A DNA stretch of 64,000 bases from Oopsacas minuta (lineage: Eukaryota; Animalia; Porifera): positions 1-64,000 of the forward strand of contig JAKMXF010000301.1 of NCBI GenBank assembly GCA_024704765.1, given 5' to 3'. The notes under the pieces were generated by a model. The model had not been told where the DNA came from. It was given only the letters and a program-made list of their open reading frames with translations, and made no database searches. Each line of letters begins with the position of its first letter. Position 1 is the stretch's first letter. The position numbers were made by a program, and so were the translations under genes. Below are positions 1 to 64,000 of this stretch, piece by piece.

Positions 1-276
1 TTAACTTGAGTCCTGGGCTAAAATGATTTCTAGAAGGGCTAGAGTCACGATCTCGGTCCACATAGGGGATTTTGAGGACGGCGAGTTCAATGGCGCCATT
101 TTCAACAGCACCTAGGGTCATCTTAAAGGTCAAAAGGTCATATTTCAAGGTAAAATGGGTGAATTTTGGTAACTTTTGCCCGTTTTTTCTGTCTAACTAA
201 TAAAGGTGAGAGATGGCTGATTGTAATGAGTCGCACTAGTGTATAGCAGCACAAATTTGATATTTATTGTCATATA

Positions 277-462
277 CAGTAGAACTCGGTTAGCACGTAT
301 CCTGGATAAGACGTACTTCGGCTTAGTACGTTCTAAATTTTATGAACCAAAATTCACTATTACATAGGATTCTATGTAAATACACCTCGGTTAGTACATA
401 CACTCGGATAGTACTTACTTTTTTAGACTTCCCGAGGGGTACGTCTTATCCGAGTTCTACTG
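277..462. mobile_element. Tc1/mariner-type (pogo/Tigger-like) MITE
   Basis: TA|cagtagaactcgg...ccgagttctactg|TA. Imperfect ~26-bp TIRs, TA target duplication, no coding capacity. Confidence 0.85.
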
Positions 463-505
463 TAGTGAATTACATTATATGCATATCACAACACTATGTC
501 TATCG

Positions 506-826
506 TTAGTTAGAGAGCTTGTCTTGCCTCCTGAGGCATCCCAAAGACTTTTCTTTGTCACTTACATTGAGGACATGAGCTTTCAATAGAATCTTAGCTA
601 AAGTAGTACATGCAGCCTTATTACCTGATAAAGGTGCATCTACAAAGGATAATAGCTCAGCAAAATGAAAGCGGCAAGACATTTTAGTCTGGCCATGCGA
701 ATTATAGACATTGTGTACAAAAAAGACGGTTGACATAGTCGGCACACTCAGTCCATCTCTATTCAAATTATCTAGGAACTCAGATGACACCTCGTTACCA
801 TCTTCATCACCAATGATCTCCTCCAT
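506..826 (-). pseudogene. C-terminal fragment of a probable DNA-transposase (possibly P/THAP9-like)
   Basis: The ORF has an 'LNRDGLSVPT' motif and a basic end (RRQDKLS) reminiscent of P-element-like transposase C-termini. No catalytic motif is visible, so the assignment is tentative. Confidence 0.3.
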
Positions 827-1403
827 ACTAGAGCTATCACCATAAAGGATATGACCTTTAGGTAAGGCGTCCCATCATAGTTTCCTCTACAACCAAAACA
901 GCTGCAACGACGTGGCATATTGTCACAAAAGCTGAAAACAAAACAAAGATCCTGTTAGATCACCAGCTGGAAAGGTTCAATCAAAATATCAGAGTATCAA
1001 TCCAAGTAAAATATGTTGAAAAAGTCTTGACATATGACACATTATCATGCATAATCAATATCAATAAACATGCAAACATATTTGCAACAAGAAAAATAAA
1101 ACATTACCACGCAGCCACTGCACAAAACATGCAAATATCCCAAAACATAAGGAAATGTGGTTGAAAACAGGAAGTTCATATCTGCCTAAGGTCAAAGGGA
1201 AATGTGGCCAATACTCTTATTTTAAGCTTCCTGGTTGTGTCTGGCCCCCAACCACAGGTTAAATATAGGTTCTAATGCTTTTCAATTTTTTAATTGGAGC
1301 CTCTCAGACTCAAGTTAAAAACCCCGAGATCGCGACGTTCCAGTCCTTCTCTAAAGGAGTCTATGATTTCATACGATATTGATAAGTAACTCACTTGTCA
1401 TTA

Positions 1404-3512
1404 CTATCTGTTCTCGCATGCGGTAGAGTGGCTGTGACACCTTGAGTTGCACTTAACCTGCTTCTGTTTGCAAGGGCAATTCATATTCCGGCATGCTTTC
1501 GTACATTGGCATGAGACGCGCGATGTAACCCCTGCCTCTATCCTAGCAGCCGTGCTGACGGACACCTGTGTATCAGGAACATCGTCAGGGTTGAGAAGCT
1601 TGTCAGTCCCGCAGGGTGTTAGGTCTTTGTTGGTGAATGCTGTGCTGATTGTCCCCTGTGCAGTCCCTATCTTGAAAGCCCCCCCACCCGAGTACACATC
1701 CATAACGGTGCCAATGAGACTACGGGGACCAATGCTAGCCCTGTCAGCGTACGGAATGGATATCCTCACATTATCCCCCTTCTCAATAGTCTTGCGACGT
1801 TTCTTGCTAGACTGTATCATGTCAGCTCCTTGCTTTCCGAGTGCTCCCCAGCATCCTTGACGGATCTTCGCAGTATCCTGCGCTTTCCTGCAGTACTCAT
1901 CGCGTGCACAGAAGTACTGTACTGGAGTCTTACCGTACGCCTCTACTCGGTCCAGGCAGTCAGCATGAAATGGATCCAGTTTACAATAGCTGCAACTCAC
2001 AGTACAGTTGCCATCACCTCTTCTACAGGCTGGACAGAGAGGATGGTCAGTGAAGTAGATGTCAGGTGCGGAGGGGATAGGAAATGACGGTGGTAGAGGT
2101 GAGAAGGATGGATCAGAGGGTATCGGCTCGGACTGGCCGGAGGTAATGTTAATATAAGGTGCAACATATGTTCCGATCAGCGGGGGTACAGTAAGGTTGT
2201 AGGAATCGTCATCCAGATCGTCGGCAAACACAGATGAAGTAGGCCTTAGGGTCGTCAAGAGATCGTCCGTATCAGTGTCGTCTGCTGGCGTGTCCTCCTG
2301 CTCCTGGGAGGGAGTGCAAGATGGGTAGGTACTGATATCGTGGGAAGAGCAAGGCTGTGGTAGAGCTGTATCAGTGAGTGTGGCGCTCCCTGCAATATCT
2401 ATTTCATCAGCAGGTTCCTGTAGGGAAAGAGAGGTTAATGACATAGGGCTGGGTGGTGGTGGTGGATGCGGAGTATGAGCATACTCGGTAACCTGTCTGG
2501 TAGCTAGCGCCTGTTCCAGCTGGTCCTCATCATCAAGGGTGTTAAGTACCTCGCTTGGCAGTAGCATATCCACACTGAGATCAGGTGGCGTTCTCCCAAG
2601 GTGTACAGAGAAGGGTGTCGCCTTAATACCCGAGTGGTATGCGTTATTCTTACTATACTGAACAAATGGTAACTCACTTACCCACTGATTGCTCGCTTTA
2701 CCCGCATCCTTGAGACGTGCGAATAATTGCTTCTTGAAATCATCATTAGCTCGCTCCACACTTCCCTGGTCCTGTGAGTGTCTTGGCCTCCCCCGCACAA
2801 GGTGTGTTCTTGTCCAGAGTCTGCGCAGGGCAGTGAATAGATGGTCGTTAACGAACTCTCTCCCATTATCCGTGTGCAAGATGTGTGGCGGGCCATGCTC
2901 ACAGAAGATCAGCACCAGATGTTCAGCCACCTCTTCCGCTTGCGTGGACTTGAGAGCCCTCAGGACGACAAATTTGCTGAAGCAGTCCTGATAGTTGAGG
3001 ATGTAGCAATATTCCTTGTCTGAGCATGTCTGCATATCCACAAGGTCAGCCTGCCCACGCAGCCCAACATTACCAGGTATGATAGGTCTGTGGATGACTT
3101 TCAGTGTAGATTTCCTGCCCTTGTTGGCTTGGCAAATGGCGCAAAGGCGTACGAAGAGGGTAATCACATCAATAAGCACGTGATAGTTGTGGCTCTCGAA
3201 ATACTCGTGCATCTTGTCTCGTCCCCCATGACTGAGCGCCTGATGTGCGGCCACTAACGTATCCCACAGGTCTTCCTTAGCCACTACACGTAACTTGCTT
3301 CGTGTAATACCCCGGTACTCACGTTCTTTCAGGTATAGGACCTTTGCACCCTCAAACTCCTCCACAGAATAGCGCAACTTGGTCCTGCCCCAATTGCGAT
3401 CGTTTGTATTGCAATTATCTTCTCTGCAACCCTTTATAATCCTATTTCTCTCTCTCTCTCCACAACTGTAAAAACAGGTTTTTTTCAAAACCGCCTCAAT
3501 CAACTGCCCCAT
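1404..3512 (-). CDS. KRBA2/SCAND3-like (Ginger/TDD-type) DDE integrase-transposase with HHCC zinc finger, PHD-like finger and C-terminal Cys-rich CXC domain
   Basis: Open 702-aa ORF. HHCC zinc-binding motif (H..SHGGRDK...CAICQ), DDE core (QADLVDM, LHTDNGREF, QGSVERAN), PHD-like CPAC..CSYC..HADC..FC, terminal CQCTKACRNMNCPC..CNSRCH. Visibly GC-richer than the flanks. Confidence 0.9.
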   Translation of the reverse strand: MGQLIEAVLKKTCFYSCGERERNRIIKGCREDNCNTNDRNWGRTKLRYSVEEFEGAKVLYLKEREYRGITRSKLRVVAKEDLWDTLVAAHQALSHGGRDKMHEYFESHNYHVLIDVITLFVRLCAICQANKGRKSTLKVIHRPIIPGNVGLRGQADLVDMQTCSDKEYCYILNYQDCFSKFVVLRALKSTQAEEVAEHLVLIFCEHGPPHILHTDNGREFVNDHLFTALRRLWTRTHLVRGRPRHSQDQGSVERANDDFKKQLFARLKDAGKASNQWVSELPFVQYSKNNAYHSGIKATPFSVHLGRTPPDLSVDMLLPSEVLNTLDDEDQLEQALATRQVTEYAHTPHPPPPPSPMSLTSLSLQEPADEIDIAGSATLTDTALPQPCSSHDISTYPSCTPSQEQEDTPADDTDTDDLLTTLRPTSSVFADDLDDDSYNLTVPPLIGTYVAPYINITSGQSEPIPSDPSFSPLPPSFPIPSAPDIYFTDHPLCPACRRGDGNCTVSCSYCKLDPFHADCLDRVEAYGKTPVQYFCARDEYCRKAQDTAKIRQGCWGALGKQGADMIQSSKKRRKTIEKGDNVRISIPYADRASIGPRSLIGTVMDVYSGGGAFKIGTAQGTISTAFTNKDLTPCGTDKLLNPDDVPDTQVSVSTAARIEAGVTSRVSCQCTKACRNMNCPCKQKQVKCNSRCHSHSTACENR

Positions 3513-3576
3513 TCAACTGGTCAACTAACCATACATTTTATTCATTTTGCGGTTTATAATGGTTTTTCTTTGTAAT

Positions 3577-6500
3577 CTAAATATGATTTAATTCCAATAT
3601 GGGTTCATAATGGTTTACCGCATGTTGTATATAATATGATCCAGCATCATTCGCTGGAGGACTACTCATTATTTCCATTAAACTAGTGCCTTTCCCAGAA
3701 TACACCATCCAACTATTTTTCATCTCTGTAGTACTTACCCAAATATCTGTGTTAAACAATAGAGCTATAGAAAATAATTCGATGTCTCCACCCCACGTTT
3801 TGTCCATATTCATATTCGACTTACTAATGTACTCTTTTGTGCTTCGATATGTAAGAGGAAATTTATTCTGTATAAACTTTAAACATATTTGACTTAGTTT
3901 CCCCACTATACTTTCTGTTATTATTTTTCGAATCATAGCGCTATGACTTGTGCTTCCTGTAACTATATATGAGAGACTTGAGAATAAACAATTCCCATCC
4001 CCGGGAATATGGAAAGTTAATGATGGTTCTAGCTCATTTAAATTGATCGCTTCCTTATTACAGCTATTCGTGCAATTTATCTTACATAATACAGGATTTG
4101 TTAAAGGTAATCCTAAAATATTACAAAGATTACCCTGACCAAGGAATTACATTTGCTTGAAGGGAGGTAATATAACATCGATCGTACCCAGTGCTACTAT
4201 ATCCAAGTCTGTTATAATCTCAATATTTTTAGCTGGGGTATTGGTTCTTCCAAAACTTCTAACGTAGCTTTTTTGGTACATCTGATTGATTTATGTTTAT
4301 TCAAAGGATTAGGTAGATGTTTTGTTTTTGCTAAATTAGAATCCTTCAATTTTTCAAATACTTTGTCCACTGTACATATTTTTGGATGAATGTAGCTATT
4401 TTTGTTTCTCTTCCTTTTCCCCAAATTTCTCTAGATTCCTCCTCCTTAGTAGCCTCTCGCAATTTTCCTTTACTTTGAATACTTTGTGACCCAATGGTTG
4501 AAATGCGAATTCAAATGAAGCCAATCTATCTCGTATGTATGTAAAAAGGCAGCGCATAAAATCACCAACTCTGATATTATTTTGGGATTTAAATATGCAG
4601 TGTTTGACTATTTTAAACCAATTCTCGACTTCTGCATTGCTATCAGTTGAAATAGCATTTATGTTTACTTTACTTAGAATGATCCCACTCCAAAGAGGAA
4701 GCAATGGCATGTAATAAGTCAAAATATATTCGAGGATTTCAGGGCAATAACACCCATTTTGATTTGGTACCAGTTGTTTTCGCTCTGGAAATTTTACAAT
4801 TGCGTTAGAGTAACATTCTTCGAAGTATCTTCCAAAGGGAGACGTTTTTCTATACGTATTACCTTCAGCATTTTCAGGGTAATCATCTATATAAAAGTTT
4901 TCTGAACACTTGCTTTCGAAATTTCCCTTTACTAATTTTTCCAAATCTACTAAACTCTTAATAACTTGAGGTAACCTCAATTCAGTAGTCAGCAAAATAC
5001 ACAATGATTCGAAAACGAGGCTTATTTCTTCAATATTGCTACTTTTCACCATAGTACCGAATGAATGCAATACTAACCGTTTTACCTTTTTGTCTAATTT
5101 ATTAATTCTATCTAATCTACAGCTAATTCGATGCAATATATGTGCCGAACAGAGATGCAAAACAGTTGGAATGTCTGATTTAGTAGTAGTTTTGTTGTTT
5201 ACAATTTCCCAACATTGAGCTAAATATAATGACATACTCAGTCTATTAAATGCCAAACATGTGCTATGCATTATCGCCCAACTATGGTCCATCTCAATAT
5301 GTTCAATTTTCAAATCCTTATGTAGAACTGCCTTACAAGTTAGTACCCATTTATTTAAAAAATGAGTTATCTCTGCCGTGCCATGGTCACTACTGATCAT
5401 TTCTGCAACAGGGACAGGGCTAGTACAGTATACAGGATGTTGCAATGTAAGAGCGTAATAGTAAATGGGTTTTTCACAAGTTGGTGGCTTTTTGATAAGG
5501 GAGCCAGTTGCATCGATATTTAGAACGATGTTGTTATGTTTGAAAGTTTAAATATTTCAATCTGTTTTTTTGTAAATAAATGAATTAGAAATGGGTCTTG
5601 TACTATATATTGTATGTAACCAGGTATTTGATCGTCTGGTAATACAGAACGGAAATGGTTCTGAGTTTCCACAATGTCTACTGCATCATCGTTGGAAAAT
5701 CTTTCCAATGACTTAACATCCGATTTAATTCTCCTTAATGTTTCTTGTGAGATTAGATTAGTGAAATTGCCTCTCTTGAATGCCTCTATATCTTTCTCAT
5801 TTCTAAATTGTTGGTGGAATATATTACTTACTGAGTTGTGAATCAATTTTGCACCTAATTCTTTCCTATTGTCAGACCTAACGTGACGTGCATGAATAGT
5901 TTTCCCATCTTGGTGTGCGAATGAAATACTACTTTCTGATTTGAAGTTCACAATTATATCATCACTAACTGATGCAGGATCATTCGTAATTGAAAAGGTA
6001 ACAAAAATGCAGTTAGGAAATTTACACACAGCAGTAGCCTGAAAGAATGGAGATTTCAAGTTATTACTATCATTTTTCTTAAACCAGTGGTGTTTAAACT
6101 TCAGTACACAAATCGGATTGATTTCAGTAAACCTTTCAGCTATGATATCAGTCCAACCTTTATTTATACGATGTGTATTATTCTCATCTATATAACTAAT
6201 AACGTGCCAAACGTCCTTTTCTAGATAAAATTCCCCTTCGTAATTGCTGTTTTCAGAAGTTTGTGTAGAAGTTGGAAAATCTGTGTGATCATCAGTATTG
6301 TATTCCATTTCCTTAGTTGTATCCAATACTTCTGAAATTTGATTTTGCGTATTTTTTTCTGACATGCTAATGCTATTGGTATAAATGAAATTCAATACTT
6401 CAATACCATTTTCTTTAAAGTCACTTTTTACCTTATCTACCCAATGAACAAAATCTGTTATCATTCCAACACTTAATAATAAATAATTTTTGTCGAATAA

Positions 6501-7503
6501 ATTATTTACTAACCTATAATTTAGGTCATTAAGCTCTGGTGTGGACATTAACCATAAACGAAGTAATGTGCCTTCTTCAATGAGCTTGTCAGAGAACAAA
6601 TTCCCGAATGACTCTTCAAATACTTTGGAACCTTCAAATTGACAAATTTCAAAATATTGCAAGAAGCCAGAAATAACTTTAGGTGCAGTATGATTATAAT
6701 AGCTAAAGCCATCTAGCCACAACTTTGATTCATAGTTAATCAATGAATGAAACAACCGCTCCCCAAGGCTATTCTGATAGTCAATGGGTCCAGTTGAGTA
6801 CTTGTTTTTTAGTTTGTCATATATTTCTAAATCCGAGGAAACGGAAGAACAAACGAGTAAGACGTTATCACAATCTAATATTTCTAATTCAATTGTTGAC
6901 AAATTTAATTGACTGACTGGTAATTTGGTGATCGATTCATTTTCTTGTAGTTTATCACAAATATCTCTCAGTATTGTTGTTGTTATTATGGAAATTCTCT
7001 TTTCAACTGAAAGTATATCTAATCTAACACATACCTGAAACCTGCTTATAGACGTGTTGAGTTCGTGTTGCTTCATTTTGTTGTGAATATCATGCGAATT
7101 ATTCTTCCATTTCAGGTATATGTTCTTCCTGAAACTGGTTCTGTTTCTTCCATTTCAGGTATATGTTCTTCCTGAAACTGGTTCTGTTTCTTCCAAAAAT
7201 ATATTTGGATATATCGCCCCAAACAGAATCAGCCACAGCATTGCTTGCTGTTAAAACGTCAGGAGATATGTCTCTGTCTTTACAAAAGGTGAGGAACAAT
7301 ACCAGATCATTTGGTAAAGCTATTGAGTAAAAGAAATATAATATTTTTTGAATAATCAATAAATGACAATGAAAATAAGTAGCTACCTTTTTCCATTGAC
7401 TCTTCTTTATCTGTTGAGCAGTAATAATTTGAAAAGATGTATGTTGTTTCAGTGAAGCAGAATAAAATTTTTGATATTTATGAATTGTGAGGGTTAAATA
7501 CAA
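3577..7503 (-). mobile_element. Degenerate NOF-FB-like MULE transposase with C-terminal OTU-like cysteine protease
   Basis: ORFs 7099-7503, 5520-7076, 4396-5445, 4212-4424 and 3577-4146 join across frameshifts and stops. They carry NOF-type motifs IDATGS (5517-5500), EMDHSWAIM, HLCSAH, LPLWSG and SNAEVENWFKIVK, followed by the OTU motifs GDGNCLF (4002-3982), WGGDIEL and NHYEP. Confidence 0.85.
7102..7195. repeat. 43-bp tandem duplication
   Basis: ttcttccatttcaggtatatgttcttcctgaaactggttctgt x2 plus a partial third copy. It breaks the NOF-like reading frame. Confidence 0.95.
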
Positions 7504-8069
7504 ACAAAATTGGCACAGGGAATGTTGGTAACACCTAAATCTAACTAGTTTGGGGTGTTAGAAATATGCTGTGACATAAACACACAATTCAAACAATTGT
7601 ATTAAGTTACATAAGGGAAGACATCTCTTGAGTGTGTATCTTACACTCACGACACAGGAAAGTCAACAAAATTATGCAAAATTTTGCCATAACAAACGTC
7701 CAATGTTCTGAAACATGTTCAGATAGTTGAAATTTTGATTTCGAAAAACATGTGAAAAAAAATAATTTTTTTGTAATGCTCAAAAAAAAATGTAAAAAAA
7801 AATTCGAAAATTCAAAATCTTTTTTAATATTCATAAACGTCCCTATGCCTTCTACTTGGTCTCCAATTTTTATCCAAATCCAACAACGAGAAGTGCATCA
7901 AATTTACAACTGAAGTGTGCTCAATAAAATCTTGCGCTAACTTCACACTCGTAATAAACTATCAAAGTACCATTTTATATGGTCGCAGTTAGATGTTAAC
8001 AAAAAGTATTGTAATTCGCTAGAAATACGTAGAAATAAATCTTCATACGTAGATACGTAGATAGCAGTC

Positions 8070-8113
8070 AAATTTACGTAGTCTACGTAAATTTCTTAGA
8101 CTTGGCAGCACTG
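8070..8113. other. Probable transposon terminus with 25-bp palindrome
   Basis: aaatttacgtag-t-ctacgtaaattt palindrome, followed by cttggcagcactg (reverse complement CAGTGCTGCCAAG, a terminal-like motif). No partner end was found. Confidence 0.35.
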
Positions 8114-9153
8114 AGCCAGGCTCTTAGGTTCATACACCTAAACTGTATATTTCCTATTACGATGTGGACGTCTCAGCAGAATTTTACTACGCCTAGAAAT
8201 ATATTTTACCTGAATTTCAGGCACTTCTAGGTACGCCGCAAACAGCCTGGATAATACCCTGATGGGGAAAAATGTAGTTTTGCCAGTTTCTGCTGTAAAT
8301 CGATTAAATTAAGCGCAACCTTACAGCTTGTTTGTTTTTTGATCTATTTTATCAATAATATATAACGCAGGATTTGGGATCGGTACCCCAGGGAGGAATG
8401 GTGACTGAAGTTAGGACGAGGCTATAAAAGCTTAAGAACCACCACTGAATTATACCATATCGCTATATGCTATAAGACCACAAAATCTCCAGGTTACGAA
8501 AGATGACATACAGTATTACTTCAGTTATACAAACACGTGTACTAACAAAAGCATTTCACAGAGACATGCTATCTACGGCTATATAGGGGTTACGATATAA
8601 AGTACAGTGTATGTTGAATTTAAGTTATCCATATTTAAAACCTGGTCCTAAGTAAATTTCTTAAGGCCGAATTAATGAGTGAGCTTAAGCTAACTTAATA
8701 TGAATTACAAAAATACGGTCCATTTATTTGGAGAAACAAAAAACATAATATAAGACACAAAATGACGAGCCAAAAGCTTTGTACTAAGTAAATACTTTGT
8801 TTCGAATATAAATGAAAACAAATTTACAGAATAATAAATTGGTCAGTACTGAAAGGTAACAAACTGAAGGAGCTAACAATTCTGGATTAACAAGTTGAAT
8901 ATCCAAAGAACAACCAGAAAGTAAATGAGAAAATAAGAGAATTGGATAATTTAGAGGATTTGCAAATCTGACTGATATTCTACTGTATCAATTAATGGTA
9001 AGCAGTTGAGTCCTAGTTGATCATGCTTATGCCCTACTGAAATATTAAAGTATAAATACTGCTTCTAAAGTGTATTATTTAGCGAGAGCTGAGCTTTTAT
9101 TCAATATTGTGATCAATTTTTATAACGCTTTAATTAACAACCAAAAATTAAAT

Positions 9154-10147
9154 ATGGTACATGTCCCTTGCTATCCAGGCGATTACCAGCGAATGAATAA
9201 CGAGAACATGTTCTACTCTCAAAATATGCATCAATTTCTTTCAGATCAGTTCAATTGTGCTCCTTATCTCCCACCTCATGCGCTAGCACAAAGACCATAC
9301 AATCCTACCAACCACAATAATATTCCACCTCATAACTATGTTCACGAACCTCAATACATGCCACCCTGTACACCGATGAGTCAGCTTCCTTTCTACAATG
9401 AACAACCTGTTTCTCCTCAAGATATATCTGCTTTCCAAACTCCACCCCAGAAAATATGCTACTATGCAGATTCAAACGATGGGTACACTCCGAATCTACC
9501 CAACTATTTGAACAGTTATGTGCAAACAAGCCAATTCACAAGCGAATCAACTGAGAGTGAGGTAATTACTGCTTTTAATAACTAAGCCTAACAATTTGTA
9601 GTAAAAACACAAATAAAGAAATGTAAATAATAGATTTGCAAATTTAAATAATGTTATTTTTAGGAAATGAGCAAAGAAGGTGTGAAAAATCTAATGAGTA
9701 AACAGATAATAGCAATATTGGAACAACAGGGTCCAACAGCTAATGGAAAGAGGAAAAGAATAAAAGTAAGGAATTTTCTAATTATATGCTAATTATGCAT
9801 GTATCGTTCATTTATTGCTTGTAATTAAAATAATCAATTCTTTAGAGAGGAACCCTTACTGAATCGCAAAAAGTATATTTGAGAAGAGAGAGGAATCGTG
9901 TCGCAGCCACAAAGTACAGAGAAAAGAGAAGGCAACAAAGCAGCGTCAATAAACTGGTAAGTAATTGAAATATTACTTCAACATTTCAATCGTTATTTTA
10001 ATTGATATATTTTTATAGAAATATGAGGAATATGATGAAAAAAATCTGGAAATTCGGATGGATATCGAACGATTGGAGCGACAAAAAGTGTACCTGCTTA
10101 GCGTAATAGAATCCCACTCCTGTATCAAAACCCCTCATATCACTTAG
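9154..10147 (+). CDS. bZIP transcription factor (Fos/ATF3- or ATF4-like), 4 exons: 9154-9561, 9664-9765, 9846-9956, 10019-10147; ~249 aa
   Basis: Three phase-0 GT-AG introns (102, 80, 62 bp) join into one frame. Basic region RRERNRVAATKYREKRR, zipper ...KNLEIRMDIERLERQKVYLLSVIESHSC, P/Q/Y-rich N-terminus. The start codon is inferred. Confidence 0.88.
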
Positions 10148-10678
10148 TTAAACCCCAAAGATATTGCAAAATTACAGATCTCCCAATTAATTATTTTATT
10201 TGAATGTTTCTTTTTAATATCAATTTTTAACATCAATTTATTAATTTACTTATAGAATAATTAATAACAGTTCAATCAAGATTCTTACGTTTTAAGAAAT
10301 TAAATTTCAATAAAGAATTAACTTACATTTACATTACATAACTCATAGTGTCTAACTGGATTTGCACAAATTCCTTTCCCAAGAAAGGCAATGATTAGAT
10401 CAATAAGGAATACGATGGAATAATAGAGAATATTGGAAAACTTTCATAGATCAAAGAATTTGAATTATCTTTGAAGTAGAACTTGAAATGCTTGTTGTAA
10501 AGGGGATACTTCAAAATATATTCGGACACTTCCGAGCACTTTACCGCTAACTATTGTGAGATAGCAAAACTGTAATCTATACCTTAGGATTACCAATAAA
10601 AATAGCAAAAATCCGCTCATTTAATTTATTGATGCTTTGGGCCATATCCAAAAAATAAAATCCTGTACATTGGCAGTG

Positions 10679-10883
10679 TTAGTTTAAATGAAATCCTTTT
10701 TCTTTGGTAGCAGCCATGAGGCATAGCTGCATCTCTTCTTCAGTTTTGTACTCCGGGAGCTTGAGGCAATAGAAACACGTGTTGACAGAAGGGAGACTTC
10801 CTTACCACACACGGTCTGGGATGGAGGTTGGCAAGTCCGCCTGGAGGGAGAGAAGATAACCCAGTCACAAATTGCACAAATGC
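10679..10883 (-). pseudogene. HECTD1: HECT E3 ligase HECTD1-like terminal exon, frameshifted
   Basis: After an AG acceptor: [29 protein letters not shown], then in another frame [37 protein letters not shown]. This matches the HECTD1 C-terminus, with only 4 nt where about 24 are expected. Confidence 0.85.
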
Positions 10884-11239
10884 CTATGTAAGATGAACAC
10901 ATATGAGCTATATGCTATGGTTAAGTAAGAATATTTTGTTGATATGTTATTTACAATGAATAATCACTAATGTTATCGCGTTTCTTTCTAAATGTATATT
11001 TGCAAACAAATTGGATATGCAAATTTAGAACATTTCTATTTACGATCTCGTAATGGTATCTGTGTTAATGTCAGTTGTCTGTAAATACGTAATTAGTTCA
11101 TATGCGTAGCTTCTTCAGTTCAAACACTTCACTAAACGATTACAACGTTTTGCCCTTTTACAAATATGTAGGAGTCACTCAACTCAAATAAAATCATGAT
11201 TAGATTTAATAAAATTACTTTTGTACAGAACTAATAGTA

Positions 11240-11393
11240 CAGTAGAACTCGGATAAGACGTACCATCTCGGGAAACGATAATTAGTACGTACTAACCGAG
11301 TTATTTCTAATCTGAATATTCTTCCTATATACAATCAGTAAAAGAATAGATAAACTGTTTTGGGGAAAAGTACGTATTAACCAACTTCCACTG
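11240..11393. mobile_element. MITE of the same family as 277-462
   Basis: TA|cagtagaactcggataagacgtacc...cttccactg|TA. A further partial relative starts at 11881 (cagtcagactcggataag). Confidence 0.75.
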
Positions 11394-12539
11394 TAATTAT
11401 CGATTGAATTAGGCTGAAAGAACAGCCAATATTCGAGGGTAGATAATTTTATTTGTTGTAATTAAGAGTATTTATTCGTAGCAACATATTTACAAATCAC
11501 CCAACCCCATGATTTTCGTCACTAAATGGGTTGCTACAAAATAAGACTCTAAATTTAATGCATTAAGAATTTTAGCGTGCATGATTGTATATTTCATTCA
11601 AATTAACCTAAGTGACTAGCTATTTCGAATTTCTTCCAAACCCCCTTAAACTTTTAGCTTTTTTTATCTTTTTACTCAATTTCAAAGTACTAACGGCTTC
11701 ACGTATCATGAGTATTGATTAGATGTCGATCTAGCGTTGTCTAATGCTAAATGCTTCCATCATCTAAACGAACATATGTCCAAATATTCGTTGGATATGA
11801 TTACGAACAATGATTTCACTCCTAGAAATAATAATACAAAATATCTAGAGCGGTGGGTGTCAATAGGTTCATAGCAAATACAGTCAGACTCGGATAAGAT
11901 GAATCGAACGCATTGGGGTAATATAAATCAGTACGTATTATTCGAGAGTACGTCTTATTCGGATAGATATTGTATAGAAATGAATAGGAAATATTTTTTG
12001 GGAAGAAAGAAATAGTAAGCAAATGCTAGACAACACCTTCAAAGTGCTCTAGATGTATCTACTGAGGTTACTGGCGGCAATAGGTGCAACATTCACCTGG
12101 AATGGAAAAATGAATGTCATTGGGGGATATTCATTCAAGGAGTGTANTAATCACTATAATAAGAGAGTAGTCGAAAATGCAATGGAATGAAGTCTTTGGA
12201 ATGTATTAGTTGCTTAGATACTGGAATTTAAGTTCATTGACATAAATGAATATCTGTGGTTTTCAAGAATAATTTCTGAGCAAGAAATTGTAATGCTTAT
12301 ATACATTCCAGTTGTTCCTAAACTAAATGATGGATCATAACAATTTAGACATTTCAAGTAATTGGATATTTCTCTTTCCAATGAACTTTAAATGGTTACT
12401 AAATATCGGATTGAAATTTTGATCAATTTCCAGGGGGGTGTGCCACTGTGGTAAATGGCTTTGATAATTGAAGTATTTGCTAGCACCTATTGTTAATGAA
12501 TAATGAGGAATATGATACCACTTTTTTGACCTGAGGTCG

Positions 12540-12660
12540 TATCTCTGTTTCGCTTTCTATAACCCACAGCGCCCCCCCTAGCGCCCCCTTGCTGCGTGGC
12601 CGCCCCCCTACAACCCTTCAGCGCCCCCAGGGGGCTCTACGGCCCACTTTGAGAAACACC
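12540..12660. mobile_element. hAT (Charlie-like) terminal fragment
   Basis: GC-rich cgccccc repeats ending in ggcccactttgagaaacac, the reverse complement of a CAGTGTTTCTCAAAGTGGG-type hAT end. No partner end was found. Confidence 0.5.
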
Positions 12661-12743
12661 ACTAGAGTATGTCTGTGAAAAATTTTAGAAATTGGTCTTA
12701 TGCGATTTTAAGGACCATGGATGTCGTTGAAGTCCATCGATTA

Positions 12744-14897
12744 CACTGTTCAAAATATTTTTTTCAAATTTTGTTGCATGGGATTTTTTAACTGTTCTAT
12801 ATAATTTTGGGACGCTAATTTCAAATCTGCAATCAGTTTCTTTCTGCATGCTCTAGTTTTCATGCAATCGACAATTCAAATTTTTTTGTTTGTGGTGCTT
12901 ATTTAGTAAATAATTCTGATCTCCACCAAATACTTTTTTATCTATCAAGCCATTTTTCTTTTTGTATGCATCATCTGGTTCCATTGTGAACATTTGTTAG
13001 TCATAGCTGAATGATGAGCACGTGGTGAATGAGTATTTTGCAGGCCTGATTACTCAACAGGTTTTCAAAGTTAAGGCTATTTGTTTGTGCTTTGTCATCC
13101 TTTTATATTATCAGCTATACGACCTGTCCCGCACTCTGATAGACTTCCTCCTCCGGTCTCTAATGATTTTGCTTTTGCTGATGATGACGAAACTGAATTG
13201 GAAAGGGAAGAGATCGTAGAAATGGATTATCAAAAAATAGACACAGAATCAGAATCTGAAGATTCTTCTTGTGAAACCAGAGTAACTGTCCACCAGCAGT
13301 TAATCAATCAGAACTGAATGACTTAGTACGTGATTTAGATCTGCCCAAACAATCAGCTGAGCTCTTAGCCTCCACGATCAAAGAACAACAGGTGCTGGAT
13401 CGAACTGTAAGGTTTCCTTTTTTCGAAAAAGAGAAGAACTCCTTCTACCCTATTTTCCAGTGGAAAATAAGCTGGTATATTGCAACGATATTCCTGGTCT
13501 TCTCGGACAACTGGGTATCTCCTCATATGATCCAGGAGAATGGCGATTGTTTTTGGACAGTTCCAAGCGCAGCCCAAGTGTGTTCTTTTACACAATGGAA
13601 ATGTTTATGGAGCTGTTCCAGTTGGTCACTCCACTATCTTGAAGGAACAGCATGATGACATTAGAATAGTTATGGATTTACTCGGATATCATGATCACAA
13701 CTGAATCATTTGTGTTGACCTCAAAATGGTTAGTTTTCTGCTAGCTCAGCAAAAGGATACACTAATTCTCCATGTTATCTGTGTATGTGAGACAGCAGAG
13801 CACTTGAAAACATTGGACACAGAAGGAGTGGCCCTTACGTGAACCATTTCAAGTTGGCATGCCTAACGTAACACACGACCCGATCGTAAGGAGAGACAAA
13901 ATTGTTTTTCCGCCCCTGCACATCAAGCTAGGTTTCATGAAACAGTTCGTTAAAGCCCTAAATCCTGACAATGAATCCTTTCATCATCTTGTGTATACTT
14001 TCCCTGCTTTGTCATATGGTAAAATCAAAACAGGAGTATTTGATTGACCACAGATACGCACACTTATTCGCCACAAAACTTTATTCAGAAAATGAATGTC
14101 AAGGAGAAAGCTGCATGGCTATCTTTTGTGGATGTTAAACAGAACTTTCTTGGTAACAGAATGGCTCCAAACTATGAAATGCTTGTATCCGAGATGCTCT
14201 CAGGGTTTCGTGATTTAGGATGCAACATGAGCATAAAAGTACATTTTCTGTACAGCCACCTGGACAAATTCCCTGAAAACCTTGGGGCTGTCAGTGACGA
14301 ACAGGGAGAGCGTTTCCACCAGGATCTTATGACAGTGGAAGAACGCTACCAAGGTCGATGGGATCGACATATGATGGCAGACTATTGTTGGGGCATTATA
14401 CGTGACTGTCCTCACAAAGCGTACAAACGCAGAAGTTATAAGAGGAAATTTTGTCCAGAGTTGTAGAATATTTGAATCTTTTGCATCTTGTCATTGATCG
14501 CTTTAAGTTACTATTGTAGATTACCATCGTTCTTTTCTATGTCATTTTACAAAAAAATCAATTTTTACATGCATATTACCAGCAAAACTGTTGTTTTTTA
14601 CATTTTTTAAACATTTGTTGCCTATCTGTCTACAAATACAATTCTATTGGCAACATAAAAGTTTTTTGGCACCTATTTTTGTTTTGAGGCTAGTTATTCA
14701 ACTGTGAGCAGAACATCATTTGACACATCATGTCACTTTTTCAAATATTTGAATTTAGTGCAAAAAATTTAAACATCTCGATTTGCAAAAAGTCTAGAGC
14801 TTGCAGAAAAAACTAAGTTCGGATTCGGAATCAGCGCCCCAAAATTAGGTAAAAACAGGTGTTGGTAGAAATGCAACAAAATTTTTGTTGAGAAGTG
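12744..14897 (+). mobile_element. Chapaev3-type (CMC) DNA transposon, degenerate, N-terminal transposase region deleted
   Basis: TTA|CAC...GTG|TTA (3-bp duplication) with imperfect subterminal inverted repeats (aaattttgttgcat; gctgattcc/gctaatttc...gctctag). Fragmented transposase 13081-14466 carries SAIRPVPHS, PPLHIKLG, SHLDKFPENLGAVSDEQGERFHQD and MMADYCW. Confidence 0.82.
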
Positions 14898-15603
14898 TTA
14901 TGTAACAATACCATATTATATGTAGATAAAATATTACACAGTCTAAGAAGTAATGGCAGATTGGTGTACTACAAGAATACAATAAGAAAGTGACACATTA
15001 GAGAAATATGAGTTGGGTTTAGAGACAATATTAATAGGAAGTATTTGGGTTTCAACGTCTTCAATTTTCGAGTGTTTACTACACTAGACTTCAAGGGTAG
15101 CAAGGCATTCATATTTTCATTTTATTGGATAAGATACAGTTTGAAGTAGGGTCAATAATTTGGCTAATATATCTCACATTAGCGTACCACAACTGCTGCA
15201 CATCTCTCTCCAGATTACAGCTTGTTCATTCTCTAAATTTGTAATTGTATCGATAAGAATTTTTTGGATGGACCGGTAACAAAACTACCGAGTAAGTCTG
15301 GCTGATTCTCAATAGCAGGGAACAATTTACACAATGTTATAATTGCGTCGATCACACAACTTGGTCATTTTAGTGAGTTGCGATCGATTATCTGAATTAG
15401 TCTATTTTTAGAATTTGAAGGCTCTTCAATTTCCATTTCTTGATATTTTAAGAGAAATGAGAGACAAGATTGACATTTGTCAGAAAGTGTAAAAGATATA
15501 AACTGAGTAACCTGTTATGAAACAGAGTGATGAAGTAATTGAGTATTTAATACGTACACCAAGGGTACTGTCGAGACTTATACACGTGATCTATTTGAAT
15601 GTA

Positions 15604-16917
15604 CAAAGGGTATTCATTTAATTCGTAACTCTTAGAATATTTGTATTATATAAGTGAGATAAGCCTCAAATGCTACTATAAATGTTCAAAGTAGTCTCCC
15701 TTGTGCTCAACTACAAGCTTTAAACGCTCTATCCACTTGAAAAATGTTTTTTTATACTCTTCTTGTGGTATGTCTCTGAGGTACCGTTGGATGGCCCTTC
15801 CAATTTGCATCCGTTCTCCAAAAACTGTACCTGCTAGGTGCTTTTTGAGCCCATCGAATAGCCAGAAGTCGCAAGGTGCTAGGTCAGGGCTATAAGGTGG
15901 ATGTTCCAATTCCTCAAGACCTATAGAAGCAATCTTTTCCTTGACTTCCTTAGATTTGTGCGGTCTGGCATTATCATACAAAATTTTGATTCCTCTAAGA
16001 CCCGTGGCTGGCCGACGTTCAATATAATGTTTTTCGATTTCCGGAAGAACAACTGTTGCATATAAGTGCCCGGTAACTGTTTGCCCCTTAGGAGTACAGA
16101 TTTGGCAGACTGGACCATGTGCATCGAAAAATATGGTGTATGATCTGGTCTTGGTAGTGCTGGGGGAGAAGTCCCTTTTACAATCTATACCTTGTTCTGT
16201 TCTTTCCGAGTTGACTCTGAATATCTTATCCACGTCTCATCACCGGTACATATTTCAAATAGTCGCCTCTTCACATTGATCATACTTTTCAAGCAGTTTT
16301 TTTGCATTTCTCACCTGGGTCTTCTTTTGAGTCTGATTCAACAAATATGGGACCCAACGTGAGCAGACCTTGGACACACCAAGATGCTTGGTCAGAATTG
16401 CATGAACACTTCCCGTTGACAAAGTTAGGCTGGTAGCTAACTGCTCTATCGTAATATGGGGATCAGAGTCACACATTTCAGCTACAAGAGAATATTGTTT
16501 GCAGTGGTAGCAATTATAGGTTGCCCCATCCGAGGGTCATCTTCAACCGACACCCTACCTTCACGAAAACGTAGACTCCACTTCTTAACGGTTGATTCCG
16601 AACAGGCCTCCCCACCATATACCTGTACAAAATCTTGGTGGATATTCCTTGGCGTATCGCCGAGTAATGAGCGGATTTTGATGTATGCTCTTTGTTCAAG
16701 TAGAAATTCATTAGATTTTGAAGTCATAAATTCCTCTGTGGTTGCTATTACCTATCTTCAAAAGGGTGTATCTCAAAAAGTATTAGATCAATTTGCACAA
16801 AGTATAGTGTCCTAAATAGACGAAAATCTAAGCTATAAATTAGATACAAATAGTGAATACATGTGGTTAAACAATGATGGCAAAACCTAGGGTTACGAAC
16901 TACTTGAAATCCCTTTG
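15604..16917 (-). mobile_element. mariner (DD34D) element, frameshifted
   Basis: TA|caaagggtattcatttaattcgtaac...gttacgaactacttgaaatccctttg|TA, 1314 bp. Motifs WVPYLL, TGDETW, YDNARPH-34-D, YSPDLAPCDF. Confidence 0.92.
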
Positions 16918-17701
16918 TATTATACCTCTGAGTTAAAGTCGATTTAGGAGATTTTGACATTTTTAGACTTGTATAAATCACATAATTTTCAAGTATGAAA
17001 TACTCTGCTCACTTATGCTGATATTTCTCATTGACAATTCGAAAAATTGTGTTCTCATGCGGAATATTTATTGCAGAAATCAGCCCAATAGAAGTTACGT
17101 CACCCAAAATTGTAGATTCATAGTATAATACGTATTATACGTAATACATCTTTATTAAAAGACGTATCAAACAACTTAGCTATAATCACAAGTACCCCAC
17201 AATATAACAAATGCCTAACGTCATCACCGAACAATTGCAAACTAATCATGAAATGATTTCGCATCATTTTTAAAATACTAAAATTGAGAATTTTGTTCTA
17301 TGAGCGATCTCAGCTAAATTATGAAGAATATTTCCCCTAAATAAGACTGCAATAAACCTTAATGGCAGTAAATATTCCGGTGACTTTTAGAAATGCCCCA
17401 TAAGTAGTTATAAAGCATGGCCCCACTTCCTCGAAGACCAATAAATGTCAGAAACCAGGTATAACTATGTACAATCATTGTAAAGTGGAACTTGCATAAA
17501 CCGACATATTTTGGGACATGAAAATTTTGTAGGTTTCTCAAATTGTCGGATTATACTGGCGAATTTGTATTGCCGGAAGCAATTTCACATCAGAATCACT
17601 GTATTCCAATAATTTTTATAATACCCAATTTACGACCCCTGGTATTCTCAATTTTTTACTCAATAGTTTGGATTAATTGATATATATTATTCAATTCTTC
17701 T

Positions 17702-20700
17702 ATGTTTCTCTGGTATCTAATTACCGAAGATCTTTCCACTCAAGATTTCTCATTTCCTGTTACAAGATGTGAACTACAGTCAAAAATTTTACCTTTCTCT
17801 CCAATTTCTAAAAGCCATTTGAAGTCTCTAGAGTTGGCCTATGAAGATTTAGTTACCTCTCCTGCGTATATTCTTAAACATTTTGATTTGTTATTTTCTG
17901 CTCTATTTAATATTTCCAATATTCCAAATTCAATATTTTCTGGAATTTTGAATGCGTTGATTGGGTCTGGATTGGAAATTTGTGATATCATCTTTACAAT
18001 TGCTAATGGTTCTGAAAGTATACTTCTTACATCAAAGCAGAAGTCTATATTATCCACTTGTCTCATGAAGTTGAGTTATTTAATTTCAGAGTTATTCTTT
18101 GAAAAGTTTCCCACATCTTCGCAACCACATAATCAATCTAAGAATTGTTATGACTCGAAAAATTCGGGTATCGATGTCTTTTTCCTTTTTGAGCGTTTTT
18201 TTGAATTATCAAATCAATTATTGTCGGCTGAGATTCAATTAATTTACAGTCCTGATTCAGTTATTGAAACCATCCGTATTATCTTATCTCCTTCTTACTT
18301 AATCTTTGGTTTCCCACCACTTCTAAAACGATTTTCTCCAAATTTTCTACAGTCCATTTGCTCTAGTTTGAATAAATACCCTTCTTTATTCTTTGAAACA
18401 GGAATTAAAGTTACCGAAGTTTTACTAAGTTCACAGCAGTCTATACCTCCTTATTATTTAAAACCTGAAATTCAAACGTTATTTGAAAAACTTATTCATC
18501 AAGTGCCAAATTTTGGCTGTCAAATTGTTAGAGAAATACTATCCAAAATTCAACTGGATAAGAATTCTTCAGGGTTCAGAATTCTTGGTCCTGTTTTAGC
18601 AATTGTTTTATCTTATGATCATTTTATTGTTGAGGATTGTGTTAATTTCATTTCCCCCCTACTATCTTCTGATTGCCATCTAATCAGAATTGGAGCGCTT
18701 GTAGCATTAACTCAAATTATTCGGAATATATTTAACTTTTATGAAGGTGTTGGAAATCAGTCATATTTATTAAATGTCGCTTCTAACAATTTTAAAAATT
18801 CGTTGCTAAATAACTTAATTGATCACATGTTTGATATAAATGCTTTTGTAAGAAGTCGCTGTATATGCTTAATTACTTCCCTATGGGAGAACGGAATTTT
18901 TCCGATAAATATGCAAACTTCAATCTTGGAAATGTTTTATGGGCGTTTATCTGATAGTAGTGCCCTCGTTCGAAAACAAACTTTCTCTTCTCTAGTTGTA
19001 GTGCTTCAGAAAAATCCATTTAACACAAATATTCTAAATATTAATGCATACGAAATTGCATTGGAAAGAGAAATAAATACTCTGAAAGAAATGGAAGAAT
19101 CATATGATAATTTGCTTTATCAGCTAGAATATATTGACACACAGCTAAATTCTGATATTGAAGAACTAATTGAGTCTAACGAAGATATTTTTAGTATAGA
19201 ACTTGATCCTCAAGGAAGCGAAACTTACTATTCGAGATTTAGCTCCGAAATTGCAATTGGATTTATACCAGATTGCATTGCTGCACTCGATTTGCTTAAG
19301 CGACACAAGCCTGGTCATTGTATTTTCCGACATCAAAGGTCTGATGAAAGGTCTATTATTTTGAGTTTATCGAAACAAGACCTTCTTGCTTTAAGTACTA
19401 TTCTACGAATTAGTAAGCAATCCGACAAATCGAAAGATCCTTGGATACAAATAGAGTCACAGAAGCAAAAGGTGCATTTTCTTCAGTGTGCCATAAAATT
19501 TATCGAGTTAATACATGTTTGTTTTCCCAACGCACTGTCAATGCTTAATTCAAAAGTTTCCTCCGATGTTACATCATCAATATCATTTTTGATGGAATAC
19601 AGAAAGTATAAGCTACCCGATTACTTAGCTAGCTCTACCGCAATTTTCTCCCTTATATCTTCACAACAATTAAATTATCAAGAAATTGCTATGAATACCT
19701 TTATGGAATTTTTCGAGTTAGGCTCTGATTTGAATCATCCAATCTTTGGCCAATATCCTTCAATAGTTCAAACCTTATGTGAAAACATATTTTCTAATGT
19801 CACTTATGTTGAGTTTTATACAAACCGACATATAGTAGAAATGCTTGCCCAACATTGCAAATTCCCATCTGATTTTTGCAATGTTTTACTTCAGCTTTCT
19901 ATTCAGACTCATCTTTTTGCTTCCAACTTTCAGAATAAGATACTGATGTTAATATGCATGATAGGAAAAGGAAATCCTAAATTTCTTTATGACAACATTG
20001 ATTTTATCATCTCTGTCTGTTTTACAAAAAATTTAATGGATCTTGAGATCGGTCGATTGGGTTGTTATGCGTTAAATATCATATGCTCAGGGAATATTTT
20101 GGCCGATCATCATTTTTCAAGATTATTTAATTCACATCAAATTTTCAGTTCGATTCAATTATTTCTTTCGTCTAAACTAACAGATTATGATAGTGATTGG
20201 ACAAGTTTCATGTTTGAATCAATGCTTTTAATATTGCAATTAGCTCGGGCACCATTGATCATGTACATAAATTGTATTTCTAATTGCTCAGACATTGTGA
20301 ATATGATCCTAGATGAAAGAATCAGGTTAATTGGCATTACTCGATTCTTGATGTTAATAGGAAGGGTTGCGCAGCTTCATATTGTACTAATGGAAAATAT
20401 CGTATGTACATCAGAAAAATCTCTACCAGATAACATCTCGGGTCTGATTGTTCCACGTCAAGAAGTAGAATATGAAGATTTGGAAATTATAGACCGTTTA
20501 GATATATCCGATGCCATATTCACTACAAATTATTCTATTTTGGAGGAACTGGTTCATCCTCACGGATTCTTTACAAGATATGTACCTATTCTTATACAAA
20601 TTCTAAAAAGTCAAAGTTTTATTGATTTCGCCATGATATTCAAAAACAATCATTTGGATCATTCACTGCCATCTATATCACAGTTACAATGCAGCGCTGT

Positions 20701-21475
20701 ATTTGCTCTTTGTCAATTTATGTTACTTTCTGTATGCTTATGTGAATTATATATTGAATTACTCATATCATTAATGGCTCTACATCACTGTCCTTATCTC
20801 AGAAACTCTTGTATCTGCGCTGTTTCTGATTTGATATTACGCTATCCTAGCACACTACAACCATGGGTACCTTATTTATACAAGGCTCTTAGAGATTTAT
20901 CCACTATGGTACGTAAACAAGCTATATTGATTATTTGTCATCTTGTCCACATTGATATAATAAAAATACAGGGGAATATTGCTGAAATTGCATTTTTACT
21001 TAAAGATCAAGACTCATCGATTTGCCAGATAGCTCTTCAATTTTTCTCAACGATATCTAAGAATGGTAACATATTATATAATGCGTTGCCAGATATTTTA
21101 AGCAACATGCTTGATATTCCGAACAGACATTTTACTACATCTTTCTTAAAACAAATCTTAAAAATACTATTTTCATATATACAAAAAGAAAAACAGATTG
21201 ATAATCTTATTGAGAAATTACTTTTAAGAATGAAATCAGCAATAAGCAATGACGAAGTAGATCTTATTGCTTATTCAATTGCACTTTTACCACATTCAGA
21301 ACGCACACTAATAATAATAATTTCCCAATTTTCTCACCTCAAGATGGCCTTGCAAGATGAATCAATCAAGTCTAATTTCATCAGCATATCAACAATAATG
21401 CATCGTAAAAGCAAATTATTCCCAGCAATTAGCGAAACACTGTACAATTACGATAATTTACTTAAAACTTTATAA
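17702..21475 (+). CDS. NCAPD2: Condensin complex subunit 1 (CAP-D2/Cnd1), single exon, 1257 aa
   Basis: HEAT-repeat protein with DINAFVRSR...GRLSDSSALVRKQ...KNPF and the C-terminal Cnd1 region (ALCQFMLLS, LRNSCICAVSDL, LRDLSTMVRKQA, IKIQGNIAEIA, LYNALPDILS). Confidence 0.9.
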   Translation: MFLWYLITEDLSTQDFSFPVTRCELQSKILPFSPISKSHLKSLELAYEDLVTSPAYILKHFDLLFSALFNISNIPNSIFSGILNALIGSGLEICDIIFTIANGSESILLTSKQKSILSTCLMKLSYLISELFFEKFPTSSQPHNQSKNCYDSKNSGIDVFFLFERFFELSNQLLSAEIQLIYSPDSVIETIRIILSPSYLIFGFPPLLKRFSPNFLQSICSSLNKYPSLFFETGIKVTEVLLSSQQSIPPYYLKPEIQTLFEKLIHQVPNFGCQIVREILSKIQLDKNSSGFRILGPVLAIVLSYDHFIVEDCVNFISPLLSSDCHLIRIGALVALTQIIRNIFNFYEGVGNQSYLLNVASNNFKNSLLNNLIDHMFDINAFVRSRCICLITSLWENGIFPINMQTSILEMFYGRLSDSSALVRKQTFSSLVVVLQKNPFNTNILNINAYEIALEREINTLKEMEESYDNLLYQLEYIDTQLNSDIEELIESNEDIFSIELDPQGSETYYSRFSSEIAIGFIPDCIAALDLLKRHKPGHCIFRHQRSDERSIILSLSKQDLLALSTILRISKQSDKSKDPWIQIESQKQKVHFLQCAIKFIELIHVCFPNALSMLNSKVSSDVTSSISFLMEYRKYKLPDYLASSTAIFSLISSQQLNYQEIAMNTFMEFFELGSDLNHPIFGQYPSIVQTLCENIFSNVTYVEFYTNRHIVEMLAQHCKFPSDFCNVLLQLSIQTHLFASNFQNKILMLICMIGKGNPKFLYDNIDFIISVCFTKNLMDLEIGRLGCYALNIICSGNILADHHFSRLFNSHQIFSSIQLFLSSKLTDYDSDWTSFMFESMLLILQLARAPLIMYINCISNCSDIVNMILDERIRLIGITRFLMLIGRVAQLHIVLMENIVCTSEKSLPDNISGLIVPRQEVEYEDLEIIDRLDISDAIFTTNYSILEELVHPHGFFTRYVPILIQILKSQSFIDFAMIFKNNHLDHSLPSISQLQCSAVFALCQFMLLSVCLCELYIELLISLMALHHCPYLRNSCICAVSDLILRYPSTLQPWVPYLYKALRDLSTMVRKQAILIICHLVHIDIIKIQGNIAEIAFLLKDQDSSICQIALQFFSTISKNGNILYNALPDILSNMLDIPNRHFTTSFLKQILKILFSYIQKEKQIDNLIEKLLLRMKSAISNDEVDLIAYSIALLPHSERTLIIIISQFSHLKMALQDESIKSNFISISTIMHRKSKLFPAISETLYNYDNLLKTL

Positions 21476-21729
21476 TTATACATTTTGTTAATTATGTTAA
21501 ATCTTTGATTGTTGTATTTGATGGAATCTTTAGGGAAATATCCATTTGTGTTGGTATTAAATCGAATTTTTCAGTTTTAACATTGAAATTAATAATGAAT
21601 TGGTAAATATAAGACGAGTTCATTGTTAAGTCATTATCAGTAATTATCTATACCTATGTTATGCCGTTATTCGCATGATTCGCTTGCATCGATAAACTAC
21701 AAAATAATTAGATATGAAAAATGAATGAA

Positions 21730-21909
21730 CAATGAAACTCGTTATAACGAAGTGTTCGGGATCCTGGAACTCGCTTTCATTTCGTTATAAGCAGTAATAC
21801 TAGTAAGCAAAGTAAGCTCAATTACTTTTATGATATACGGGGGTAAGGAATCACTCCGTTATAAAGGGAGTTTCGTTATAACCGAATCGATTAGAACTAA
21901 TGCTCACTG
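21730..21909. mobile_element. Degenerate Tigger-like MITE
   Basis: Starts caatgaaactcgttataacg, contains repeated cgttataa motifs, ends cactg. Confidence 0.5.
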
Positions 21910-22059
21910 TGATATAATACACTCGTTAGTGGCCTTTGATATATAAGCCCATACTACTGACCATAATTTCATTGACCATGGATTACTTGAAGTCCATGAA
22001 ATTTGATGGGTAATAATATTATTCACGATAATACAAAATTGGTGTATTTTGGCCTGAAT

Positions 22060-22870
22060 AAATGTTTATTGTTAGTTAATAATTAACTCAAGCTATGTCA
22101 TCCGACGAATCCAGGTTCTAAATGATTTTATCTGATTGGCTAGAACGGGAATAAGTTGTGACAACTGGACCATTTTTTAGGCTCTGTAAATTATTAATAT
22201 CTCCTCGTCAATTCCAGAATCAAAACGAATTGATTACCGGCTGTTATCATACAAAGTAACAAAGAAATTCCATGATAAAGTTCTTTGGTTCCAAAGTTAT
22301 AGTAATAACCATGGATGACACATTTCTGCAAATATTCACCTATAACTTGACAACTTTTAACGTTATACCATTTATCTTGCGAACATATGTATATTCCCGA
22401 CTTCCCATATCCTGATAATACAGTTTGATTTCCTATCTGGCAATTAAGATGCAATTTTGAAAATAACCATATATGGTATTATTAAAGACTGTGCAATAAT
22501 CCTAGGACATAGCACATCACAATGTATTGTCAGGGTATGGGAAGTCGGGGTTATACGATATGTTTGCAAGATTACTGACCGTAACATTAAATATTGTCAA
22601 GTTCTAGGTGAAAATTTTGCAGAAATGTGTCATCCATGGTCACTACTACAATTCTGGAATCTGGTTATGACAATTTTTTGATATTTTGTAAGATAAATCC
22701 TTGGTTCATTTGGTGTTAGTTAATTCTAGAGTCAACGAATCTATATTGATTATTTAACAGAGCTTGAAAATGGCACATTTTTCACAACATATTCCCGCTC
22801 TAACCAATCAGATGACGTCTCGTCGGTTGACATAGCTTGTGTTATTATTCAATAACAATAATACGTTTAG
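22060..22870. repeat. Foldback-like long imperfect inverted repeat (~370-bp arms, ~80-bp spacer)
   Basis: The arms pair throughout: caagctatgtca/tgacatagcttg, ccatggatgacacatttctgcaaa/ttgcagaaatgtgtcatccatgg, cccgacttcccata/tatgggaagtcggg. Confidence 0.88.
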
Positions 22871-22882
22871 GGATTACATATA

Positions 22883-25330
22883 TGTCTGCGGCCTACATTT
22901 TCGACTAGCCGACAAATAAGGAATTATGGCCTATATAAGGATAAGGACTATATAAGTTTTATAAGGAACATAAAATGATTATTAAAAGGAATGTTATATT
23001 GCTACACTAGAGAAATTATCTACATATATGTGCATATCTCTAATGACAACTATAACACTGTGACAAAGTGCCAAATTTTCATTTGTTTTTATCTGTAATT
23101 CTTTTCTTCGTCCTAAAATCATTAAAGCTCCATTTCCTATTATTAGAGGGGCGGCCTTTGGATCGAACACGTCTAGGATTGAGGATTGTTGCGATACTTG
23201 GAATAATTGCTCCACTTTCCTGTGGTATAGGTTTTAGCAATTGCTCATAAGCGAAAAAGCTGAATGGTCAAGTGATGCAAGATGAGCAATGTTTATAAAT
23301 TCTGTTATTAGCATGTTATACATTTGTTAGGATAGGATTATTTTGATCATTATTTTCTTGTAATTCTATTACATTGTGACTCCCAATGCTATAGATATTG
23401 GAATTGTGATCTGCTTGATTCTCTATCTATTACGAGACGATATATTAATAGTTGAAAGAAGACAAGGACACAACGTTAATAATTTGGCGACTCATTACGT
23501 AATTCTGATATAACCGAGTGCGGTTGCAAGAATATCTGTGCTGTATCGAATGGCTGCTTAACTTCCAGAAATCGACAATATCTTTGTCGTGTATGTTATT
23601 TTCTCGTGATGATAAACAATAAGCATGTCACGACATGCTAAACCCCATGAAGATGGGAATAAATATTTGCAAGATGTCAACTTTGTCTTACAGCTGGACT
23701 TTGCAAAAATCTTCGATAACCCGAGGTCCAAAGATGTTAATTTCTCCTTATTGGTACCTCCCGAAAATCCTTCTCTTTCAACTAGAATAAAGACAAAATA
23801 CGTATTTGAATTAGCATAAATTAATATACGTACACTCGAATCTCTTATCTGGACTCCGATACCCGGGTACCTCCCTCAACCGGGCGCCACTTTTCCAAAA
23901 GGATTGAAATTAATTCGACCGTTTTCCATTTTCAGTAAATATTCCTTATAGTAAAGCTGTTTTACACGTACGTCATATTTAACACGTTTCTTTATAACTA
24001 AAATACATCATAACAGCTATATCCCTCCATATCGATATTTATCCCTTTGACTATAATTGGATCCAGAGTTGGAATCGGGGTCTGGTTTCTCGGGTCGGGT
24101 TCTGAAAGTGGACCCGATTCCAACTGATTGGCTCAGCCATAGTGTTAATGTTATTTCTCAGATTCGGGCAAATTCTGACTTCCGGGCACCTTACGGTCCT
24201 ATACTACCCAGATAAGAGAGGTTCCAGTGTACTATATTATTGCAACTTCTTCCTTACCTGAGTCTCTGACAATAGAGTTAACTTCACAAATCTTTTCTTC
24301 GCCAACGTTAAATATGGTATCAACACTATATTGCATGCACTGATCAATTTATGCTTTTACAATCGCCAGTGCAAATGGTGTTAACTTAAGGTTTCGTTCT
24401 ATCGGATGTTTAGATGAGTATGTAGCCATTTTAAGCGCTAACCGTACATGTCCTTCATTTTGTCCTGAAAGGGAAAGTGTCTTCCTATTTTCATCAATTT
24501 TATTCGCGAGATGTGTAAGAATATGTACATTTAAAAACAGTTTGATCGTTGAGTGAATGGATTCTGAACGTTGTATGGAATGGGCACCAAACGTGAGGTA
24601 TTTCCAGGTCCATTGTGATGCCATTAAATTCTCTTGCCATATAATACACGTAAAAAGTTGAGCAGAATGTAATCATTTCAGTTGGATGTTCGATTTCATT
24701 GTATCCAGTTAGAAAACATGAATTCAAATCGAGGAAATAATTTTGTGAAGCTATAGCTGCAAAATAGTCATCGGATTGATCGCTTGGTTCAGCCATGATA
24801 AATAGCTACGTTGTTTAATTGGCACAAATATACTGCATATTATCCGTAGATGGTAGGACTGAGTTACTGTGTCTCAATCAGAAAATGACCTTTTTGAACC
24901 CGAAATTCAACCAAATTTACCCAAAAATTGACAAATTTCAGCTCTTTTCGGATTCACAAATCTCCAAATAGACTTAGGCCGTGTACAGTTTTAATACATT
25001 AAGTATAATACGTAAACTTGTCAATTTGGGGCATATTAGACGTACAAAATCGCTTAACATGATAAAATGTGAATCATTCAATGTTGTTGGGACAAAAACT
25101 ATCATATAAATTAAAATAAGTGCAACAATATTTTCATACCTTTGTATGTTGGAAATATACTTTTTACCCTTCAGCATTACCACGATATTGATTAATAGGA
25201 AGTTAGAAAAATTCCTTATATGTCGGCTAAACCCTTATTTGTCGGTTTAATCCTTATTTGTCGGTTAAATCCTTATTTGTCGGCCATAATTCCTTATTTT
25301 TCGGCTAGCCGACAATGTAGGCCGCCGACA
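22883..25330 (-). mobile_element. FAR1/SWIM-type MULE, degenerate
   Basis: TIRs tgtctgcggcctacattttcgactagccgacaaataaggaattatggcc and its inverse at 25330, with 18-19-bp subterminal tandem repeats (ccttatttgtcgg). Internal minus-strand relics: FGAHSIQRSESIHS, SWIM-like SCKYLFPSSWGLACRDML (~23640-23690), NPRRVRSKGRP (~23150-23180). Confidence 0.78.
23833..24229. mobile_element. Tc1/mariner-type MITE nested in the MULE transposase
   Basis: TA|cactcgaatctcttatctgg...ccagataagagaggttccagtg|TA. Confidence 0.82.
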
Positions 25331-25973
25331 TATAAGTACTTCCATACATTTATTCGGACTACAATGAACGAATTTTCAATTATCGTGAAAAATATTATTG
25401 CTCATCACATTTAATAGACTTCAAGTAACCCATGGTTACAAATAGTATCAAGGCCTTATATAACGAAGGTCACTCCTGACTAAATTTCTGATAATATTTT
25501 CATTACAAATTTATGGCCACATTTTGCTCATTAAATAGATATGGCTAAGATATATTCAATTCCTAATTCGAGAAACTAAATTATATCGAACAATTCTGAT
25601 GGCATATTTGAATTCTACCAGTCTGTGTTACTCCATTATGATATTTAGAATTGTGTAGAGCATTTTTCGTTTCATTTTTATCATTTAAATATTTGTGCCA
25701 CATGTAGCAGAGGTAGCACATCATTAGCATATTGGCACCAGAATGAAATACAGTAAAAATCCTTTTGATATTCTCTAAACTGACCTGCAAATATTTGTCT
25801 GGTTGAAAATATTTCAATTATTGCAACATTTTTAATCACATACGAAGTGGTGCAATCATATTTGATATGCATCACTTGTGGCAAAAATATGAAAAATGCT
25901 GATAGTAAATAATATGGGCAGCAAACTTTCGAAATCTTATACTGGAGTGACACAGACCTGTATAAGTCAAACA

Positions 25974-28544
25974 TAGGGTTCTCGCCAGGATTATGTAATA
26001 GGGGGTGCACCGTACACACTCTGTTCACAATACGCGTTAAAATGCACCCTTAAGGAATGAAGATGTATACTGCCCGTTTTTTGGGTGAATTTATGACATC
26101 GAATTACTAGGCTATTATACGGTATCACGGGATAATTCTACTAGAAAAAGAACTTTCTTAATTAGGGTAGTGCGACTGTTTTAGATTATTTAACTGCGTG
26201 ATTTAGAGCTGAATCCTGATATGCCGCTAAAAAAGCTCAAGCTTTCTGAGGGCCAACAAAGATTGGGGCATGAATTTCTTCACATCACAAGAATCTATCG
26301 AGCCGAACTCTGATACTGATCGTCCCTGCTCTGAGTCATCTTCTTTTGTAAAATTGGATGCGGGTTCTTTCGGTGAGTCTGAGTCCTCTGGCTCAAGACG
26401 TGGTACTACAACTTCCTGGAGATCGTTTGGAGAGTCGAAATGGCGTGATGTTTATCCGTAGTTATTGTTGAAAGAAGATGGCCATTACTGTCAGTAATGT
26501 ATCCACAATAAACATGAAGTTCGAAGCCGTTCGGGAGTGTTTATTACTATGCCATTTACAGGAAACAGACCTGACAAACTTGGGAGACATGAGTCGTGCA
26601 AAGCTCACGCAGATAGTCAGATGGTTTATCAGGAGTGGAAGACAGAGTAGCAAATAAATCTACTGTAATAAGCATGGTGGAAAGAAGAAACACACTGACA
26701 GTAGACGAATTTGCCTTCTGTCATGCTATGCGTTGCATGTACTATCTCAACAAACATGAAATAGCCCACACCACAAATTTTTCAGATCTGAGAGTGCTGT
26801 GTATACTACTAGGTAACAAGAGTCTATCAGTGCTGAAACAATCTGGCAATACAAACTATGAATCCGAGCAGATAATGGGAGAAATAGTTGAAGTGATAGG
26901 CATAACTCTAGAGGAGGAGATTCTCAGTGAAGTAAATAAATCGCGTTTTTATTCTATCATCCTTGTGAGGCTACAGATATATCTGTGACTAAACAGCTTG
27001 GTATTAGTATTCAGTATCTGGATAATAATGCAGTTGTTCGCACCAGGAATCTAAAATTGCTAGAAATCATCCATGGAACAGCAGATGTAATTACAGAAGC
27101 CGTGATTTCCTACCTAACCTCTAAAGCACCAGTTACACTTGATATTAGCAAGCTAGCAGGTGGTGTTACTGATGGAGCCTCAGTTATGGTGGGATGTGAA
27201 CATGGTGTGGTGACTAGAATCAAGCAAGTAGTACCTACATTCATCGCTACACACTGTAGTGCACATAGGTTATCTCTTGCAACCTGTGATGCTTGTAATG
27301 CATCTACAATCATCCAAAGATTCCAGCGAATTCTGAATCAAATCTATGTCTTTTTTTCAGGGAGTCTGTGCGTACTTCAGAATTTGTGAGATGCAAAAGG
27401 CACTGAATGAACCTCATTTGAAGTTACAACGCCCTACAGAGACAAGGTAGCTGTCACATCAAGGTGTAATAGATGCTCTTCGAAGAACCATAAAGGCTGT
27501 ATATGCAACGTTATAGCATGAGGCTGCTGAGGGAGAAGCAACTGCCCATGGGCTTTGCAATGAAATTGTAAACCCTACATTCATTGCATCACTACTGCTT
27601 CTCTCAAACATTCTTGCTATACTGGGGAACCTTTCTCGAACATTCCAGCTAGCACAACTCAATTTACTTGCTGTGGAGCAGTTAGTTGAGGATGCTAAAG
27701 TAGCATTATGTGTGATTAAAGAAAATCCTCTACGTGGTGGATATATGATGGGCCTAGAAGCAACAATGAAAGAAATTGAAGTTACTACTCCACTTGAAGA
27801 AACTAGCTTTATTAAGAATGCCAAATCATACATTGGTGCCATCATAACTAATTTAGAGGATAGGTTTCTTCAAGTTAGAACACTCACGCTGCTTGGATAC
27901 TTTGATCCACGAAATGTCCAATCTGCTACTCAAGTTAACATGTTGGAGATTGGAGATACATTACAGATCGACGGGCATAAACTTTGGCAAGAGTACACAG
28001 GATACAAGTCGTTTGTTCAAAGCTTGCCAATGCCTTGGAGTATGGAGTTAGCTGCTCATGTTATGCATTCCCTACCAAACAGAGAAACGATGGCAGTAGC
28101 ATATCCACTAATTTCAAACATTTTGGGACGTATTGCAGTATTACCTGCATCGAGTGCGCAGGTTGAAATACTTTTTTCTACTATGAAAAGGATTAAATCT
28201 GCACAGAGAAACCGTTTGAAATCTAAAACATTGGATCACCTTATGCGAATTTCTATTGAAGGTCCCTCTATCCAAAACTGGGACCCATACTCAGCTCTAA
28301 GGAAGTGGGAATCTATGGGTAATAGGCGAATACAGATTTCTCGATCTCATGATTCTCATCATTCGCATACTAGTGACTCTGAATACTGAATTAATACTAT
28401 TATCTTATTATCATATTATCATTTAGAATTTTCATAAATATCCAATGTATAATTTATAGTGGAATACTATATTGGGTATATTAGGTGTGTTGTACACAAT
28501 AGAGGGGTACTGCGCCTCCCCAAAAAGGCTTAGCGAGAACACTG
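25974..28544 (+). mobile_element. hAT element, ZNF862-like transposase, degenerate
   Basis: Ends tagggttctcgc.../...gcgagaacactg with a decayed 8-bp TSD (gtcaaaca/gttgaaca). Fragments include SRFYSII, TDGASVMVG, HCSAHRLSLA and the dimerisation motif LPASSAQVEILFSTMKRIK. Confidence 0.88.
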
Positions 28545-29835
28545 GTTGAACATGCTATCAGAATCTCATTTGAGTTTTGTGCACTTAGCAATTGAATATG
28601 TGATTTGCTCATTATCTATTAAGTGAGCTAAGTGTGGCTAGAAACATCTAATCATACTAATATTCATGGATTAGGTCGGGATAATGTTTACTAAGACAGT
28701 CATATAGTTCTTACATGTATATTATGGTATGGATAATACAAATCTTCCGTCTAGCCAGGATATGTAATTGTACATTAAGTTGTGTTGAAATAATTAGGCT
28801 CGTTTAGTGTTGATAAAATTGACACCATTCTTTAAATTTTCTCATCAAACCCCACCAAAATCTTTGGATATCTTTCGTATCTACTACTTCCCCAGGTTCC
28901 CGGTCCTAAGTGTGATGTGAAAACTGAAAAAGTGATGGCTACGTAATTAGAAGTCAGCTCTGATAGTGAGATTGTTGATTGTGAATCTGGAGAATTTATC
29001 TCGAAATAATAGAATACGATATTTTGTGTATGTTACTGATTCGATCCATGGAATGTCATTATTCAGTAATTGGACGAATTTATGTTCTAAGTTCCATTAT
29101 GCAACGCGTGTTTTGAAGACTATTATTGGCCGAAAGGGATCATAGCCGTAAGATAAAGATTTTCTTTCGAGTTAGAGCAGAGTATAAGTTACCTGATTCT
29201 ACAGCTAGTGCATAAGTATTTATATTGAGGAAAAGATTTTTTAGATCGAGTAATAGCGAAGTTTTATTTAGAAGTATTCCTTTCAACACAGCATACAGAT
29301 TGTACAAGTGCTTATAGTCGTTAATCTATCTTAAAGCGAGCGCAGAAATATGGAAGGTTTAGATAATTTTTCAGTGAGGATAGTATTTAATAAGTAATTC
29401 AATGATTCTGACAAACAGGATAATTTTATTCAGCAATTAAATTATAATCCGCGGAATGTTTAAGGAAAGTTATATACTAAATGAAATCTGCTACTAGGTT
29501 TTCTAATTGACACATAGAAGATGTAGCAGCTACTCATCAGTACTTCCCTCATCTACTCCCTGATTCTCCTTTTCCAGGATATGTTTAGTAATTCGTGTAA
29601 GATCAATTTGTAAACATATCACATATATAATTCTAAACAATAGAACTCTTATGATTATTTAAGGGCCATTCTGTGTGAATCGTATAAAATCATTTGTAGA
29701 GCATATCTATACTATACTATAAGGTTAAAGCCTATTATTAGATATTTGAATAATACTATACTAGTAGAAAATATTCTATCACTAGACTTTGATTTTAACT
29801 AATATATAATTTTTACTGTACTGACAATACTTTAT

Positions 29836-29932
29836 TATAGTGTCCCATTATTGAAATGGGTGCCTATATTATTCTGTGCCCGACTATTCTTTAGTATAGT
29901 GTCCCAGTATTGAAATGGTTGCCTATATTATT
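29836..29932. repeat. Two ~38-bp direct repeats, 59-bp period
   Basis: tatagtgtcccattattgaaatgggtgcctatattatt / tatagtgtcccagtattgaaatggttgcctatattatt. Confidence 0.75.
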
Positions 29933-31037
29933 ATTATTGTTTTGTCCGTGAAAGCCCTGTACACAAAACTGGATAAAATTATAGTGATATATGGTGTGAG
30001 AACTATTGAAGATATTCGTTAGGTGTGCTTCTTCCCTTTGCTGATCAATCGGACACCAAGTGTCACTCTTCACACTTTTGTCTGGGCTCTAGCAAAAAAT
30101 TATGAAAGGTGCCAACTTTTTACACCTTTCGAAAGAGAAAAAACTCTTCTAGAATTTTTATATTTTTATTTGGTTTAGTTTTTTGCCTGAAAGTAAATGA
30201 AAATGTTCATTATATAGCAATATATCATCGGTAATCATTATATTGTTTTAGATGTTAAATAATTATTAGGTAAACAAAGGTAGTTCTTGTGCTGTATATA
30301 ATATGGATTATTGAATATCTAAATATAACGGTAGCTTAAGTATTTATATTATATTTATGAATAAAACATTTTTCATATTAACTATGGATCATTTAAAAGA
30401 TATGTATTTCCCGGAATATAAACGTTTGAATAATCGTAGAAGATTGTTCCCAACAGCATAAGGGGGTAATTCAATATGCTGATTTCAAATTTCACACTCG
30501 TGAATTATACCGATCAAATCTTCCTCAGTATTCCTTTCTAAGTTAACTGATAATTATTGTAAACAAATTGAACATCATATGGACTGGATAATCGCAGTAA
30601 ATTGTCAATATATTGTGTGATGGATTTGAAATCCTCGCTTCGCTCGGAAAGAATATAAAATTACAACCTGTGCCTACAGTTTAATCTATGTAATCTTTAA
30701 AAGTGGCAACATGTGTAATGAGATTAAAACTAACCTCTCATGGTGCATCCAATTAATAGTGCCACTTTTTTAATTGCTATTTTGAAATTCGTCATATTTT
30801 GAATTAATTTTCCTTGATTTTTTCACCAATGTTCATTCTATCTCCTTACTTTTGAATGAATTAAAGTATTCTATGTAATATACTAGAATCTCCTAACAAT
30901 GCAGACCAACTTTGCTTTCGACTTCACCCACCTAGTGTATATATTGATTGATATACATTCTACAAAAGTCAATATACTTTGCCACCTACTCCACGGCCCC
31001 TCAAAAATCAAAGATTTTCAAAAGATTCGATCCTCGT

Positions 31038-31843
31038 CAGAGCCGGATTAGACTCAACAGTGGACCTACATGTACAGTAATCAAATGGATAACAGATGTT
31101 GTATGTTGTTAGTATAAATTTACATAGTTTCTAGATACAATTTCAAAAAAGAAAACTTGCTAATGATATTTTGGAAGACATCGTGTTGGTTGCGTCATTT
31201 CATTGAACATTATAGTAAGTACATGTAAGTGTATTTTTCATATTTTGCACAAAGAACTGGTCTAGAACCAATCTTTCTTTCTGAAAATATTATTTATGCA
31301 GGGTCTACAGGTGGTCCTCAAAATCTCAAATTCAATTAAAGTCAGGACGATTGATGCATTAATAGAAATTATTCTGAGAGTCTTTATTATTATACTGCTA
31401 TTATCATCGGTCTCTCTCTCCGTCTGTTTGTCCGTTGCCAAGGGTATTATTTGTGGAATGATGTATTGAATTCTAAATTCTCAATTCTGAGATGTCGCAT
31501 AGTTAATCATTTATCGGGGCTTCCAGAAGTTAACAGAATTCAATAAATTAGACTATAAATATAGAATATGTTGAATAAGATCTTACACTATCAATGAATC
31601 ATGTAAATTAATTTGATATTTTTATGAATATATGGTAAACAAATTTCTAAGTTTTGGAAACTTTGTTTCAACGGTTTTGTAAGTATTAGTATGTAGACCT
31701 ATTTAAGCACAATAGTTACGTAACTTCCAGTTTGGCAACACAATATTGAAGGGGTCGGGTTGGATATGGCATTGCTCCGGGTCACGGACTTGTATGGGGC
31801 CTTTCGCCAAGGTGTAATTGGCTTGTTGGCCATTACGGCCCTG
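31038..31843. mobile_element. Non-autonomous hAT element
   Basis: Perfect 8-bp TSD atcctcgt on both sides. Termini cagagccgg.../...cggccctg. Non-coding interior. Confidence 0.88.
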
Positions 31844-32805
31844 ATCCTCGTAATGAATATTTTATGGAAATAGGTAATATTTGTATTACCTCTGTTGAAT
31901 ATACCTGTATATTGTTTGAATCACATATAGAATTCAATAGTATTCTAGTCTATTAGCCTTAGATAGATATTTACCGAAACTGACTCCAGGTGTCCCTAAA
32001 TGACCTTTATCACCTGAGACTAGCTATCCTGGCTGCCAAGAGTCAGTAGGAGTGAAAACTAATCATAATCAGTACTAAAGGAACCCATATACACAAAAAG
32101 TGAAAGATGAGACAAAATCCAAAGCAAGGGTTGAGTAGCCTTAAGATCGCCTATCAATTTCCTTAAATGTTAATATTGTTTGCATCCGTGTACAGCTCAC
32201 GTAGTGTATAGGATCAGTTACAATTAAAGAATGTTATAAAATTGATAAAAAGATCAATATAATAGTAATGCATGCTTTTTGGGTCAACATTAAATTGTAA
32301 AAGTTGTATGAAATTGACAGTTTTTCTGAATAATTTATGATTATTTTGTTTGGAAAAATTATCAATTGAGGATTAGAACAAATTTCCAGAATTCGACATG
32401 TTTGTTAAGGGTACTATAAAAATATCTAATTAAATACGAAAGAATTTTAGGGTGAATGAACTATAAAATTTAATGCTGTAACTTACAGGCAAATACAACC
32501 TTTGGTTGGTATTTTGAAAAGATTTATGAGAATAAAATATCCTTGATATTGGAGTTAGTGCATTGAAACCTAGCGCAAGTAAAAGAAAATAGTACTGTTA
32601 CTATCCTGGAATAATTGATTTATATTGACATATTGTATGCCATTATTACCTTTATGGAGTAGAATACTTTTCTGCCTAAAAAATACAGGTAATATTTTAG
32701 CAGACAGCAACCCTAGTCTTGAAAATTGGTTCAGAAAAGTGAAGCCCAGCAATTATACTTCTAAACAAGATTGACAGCAGCTGATTTCATTGTATCAATA
32801 TATTA

Positions 32806-34049
32806 CAAGGGTTGTTCATTAAATAATGAGACTAAATTGTATATATATTGATTTAAACCAAAAGCTATAAATAGTCCGTGTCATATTCCCTATTTAACTC
32901 TATACATCTTAACCATCGTCTCGGTAGCTTTTCTTGCCCAGTGGTATATAATTCTTTAGGGGTGCCTATTTGGCTCGAATTGGACTCTTCATCTCTCCGA
33001 ATAACCTGTACTCGCTGTGAACCACATCTGTACTATAAGGAGGTGAGGGAGGCATTCGAAACCTAGGTCGTGAATTGCATCCATTGTTTTGGAGCTTACA
33101 TGGGGCATTGTCTGGTCATATTGGAGTAGCACGCCAAATGTGAACTTGCCTCGCCTCTCATGCTTAATATCTTTGCCCAATTGCTTAAATTCTTCGATGT
33201 AGTAATTACTGTTGATGGTGATCTTCTCTGGTAACCGATCAAGAAGTAGAATCCCTTTCATATCGCAGAATACCCTGACAATCCTCTTTCCAGCTGATCC
33301 TTCACTTTCATGGGTACAGGTACATGGCGCCTTTTCCATTGTTTCAATTGACTTTTACTTCTGGTTCATAATAATGAAACGAGGACTCATCACCTGTTAC
33401 GATAAAATCCGAAAAGTTAATATCTTGTACATTGACACCAATTTCTTGCTAGTTTTAACTTACTCGCGTTTTTGTTCATTTGAAAGAAGTTACGGGACCC
33501 ATTGCGCAGCAACCTTCGACATTTTAGATCTTCCGGTATAATCGAGTGTAGTGTGGTTATGAGATTACCTACACTTTCTTCTAAATCTCGAAAAGTTATT
33601 CGCCTATACCTATCCAACATCCTATGAACTAAGTCAATTTGTTTACAGTTCCGGAAGTGGTCGGACGACCTCGGCGGACATCACCATGGAGGTCCTCATT
33701 ACAATTTTCAAATCCTTTGATCTACTTGAATATGGTGGATTTTGAAGGCCATTTATAGCCGAAACTATTGTATATTTCATTAAGAATATGCGAGCCTGTA
33801 TTCCGTTTTTCCATACGAACAAAATTTTCTAACGTTTCCCATCGTTGCCAACATCCATTACTTGAAAGAGTACTCATCACGATTATCGTTGGAATTTGAA
33901 AAAAACATAGAGCTATTATGAGAATGCGCATTATACATAAGATTGCCAATATAACAACTCTTGTAATGTAATAGTAGACATATAACAGCAATAAATACGT
34001 GGATACTGAAATCGATACATTAGTATCCTACCTTAATAGATGATCCTTG
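32806..34049 (-). mobile_element. mariner element, heavily degenerate
   Basis: TA|caagggttgttcattaa...ttaatagatgatccttg|TA. Relics include RGRPTT, VFCDMKGILL, NSNYYIEE and LGFECLPH. Confidence 0.8.
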
Positions 34050-36182
34050 TAAATGTAGATAGGATTGCTGCATTCAAATTTTCTTATATGTATGCATTAG
34101 CAAACAAAGTATTTATAACACGAAAATTGCAATTAGAAAATGAAGAAAATTGTAAGGAAAACCAACAAACAATCGAGAAAAAAATACCAGTTATGTGTTT
34201 CAATACCTGAGAAGTCCAAATATTAGTTTACCAGGTAAGGGAGTATATATATTTACATTTGTAGACCTTATAGAATTGAGTAATATAGATCACAAATTAC
34301 CCAGTTTCCGACCCTTTACATATGATGGACGAAAAAAATTTGTTAAATATATTGTTGATAGTAAATCGATGCTGAAAACTAGATTTGACATCATCCAAAA
34401 TCGAATGAACGAACACATTTCAACATGTTGTTGATAGGTAGACTTTTCTATGTTATTGATATGTGAATGGAAATTCACAAAACTGTCGATAGTGCGAATT
34501 GATTTTCAGTTTGTTGAATATGTCGAAATTATGGCTCTCTCGCTGGATCCAAACATGTTACGTATTTTGGGACTTAGTGCATTTTCAGGTATTTAACAGG
34601 TATAGAATGGCAATTTGTAAACATTACAAATTCACCCCTAGACCGATATAATGCTACAAGTAGCTACTTATTTGAATACTCATTTGGTCTTTGAAAACGC
34701 TTCACTTTGATAAAATGGATTACCAATTGGATAGTTATCGCCTGAGTAAAGGTAGAATGTTTGCAACTTCTGATGGATTCAAGCATAGTGGGCTAATAGG
34801 TTGAATTTGGTATATTTTTGACATGCTTAGATTGTTTAGATTTCATCATCATTATTTTCAGAATGCATTGTTTCCTAGAAATCCTAATTTTTGTGCTAGT
34901 GAGTCTTCAACTCATTGAGTTATGCTAAATACTTAAGAATGTAAATAATCAATTTTCGAAGATGCTAATTGTGGTTTCATATTCAATTCTATGTAATCAT
35001 TTATATCTTATTTTACCAACCGATTACTTAAATATTTTCCAAACATGGAGACATATTAAATATGTTAATATTCTAAATAGTAAAAATAGCTTCAAAAGTA
35101 GGTTATTTGTAATACAGCAGCTATTGATTGCAATCGAATTCTTGAGAGATATACAATTAGATGATGATCAAATTCGTATCATAGAAGTTGAATTATCATC
35201 AGATTTGGAGGTTGTGATGGGTTTGAGGTAGAAATAATATAGCCACGACTTTCGGTATCCTATTCATATTGAAGCTAAATCACAGAGAAGAATAGGCGGT
35301 AAAAGCTTGCAGACTTTGGGCCTAGTCTGCAAGATACTAAGTCAGCTCCAAACTTTTATACTGTTCTACGGAAATGCAACAAAATATGGCTTAACTGTCA
35401 ATTTAATCTATAATGTGTTGATTGGTCACCAATTAACACAAAATCTATAATAACAAATTAGCAAAATACATAAAAACCATAGTGGAGAAATAAATAACCT
35501 TATTGTTCAACAACACATGTCATCTATCAATTTGTAGTAAATGGCATTATGAATGGAATAAAATTTCCGTTGCAAGTAGCATTTGAGCAAGTAGAATATT
35601 TAATCTGCTTTGGTAAAGAGGATATCATGCCACAGGCCATATTCCTTTGTATTAGGTTGGAGAAGAAACATGCTGGCACAAAGATTCCATGGTTAGCACG
35701 TGGCCGCCCAAAAATGGCCCTAGTTGCATATATGGATCGTACTAGCCGGGGGATCGATAATTTCGAGTGTGAGAAGCAAATCAGTGATATTATCTGGAAA
35801 GAAACAAAGTCTGAGGTCATCCTTATCGCAATATCCGAGATGTGATACAAAGCGTTATGACGCTAACGGAATTTGTTGTACAAAAAAAGTAACAAATATG
35901 CTTTTGGATTAGAAAATAATAAGATAACAAAAAAGCTACTGAGTTAAGAAGTATAAATAAATGATATCCAGTGTTTAAACCAAGATATCCCAATCGCTGT
36001 GACCCAAGTGGCAACACTACTAGGTAAATATTCATGAATAATGGAAAATAGATATACAAAAAATATGCAGTCTAGGCCAAATCCAGATAATTATGAAATA
36101 TTACGGAAAATATAACTGGCTGAAAAATATTATGTAAAATCCGAAATTGTGGGCAACTATCATCAAAGAATCATTAAAGACA

Positions 36183-36472
36183 TCAAGTCTTGGAAAAAAC
36201 ATTCGAAGATTCGATCATCCGTGAAATTGAATTATAAGAATTAGAAAAAATTTCTGTTTGTTCAGCAGCATGTTCTGGATTATTTTCAAGGAGTAATTTG
36301 ATCTGTTCGTTATTATACTTTCTCTGATTCTCATTAATAGGATAGTTCAGGAGAATAAGCAGAGAGAAGCAAATCAGTATAAAAGGGACAGCTGTCATCA
36401 ATAAACGGATACTGATTTGGACAGAAGTTGATTGAGTACATTCCTTTGAATTATAATCAACCAATTCGAGAA
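36183..36472 (-). CDS. MFSD2: MFSD2-like lysophospholipid/sugar MFS transporter, terminal exon
   Basis: After a ttttag acceptor: (V)LELVDYNSKECTQSTSVQISIRLLMTAVPFILICFSLLILLNYPINE. This aligns with the MFSD2 last TM helix and the YPIxE motif, and its phase matches the donor at 47268. Confidence 0.88.
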
Positions 36473-38446
36473 CTAAAATAAATACAAATAGTTATCCAAA
36501 TGTATCACATATTTTGTTATTGAACGAGTATGAACAGAAAAGTAATGTATAAAGAAGTACAGAAAAATGGCTAAAAATAGAATCAAAATTGGGGAGCATC
36601 ATGTTGTGATAAAACATGACTTTATAAACATAAATCTATATGAAAAGTGATGTATATTGATAGGTATCACTATTTTAGACATAAAATACATAAATGATTT
36701 GTAGCCAAATTGATCAAAATAGGTTCGAACGCTTATGCGTATTCAGGACTTCAGTACTACCTGGGAAAGGTTTTGAATTGGAAAGTAAAGGATTACTTCT
36801 CTGGACCCATTAAACCAGCTGATCCCGTGACATAAGGGTAAATCATGCCAAAGTGGTCAAAAATACTTGAGATATTTAAGTTTCAAAACTGGTTAGTTTA
36901 AGTGGAGTCTCTATTAGATTTGTACTAAGCACACAAATTTAATGAATTTTCCAATCCATTCTAATTATAGTAACGCATAACATATACTGCAATATTAAGT
37001 GTTTGATATCAGTTGACTCATTATGAATCCCTCAATCAATTAGGGAATATGCAAAGTAATTTCAATTATGTCATAGCATATAGTTGGAAGTCCGACAAAA
37101 CGTTCCACGACAAAATGTTCCACGACAAAATGTTCCAGCGACAAAACGTTCCACGACAAAACGTTCCACGACATTTCGCTCCACTTTTGATTGGTCAATG
37201 TTTATTAATAATTTAACAGGTTTTAAATGGCTAAATAATTGAACTAATTTCTTGTCTGAATTCGTTTGGTTAATTCTATCTTAAATAAAATTGGTTTACC
37301 AGTTGCTGTGTAGAATTTGCTAAATAGATTAACTAAATAGCTTATATAGATTCATTTAGATTGTGGTCGAAAATATACATAGTATATTATTAGAGGATGA
37401 CATATATAATATTATGTAGTAGTTATTACAAACTGGTATAGCGTCAAGAGCAGTTGGCTAGATCTTATTGCATTTGTTTCAAACAATTTTAGCGTCCTGG
37501 CGGATTCAGTGCTAAAACCTGTTTTTCGGAGCCCGCTTATTTGTCCCGGTTGAATTCCAAATTTCCAATAGACATTAACATTAATTTATTTCAGAATTAC
37601 AGACACCCCATAATTCCGACTTCCAGCCATTTATTAGCACCAAATTATATTGATAACCCCGAAATTACGGCCATTTACCTGAATCCAAGGGTGACCGTAA
37701 TTCAGATGTTCCACTGTATATATATATGTGTGTGTGTGTTCACTTGAAATTACTTGCTTGTTGACACCTTTGGACTTTGGAGGGGTTAAGACCAGATTTA
37801 GCATGTATACTCGCAATGAGATCTAGATGTGCACGGTTATCGAAGTGCTGTGCAGCACGCCCTGTGTTGGTTTTGCCCCTTTGACTAAAAGCATTGTTTA
37901 TTGATTATATATGTATACCGCCCACCGGCACCACATACGATGCAACTAAGCTGCGTCTTGTAATGTTTGCTTTATTTATGTTCGCAATATTTTATATAAA
38001 CGAGCGAGTTTCGCTTGCGGTTTACGATCACGCTATTAGGGGGAAACCAGGCCTGACTCAGCCAATGTAGAGATGGCCAATTAGAAATGTTTTAAGTTCA
38101 TATTTCATTGCTTTTGTCGAGATTACTGAACCAAAGCTCTTTATAAATCCTAGTTTCCCAGTTTAAATATGACTACTTGTATTATTAATAAGTAACTTAC
38201 AAGAAATATAATTGAATAATTAAACATTAATCTAATAACAATAGGAAACAAAACAAAACAAATAGAAACTAAAAACTAAACTATGTTCTACTTGGGTGCA
38301 GCTACCACATCTCGACCACTGTCCACTTCAATTGGTAGCTGCACCGTCAGGAATTATTGAAATGCGGAGAGAGGTAGGAGAGAGGAGATTTAACACATTG
38401 GCATGGAGAGAGAGGGAAAGAGAAAGCAAGGGTTCATACGAAGGGA

Positions 38447-39640
38447 ATGGAGATAGTGAAGCGTACGAATGAGCATCTGCATGCACCTGATGTGCAGGCT
38501 ACGGCCTGCTGTGAGATAAAGGCCGGCATCAAGAGGAAAGCACGAGACACACAGGATAGCTCACACCAGATAATCGGTGAGAGTATGCTAACAGCATCAG
38601 AGGGTACTGCTGCTAAACTACCTAAGCTGGACAGCCTGAAGCGGACGATACAGCGTCAGCGTGCAAGTGTATTATCAGCTCCAGTGCAGCCTACCGCCCT
38701 AGCAGAGTTGGTTCTACCTGCAGAATACCAGCGGACAGCCAAGGGGGAACAGTTCCTACTCTATGACTCTGGGGAAGACGATGTACATAGATTCCTCATC
38801 TTCGGGACACAACGCAACCTCGGGATGCTACAGCAAAGCAAGATCTGGCTAGCTGATGGCACCTTCAAGACGGCGCCTCCCCTCTTCGCCCAGGTGTATG
38901 TGGTGCATGGACTCCGAGGAGGAGACGATCCTATGAAGACTGGTCATCTGTTGCCGAGTCTGTTCGTGCTGCTGCCCAACAAGACAGAGGATACCTACCG
39001 TAGGATGTGGGAGCAGATCCGCATACTCTGTCCTCTCGCCCAGCCTGAACAGATGCTCCTGGACTTTGAGAAGGGCGCAATTAACAGCTTTGAGCATGTC
39101 TGGCCTAACACAGTGGTGAAGTGCTGCTTCTTCCACCTCACACAGAATATCTGGCGCCATGTGCAGTCTGTAGGGCTGCAGTCTGACTACACACATGACG
39201 AAGAGCTGGCCATGCGCATCCGGAAGATACCAGCCCTTGCATTCGCCCGACCAGCAGACGTACCCGATCTGTTTGAGCAAGTGTCAATGGACCTCCCCCT
39301 TACGTCTGAGATAGGCGAGCTAGTCGACTACTTTGAGAGGACGTATATCGGTCGCACGCTAGCCACTGGACACCATGTAGCGGCGACGTTCCCCATTGGC
39401 CTGTGGAACTACCACTTCAGCACGCCCTTCGGACTCCCCCGTACAACCAACGCCGTAGAGGCATGGCACCGCAGCTTCAATGCCACTGTCGGCTGCCATC
39501 ACCCCACTATATGGAAGTTCCTCCTAGCCCTCAAGCGTGAGCAGGGCCTAGTGGAGGTGCGGCAGACTAACTACCTTGCTGGGAAGCCGCCAACCAAGCG
39601 GAGGAGGTCCCAACAGAGTGAACAAGCATTGAGGATCTAG
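38447..39640 (+). pseudogene. MULE transposase copy 1 (5'-truncated, degenerate 3' end)
   Basis: DDE motifs LADGTFKTAP, LLDFEKG, CCFFHL, RTTNAVEAWH. Lacks most of the N-terminal FLYWCH region. Confidence 0.92.
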
Positions 39641-39785
39641 TTGGAGAATATATCCACCAGACCATACTAAGACGAAGTTCCATACAAGTGTAGACACCAT
39701 CTCAGCCTGAGAACGGATGTTAATCTTCCGTATTATCTATCCCTCAAATAAATTTGATTTTGAGATAATACTTTAGATTAACATG

Positions 39786-41227
39786 TTAATCCGCTCCTAA
39801 ACCGAAATGATGTGCTACACCCTGCAAGAACTCCATCTTAGTACGATTTGGTGAATAATATTCTCCAACTAGAGTCCTCAATGCTTGTTCACTCTGTTGG
39901 GACCTCCTCCGCTTGGTTGGCGGCTTCCCAGCAAGGTAGTTAGTCTGCCGCACCTCCACTAGGCCCTGCTCACGCTTGAGGGCTAGGAGGAACTTCCATA
40001 TAGTGGGGTGATGGCAGCCGACAGTGGCATTGAAGCTGCGGTGCCATGCCTCTACGGCGTTGGTTGTACGGGGGAGTCCGAAGGGCATGCCGAAGTGGTA
40101 GTTCCACAGGCCAATGGGGAACGTCGCCGCTACATGGTGTCCAGTGGCTAGCGTGCGACCGATATACGTCCTCTCAAAGTAGTCGACTAGCTCGCCTATC
40201 TCAGACGTAAGGGGGAGGTCCATTGACACTTGCTCAAACAGATCGGGTACGTCTGCTGGTCGGGCGAATGCAAGGGCTGGTATCTTCCGGATGCGCATGG
40301 CCAGCTCTTCGTCATGTGTGTAGTCAGACTGCAGCCCTACAGACTGCACATGGCGCCAGATATTCTGTGTGAGGTGGAAGAAGCAGCACTTCACCACTGT
40401 GTTAGGCCAGACATGCTCAAAGCTGTTAATTGCGCCCTTCTCAAAGTCCAGGAGCATCTGTTCAGGCTGGGCGAGAGGACAGAGTATGCGGATCTGCTCC
40501 CACATCCTACGGTAGGTATCCTCTGTCTTGTTGGGCAGCAGCACGAACAGACTCGGCAACAGATGACCAGTCTTCATAGGATCGTCTCCTCCTCGGAGTC
40601 CATGCACCACATACACCTGGGCGAAGAGGGGAGGCGCCGTCTTGAAGGTGCCATCAGCTAGCCAGATCTTGCTTTGCTGTAGCATCCCGAGGTTGCGTTG
40701 TGTCCCGAAGATGAGGAATCTATGTACATCGTCTTCCCCAGAGTCATAGAGTAGGAACTGTTCCCCCTTGGCTGTCCGCTGGTATTCTGCAGGAGAACCA
40801 ACTCTGCTAGGGCGGTAGGCTGCACTGGAGCTGATAATACACTTGCACGCTGACGCTGTATCGTCCGCTTCAGGCTGTCCAGCTTAGGTAGTTTAGCAGC
40901 AGTACCCTCTGATGCTGTTAGCATACTCTCACCGATTATCTGGTGTGAGCTATCCTGTGTGTCTCGTGCTTTCCTCTTGATGCCGGCCTTTATCTCACAG
41001 CAGGCCGTAGCCTGCACATCAGGTGCATGCAGATGCTCATTCGTACGCTTCACTATTTCCATTCCCTTCGTATAAACCCTTGCTTTACACTCTCCTCTCT
41101 GCTCACACTGCCAATGTGTCATTTCTCCAACTCTCCTATGCATCAAATATACGTATCCTCCTTCTAACATCTTTTCTCCTCCCTTGTTCGTTCTGATTAG
41201 CCTGAAGGAGGGCTGACCAGGATCCAT
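39786..41227 (-). pseudogene. MULE transposase copy 2 (FLYWCH + DDE, full length, one frameshift near 40795)
   Basis: ORFs 40658-41227 and 39786-40685. FLYWCH finger GYVY...HWQCEQRGECKAR...HLH. A 1-bp deletion relative to copy 1 (ggttctcctg vs ggttctacctg). Confidence 0.92.
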
Positions 41228-41368
41228 TGATAAAATGAGATTGTTGATTAAAAGAATATAAAAATGTGTAGCAAATAATATTTAGCTGATAATACAAGCT
41301 GAAAATAATACAATTGCAACATTTAAATAGAACTACAAAGGTGACTCCATGTTTACTGGCAAACATAC

Positions 41369-41463
41369 AATTAATTTCGCATCTTCTCCATCAAAGGAAT
41401 TAATTTCGCATCTTCTCCATCAAAAGAATTAATTTCGCATCTTCTCCATCAAAAGAATTAATT
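41369..41463. repeat. 29-bp tandem repeat x3.3
   Basis: aattaatttcgcatcttctccatcaaa(a/g)g repeated head-to-tail, upstream of the MULE transposase. Confidence 0.95.
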
Positions 41464-41934
41464 ACTACGTATGTATTTCTGATATAAATTCGTTACCTTT
41501 ACTATATATCATCTTACCTCACTTTGCTAACACAGAACTTCTATGTTTAGGTTTACGATATCAATGCTGTAACATTAGATTCTTCTGAAATCATTCATCC
41601 CAAATTAATTGATTATATTTGCAATATTATTTAGCCATTTAAAACCTATTAAGTTATTAACAAACATTGACAAATCAAAAGTGGAGCGAAATGTCGTGGA
41701 ACGTTTTGTCGTGGAACATTTTGTCGTGGAACGTTTTGTCGGTATCCGCATATAGTTTTCATATATTCCAAAACAGATTAAATATAATCAATGTTTGAAT
41801 GCCGAGTATAAATGGACAATCAAATTATAAGATTATATAATCCTTGCATAGTCTTGATTTGTAGAGTTAAAAGTTGATGTATTCAGTTGTTGTGTACCTC
41901 TCAAGAAGGCAGCAGAAGTTATGAAGCTGTAAGG

Positions 41935-44464
41935 CAGGGGTCGGCAAACTCCGGCCCGCGAGGTGATTTTATCCGGCCCTCGACTTTTTCAGAAATACTT
42001 CTACTCTTCAGGGTCTTTCAATTCTAATCCAGAATTGTTTCAGAAACACTTATAATGGCCTCTACGACAATTTGGAGGCCATATTGAAGAATGGACGAAT
42101 GGAATGAGTGTGTTAGTGATGCCACACAAATGTATTCTAACACTATCAGGATTTGATCTCAGCAAAATATTGTATATAGAATTGTAGATGAATACATATA
42201 ATTCAAGTTTCAATACTCAGATCAAATTGTCAAAATCATTGTGAATTAAATAACAGCATCAACAGCTAAAAGGCGGAAAGTAGATATTGAAATCGCGTAG
42301 TTAAGGAAAGTTGGACGGAGCAGTATTTTTTTTTATCATGCAGGGAAAATTGCCCACCTGCCTTTTATGTGCTGTATCTCTTGCTGTGATAAAGGAGTTC
42401 AATTTGAAGCGACACTACGAGACGAAGCATTCGAGAAATTTCGATTTTCTTACCGGTGCTGCGCGAAGGAGTAAGATCGAATCTCTGCAAAGGTCTTTAA
42501 CTGAGCAACAGGGTAAATTCTTACAGCATACACTGCCTGGCCAAAAGTATTGGAACACTGTTTACAACTTGTGCACAAGTGGCATTAGATGATAATATGT
42601 TGAAAGATTCTATTGGATATTCCAGAAAGTAGAACAATAGCTTGTTGTCATTCGTTTTACGATATATTTATGTTCAACATTTTTTGTAATCATCCTTAGC
42701 TCATACAACTATGGTAGAATACCCTTTGTTTCAGGTATTAATTGTGGCAGGGTGTTCCAATACTTTTGGCCAGGCAGTGTACTTCTGAGTTAAAGAATAC
42801 TACACGTACAAGTATCGCTGTTAGCGAATTCATTGGGAAACACATGAAACCTTTCACTGATGGTGAATTTATGAAGCAGTGTCTCCTAACTGTGGTTGAT
42901 AATATATGTCCAGAAAAAAGGGATCTTGTTGGTAAGATTAGTCTGTCTGCAAGAACCGTTACCCGAAAATTGAAGACTTGTCTTCAAATATAAGGACAAC
43001 GTTACAAGAGTGTGCTCAACAATTTGAATTATATGCAATTGCACTTGATGAGAGCACTGATGCGACTGATATTGCTCAGTTTGCAATTTTTGTGAGAAGA
43101 ATCAATGCAACGTTTTACATTACAGAAGAATTGGCAAGTTTGGTTTGACTAAAGGATACCACTACTGGTGAGAAATATTCCAAGGAATCATGAGTGCCTG
43201 GGCTTCAATCTAAGTAATATTTGTGGGGTACAACAGATGGTCTCAAGCTATGACCCGAAAGGTGGAGGGAACAGTTTCTTTGATGGAAAAAGAAATGAGA
43301 AATGCTGGCATTGAAAGAAAACTGGTAAAAATACATTGTATAATCCATCTCGAGGCCCTGTGCGCAAAATCTCTGAAGATTCAGGTCGTAATGCGAGTAG
43401 TCATAAAAATTGTGAGCTTTATGCGTGCAAGAGGATTATATCATCGTCAATTTCAGCATATGTTAGATGAGATGGATAACCAATATGGCGATTTGTTATA
43501 TTATTGCGAAGTGCGCTGGTTAAGTAGAGGTACAATGTTGCAAAGAGTTTACCAGTTGAGAGCTGAATTGACGAATTTATTGAGGGAAAAAGGGATGGAA
43601 GTTCCAGAGCTCATTCATGCGAAATGGGTGACAGATTTTGCCTGTCTAGTGGACATCGCTAATCATCCAAATATGCTAAATTTGAAAATTCAAGGAATGA
43701 ACCAGTCCATCAATGTCCTCTATGAACAGATTTATGCATTTGAAGTTAAGTTACAACTATGGGAGCTTCAATTGAACGAGAGTAATTGCATTCATTTCCC
43801 TACACTTCGTTCACACCAAACATGTGATATTTTGTTACGTCGAATTCATATCTGATCTCATAGATCAGTTTAACACTCGATTCGCAGATATGGATAAGCA
43901 TCGTAAGTATTTTAGCTATTTCACCGCCGTATTTGATGTTGAAATATGTGACGCCCAAGAAAATTTTCAAATGGAACTGATTGAGCTCCAAAGTTCGAGT
44001 GAACTCAGATCAAGACTTCGAGATGTACCTTTACTCGAATCCTATCAACATTGTATAACTCCTCAAAGATTTCCTTCACTAGTGAAACATGCAAAGGAGG
44101 TTGCAGTTCTCTTCGGGGGTACATACGTTTGTGAACAACTCTTCTCGAAGATGAAATAAGTAAAAAGCAAGTTGCGAACACGGTTAAGCGAAAATCACCT
44201 AGACAGTGTGCTACGATTGGCAACCTCTAACCTAAAATCAAACATAGAGGCGCTATCTAAAGTAGGGCAGCATCATCCATCACATTGTCATTAATATTTT
44301 TGTATTAGTCTAAATCTAATTATTTAATACTTGTATAATAGTGGTACTTAATTAATCGATTGATTACAAAAGTCTAACGAGTTTACGATGGCATCCCATC
44401 TAGCCCGCAGTCTTATGCAATTAGTCTATTATGGCTCGTTGGCTGGAAGTTTTGCCGCCCCCTG
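41935..44464 (+). mobile_element. hAT (Charlie/GTF2IRD2-EPM2AIP1-like) element, degenerate
   Basis: Perfect 8-bp TSD ctgtaagg. TIR caggggtcggcaaact / agttttgccgcccctg. Motifs CLLC..NLKRHYETKH, KPFTDGEF, LDESTD, HCIIH, VRWLSRG, GGTYVCEQLFSKMK. Confidence 0.93.
42531..42779. mobile_element. Tc1-type MITE nested in the hAT transposase
   Basis: TA|cactgcctggccaaaagtattggaacac...gtgttccaatacttttggccaggcagtg|TA (perfect 28-bp TIR). Removing it restores the frame FLQHTSELKN. Confidence 0.95.
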
Positions 44465-44587
44465 CTGTAAGGATTCACGTATATATTCTAGGTTAGAGTA
44501 TTTATCTTCACTTGTACTATTATCAAAGTCCATTACTATTGTTCATCGATCATAGGCATAACATTATACTTCGGAGATACAGTGTTG

Positions 44588-45036
44588 CAGAGCATTAAAA
44601 GAGCGCCCTCCAATTTTGAGGAAGGGGCCTGGAGCGCTCCATTTATGATTCAGGAGAGGAAGGTGGAAGAGTGCTCTATTTTTGGAGGGGCGCGCTCCTA
44701 TAAAATTGTAACAATATTCTGCATAATATTCAGTATTCTTGGTATAAAAAGTGGATCCTGGGACACTTTTGTATAAATCACAATTTATTGGAATGGTTTG
44801 ACGTTACATATTTAGCAATTTCCCGGATGTACAATGGTTAAATAAATTATAAAATCTCAAATTCAATCCTAATTACTTAAAATATAATCTCAGGAAATTC
44901 CAAAAGAATGAAAAGGAGAGCAATTGGAGCCGGAGCGGAGTGCAGTCCATTTCTAAGTAAGGGTTGGAAGTGGGGGCGAGCTCCCTTTTTCAGGGCAAAA
45001 GCGCGCTCCAAAAAATTAGGAGCGCTTAATGCTCTG
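44588..45036. mobile_element. hAT-type MITE
   Basis: TIR cagagcattaa / ttaatgctctg. 8-bp TSD cagtgttg/ctgtgttg (7/8). Repeated ggagcgc motifs. Confidence 0.82.
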
Positions 45037-46638
45037 CTGTGTTGTTAGTACTTTCCACCTATATGGGTCAGAGGTGGGGATTTGATACGAAAATTTTCAA
45101 ATTTCCCACCCTTAGCCCATTTCAAATTTCAATACCCTGTCTTATCTCTTATGTAGGTTACTAGGGACAAATAATCTTTAATTATGTAATGTTATAAAAT
45201 TAGATATCAAATGCTCGCACAATTTGGGGTCAATTCCCTTAAATCCTCAGTAATTACAAGGACCCGATTGGGAGAACTGTAGACAACCATCGATAGGTGC
45301 ATGAGTAAGATAATAGCGGAAATATAGAAATAGCAGCGAAAGAAACAAATAACTTATATATAGCTATATTAAGTACAGATTTTTTGTATTAGTTTCTTTA
45401 TCATCAAGGAGGTTATTTTTCGGATTGATGAAAGTCACCATTTCGAATGAGGGCACAATGCTTTTGTATTATTACGAAAAATTGTAGTATAGCTAAGCTC
45501 AATATAAGGAATCAGATTAGAAATAGCTACAAGAGGGGTAGGACAGCTGGAGTACGCCTGAAACTACTTAATTAATATATTTAAGTAGACTAAGGCCTCA
45601 AATTAACTGAGTGTCAATAGAGATTTACACAGGTGTAAGGTTTTTAAGGAACTTTTGGTGCTGTCCGTTTTAGCACTCTATATTAAGTGACATTTTAATC
45701 AGACCAGTTCATTAGGGCAGCTACTACCTAACTGGCCTCTTCAAATCCGTTCCTCCAGGTCTGATAGTGTTGCTTTTAAGTTATGAATACATGCAAGTGG
45801 GCATCATATATAAACATTGGCACTCACTTTTAGCAAGCAGAATCAAACCTGGGAGGTTACCATACGAAAATGCTGCTACTTCTATGTAAATTGACATGAA
45901 TATAGTCTCTACCTCAAAGCCTAGGGAATCCAGAGACTTCAGAACTCCTTGAGGTGCCCAAACTAGACGCCTATGTTAACATAAGTAGACTCCGCTTAAT
46001 AGGATCACATTGGTACCAGTCCATTTTGACACAATTAAGCGGAATAAAGGTGTTGGCTCGATTAACCGGAGTTATTAACAATATTTGTATGGTTCTGTTT
46101 CTGGCCAAGTGAGTCTATTTAGGGATGGCTCTATTAAGCGCAGTCTACTGTGGTTCTACTGTAGTTTACTGCGGTTCTTATAACCAAAATACAATCACCA
46201 CAAATCTCAAGTGAAAATTTCCTACAAAGCTTTCAATCGACGCTATAACTCACAATCAACGATTTAGTTGTAATTTGTGAGATTGTGGACATGGAGAAGC
46301 GATTTACACGGTATGAAATCTATAGATGGCTGGTGGAGACTGATGAATCGATTCCTCGCTCGAATAATACACGAACATTGTGTGAATTAATATTCCATTT
46401 CAAATAAATAGATTTTTGTTACTAAGAAACCAGGAGAGCCAAAATAGGGTCGGTAGGATTGGTTTTAACCCATCCTTATATTCATAGGGTTGGCTTTACC
46501 CACTCTGATTTGTTCATTGCCGAGATAAATATTGGTTGTCACTTGTCAATTACCCTACTTGCATTTATCATCAGACATGTGTTTCTAAATGTAATTGTTA
46601 TATTTTTATTAGCATTATCTATTGAGGTCATGTGACAA

Positions 46639-46900
46639 GTGTTATGGAATATAGCTAGAGCACTACTATTAAAGGATTACAATGTGGCATGGTGTCCTCA
46701 GATATCTATTTTACTCCGAATCCTATTAACATTGCTGGTAACATTAGTTGAATGTGAGCGGAATTTTTCTGCCTTAAATACACTAGAATCAGTTTTGAGG
46801 ATAACAGTAGGTCACGACTGAATGCGTGCCGTTATGATCGGTCATATTCATGAAGAAATTCTTAATGAAATATTTCAACGAAGAAATTCAATAACGGAAA
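46639..46900 (+). pseudogene. hAT C-terminal dimerisation domain fragment
   Basis: PQISILLRILLTLLVTLVECERNFSAL...LRITVGHD*...GHIH. Confidence 0.75.
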
Positions 46901-47268
46901 TAAGCGGAGGGAATTAACTTTCGTATCTGAAATTATGACTATGAAAATTTTTGGATATAATATTGATGGTTCAATAATACAGTAAGATCACATATCTACT
47001 AAATACAGAACATATCAAGGAATTATCCAGAAGCACTGGACGCTCCTCTAGGCTTATGATCTTTGAAGATAACATATTAATGACCGTAAAAATAGATGGT
47101 ATTTCCCCAATACCGACACAAATTTACTGATTTACGTATTAAATTTTACAGGTGGAATGCTAGGAGCGTACTCCCAATAACCTGTTTAACTCCGTGCATC
47201 ATGCATAGTATACTTCATGAATCATTAAAAAATATAATTAGGCGCATCGTTGCAAATTGAAACATTAC

Positions 47269-48006
47269 CTAAAGTAGATACACCCAATGCCATTCCAGAA
47301 CCAAATTTGCTAAAAAAAACAAAGAAGCCAAAAAAGATCTCTTCCATTCTTATACCCATAGATAAAAATGCAGAATCTACAACATCAGGAAGCATAGACC
47401 AAGGAACAAGATAGAAGGTTGAAACACCAGTACCCGCAATGAAAGATATGATATAATTAAATACAATAGTATGATGATCAAGAAATAACAAAATTAAGAG
47501 AGAGATTAAGACAATGGCAGATCCAAGGATTAAAGTTAATTTTTTGCTAGTTTTGAACATAAATATTTGCCATGGTAACATGGAGAAAATCATAGAGATA
47601 ACCAACAACAACAACATAAAGAAATAATCATCCTCCATTTTTAGCACGTGTTTGGAAAATAATGCAAAATTGCCTTGTAAAATTTGTACAGAAAGCCAAC
47701 TAAACATATAAATTCCAAGTAAATACAAGTAGGGCTTGTAGGTCAACGCATTATAAACCTGAAGCGGGTGGAATCTCTTTTTCGATTTAGAATTTACATT
47801 TCTTAACGGAGCAATAGGAATAATTTCTTTAGTACCAAAAAGCATGATCAAACAAGTAGAGAAAATAAGTATTGAGGTAATAACTGAACTCCAGAAATAT
47901 CCAGAATTTTCAGTAAAACCAGTTGTATTAGAGGGCATTGAATCCATTCCGCAAGTTTCAACCTTACTCTGAGAAAGAGATAAAAATATAGTATGAATTC
48001 CAACAC
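47269..48006 (-). CDS. MFSD2: MFSD2-like MFS transporter, central exon
   Basis: YKPYLYLL, QGNFALF, LVPWSMLPDVVD, EEIFFGFFVFFSKFGSGMALGVSTL, then a phase-1 GT donor (G|gtaatg at 47268). The frame is open upstream of the listed ATG to about 48006, and the exact 5' boundary is uncertain. Confidence 0.88.
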
Positions 48007-49859
48007 CTATAAAACAGCATAATATTAGAATACAAGACTACCATAATCAATAAAATATGAATTACAATATAAATGGAAAAATTAAGAGCAAAAAGATGAT
48101 TAGTATATATCCAGGCAGAGTTGACAAATGGGGCATTTGCCTGGATATGTAATTCCCTGAACATTCCGCGGATGATGCATTAAAATTCGGTTCTAGGTTC
48201 CACCAAGTTCGAAATAATAGCCCTGCATGGCTGCAGTATACACGATCCTGGGACCACTGCTGAGTACTATAGTGGCTAATCATTAAAAGATATTATTTCA
48301 CTCAAATCGAAAAATAATTTCAATTGCATTGGTTTCTACCTTCTAATGGACACTCAATGCAGGGCATGATCTTGTTGAATAAAGACGCCCATATAATATT
48401 TTTCCTAACCAAATCCAGGAATCTTGCGAAAATTCACCGAATAGTCTACAAATTGTTGAATAGACATAATCTGGCCAATCTGGTATATAAAATAGCCTTA
48501 TGATGAAAAGAAATACCTTATTAAATAATGTGTATTATTCATCAATATTTTTACATGACTTATTAGCATACTTTAATCAATTATACTATCAAATAACATC
48601 ATTTATACAGCAAAGGGTTGATACGAGCAATTATAGAACGAATCCTGTTTTAATGAGAACAAAATCCTTGGGAAATATGGAGATTTTTGAAAATTAAATG
48701 CTATAATAATAGTGTAAACTGACATCCAGTCTGAATTTACTAAATTTGATGATCGAGTATATAAATAAAATACACTAACAGAATAAGGTACTTGAACACA
48801 ACAATTTCATAATTGTATATCATATCTATATAGCGAATATTGAAAATAATATTTACCTGACTAAATAAGTGAAAACTTTCAAATTAGACAATTTCTTGTT
48901 ATAATTTGTACATTAAATATATAATGAGATAATGAATTTTTCAATTGGGAGCTGCACAAATATCAAGTGAGGAGGAATAATATGATAGCATATTCGAACT
49001 TGAGTGCCTGTATTAACTAAGTATGACTATGCATTATAATTGAAATCATATCCTGTTGAACTATTACCATTTTCATATTTGTCCTACGTGAGATAGAAGT
49101 AGCACATATCAATTATGTGTGTCACATTTCGTATGTGAACAATAATGGTGAGAATAATTTCAAAATTTCTAACTATACAATTATTTGCAAATGTTTATAG
49201 AAACCAAATATATTTTACACAGTATCTCATTTTCGTGTCCGTAATCCGTAGATGTGCTAAATCTCCCACATGTTGCACAAATATTAAAATGTAAATAAAT
49301 CAACAAGACAATACCAAATTTTCATCCTGGGGAAATAAAGACCTTTGACCTCAAATATGACATCACAATTGTTCCTTCTCATTTTAATTCTGTGCAATTA
49401 ACTTTTGAAAATATATTAGCTCATTATCTACTTAATGAGCAAAGTGTGACTATAAAATAACAAATCGCAAAGATCTCTATATTTAGTAAGGACAATGTTA
49501 ACTAACATAGTCAAATAGGTATTTCAGGCATAATATCGTATGCATAATCAAATATTCGTGGTAGAGTCAGGATTCAAAATATTATGTTAGTGGTGTGCAA
49601 GCATTGTGTCTGGGGGTTATTGTAGTTACCTAATTCCTTCAATGTAATGAGTTTCGCATAATTATAAGCTGTGTTAATGTAGAAGCCTTTATTTGGATAC
49701 AATGTGAAGAGTATCTGTGATAATCGTTTGCTGGGATTTTAATTGACTGACCGAAAAATAATCCAGCGCATTAATAAAATAATAAAATCCATATGATTGG
49801 TAGATTTCAGTTATTATGTGACCCAAAAAATGGGTCACATCGGATTAGAATTATATTTA

Positions 49860-51204
49860 CAGGGTGTATAATGATTGATGCCCTCTAATACAAGAATATT
49901 TATTAATGAAATGGGTTAAGAATATATAATAATTCATTTGCCTATATATGCCGCCGTTAGTTTGATAAATTTTTTGATGCGTTCGGGCATTCCTCTATAC
50001 ATTTTGTCCAAAATATCCGGTTGGATTTGGGACCAAGCTAATTTTACCTTCCTGATCGGCATTTCTGTATTTGTTGAAGGTGCCATTGTATCTACCTCAG
50101 TTTGGAGAATTGACCAGAGGTTCTCTATTGGATTTAGATCCGGTGAGTTTCCTGGCCAAATACCTTTAGCCCAAAAGCCTTTCAGGTTGTTCTTATACCA
50201 TTCTTGGGATATTTTTACGTGATGCGTAAGTGCACCATCCTGTTGAAAGATGGATTTGGACATCTCTGGCAGCTTAGCTATGCTTAAAACATTACCAATT
50301 TTCGCTTTCTTCGCATTGCAGAAAGGAGGGAATTCTTCAAAATGTCTTCCACATAGTCCTGCTGTTATGGTTTGTCCTTTGGGAACAATATGTAATTCTG
50401 AGAGTGCACAGTAAGATATCATGCCCCACACATGTATTTTGCTCGGAAATTTGACCCTCTTGACTGGTGGAATTTGTGAAGTATCTTTAGCCCAGATACG
50501 ATCGTTTTGTCGATTCGGAGGGTGCAAAATTTCAAATGGAGATTCGTCAGAAAATAGGACACGTTTCCAGTCTTCAACATTCCAATTTCTCCGTTCTTTA
50601 CAGAAATTCAGCCTGGCCGCAAGCTGTTTTTCGGTCAGCAGCGGGTGTCGTTGTCGCTTATAGGGTTTAACTTGAAGGGTCTTCCTTAAATAATTATGAA
50701 CCGTGCCATGAGTGATAGGAACTCCACTAGCAGTTATTCTCTTGGCTAGCTTTCGAGTGGATTGGTTTCTTTTACTTATTAATTTAGCCAAAATTATTTT
50801 CACAACTCTAGGGATGGATGATTCTGGCCCACGGCCCCCTTTATTCTGAAGGGACTCCCTTTTTGTACCGACTCTACCAACGTCTGATTGTGCTAATATC
50901 TTCCCCTATTAACTTAGAGCATTTTCTTTGCGTAAATCCTGCTTCTAACACCCCAATAGCTTGAATTCGAGAAGATAGAGGATGCTCTTTTACCATATTT
51001 AATAGACTAATTGTCAAGAAAAAAGCAAAGATTAATTTTCGTATAAATATAGGAACGAGTTAGATGAAATAGTATTAAAGATTATGTGTATTGATAACTA
51101 AAAGGTAAGAGATTAAGATACATTAAATTAGATTCATTTTACTAGTGTAAATACAAAGGTTATACATAAATATAAATATAGCGCATCAATCATCATACAC
51201 CCTG
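49860..51204 (-). mobile_element. Tc1-like element with DD37E triad (TRT/ITmD37E-like), degenerate
   Basis: TA|cagggtgtataatgattgatgc...gcatcaatcatcatacaccctg|TA. LFSDES, FQQD-37 aa-E in SPDLNPIENLW. Compensating frameshifts near ITAG... Confidence 0.9.
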
Positions 51205-51968
51205 TATAGTTATTGGAGTTAGTGGGTCTGAATAAATTATGGCAAACTAGTAAATTAATGATTTTGTAAATGAGATGTTGAAGGTAATATGCAAATTGGC
51301 AAGGAAAACATTATCACTAAACCAATAGGCCAGGCGATAATACTTACATCCGAGAGGCATTACTATTACTGATCTCAACTAGAACAATAGCATAATAGCA
51401 TTAGCTGAAGACCAGGATCTACAATTGTATAAGTCTGTGTGAAAGTGTAGGTTTCCCGTTAGTGTATTACAGCGATTACCAATCACTTAACAAGTTGGCC
51501 CATTATACTAAATTTAACATATTCTGTCGACTCCCCTGGCCCATGCACTAATGGGAGTGTAAAGTAAGATGAATAGATAATAACCGTCGATTTGAGTAAA
51601 AGTAAGATTCAAATATCATCAATAACAAATACAAATGCTAGATCAAAGAATTAACATATGCTTAACCCACAAGATATGGAATATAATCTTCCAATTGTAT
51701 TCTACCAGAAATAACTCAAGATTAACATGCAAATTGTGACAGAATCGAAATATTTAGCAGGGAAAATATACAATGCCACTTACAGTCCAAATTCAACTCA
51801 ATTTGAAGACAGTAAAATGCATATAACTCTTTGACTTTAAATCAAAACGAATTTTGACGTCAAATCGCTATCCGTAATCAGTGAAAGATTTCGTGTGAGT
51901 GGTCATTCCAATATATTTGGGAATACTTTTCCAAAAGTTTTGCCAGCAACACAGGAATCTCTAAATAA

Positions 51969-52110
51969 TAGGCGTAGCTAGGGGTTGTTGGCAACCCCGA
52001 CCTATTGTCAGCAACGCCTGGTTTACTGGGGATCCATGCAATTTAAATCTCATTGGGGTTGCTAGCAATCTCAGGGGAAATCTCATAGAGGAAAGATAGC
52101 TACGGCGCTG
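51969..52110. mobile_element. Degenerate hAT/Harbinger-type MITE
   Basis: taggcgtagctagggg...tagctacggcgctg inverted ends. Confidence 0.45.
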
Positions 52111-52639
52111 GACAAAGAAATGGCAACATTTCATTCTCAAAATTTTGTACTAACATTATCGAGTGCCCCTTGTTCGGTTGCCGAGTCTAGATGCACATAT
52201 CAACTATGGATTGCATCTGTACACACGATTTCCAGATCTCTTTATCAACCCACATAATTCTTTTGAGGATTCTACAGATTTTATCAAGATGATTTTATCA
52301 TATTTATATGATAAACTTCAACAATGCATTCATAATTTATCACTGAAATGGTGATCACTATAATTATCTCACACTAGGGCTATATTTTGTTATTATCAAT
52401 ATATATCCTAAGGATTCTGCCTTCGTGTGCACCCATTATATCTACATTACTATATTATCTAATGAAATCATCGTAATCGTCATTTTCAATTTTCTGATAT
52501 TAGGCAACGTATATGTATACTCAAAATTATAGTTTGGGGTACTTTATATCTTTGATCGTTTTCAAGATGCTATAATCGTCTAAAATTGATATTGATGATC
52601 TTATCCAATTTTGATTCAGATGATTGTTTTCAATAAATT

Positions 52640-52740
52640 TACAATGTCGCCACATGTGAGTAGCAAAGAAATGTAATCGTTGGATTTAGAGAAAATCTAA
52701 CGATTACATTTCTTTGCTACTCACATGTGGTTACATTGTA
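52640..52740. repeat. 101-bp near-perfect palindrome (probable MITE)
   Basis: 48-bp arms with 3 mismatches around a 5-nt loop (agaga), bounded by TA at both ends. Confidence 0.9.
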
Positions 52741-54929
52741 GTTAACCCTGGACCTTTAACGAAGGGTAAGTATTTTCAAGGTAAATGTATATAGTATATA
52801 TTTTTTCTACCAATTTCAAAGTCAACAGAAATTCTCGAATGGGTATTCTATTTCTAGTTGTGAAGGCACTGTTCGCATTGGAATTCGAATGGTCTGAAAA
52901 TAAAATTATCAAAAAGAAAACGAGAATTGGCATTACCAAAATCCATTTGGTGAGAAATTATCTAAAGTTATATTTGGTAGAAAGTGTACTAGCCAACGTG
53001 CAAATAATGAACTTATGGAGTGAAACTGAACAACAATTCATCACAATTTCATGAGTATATTAATGCCTAGAGAACATGAAGAACTTACTCCGATTTTATC
53101 AATTAATATAAATATTCAACAGTTTAGAACCTCATTCTGGATTCGGGATAGAAAATCTCAAATTCCATCATATCAAAGTAACAATTTAGAAATGTAGATG
53201 GTGTTAGTACTAGGTATGTTGATTCAATTCTTCCATATGTACATCCTGGCTAGAACAACAAGAATTTCAGCAACTTTTATGAACAATTTGGGGAGTTGTC
53301 AACTCTGGATAATATGACAACAAAAATAATGACAGAAATAATTGAAATTCCAAATTTTATTGATTCCTCCACTGAATAAAAAAGAATGGGACAGTATATG
53401 CCCACAGATTAAAGTAAAACATTTGAACATCAATGGACAAGCATAGTTAGTCAAAATTATCAATTTCTTCCTTTTTGCGTTATTATATTTCTCTACCATC
53501 GTATTAAGATGAAATCTCCATTCAGAAATAGCTCGTAGCTTGTTGGAGAATCAAATAGTATATTCAAGAACTGCAAGAAAAATCAATTCTGGCTAAAGAA
53601 TACTCCTGAACTTGGAACAGAGAATGTCATTTAACAATGTAAATGTCTTGGGTAAGATTTCCTATCAACATTTGATAGCACTCTTTCATATCGTGAAAAT
53701 CATCTGGCCAGGAAAGGGTATTTTTTGACGGACAATTGGCTCATAGCTCGACAAGAAACTTTCACTATAACCAATGTAAACAATCAAATAGTTTAGAAGG
53801 TTTGAAGCATGGTAATCTTACTTTTTCTCAAACCTCAAAAGGCTCTTAGAAAGTTAAACTAGAACACGAATCAAAAAATTAATTAAGTGATTATATATGG
53901 CAAAATATCATAATAACTCAACAGACATACAAAAGTACTAGTAAAGGAACTAATATTAATGAATATTTATAGCCTGTATCTTGTTATCCAATCATTATTC
54001 CTATGCACACTGAGGGACAATTATTACTCAACAAAAGGTGTCAGCCTGGAAATCTGACATTGCATTTGCATGCAACTGGTTCAATTGTAAAAAATTGAGA
54101 AAATGCATAAAAGAATGGTATTTTATGCATTAACAGTGAAACATCCAGAGGCTAAAACTTCTCCTACATCTCATTCTACAAAATCTATAAACTCTATCCA
54201 AAAATAAATTTCTGCAAGAAAACATGCAATATTATTTTCCAAATCTACCTGAGTATTTGGCAACACATTATATAACAAATAGTACTTATGGACTGGCTTG
54301 ATAAGTGGCCAGGCCTTATATTACTTTGAAATGTAAATGATACTTTTACAACCACCATTGTCAAAAATGAAGCAATATTGTGCAATATATAATATTTAAA
54401 ATAAGAAACAAAAATAATACCAGGTGATTTATAAAAGGGATTTATGAGGAATTTTCTAGTAGAATTAAAGCATCTGATTTAATTCCTTTCAATTAACAAC
54501 AAAATGTTGAAGAAAACAAAAACGGAAAAGGGAGAGATTGTACACAAATAGAAGAAATAAGTGAAAGAAAAAAGACAAATCTTAGTTATTTCAAACCATG
54601 TCAATTACCCAAAAGTAACTTTTGTGAAAAGAGTTTGAAATACAAGAAAACTATACCTAAACCTTATAAAACAGAGAAATAAGAGGTAGTAAAAGGTTGG
54701 AACATCAAGAAATATCAGAGATCAGTCCGTGCGAAATCCAAAGTGATGATAGCATCCTTGATCAGGGATCATATGGTGTTATTTTTATGATAATTTGTTA
54801 CCTCTTACCCCTGATTGACTATGGCAGAAATGTAAAGAATTTCATATGTAATATTTGTAAGTGGCGTTATTTATGGAAAGGAAGCTATTGATAAATCATT
54901 AGAAATTTGTGAGCGCTGGACTAAAGAAA

Positions 54930-55340
54930 AGTGAATATCTCCCGAAGGCTATTTTTTCTTTAGTTCTCTATCTTATGTAATCACGGGCTCAGATCATTGT
55001 CATAAAGAAATTAGAGAATGGTAACTCAGGAAAATGAGTAATAAGTTTTGCATACCATGCACGAACTATAGGATTTGCATCCTAAGCAGCGTTGTAGCAA
55101 GATTGAAGAGTACATAACTATAAGTATGATGGATCGGGTAGGGTCTTATGGAACTGACCTAGAAGGATTTTTAGCAGCACAACTCCTGAGCATAGATAAT
55201 TTGGTATTTAAAATGCAAATTGTTGTTGAAATATATTTTCCTTTATGGATTCAATATGAGATACGATGTATATAACATAACTGAGAAGTACATGTTTTGC
55301 GCTTGTATATCAGTCATCTTCAACCAGCGACTAAAGTGAA
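54930..55340 (+). pseudogene. Decayed OTU-like domain, probably transposon-derived
   Basis: EGYFFFSSLSYVITGSDHCHKEIRE (cf. GDGNCLFSSLSYIVTGS at 4002), then GSYGTDLEGFLAAQLL and a possible LYISHLQP. Several frameshifts. Confidence 0.6.
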
Positions 55341-55857
55341 CACGTTGGGAAAATGTGTTTATGGAGGGATATGTAAAGAATTTTATCTAACTCAATGACT
55401 CCACTCCTTCGACATTGGCACTACAGAATCAATGCTGAGAAATTAGTTTAGATAAAACCATTATTGCCAAATTATAGATATAGATTTAGATTGCAGCATT
55501 GTAGGAAATTGCATTCAAAAGATTTATGATACATAATTCTATTCTATATAGAATGAAAGTGTGACTTATAGAAGCAATAAACTGAAATGTCATAAAAATG
55601 GCGGAATGCCCTTAGGCCAGCACTGTGAATTACCAACGGAGATCACTTTAAGTCTGTAGGTTTTACAGTTGTTAAAATGGGTACAAAATGTTGGTCTATT
55701 TCGCTCCTAACTTCACACTAAAAATCTTTGATCACCTTCACATGTACAACTTTGGCAAATACAGTGATCTACTTTCAGTGACACATCATGCACTTATAGT
55801 CAAATTTCTTACATATAGAGGTGCTAAAATTATGTATCAGGGCATGTCTACTAAATA

Positions 55858-56638
55858 CAGTGGAAGCCACTTAATCGGGACTCGGATAATCGGGACTCGG
55901 ATAATCGGGATATCCACTTAAACGAGACAATAGTTTGGGGACAGATTTTTACATAGAAAAATCGTCAGATAATTGGGGCATTGAATCGGTTAATTGGGAT
56001 TTTTTCTCCCGATAACCCGAATATTTAAAGTTCATAATCGGTTATTTAGAATTTCTTATCCCGATTTACCGGATATGAATTATATTCGCTTTATTAGGAT
56101 TTCTATCCCAATTTTACGATTGTATATTTATTCAGAATCATTGTAAAATGGTTTGTTCTAAAACTATGAATTTGAATATTATTTACAATCATAACAATAC
56201 AACACCAATGCGATTACCATTTACTATACTAAGATTATTAACATTGCTCACTTGCCTCAGTTTCCATTGGCTATTCCAGTGTATAATTCCCTCAATAATG
56301 GTCACACTATTGCATATCAAAACGTTTTTGCATGGGTTGCAGTAATAAGCACATGCTTTATTATTTAAACTTTACTTTCTTACTTTCTAAGTATATAGCG
56401 TAACGCATTTTATGACCTCTTGGACCGGAACTATACTCATACTGCAACCAAATCTCTACTAGACCCTAGATAAATCAGGATTAGTAGTATAGAAATAAGA
56501 TATATCTGGTCATGTGACAAGGAAAATCTTATTTTGAATATTTGAATAATCATATCGGTTAATCAGTTAATCGGAACAATCAGTTAATCGAGACAAAACA
56601 TTGACTCCCTAGCTGTCCCGATTAAGTGGCTTCCACTG
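55858..56638. mobile_element. Non-autonomous Tc1/mariner (Tigger-like) element
   Basis: Perfect 24-bp TIR cagtggaagccacttaatcgggac / gtcccgattaagtggcttccactg. TA on the left, TG on the right. Internal taatcggga repeats. Confidence 0.9.
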
Positions 56639-57734
56639 TGGTATATTGTCTTATACTCTCATAGCTGATCCCCGAATAGAATCATGTATACTTTCCAACC
56701 AAAGCTATAAAGAAGCAGAGGAATTCCTAGTCGTGCCTTGATGGTTTCAAAAAGTTAGATAAATAGGCTGTAATGTATATTAAGCGTCGATATGTTGATC
56801 AGAGCGCATAAACACTATAAGAATTGTTCCAGAGAGTTACTGCTCGCTCCCGGTGTGATCTCATCTTTGTGATGACATGTACTACAAAAAAAGGGATGTA
56901 GGGATAGAAGGGCCAATCGGAAGCATTTACTGGACATGAATTGGCATTTATTTGAGCAAAGTTTGGTATATGAAGGTATCAACTATAGTGTTTTAATGTC
57001 TAAAGCAGAGTTACACGTTAGGCGAAAGTTCTAACCGCAGCTCGGCCCGAAATATTAGTAACCCTGCCTGCGCTAGCAAATGCATTATTCTTCTCGTAAG
57101 AAACCTACAAAGCATGTAAGACCCGGAGAAATTACCGTTCAATTTACTCCAAAGTATTCCTAAAGGATAACTCTTGACAATTCTTATAGTAACCTGAGAT
57201 TGCGGAACTGTGCTAAGCTGTTTAACGCGTGGGTCAAAGTGTGAGTATTTCACGTCCGACAAAATTGTGATGGTTGTGTTTTTCAATTTTAGATCACTAT
57301 CCCTATCATAATTTTGGGGTATATTGGGATTATTGTTGACTTGCTCATGCTAAATTTGTTTTGTAAATTCTTATATACAAATAACACATTCATTTGGGAG
57401 AAATGTTCCAGTTTCATATTATCGACGATAATAGAATTTCCCATCAAAATGTATCCAATTCCTATTATCCCTGGTTAAAAGTAGTGATCAGATCAGACAG
57501 AAGTTAGACAGACGAGGTTATTCAAGTAGCATAAAGAGAAAGCCCTGTTGATGAAGATAGTGAAAGAAGTCACAAAGGGGGACGCTTTGGTGGTGACAAA
57601 GTTACAAAGAAGAATAAGCATAACATGTTCAAAAGCTAGCCGGAATTACAGGAAGACACCTGGCGGTGTGAAGAGGAAAGTTAGAGAGCGTAGCATCTAT
57701 ATGCAATTAACTCCAAAATAATACAGAAGCTCTG

Positions 57735-57930
57735 ACGAGTCTGATACCTTGTGTAGCATATGTCACGATAGATAACCAAAACCTATACAAAAAGAGGCGA
57801 ATCGGAAAGAAGAATCGATCATAATGCGAGGGCTATGATATCTGCAATGATTAAGTTCAGGTTCATGTTACAGTACTGATGCAGATCATGTGACACTGCA
57901 GGATCTTTCACCTTCGGTAAGTGTTCATGA
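57735..57930 (+). pseudogene. Decayed PHD-finger-like relic (possibly pogo-type transposase tail)
   Basis: DTLCSICHD...ICND..VHVT...FTFGKC across frameshifts and stops. Confidence 0.3.
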
Positions 57931-57937
57931 TACATTA

Positions 57938-59090
57938 CAGGGTGTCTAATAAGTTCTGTTATACATTTTCGCGCCTTAGACTGTAGATATTAATATGCTT
58001 ATGAAGTAATCTTCTAGAATTTCTTGTAGCATTTTTAGCGTTCTTTCGAATTATACCAAGTATATATCATTCAAGTTGATGAGTTCCCAGAAAATCACAA
58101 ATCTGGGTTTAGCAACAGTGAAATTCTAAAAAGGCCAAAAATGATAAAGTCAATCCCATGTTGATCTATTGCACAATAAAACGTTATATAGAGACTGGGA
58201 GCGTGTCTGACAGAAAACGAATTGGTCGTCCAAGATCCGCTCGCACACCAGCCCTGAAGAATAGTGTTAGATGTCGAATCCTGAGAAATCCCCGGCGTTC
58301 AATGCCAAAAATGTCTCGTGAATTCTGTGTCAATCACGAAACGATGCGGAAATTGGTTGTAGTAGACCTAGGAATGAAGTCCTATAAGAGGGAAAACGTA
58401 TACCATCTTAACGACTCCATACGTCGTAAGCGACTCGAAAGATGCATACAACTAAAAGCCCGATTCGCTCCTGGGACTGAAGATCAGATTCTTTTATCAG
58501 ATGAGAAGCTGTTCACCGTTGAGGAGGCAAGCAATGGTCAAAACGGCCGTATTCTTGCATCTCAAAGTCAGGATATCCCAGATAGCATCAAGTACATTGA
58601 TAGAGTCCAGAAGCCTCTTTCTCTGATGGTATGTGCGGGAGTGTCTGCAGATTCACGGACAAACCTGATTTCTGTCCACCAAGGAATTAAAGTAAACTCC
58701 CAGACCTACAGAGAGCTGGTCTTGGAGCCTGAAATTGCGTCTGCTGGTGAGAAGTACCTTCAAAACCATCCTTGGATTTACCAACAAGACTCTGCGCCTG
58801 CACATGCTTCAAAAGTATCCCAGGGTTGGTTCCGAGAGCAAAATATCGATTTCATAAGTAAGGAGGGATGGCCACCATCAAGTCCAGATTTAAACCCACT
58901 CGACTATTCTGTTTGGGCAAACTTGGAGAGCCGGGCCTGTGCAAAATCTCACAAGAGTTTGGAGTCCCTCAAAGTTAGTTTGTTGAGCGAATGGCAGAAA
59001 ATCTCACAGGAGGAGCTGCGAAAAGGTGTCAATCAGTTTCGGAGGAGGCTAACTTCCGTAATTCATAAAAAGGGAGGCTATATTCAATGA
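57938..59090 (+). mobile_element. maT (DD37D) Tc1/mariner element; transposase 58158-59090 with N-terminal frameshift
   Basis: Left TIR TA|cagggtgtctaataag. LSDEKLF, YQQD-37 aa-D in SPDLNPLDYSVW. The right TIR was not found because a mariner abuts it. Confidence 0.9.
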
Positions 59091-59185
59091 TATTTGTGAT
59101 GTAATTAGGAACATAAGTCCTAAGAAAATAGAAGGTTTCATGGCTTTACAATGGATAAATTTGAAATTATTGGGGAATTGATATA

Positions 59186-59830
59186 CTAGGGCGTTCAATA
59201 AGTCTTGCGGGTGATATCATAGAATATGATACAAACACTGTACACACTAATTCACTATATTATTTTTCAAAGTAATCTCCTCCTGCAGATACACAAAGTT
59301 TTAACCTTTCCAGCCACTTGTGAAACACATTTCTGTACTCTTCTTCGGGGATGGGTTTGAAGTACTGGTACAGGCCAGTTCCGAGTGCTTGTAATGTGTT
59401 AAAATCTTTGCCTTGAAGATAGATTTTACGCCTGGGGAGTAGCCAAAAATCACACGGAGCTAGGTCTGGTGAGTATGGTGGATGGGGGAGTAATGCTAAC
59501 CCTTCTACATCCAAGAAATTTTTGGTAAGCTTAGCTGTATGGGAACTGGCGTTATCAATTAAAATCTTCATTCCTCGAGTTCCGGATTTCGGGCGGTACT
59601 TTTCTATATTTTTATCAAATTTGGAAGCACTTGCTCTGTAAAGAAAATAACAATAACAGCCTTGCCACTCCCACAAGGTAATTGCAAGACAATTCCATGA
59701 CTACTGAAGAAGATGGTATACATAATCTTAGGTTTTCTGAAGTCGGGCCTAGGAATTTTCCCGGTTGTTCGTCGCCCCTCATCCATGCACAGTGTACCGA
59801 TATGGTGTATTAGGCAAAATTTCAATCGCG
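59186..59830 (-). mobile_element. 5'-truncated mariner (DD34D)
   Basis: TIR TA|ctagggcgttcaataagtcttgcg. ILIDNASSH-34-D, PYSPDLAPCDF, MYTIFFSSHG. Confidence 0.88.
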
Positions 59831-60391
59831 AATTTAACTACGTTTATATGAATCTCCATTGTCCAATTAGTAGGAAAATATTGATGATTGCATGTATGAT
59901 CCATAGGAATTTAGATTACAGCGAGCTAAAGTAAGCATATTTTAGATTATTTTAAATAGCTAACCGCAATAGCAAATACCTAACTACCTTAGCAACAATT
60001 TTCTTTTAAATATATACTATATAACATTTGTAGTTTATCATCAATTTGACGTATTTCTTATATTAGATTAGTTTATGTAATTACTACAAGTATTATTGGT
60101 TCCAATTAATTTGGTTGGCTGTCTAGTTTTAAAGGCCTGGAGTGAAATATTTTAGTCTTAATATAATGTTTGGAGTGTGCATCTATCACGTGACAAAAGA
60201 GGACGATAATTTATTGTTAATCGCTTACATTTTTGAAATTATATACCAATTTTCAGACGTGCACCGGATGCACAAATATATTTTTGAGTACATCAATGCT
60301 TGGACCGGACAATAATCGGAAAATGCATTTTTAGAATTTTTTGATATTCAAGTAAATTCTATATATTCTTGCCCTCATGTAAATTTAGACG

Positions 60392-60853
60392 ATGCACGAA
60401 AATAATTTTAATCTTTTCTGTATATTAATAGCTCCTAGTGAATTAATGGCCCCTGTTGTGACCAACAAAGAAGTGTATGCTAGCAATATCTCAATGAGTA
60501 AAAGCCCTAAAGCCACTGCGCAGTATCCTATTGATGATAGTAATATTTCACAGGAAGAACATGATACTATTCTATATAAGTTCAAGTCCCTTATATCATC
60601 CAGAGAGTATTACCGGAAGAAGAGTGATCTTGAGACCTGGGAGAATTTGACCTTCCATTCATATACTGCACCTCTATCAACTTCCATTCCGAGAAAGAAG
60701 AGAATCACACTCGATCCTGGATTAGAACTTTTCTGTAAGGTTTCTATTTCAGAAAGTCGAAATTTCTCTGAAGAAATTACCCATGATTCCAGAATGCATT
60801 TACTTGATTTCAATCTTCAAACTTCTAGATCTAGGCTGAGCATTCTTTTAGAC
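60392..60853 (+). pseudogene. RAG1/Transib-like transposase, N-terminal part (to the start of the nonamer-binding-like domain)
   Basis: The ORF ends ...RMHLLDFNLQTSRSRLSILLD at the hAT target site. The frame resumes at 62945 with HIHFLAERE. Confidence 0.75.
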
Positions 60854-62936
60854 CAGTGGTTCTCAAACTTTTTCTCATTGCGTACCCCTCAAGCTGGACC
60901 TTGTGTGTGATGTACCCCTTAAAATGGTCTGCATTGTAAATATTAGGTTTACAATCCCTTTTACCCAGCTGTGAAAAATAAAAGTGTTTTGTATTCTAGC
61001 AATATAAATAAAGTAGATAATTAATTAGTGGGAAGGATGTGCTTGCATGTTGTGTATCAGACTATTAATTCGTGGCACAGTTTTTGAATGGGCCAGACTG
61101 AGATCAGCTTCCATAGACAACCGCGCTCGAAATTTATTTTAATTAGTAATAGCGCTGAAAATCCTTGTTCACAAAGGTAAGTACTGGGAAACATCAACAA
61201 GGTTTTTACTGCTCTATCTGCCACGTTGGGATATATCAAGCTCATTTCGTACCAGAACTTTGTGAGTGCGAGTGTTTCAAATTGATCTCGGGCAACAGAT
61301 TCATTGACTAATTCAACAAATTCCTCTTGGACTCTGTCTAGTATAGAACTTACATCGCATCTAAATGGATTTCGAATCATTTTCATGTCCAGGTCGCTCA
61401 AGTCTGGGAAGTAAATTGAAATTCATTTCGCATTGCTGAGAGGTGAGCCTTTACTAGAGAAGAATACTTGACTTCTCTTTCACATCTCGTTCAAAGAATT
61501 CAAGCGATTGGTTTTCAGTGAATATACTCGAGAGAGCATGTTCCTTCGTGAGAGCCAACGAACTTCAGTATAGGACAGCAAATTCTGATGGTCAATATCT
61601 AATTCTTGGCACAATAGGCGGAACACACATGTATTAAGAGCACTGGACTTGATAAAAATTGACCATGGTGACAACATCATCAAGAACAGGTTTTAGATCG
61701 GATGGAAGTGTTTAAGACGCAAGAGCGTATCGGTGTATCGTACAGTGATTGTGTTTCGAAACGGGATTCACTGTCTTTACCCGAGCTCGAAATCCCGAAT
61801 GAATTCCAAGCATAGCAGGAGTACCATCTGTTGTGCAAGCAGAAACATTCTTCCAGGATAGTCTCATTCTACCAAAGTAATCAGAGACCTGCTGGAAGAC
61901 ATCTTCTCCTTTTGTAGTTGTTTCCAAACAATGGCAAAATAGGAACTCTTCCTTGAAGTCCCCGTCTTTGATGCACCGTGCAAATACCAGTAGTTGTGCA
62001 CAACTAGAAACATCCGTTGACTCATCAAGTTGAATTGAAAATGTGTTCAACGGGGCTCCCAAATCTCAGCAACAACCTGCTGCTCAACGTCATCTGCCAT
62101 ATCTGTAATTCGGCGTTTGATTGTGTCGTTCGAGAGAGGCAGAGAGGCGAGTTCTTTTCGGCGCAATCTCCCAAAATGCAGTGCACGATGTCATTACAAC
62201 TGGGGAGTATATGATTTTCTGCAATCGTATGTGGTTTCTTTTCTTGAGCGATTCGCAAAGCCACCATGTACGAGGCACGAAGACCTGATTGAGTCTGTTG
62301 TCTTAATTATCCTCTGTGATCTATATGGATTCGCTTTACTCCTACCTCTTGGTGCTTGAAGAAATCTATATCCTTATCTGCAAGATTTGGGTGGCACCCG
62401 CTTAAATGGCGTTTTAGAAAAACTTGGTTTCATCGAGCCCTCAGATAGCATCTTATAACATATTACACATTGTGGTAGTTCCCGTCCCTCTTTAAGTATG
62501 GATGTAAATCCATATTTGATATAGTCTTCATTATACTTCTGTTTCTTAGCAGATTCCATATGAATTTGGTGATAAAGTCAAGGTCTCAAAGAAATACTCT
62601 TCTAATTTCCATTTTATAAAAACAATACGATACACGGGTGGGTGTGATATTCAAATCAATATGAGTTGACACATATGTACGGACAATGGAATCCTTAATT
62701 AGCATAACTTCAAAAAAATAAATATTCAAGGGTGATAATAATTAGTGACGAAACCATTGTAACTGATACATATTAATTATTTGGCATGAAATTACTATCT
62801 ATGTGCTGAGTCTGTTGACATGATAGTGTGTAACTCGAAATATTTGTATATGATTATTACAGAATTGATATGATTAGGTGAAACACCGGCGTACCCCTAG
62901 GAAAAGTGCTGGCGTACCCCAGTTTGAGAACCACTG
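60854..62936 (-). mobile_element. hAT (Buster/ZBED5-FAM200-like) element, degenerate, inserted into the RAG1-like gene
   Basis: Perfect 16-bp TIR cagtggttctcaaact / agtttgagaaccactg and perfect 8-bp TSD ttttagac. Motifs KYGF...PQCVIC...SMKPS, KKPHTIAE, QLDESTD, VRWLSR, FPSTYLCEQGFS. Confidence 0.95.
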
Positions 62937-62944
62937 TTTTAGAC

Positions 62945-64000
62945 CATATTCATTTCTTAGCTGAAAGAGAAAATGTTGATCCTAAACACTAGCTGCTCTG
63001 GCTTTAGAGTTAACATCTAACAATTATTACGATCGCGATACCTCACAAGTGTGTAAGGAGATCATCAACAAGGGCTCTTTTAGTGGAATCTTGCACAAAG
63101 CGGCAATCGATAAATCTGCCATTCTGTTAGACTGTTTAGAGATTGGAGCGAGCAAATATAAAAATTTAAAAAAAATCCTCAAATATCAAGTCAAATTACC
63201 ATCTTATGAGCTTGTCTACAGATATCGTAGAGAAATAACTTTGATTGATGAGATCGAGATAGTCCATGATCCTGAAGGTTTCTCAACTGGAACTTGTATC
63301 TCCTATCATTCGATACTAAAGCTTACAGTCGAACGCTTGATTTCAATGTTAGTGCCAATTTCTATTTCACAATATCCGCTCACAGTTAAGATATCAGATG
63401 GATTAGATGGTTCTGGGTCTCATTGCACCTATAACCAACAAAATAATAACCCTGCCTTTAGTGCTAAATCTTTCATCTTATTGGGATTCAAAATATTATC
63501 AATAGCAGATACACTTGGAAACGATGTCTTCTACAACCATTCTCCTAACTCCCCCTTTTGTTTCAGACCGGTTGCGTTGATAGCATTGAAAGAGGATTAT
63601 AATAATGTTCATTTTATCATGGATAAAATTGTCAATCCCCAAACCGACCAAATATTGGTGAACGGATTATCCCTGATAGGAGGACATGTACAAGTTAACA
63701 ATGTTCGTTCTCTCTTTGACACCACAATGGCTGGACTGTTAGATGGTGTTGGAGGTGCTTCTTGTCATCTATGTACTGCATCGGACGAAGAAATTAACAG
63801 CATTGACTGGGTTCGTTCTGGATTCCCCATAAACAGGTTAATTAGCGATGCTGGGCAACTCATTGATGATGTTAATGAAGATGACTTCCTCAAACTCTCA
63901 TCCAAACAAAGCTGGGTATAACTCACAAACCCACATCTGACATCAATATAATTGCTGCCCCTTTGCATGCGTACCAATGTGTATTCCGGTGTAGTTTCAG
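62945..64000 (+). pseudogene. RAG1/Transib-like transposase core (continues beyond the window)
   Basis: VKISDGLDGSGSH..YNQ (first catalytic Asp), NSPFCFRPVAL, SLFD....GASCHLC (second Asp and Zn ligands), FPINR, then after a frameshift (~63912) GITHKP...APLHAY. A further frameshift lies near 62986. Confidence 0.9.

Follow-up and report, generated by a model that had tools for sequence, protein, structure and literature searches.

The window, a stretch of 64,000 nucleotides of the Oopsacas minuta contig JAKMXF010000301.1, carries on its minus strand a transporter gene of the MFS_2 family, and an intron of this gene contains a Mutator-like element (MULE) with two convergent transposase copies. 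The donor GT of the intron is at 47268 and its acceptor AG ends at 36473, with one flanking exon ending at 47269 and the other starting at 36472. The two exons join in frame, and Pfam MFS_2 profile positions 166-379 and 384-427 map to them; this split of the profile, together with the GT..AG borders and the in-frame join, bears out the preliminary description of the locus, which had placed the element in the last intron of an MFSD2-like gene. The features identified are as follows:

36473..47268 (minus strand): host intron, GT..AG, 10,796 bp, in the MFS_2-family transporter gene
37076..37085 (no strand): left target-site duplication (TSD), 9 bp CATATAGTT with a matching G before it
37086-41747: MULE element, bounded by TIRs and TSD, with the two convergent transposase copies inside
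37086..37239 (no strand): left TIR, 15-bp tandem subrepeats (CGACAAAAYGTTCCA)
37240..38294 (no strand): left internal non-coding region, common to L001, L003, L005 and part of L004
38295..38345 (plus strand): conserved stem-loop bordering arm A on its outer side (stem 12-13 bp, loop 26-27 nt)
38346..38452 (plus strand): GA-rich diverged outer edge of arm A, from 38375 ~80% like arm B
38453..39635 (plus strand): arm A core, 5'-truncated transposase copy
39636..39785 (no strand): A-type inner edge and centre, holding the arm A stop codon (39638-39640)
39786..39874 (minus strand): B-type inner edge, the 3' end of the ORF of arm B (stop codon 39786-39788)
39875..41056 (minus strand): arm B core, transposase copy with its frame broken by a 1-bp deletion
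41057..41227 (minus strand): 5' coding part present in arm B only, with the start codon and the N-terminal half of the FLYWCH finger
41228..41625 (minus strand): non-coding 5' region of the element; three tandem repeats of 29 bp lie at 41369-41463
41626..41747 (no strand): right TIR
41748..41757 (no strand): right target-site duplication

The TIRs are of about 150 bp, with repeat matches composed of 15-bp subrepeats at 37092-37239 and 41626-41742. The flanking duplication reads GCATATAGTT at both 37076-85 and 41748-57, and going by the rule of the element family the TSD of the window copy would be the 9 bp CATATAGTT. As is usual for MULEs, the MULE (DDE) domain is present (here in both arms) and the TIRs are flanked by a duplication within 8-11 bp, with 9-bp duplications at four further copies. 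The first description of one MULE bounded by TIRs and a TSD and holding two convergent transposase copies is confirmed. No ORF of at least 70 aa was found in the left internal region 37240..38294, and this region has no counterpart in the copy from the other assembly described below.

Pfam domains were identified for FLYWCH (PF04500) in 40658-41227 of the minus strand and for MULE (PF10551) in both arms, the latter with E-values of about 1e-10 that exceed the curated cut-off. By this order of domains the element would be Phantom-like, and FLYWCH-MULE proteins of insects and others show 38-44% identity. Phantom, Muta and Tm1 are animal Mutator-like elements with a FLYWCH finger, Tm1 having Foldback-like composite TIRs. 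Like them, the element has a FLYWCH and MULE transposase of ~480 aa, a 9-bp TSD and long TIRs of short tandem subrepeats, and its canonical single-gene relative L006 (2.0 kb, with 196-bp TIRs and a TSD) closely resembles them (PMC3169594, PMC6446971). Porifera are absent from the hosts listed in PMC6446971, and no internal palindromic transposase duplicate was found described in the literature on Phantom, Muta and Tm1.

A repeat search located the inverted arms at 38409-39635 and 39875-41100. When the 1183-bp cores were aligned base by base, they differed by two substitutions (39419/40091 and 39423/40087) and a single 1-bp indel (at 38716 in arm A, 40793/94 in arm B), the same differences as had been noticed at first reading. 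Past the near-perfect core the likeness of the arms is 70-80%, outward to 38375/41138 and inward to 39723/39786. The duplicated part corresponds to codons ~40-450 of the ORF; the arms run to the ORF 3' end, while the TIRs are single and terminal. Neither copy is intact, again as first described. Arm A is without the first ~40 codons, its ORF (38447-39640) coding for 397 aa with a MULE domain, and in arm B one A is missing from codon 145 (between 40793 and 40794), at a site which is not a homopolymer and where every other copy keeps the A. Variants private to the window copy, relative to the family consensus, are common to both of its arms, and the copy is a dead member of its family. In the pairwise alignment of the inner edges, 15 of 17 mismatches are transitions of one strand sense, counts which depend on the alignment. 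Recent hypermutation or editing of these edges was considered and rejected, the A- and B-type edges being old, common to four loci (window, L001, L003 and L004) and swapped in L004.

The stem-loop at the outer end of arm A has a predicted fold of -27 kcal/mol (z -4.6) and is conserved at 46/51 positions, against 72% for coding sequence. It is present at the same arm A junction in all nine complete palindromes, L008 included, and the 51-nt stem-loop and GA-rich tract together form the same outer junction in all nine loci and are absent from arm B. An Rfam scan of 37000-41800 at E <= 1 gave no match, the stem-loop included, and a scan of JGI metagenomes with both stem halves returned seven unrelated perfect palindromes with no MULE near any of them.

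The loci compared were the window, L001-L005 (with a pair in L002), L010 and L011 from O. minuta, and L008 from the ENA assembly ERZ25766962. Proteins at NCBI named Oopsacas minuta have 86-98% identity to the arm A ORF. All eight other O. minuta loci fetched have MULE genes in convergent pairs and a palindrome measuring 2.7-2.8 kb, giving the palindromic layout in 9/9 loci with the window included. The other assembly has one palindromic locus (L008) and a second, palindromic-looking one that ends at a contig edge. The whole element is matched by L001 (window 37101-41717) at 96% identity with unrelated flanks, and the arm B ORF of L001 is uninterrupted, its 480 aa carrying both the FLYWCH and MULE domains (482 aa in the canonical L006). 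Four copies (window, L002, L003 and L010) have differing 9-bp TSDs, with none recognisable at L001; since these duplications are specific to their loci, the palindrome moves with the element. Whole elements are also colinear across the palindrome junctions. The inverted duplication thus appears to be a feature that the mobile family as a whole has inherited, and not a silencing locus that the host made once, and the 5'-truncated inverted duplicate (arm A) probably arose once, beside the full gene (arm B), in the family ancestor. The single-gene element L007 nests within the palindromic clade of the tree, which leaves some room for loss of an arm, transfer between hosts or more than one origin.

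Within one locus the arms are 98.2-100% alike, compared with 65-99% between loci; for the cores, arm-to-arm identity is 99.0-100% within a locus versus 85-98.7% between O. minuta loci. The arms of one locus are sisters in the tree in nine of nine loci, eight of the pairs with 97-100% bootstrap; the arms of L001 are identical rows. At L008 the arms differ by a dS of 0.015, against 1.6 between L008 and L001. Frameshifts and a stop codon are present in both arms at L003, L004 and L005. The centre of L004 is inverted, with 89% identity to the window when reversed and 74% when read forward. All three signatures sought of intramolecular arm-to-arm gene conversion were found, and it is this process that probably keeps the palindrome uniform. 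Such conversion between arms is known from the palindromes of the human Y chromosome. Transposase dN/dS between palindromic lineages is 0.15-0.6, and the family appears to have evolved under purifying selection while palindromic.

It is considered probable, at roughly 0.8, that the locus holds a dead copy of a Mutator element which is mobile and bears a palindrome, its arms kept alike by gene conversion. On this reading the palindrome has travelled with each transposition of the element, copying between the arms keeps them near identical and an occasional crossover flips the centre. Conversion persists in dead copies, carrying frameshifts into both arms, and the 1-bp deletion in arm B of the window copy is a fresh one that conversion has not yet reached.

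Arm B is oriented in the sense of the host gene, and host pre-mRNA would therefore contain the stem. For the plus strand the hairpin is predicted at -2858 kcal/mol with 1332 inter-arm pairs, and for the minus strand at -2917 kcal/mol with 1352. According to this folding, RNA crossing both arms would form a duplex of ~1.2 kb (~1,350 pairs over the whole palindrome), for which the host pre-mRNA at this locus or the element's own arm-B transcript would be a possible source. No AATAAA or ATTAAA was found on the arm-B sense strand of the window before the end of arm A, and in seven loci this strand is without canonical poly(A) hexamers across the whole palindrome, an absence within chance expectation (estimated at ~0.7 per palindrome). 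The centre 39636..39785 has a single plus-strand AATAAA, at 39747. The duplex would be a good substrate for the small-RNA machinery of sponges, and Piwi and Argonaute genes have been reported in glass sponges, including from an O. minuta transcriptome (PMC5381599).

Several other explanations were weighed. It is possible, if rather doubtful, that the palindrome is an adaptation of the transposon, be it a spare template from which conversion could mend a damaged transposase gene, a built-in brake on copy number (hairpin or antisense), or the source of a regulatory truncated transposase from arm A. The Tn5 inhibitor protein, an N-terminally truncated transposase that regulates the full one, provides a model for such an arm A product. 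The persistence of the layout over dS > 1 and a stem-loop conserved better than the coding sequence would fit this explanation, but disabling lesions have also spread to both arms, as they would by a passive process. The arm A ORF is open wherever that of arm B is open, yet neither a start nor a C-terminus proper to arm A is conserved, and the arm-to-arm dN/dS of L008 is ~1.1. The lack of poly(A) hexamers at seven loci is in keeping with an adaptation, although chance would account for it as well. Arm A as a separate protein-coding gene was rejected for the same lack of a conserved start and C-terminus; in the window copy and in L001 a frameshift affects the 3' end of arm A, and the N-terminal extensions vary by locus. 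With similar doubt, the mirrored pair might be a selected design kept across sponge lineages beyond synonymous saturation, with the stem-loop marking the edge of the duplicate and with a self-templated repair copy, or a hairpin RNA that tunes the element's activity by way of the small-RNA pathway of the host, as the gain. If true, this would be the first autonomous DNA transposon known with such a module.

Distinctly less probable is a suggestion made when the locus was first described, that the intronic copy is a silencer akin to maize Mu killer, with a hairpin in the host MFS pre-mRNA being diced and the MULE family silenced in trans. The element does lie in a GT..AG intron on the host's sense strand, its stem is near-perfect along 1.2 kb, and the copy is dead and supplies no transposase; the glass-sponge Piwi and Argonaute genes would also suit such a function. 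However, the hairpin is in every family copy examined, even those with an uninterrupted ORF, and a multi-copy family under purifying selection while palindromic has not been killed by this layout. The maize locus is a one-of-a-kind rearranged derivative that has the TIRA region within its duplication, while here neither the TIR nor the 5' region is duplicated (PMC3440606). The likeness is thus a partial one: the inverted duplication of transposase sequence is shared, whereas the layout, being present in 9/9 loci, is not that of a unique derivative. Because the family has been under purifying selection and has multiplied while palindromic, hairpin RNA could at most damp it, without killing it in the manner in which Mu killer kills MuDR.

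It is very improbable that the palindrome is an assembly fold-back artefact, or that the near-identity of its arms comes from graph collapse or polishing. The O. minuta sequence was assembled by a hybrid SPAdes graph method and polished with Illumina reads (PMC10280926), a procedure which could over-homogenise near-identical arms, and no public contig spans the structure. Nevertheless, the palindrome is internal to an element with intact TIRs, a TSD and distinct unique sequence on each side, and its diverged edges and centre are asymmetric. Nine loci, each with substitutions of its own, repeat the layout and the junction motif, which are also found in ENA assemblies made by another pipeline; differences between arms are retained in four loci, and L008 (from the other pipeline) has the same pattern. 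In the run of a second organism, one contig extends over the arm A junction with 96% identity. The short Logan contigs available for four runs include no palindrome-spanning one, and the letters private to this locus are absent from them; the depth of these contigs is not usable as copy number, the flank-to-arm ratio differing ~sevenfold between runs of one sample. Least credible is that a recurrent fold-back error of repair, at a hotspot, created the inverted duplication anew in every locus, with no single origin or later conversion, for although recent separate duplications would also make the arms of a locus closest relatives, the outer junction (stem-loop and GA-rich tract not in arm B) is the same in all nine loci, the A- and B-type inner edges are common to the four loci named above and whole elements are colinear through the junctions.

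Like Mu killer, the palindrome duplicates part of a Mutator transposase gene in inverted orientation, and in both cases a long hairpin RNA is to be expected should a neighbouring gene read through (PMC3440606). It differs in that the duplication is internal (codons ~40-450), tail-to-tail and within the element's own TIRs and TSD, and in that it is found in every family copy examined, is mobile and old, and can coexist with a transposase ORF that is intact. Muk has been shown to silence and to yield small RNAs; here both would be hypothetical. In sex-chromosome palindromes, such as those of willow, the likeness of the arms also exceeds what the duplication's age would permit, conversion puts changes in both arms and the spacer may invert (PMC7023750); these, however, are fixed, span tens of kb to Mb and hold host genes, in contrast to 2.8 kb inside a multiplying transposon. 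Duplications arising by alternative transposition of maize Ac/Ds likewise invert transposon sequence and give a possible route to dsRNA, but they are new and local and silence at once, while the layout here is inherited and long-lived (bioRxiv 10.1101/2020.01.07.897926). Foldback (FB) elements share large inverted repeats and subrepeat TIRs, and their transposases group with Mutator (PMC3169594); in FB the long inverted repeats are the termini, whereas here the termini are ordinary and the gene itself is inverted-repeated. No earlier example of an autonomous transposon with such a palindrome, or of gene conversion among copies of a transposase, turned up in a literature search.

A long perfect palindrome tends to be unstable and a long hairpin RNA tends to set off silencing, so a functional, multiplying lineage carrying a 2.8-kb palindrome of its own gene is unexpected. 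The window locus would be one dead member among many and no special silencer made by the host. Each copy of the family would be an independent replicate of one small palindrome, with many evolving side by side, and the family may therefore serve as a natural experiment in how fast, within what tract limits and in which direction conversion proceeds, and in how the spacer flips, questions otherwise approached through a few palindromes of sex chromosomes. Should the arms supply a small-RNA pathway, the family would illustrate how a transposon and RNA silencing live side by side in an early-branching animal.

The Mutator-like element (MULE) at 37086-41747 of the window carries two convergent transposase copies, namely a 5′-truncated plus-strand copy (arm A) and a fuller minus-strand copy (arm B), with a centre between them. 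One arm was compared base by base with the reverse complement of the other, which divided the arms into three zones. These are listed here with the repeats located by a repeat finder and the ORFs of the surrounding host gene:

36183-36464, minus strand: ORF matching Pfam MFS_2 profile positions 384-427
37092-37239 and 41626-41742: terminal inverted repeats (TIRs) composed of 15-bp subrepeats (repeat finder)
38409-38715 and 40794-41100: inverted arms, outer pair (repeat finder)
38717-39635 and 39875-40793: inverted arms, inner pair (repeat finder)
38453-39635 against 39875-41056: arm core, differing by two substitutions (39419/40091 and 39423/40087) and one 1-bp indel (deletion site 40793/94)
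outward to 38375 and 41138: outer edge of the arms, ~80% identity
inward to 39723 and 39786: inner edge of the arms, ~70-75% identity
47225-47947, minus strand: ORF matching Pfam MFS_2 profile positions 166-379

The preliminary description of a near-identical inverted pair of transposases, both broken, within a TIR-bounded MULE that lies in a host intron, is borne out by these features. The sequence GCATATAGTT is present at both flanks of the element, and the target-site duplication (TSD) of the family is 9 bp in length as judged from other copies. Pfam identifies the MULE domain in both arms and FLYWCH in the minus-strand copy only. Arm A lacks approximately the first 40 codons of the transposase, while arm B has lost one A at codon 145, a non-homopolymer site at which the base is retained in all other copies. 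The two MFS_2 ORFs are joined in frame by a donor (GTAATG, at 47268) and an acceptor that is rich in pyrimidines and ends at 36473; the element thus lies within an intron of 10,796 bp, and arm B runs in the host-sense orientation. The same intron has a hAT/ZBED-like remnant (42311-44159, plus strand) with a Spin-doc-type zinc finger match and broken ORFs, and a 30-bp inverted repeat pair at 42529-42558 and 42752-42781. The immediate MULE flanks (36881-37085 and 41748-41948) have a depth about 20 times that of sequence further out, and contigs connect the left flank to the right directly (37035/37065/37085 to 41748/41753/41831), indicating that the MULE sits inside a member of a different repeat family, other copies of which are empty sites.

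A number of smaller features were also observed. Pairwise alignment of the inner edges (39636-39723 with 39786-39874) shows 15 of 17 mismatches to be transitions, which appear as G.U pairs in RNA of the minus strand and as A.C mismatches in RNA of the plus strand. Both edge types are old, and one other locus (L004) has them exchanged, so a simple explanation of this bias does not fit. Directly 3′ of the transposase ATG is an inverted repeat, CTGATCAGCC .. GGCTGATCAG (window ~41185-41215, minus strand), found at the same place in L001, L002, L007, and L008 and kept across diverged copies, synonymous positions included; it might act as a signal in translation or at the DNA level. The TIR subrepeats (window 37092-37184 and 41681-41742, compared with L001 4603-4740 and L006 5690-5810) come in two flavours, CGACAAAAYGTTCCA in the window and L003 and CGACATTTCGTTCCA in L001, with L006 similar; in every copy the innermost repeat retains the ATTTCG form. 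This shift may reflect altered transposase binding sites inside one family.

The palindromic layout is not particular to the window. Arm A's ORF matches Oopsacas minuta proteins at NCBI with identity of at most 98%, and annotated proteins led to seven further loci in GCA_024704765.1 (L001-L005, L010, L011), every one of which has a convergent MULE gene pair and a self-complementary block of 2.7-2.8 kb. The element of the window (37101-41717) is matched over its full length by L001 at 96% identity, and L003 also matches the whole of it; the flanks are unrelated in both cases. Separate 9-bp TSDs border four palindromic copies, showing that the palindrome was mobilised together with the element. 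A compact relative from another assembly, L006 (ENA ERZ25072740), is 2.0 kb long with one 482-aa FLYWCH-MULE gene, 196-bp TIRs made of the same kind of subrepeat and a 9-bp TSD, and illustrates the ordinary form. At L005 (7382-7396, JAKMXF010000328.1), the centre and ~190 bp of the 3′ end of one arm are deleted, an asymmetric loss of the kind that would be expected from palindrome instability.

A stem-loop of 51 nt lies immediately outside arm A, with a GA-rich tract after it. The stem-loop has a stem of 12-13 bp (halves GGTGCAGCTACC and GGTAGCTGCACC) and a loop of 26-27 nt that contains a conserved CCACTGT core. It occurs at this same outer end in all nine complete palindromes, which are as follows:

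Complete palindromes, with coordinates of the junction stem-loop, 9-bp TSDs and lesions present in both arms
Window: stem-loop 38295-38345; TSD CATATAGTT
L001: stem-loop 5848-5898
L002: stem-loop 5947-5997; TSD CTGTACAAT
L003: variant stem-loop 5849-5899 (one compensatory pair change and one mismatch); TSD CTTATGTAT; 1-bp deletion at codon 193 in both arms
L004: stem-loop 5705-5755; four frameshifts in both arms
L005: stem-loop 8639-8689; 8-bp deletion, 1-bp deletion and stop codon in both arms
L008: stem-loop 4882-4931
L010: variant stem-loop 7944-7994 (two mismatches); TSD CTTTTCTAC
L011: stem-loop 7697-7747

The stem-loop is absent from the single-gene copies L006 and L007, and no match to it was found in Rfam. 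Across assemblies it is better conserved than the coding arms, with L008 (ENA ERZ25766962) retaining 46 of its 51 positions while having coding arms just 72% identical to those of the window. The window, L001, L003, and L004 also have the A-type and B-type inner edges in common. Given this shared junction and these shared edges, nine separate duplications with identical breakpoints are not credible, and the comparison argues for one origin of the palindrome in the nine copies.

Within a locus, the arms are 99.0-100% identical over the 1183-bp core, compared with 85-98.7% between O. minuta loci. Maximum-likelihood analysis groups the two arms of each locus as sisters in 9/9 cases, with support of 97-100% in eight pairs and identical rows for L001. 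L008 has an arm-to-arm dS of 0.015 against a dS of 1.6 to L001, and private differences from the family consensus are mirrored in both window arms (39508/40002, 38582/40927), making these each other's nearest kin. The window copy's TIRs, in contrast, match each other at only 94-95%. The centre of L004 resembles that of the window at 89% reversed and 74% forward, with A-type and B-type edges swapped, which a crossover between arms would produce. Together, arm identity, sister arms, shared lesions and the L004 flip are the hallmark of gene conversion between the arms, accompanied at times by crossover, and acting in live and dead copies alike. A graph assembler could wipe out small differences between arms; nonetheless, such differences are kept in the window, L002, L003, and L005, and L008, with a different assembler and a 1.8-kb spacer, independently shows the same pattern. 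Arm behaviour of this kind is also known from human Y palindromes. It matches that described for other sex-chromosome palindromes (PMC7023750).

The O. minuta assembly is an Illumina and PacBio hybrid made with SPAdes, and DNA transposons constitute 15% of the genome (PMC10280926). Among the short contigs of public runs, neither a palindrome-bridging contig nor the private letters of the window locus were found. Element depth in run contigs is far above flank depth, which indicates a multi-copy family but does not equal copy number. In ENA ERZ25072740, an 805-kb contig stops partway through the second arm of a palindrome of this type (L009, 6016-6341), and the structure may break long-read assemblies at that point.

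The locus had been proposed as a Mu killer-like host silencing locus. This is not supported as stated, the palindrome being family-wide and mobile, with an uninterrupted 480-aa ORF containing both domains in arm B of L001. Values of dN/dS among palindromic lineages are 0.24-0.6 for comparisons inside O. minuta and 0.15-0.17 for those with L008, and with the intact ORF these indicate a layout long compatible with functional transposase; the palindromic lineage has, on this evidence, been a working transposon. It is mainly for this reason that the analogy does not fit, as maize Mu killer is a single derivative locus that has TIRA within its duplication and shuts the family down (PMC3440606). Transposase and ends resemble those of Phantom/Muta/Tm1-type animal MULEs (PMC3169594, PMC6446971), among whose named hosts sponges do not figure (PMC6446971). 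Literature searches found no autonomous transposon in which a palindrome of the transposon's own gene is conserved.

Hairpin RNA is predicted from either strand of 38375-41138, with 1332 inter-arm pairs and -2858 kcal/mol for the plus strand and 1352 pairs and -2917 kcal/mol for the minus strand, the latter being more stable by 59 kcal/mol. In seven O. minuta loci the arm-B sense strand, which is host sense at the window locus, lacks AATAAA/ATTAAA throughout the palindrome, and such hexamers first occur 160-440 nt past arm A; the arm-A sense strand has one AATAAA in the centre (39747) in the window, L001, and L003. By our estimate this absence is within chance, and we treat it as a lead rather than as evidence. 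Genes for Piwi and Argonaute are reported in glass sponges, including in an O. minuta transcriptome (PMC5381599). Arm A has no coding feature peculiar to it: its start corresponds to the internal Met of the full-length protein, a frameshift disrupts its 3′ end in the window and in L001, and annotated N-terminal extensions vary between loci.

The window locus is a dead copy from a MULE family that is old, mobile and palindromic. The palindrome may be merely tolerated by the element or could serve it, through repair by conversion, self-made hairpin RNA or a role linked to the conserved stem-loop.
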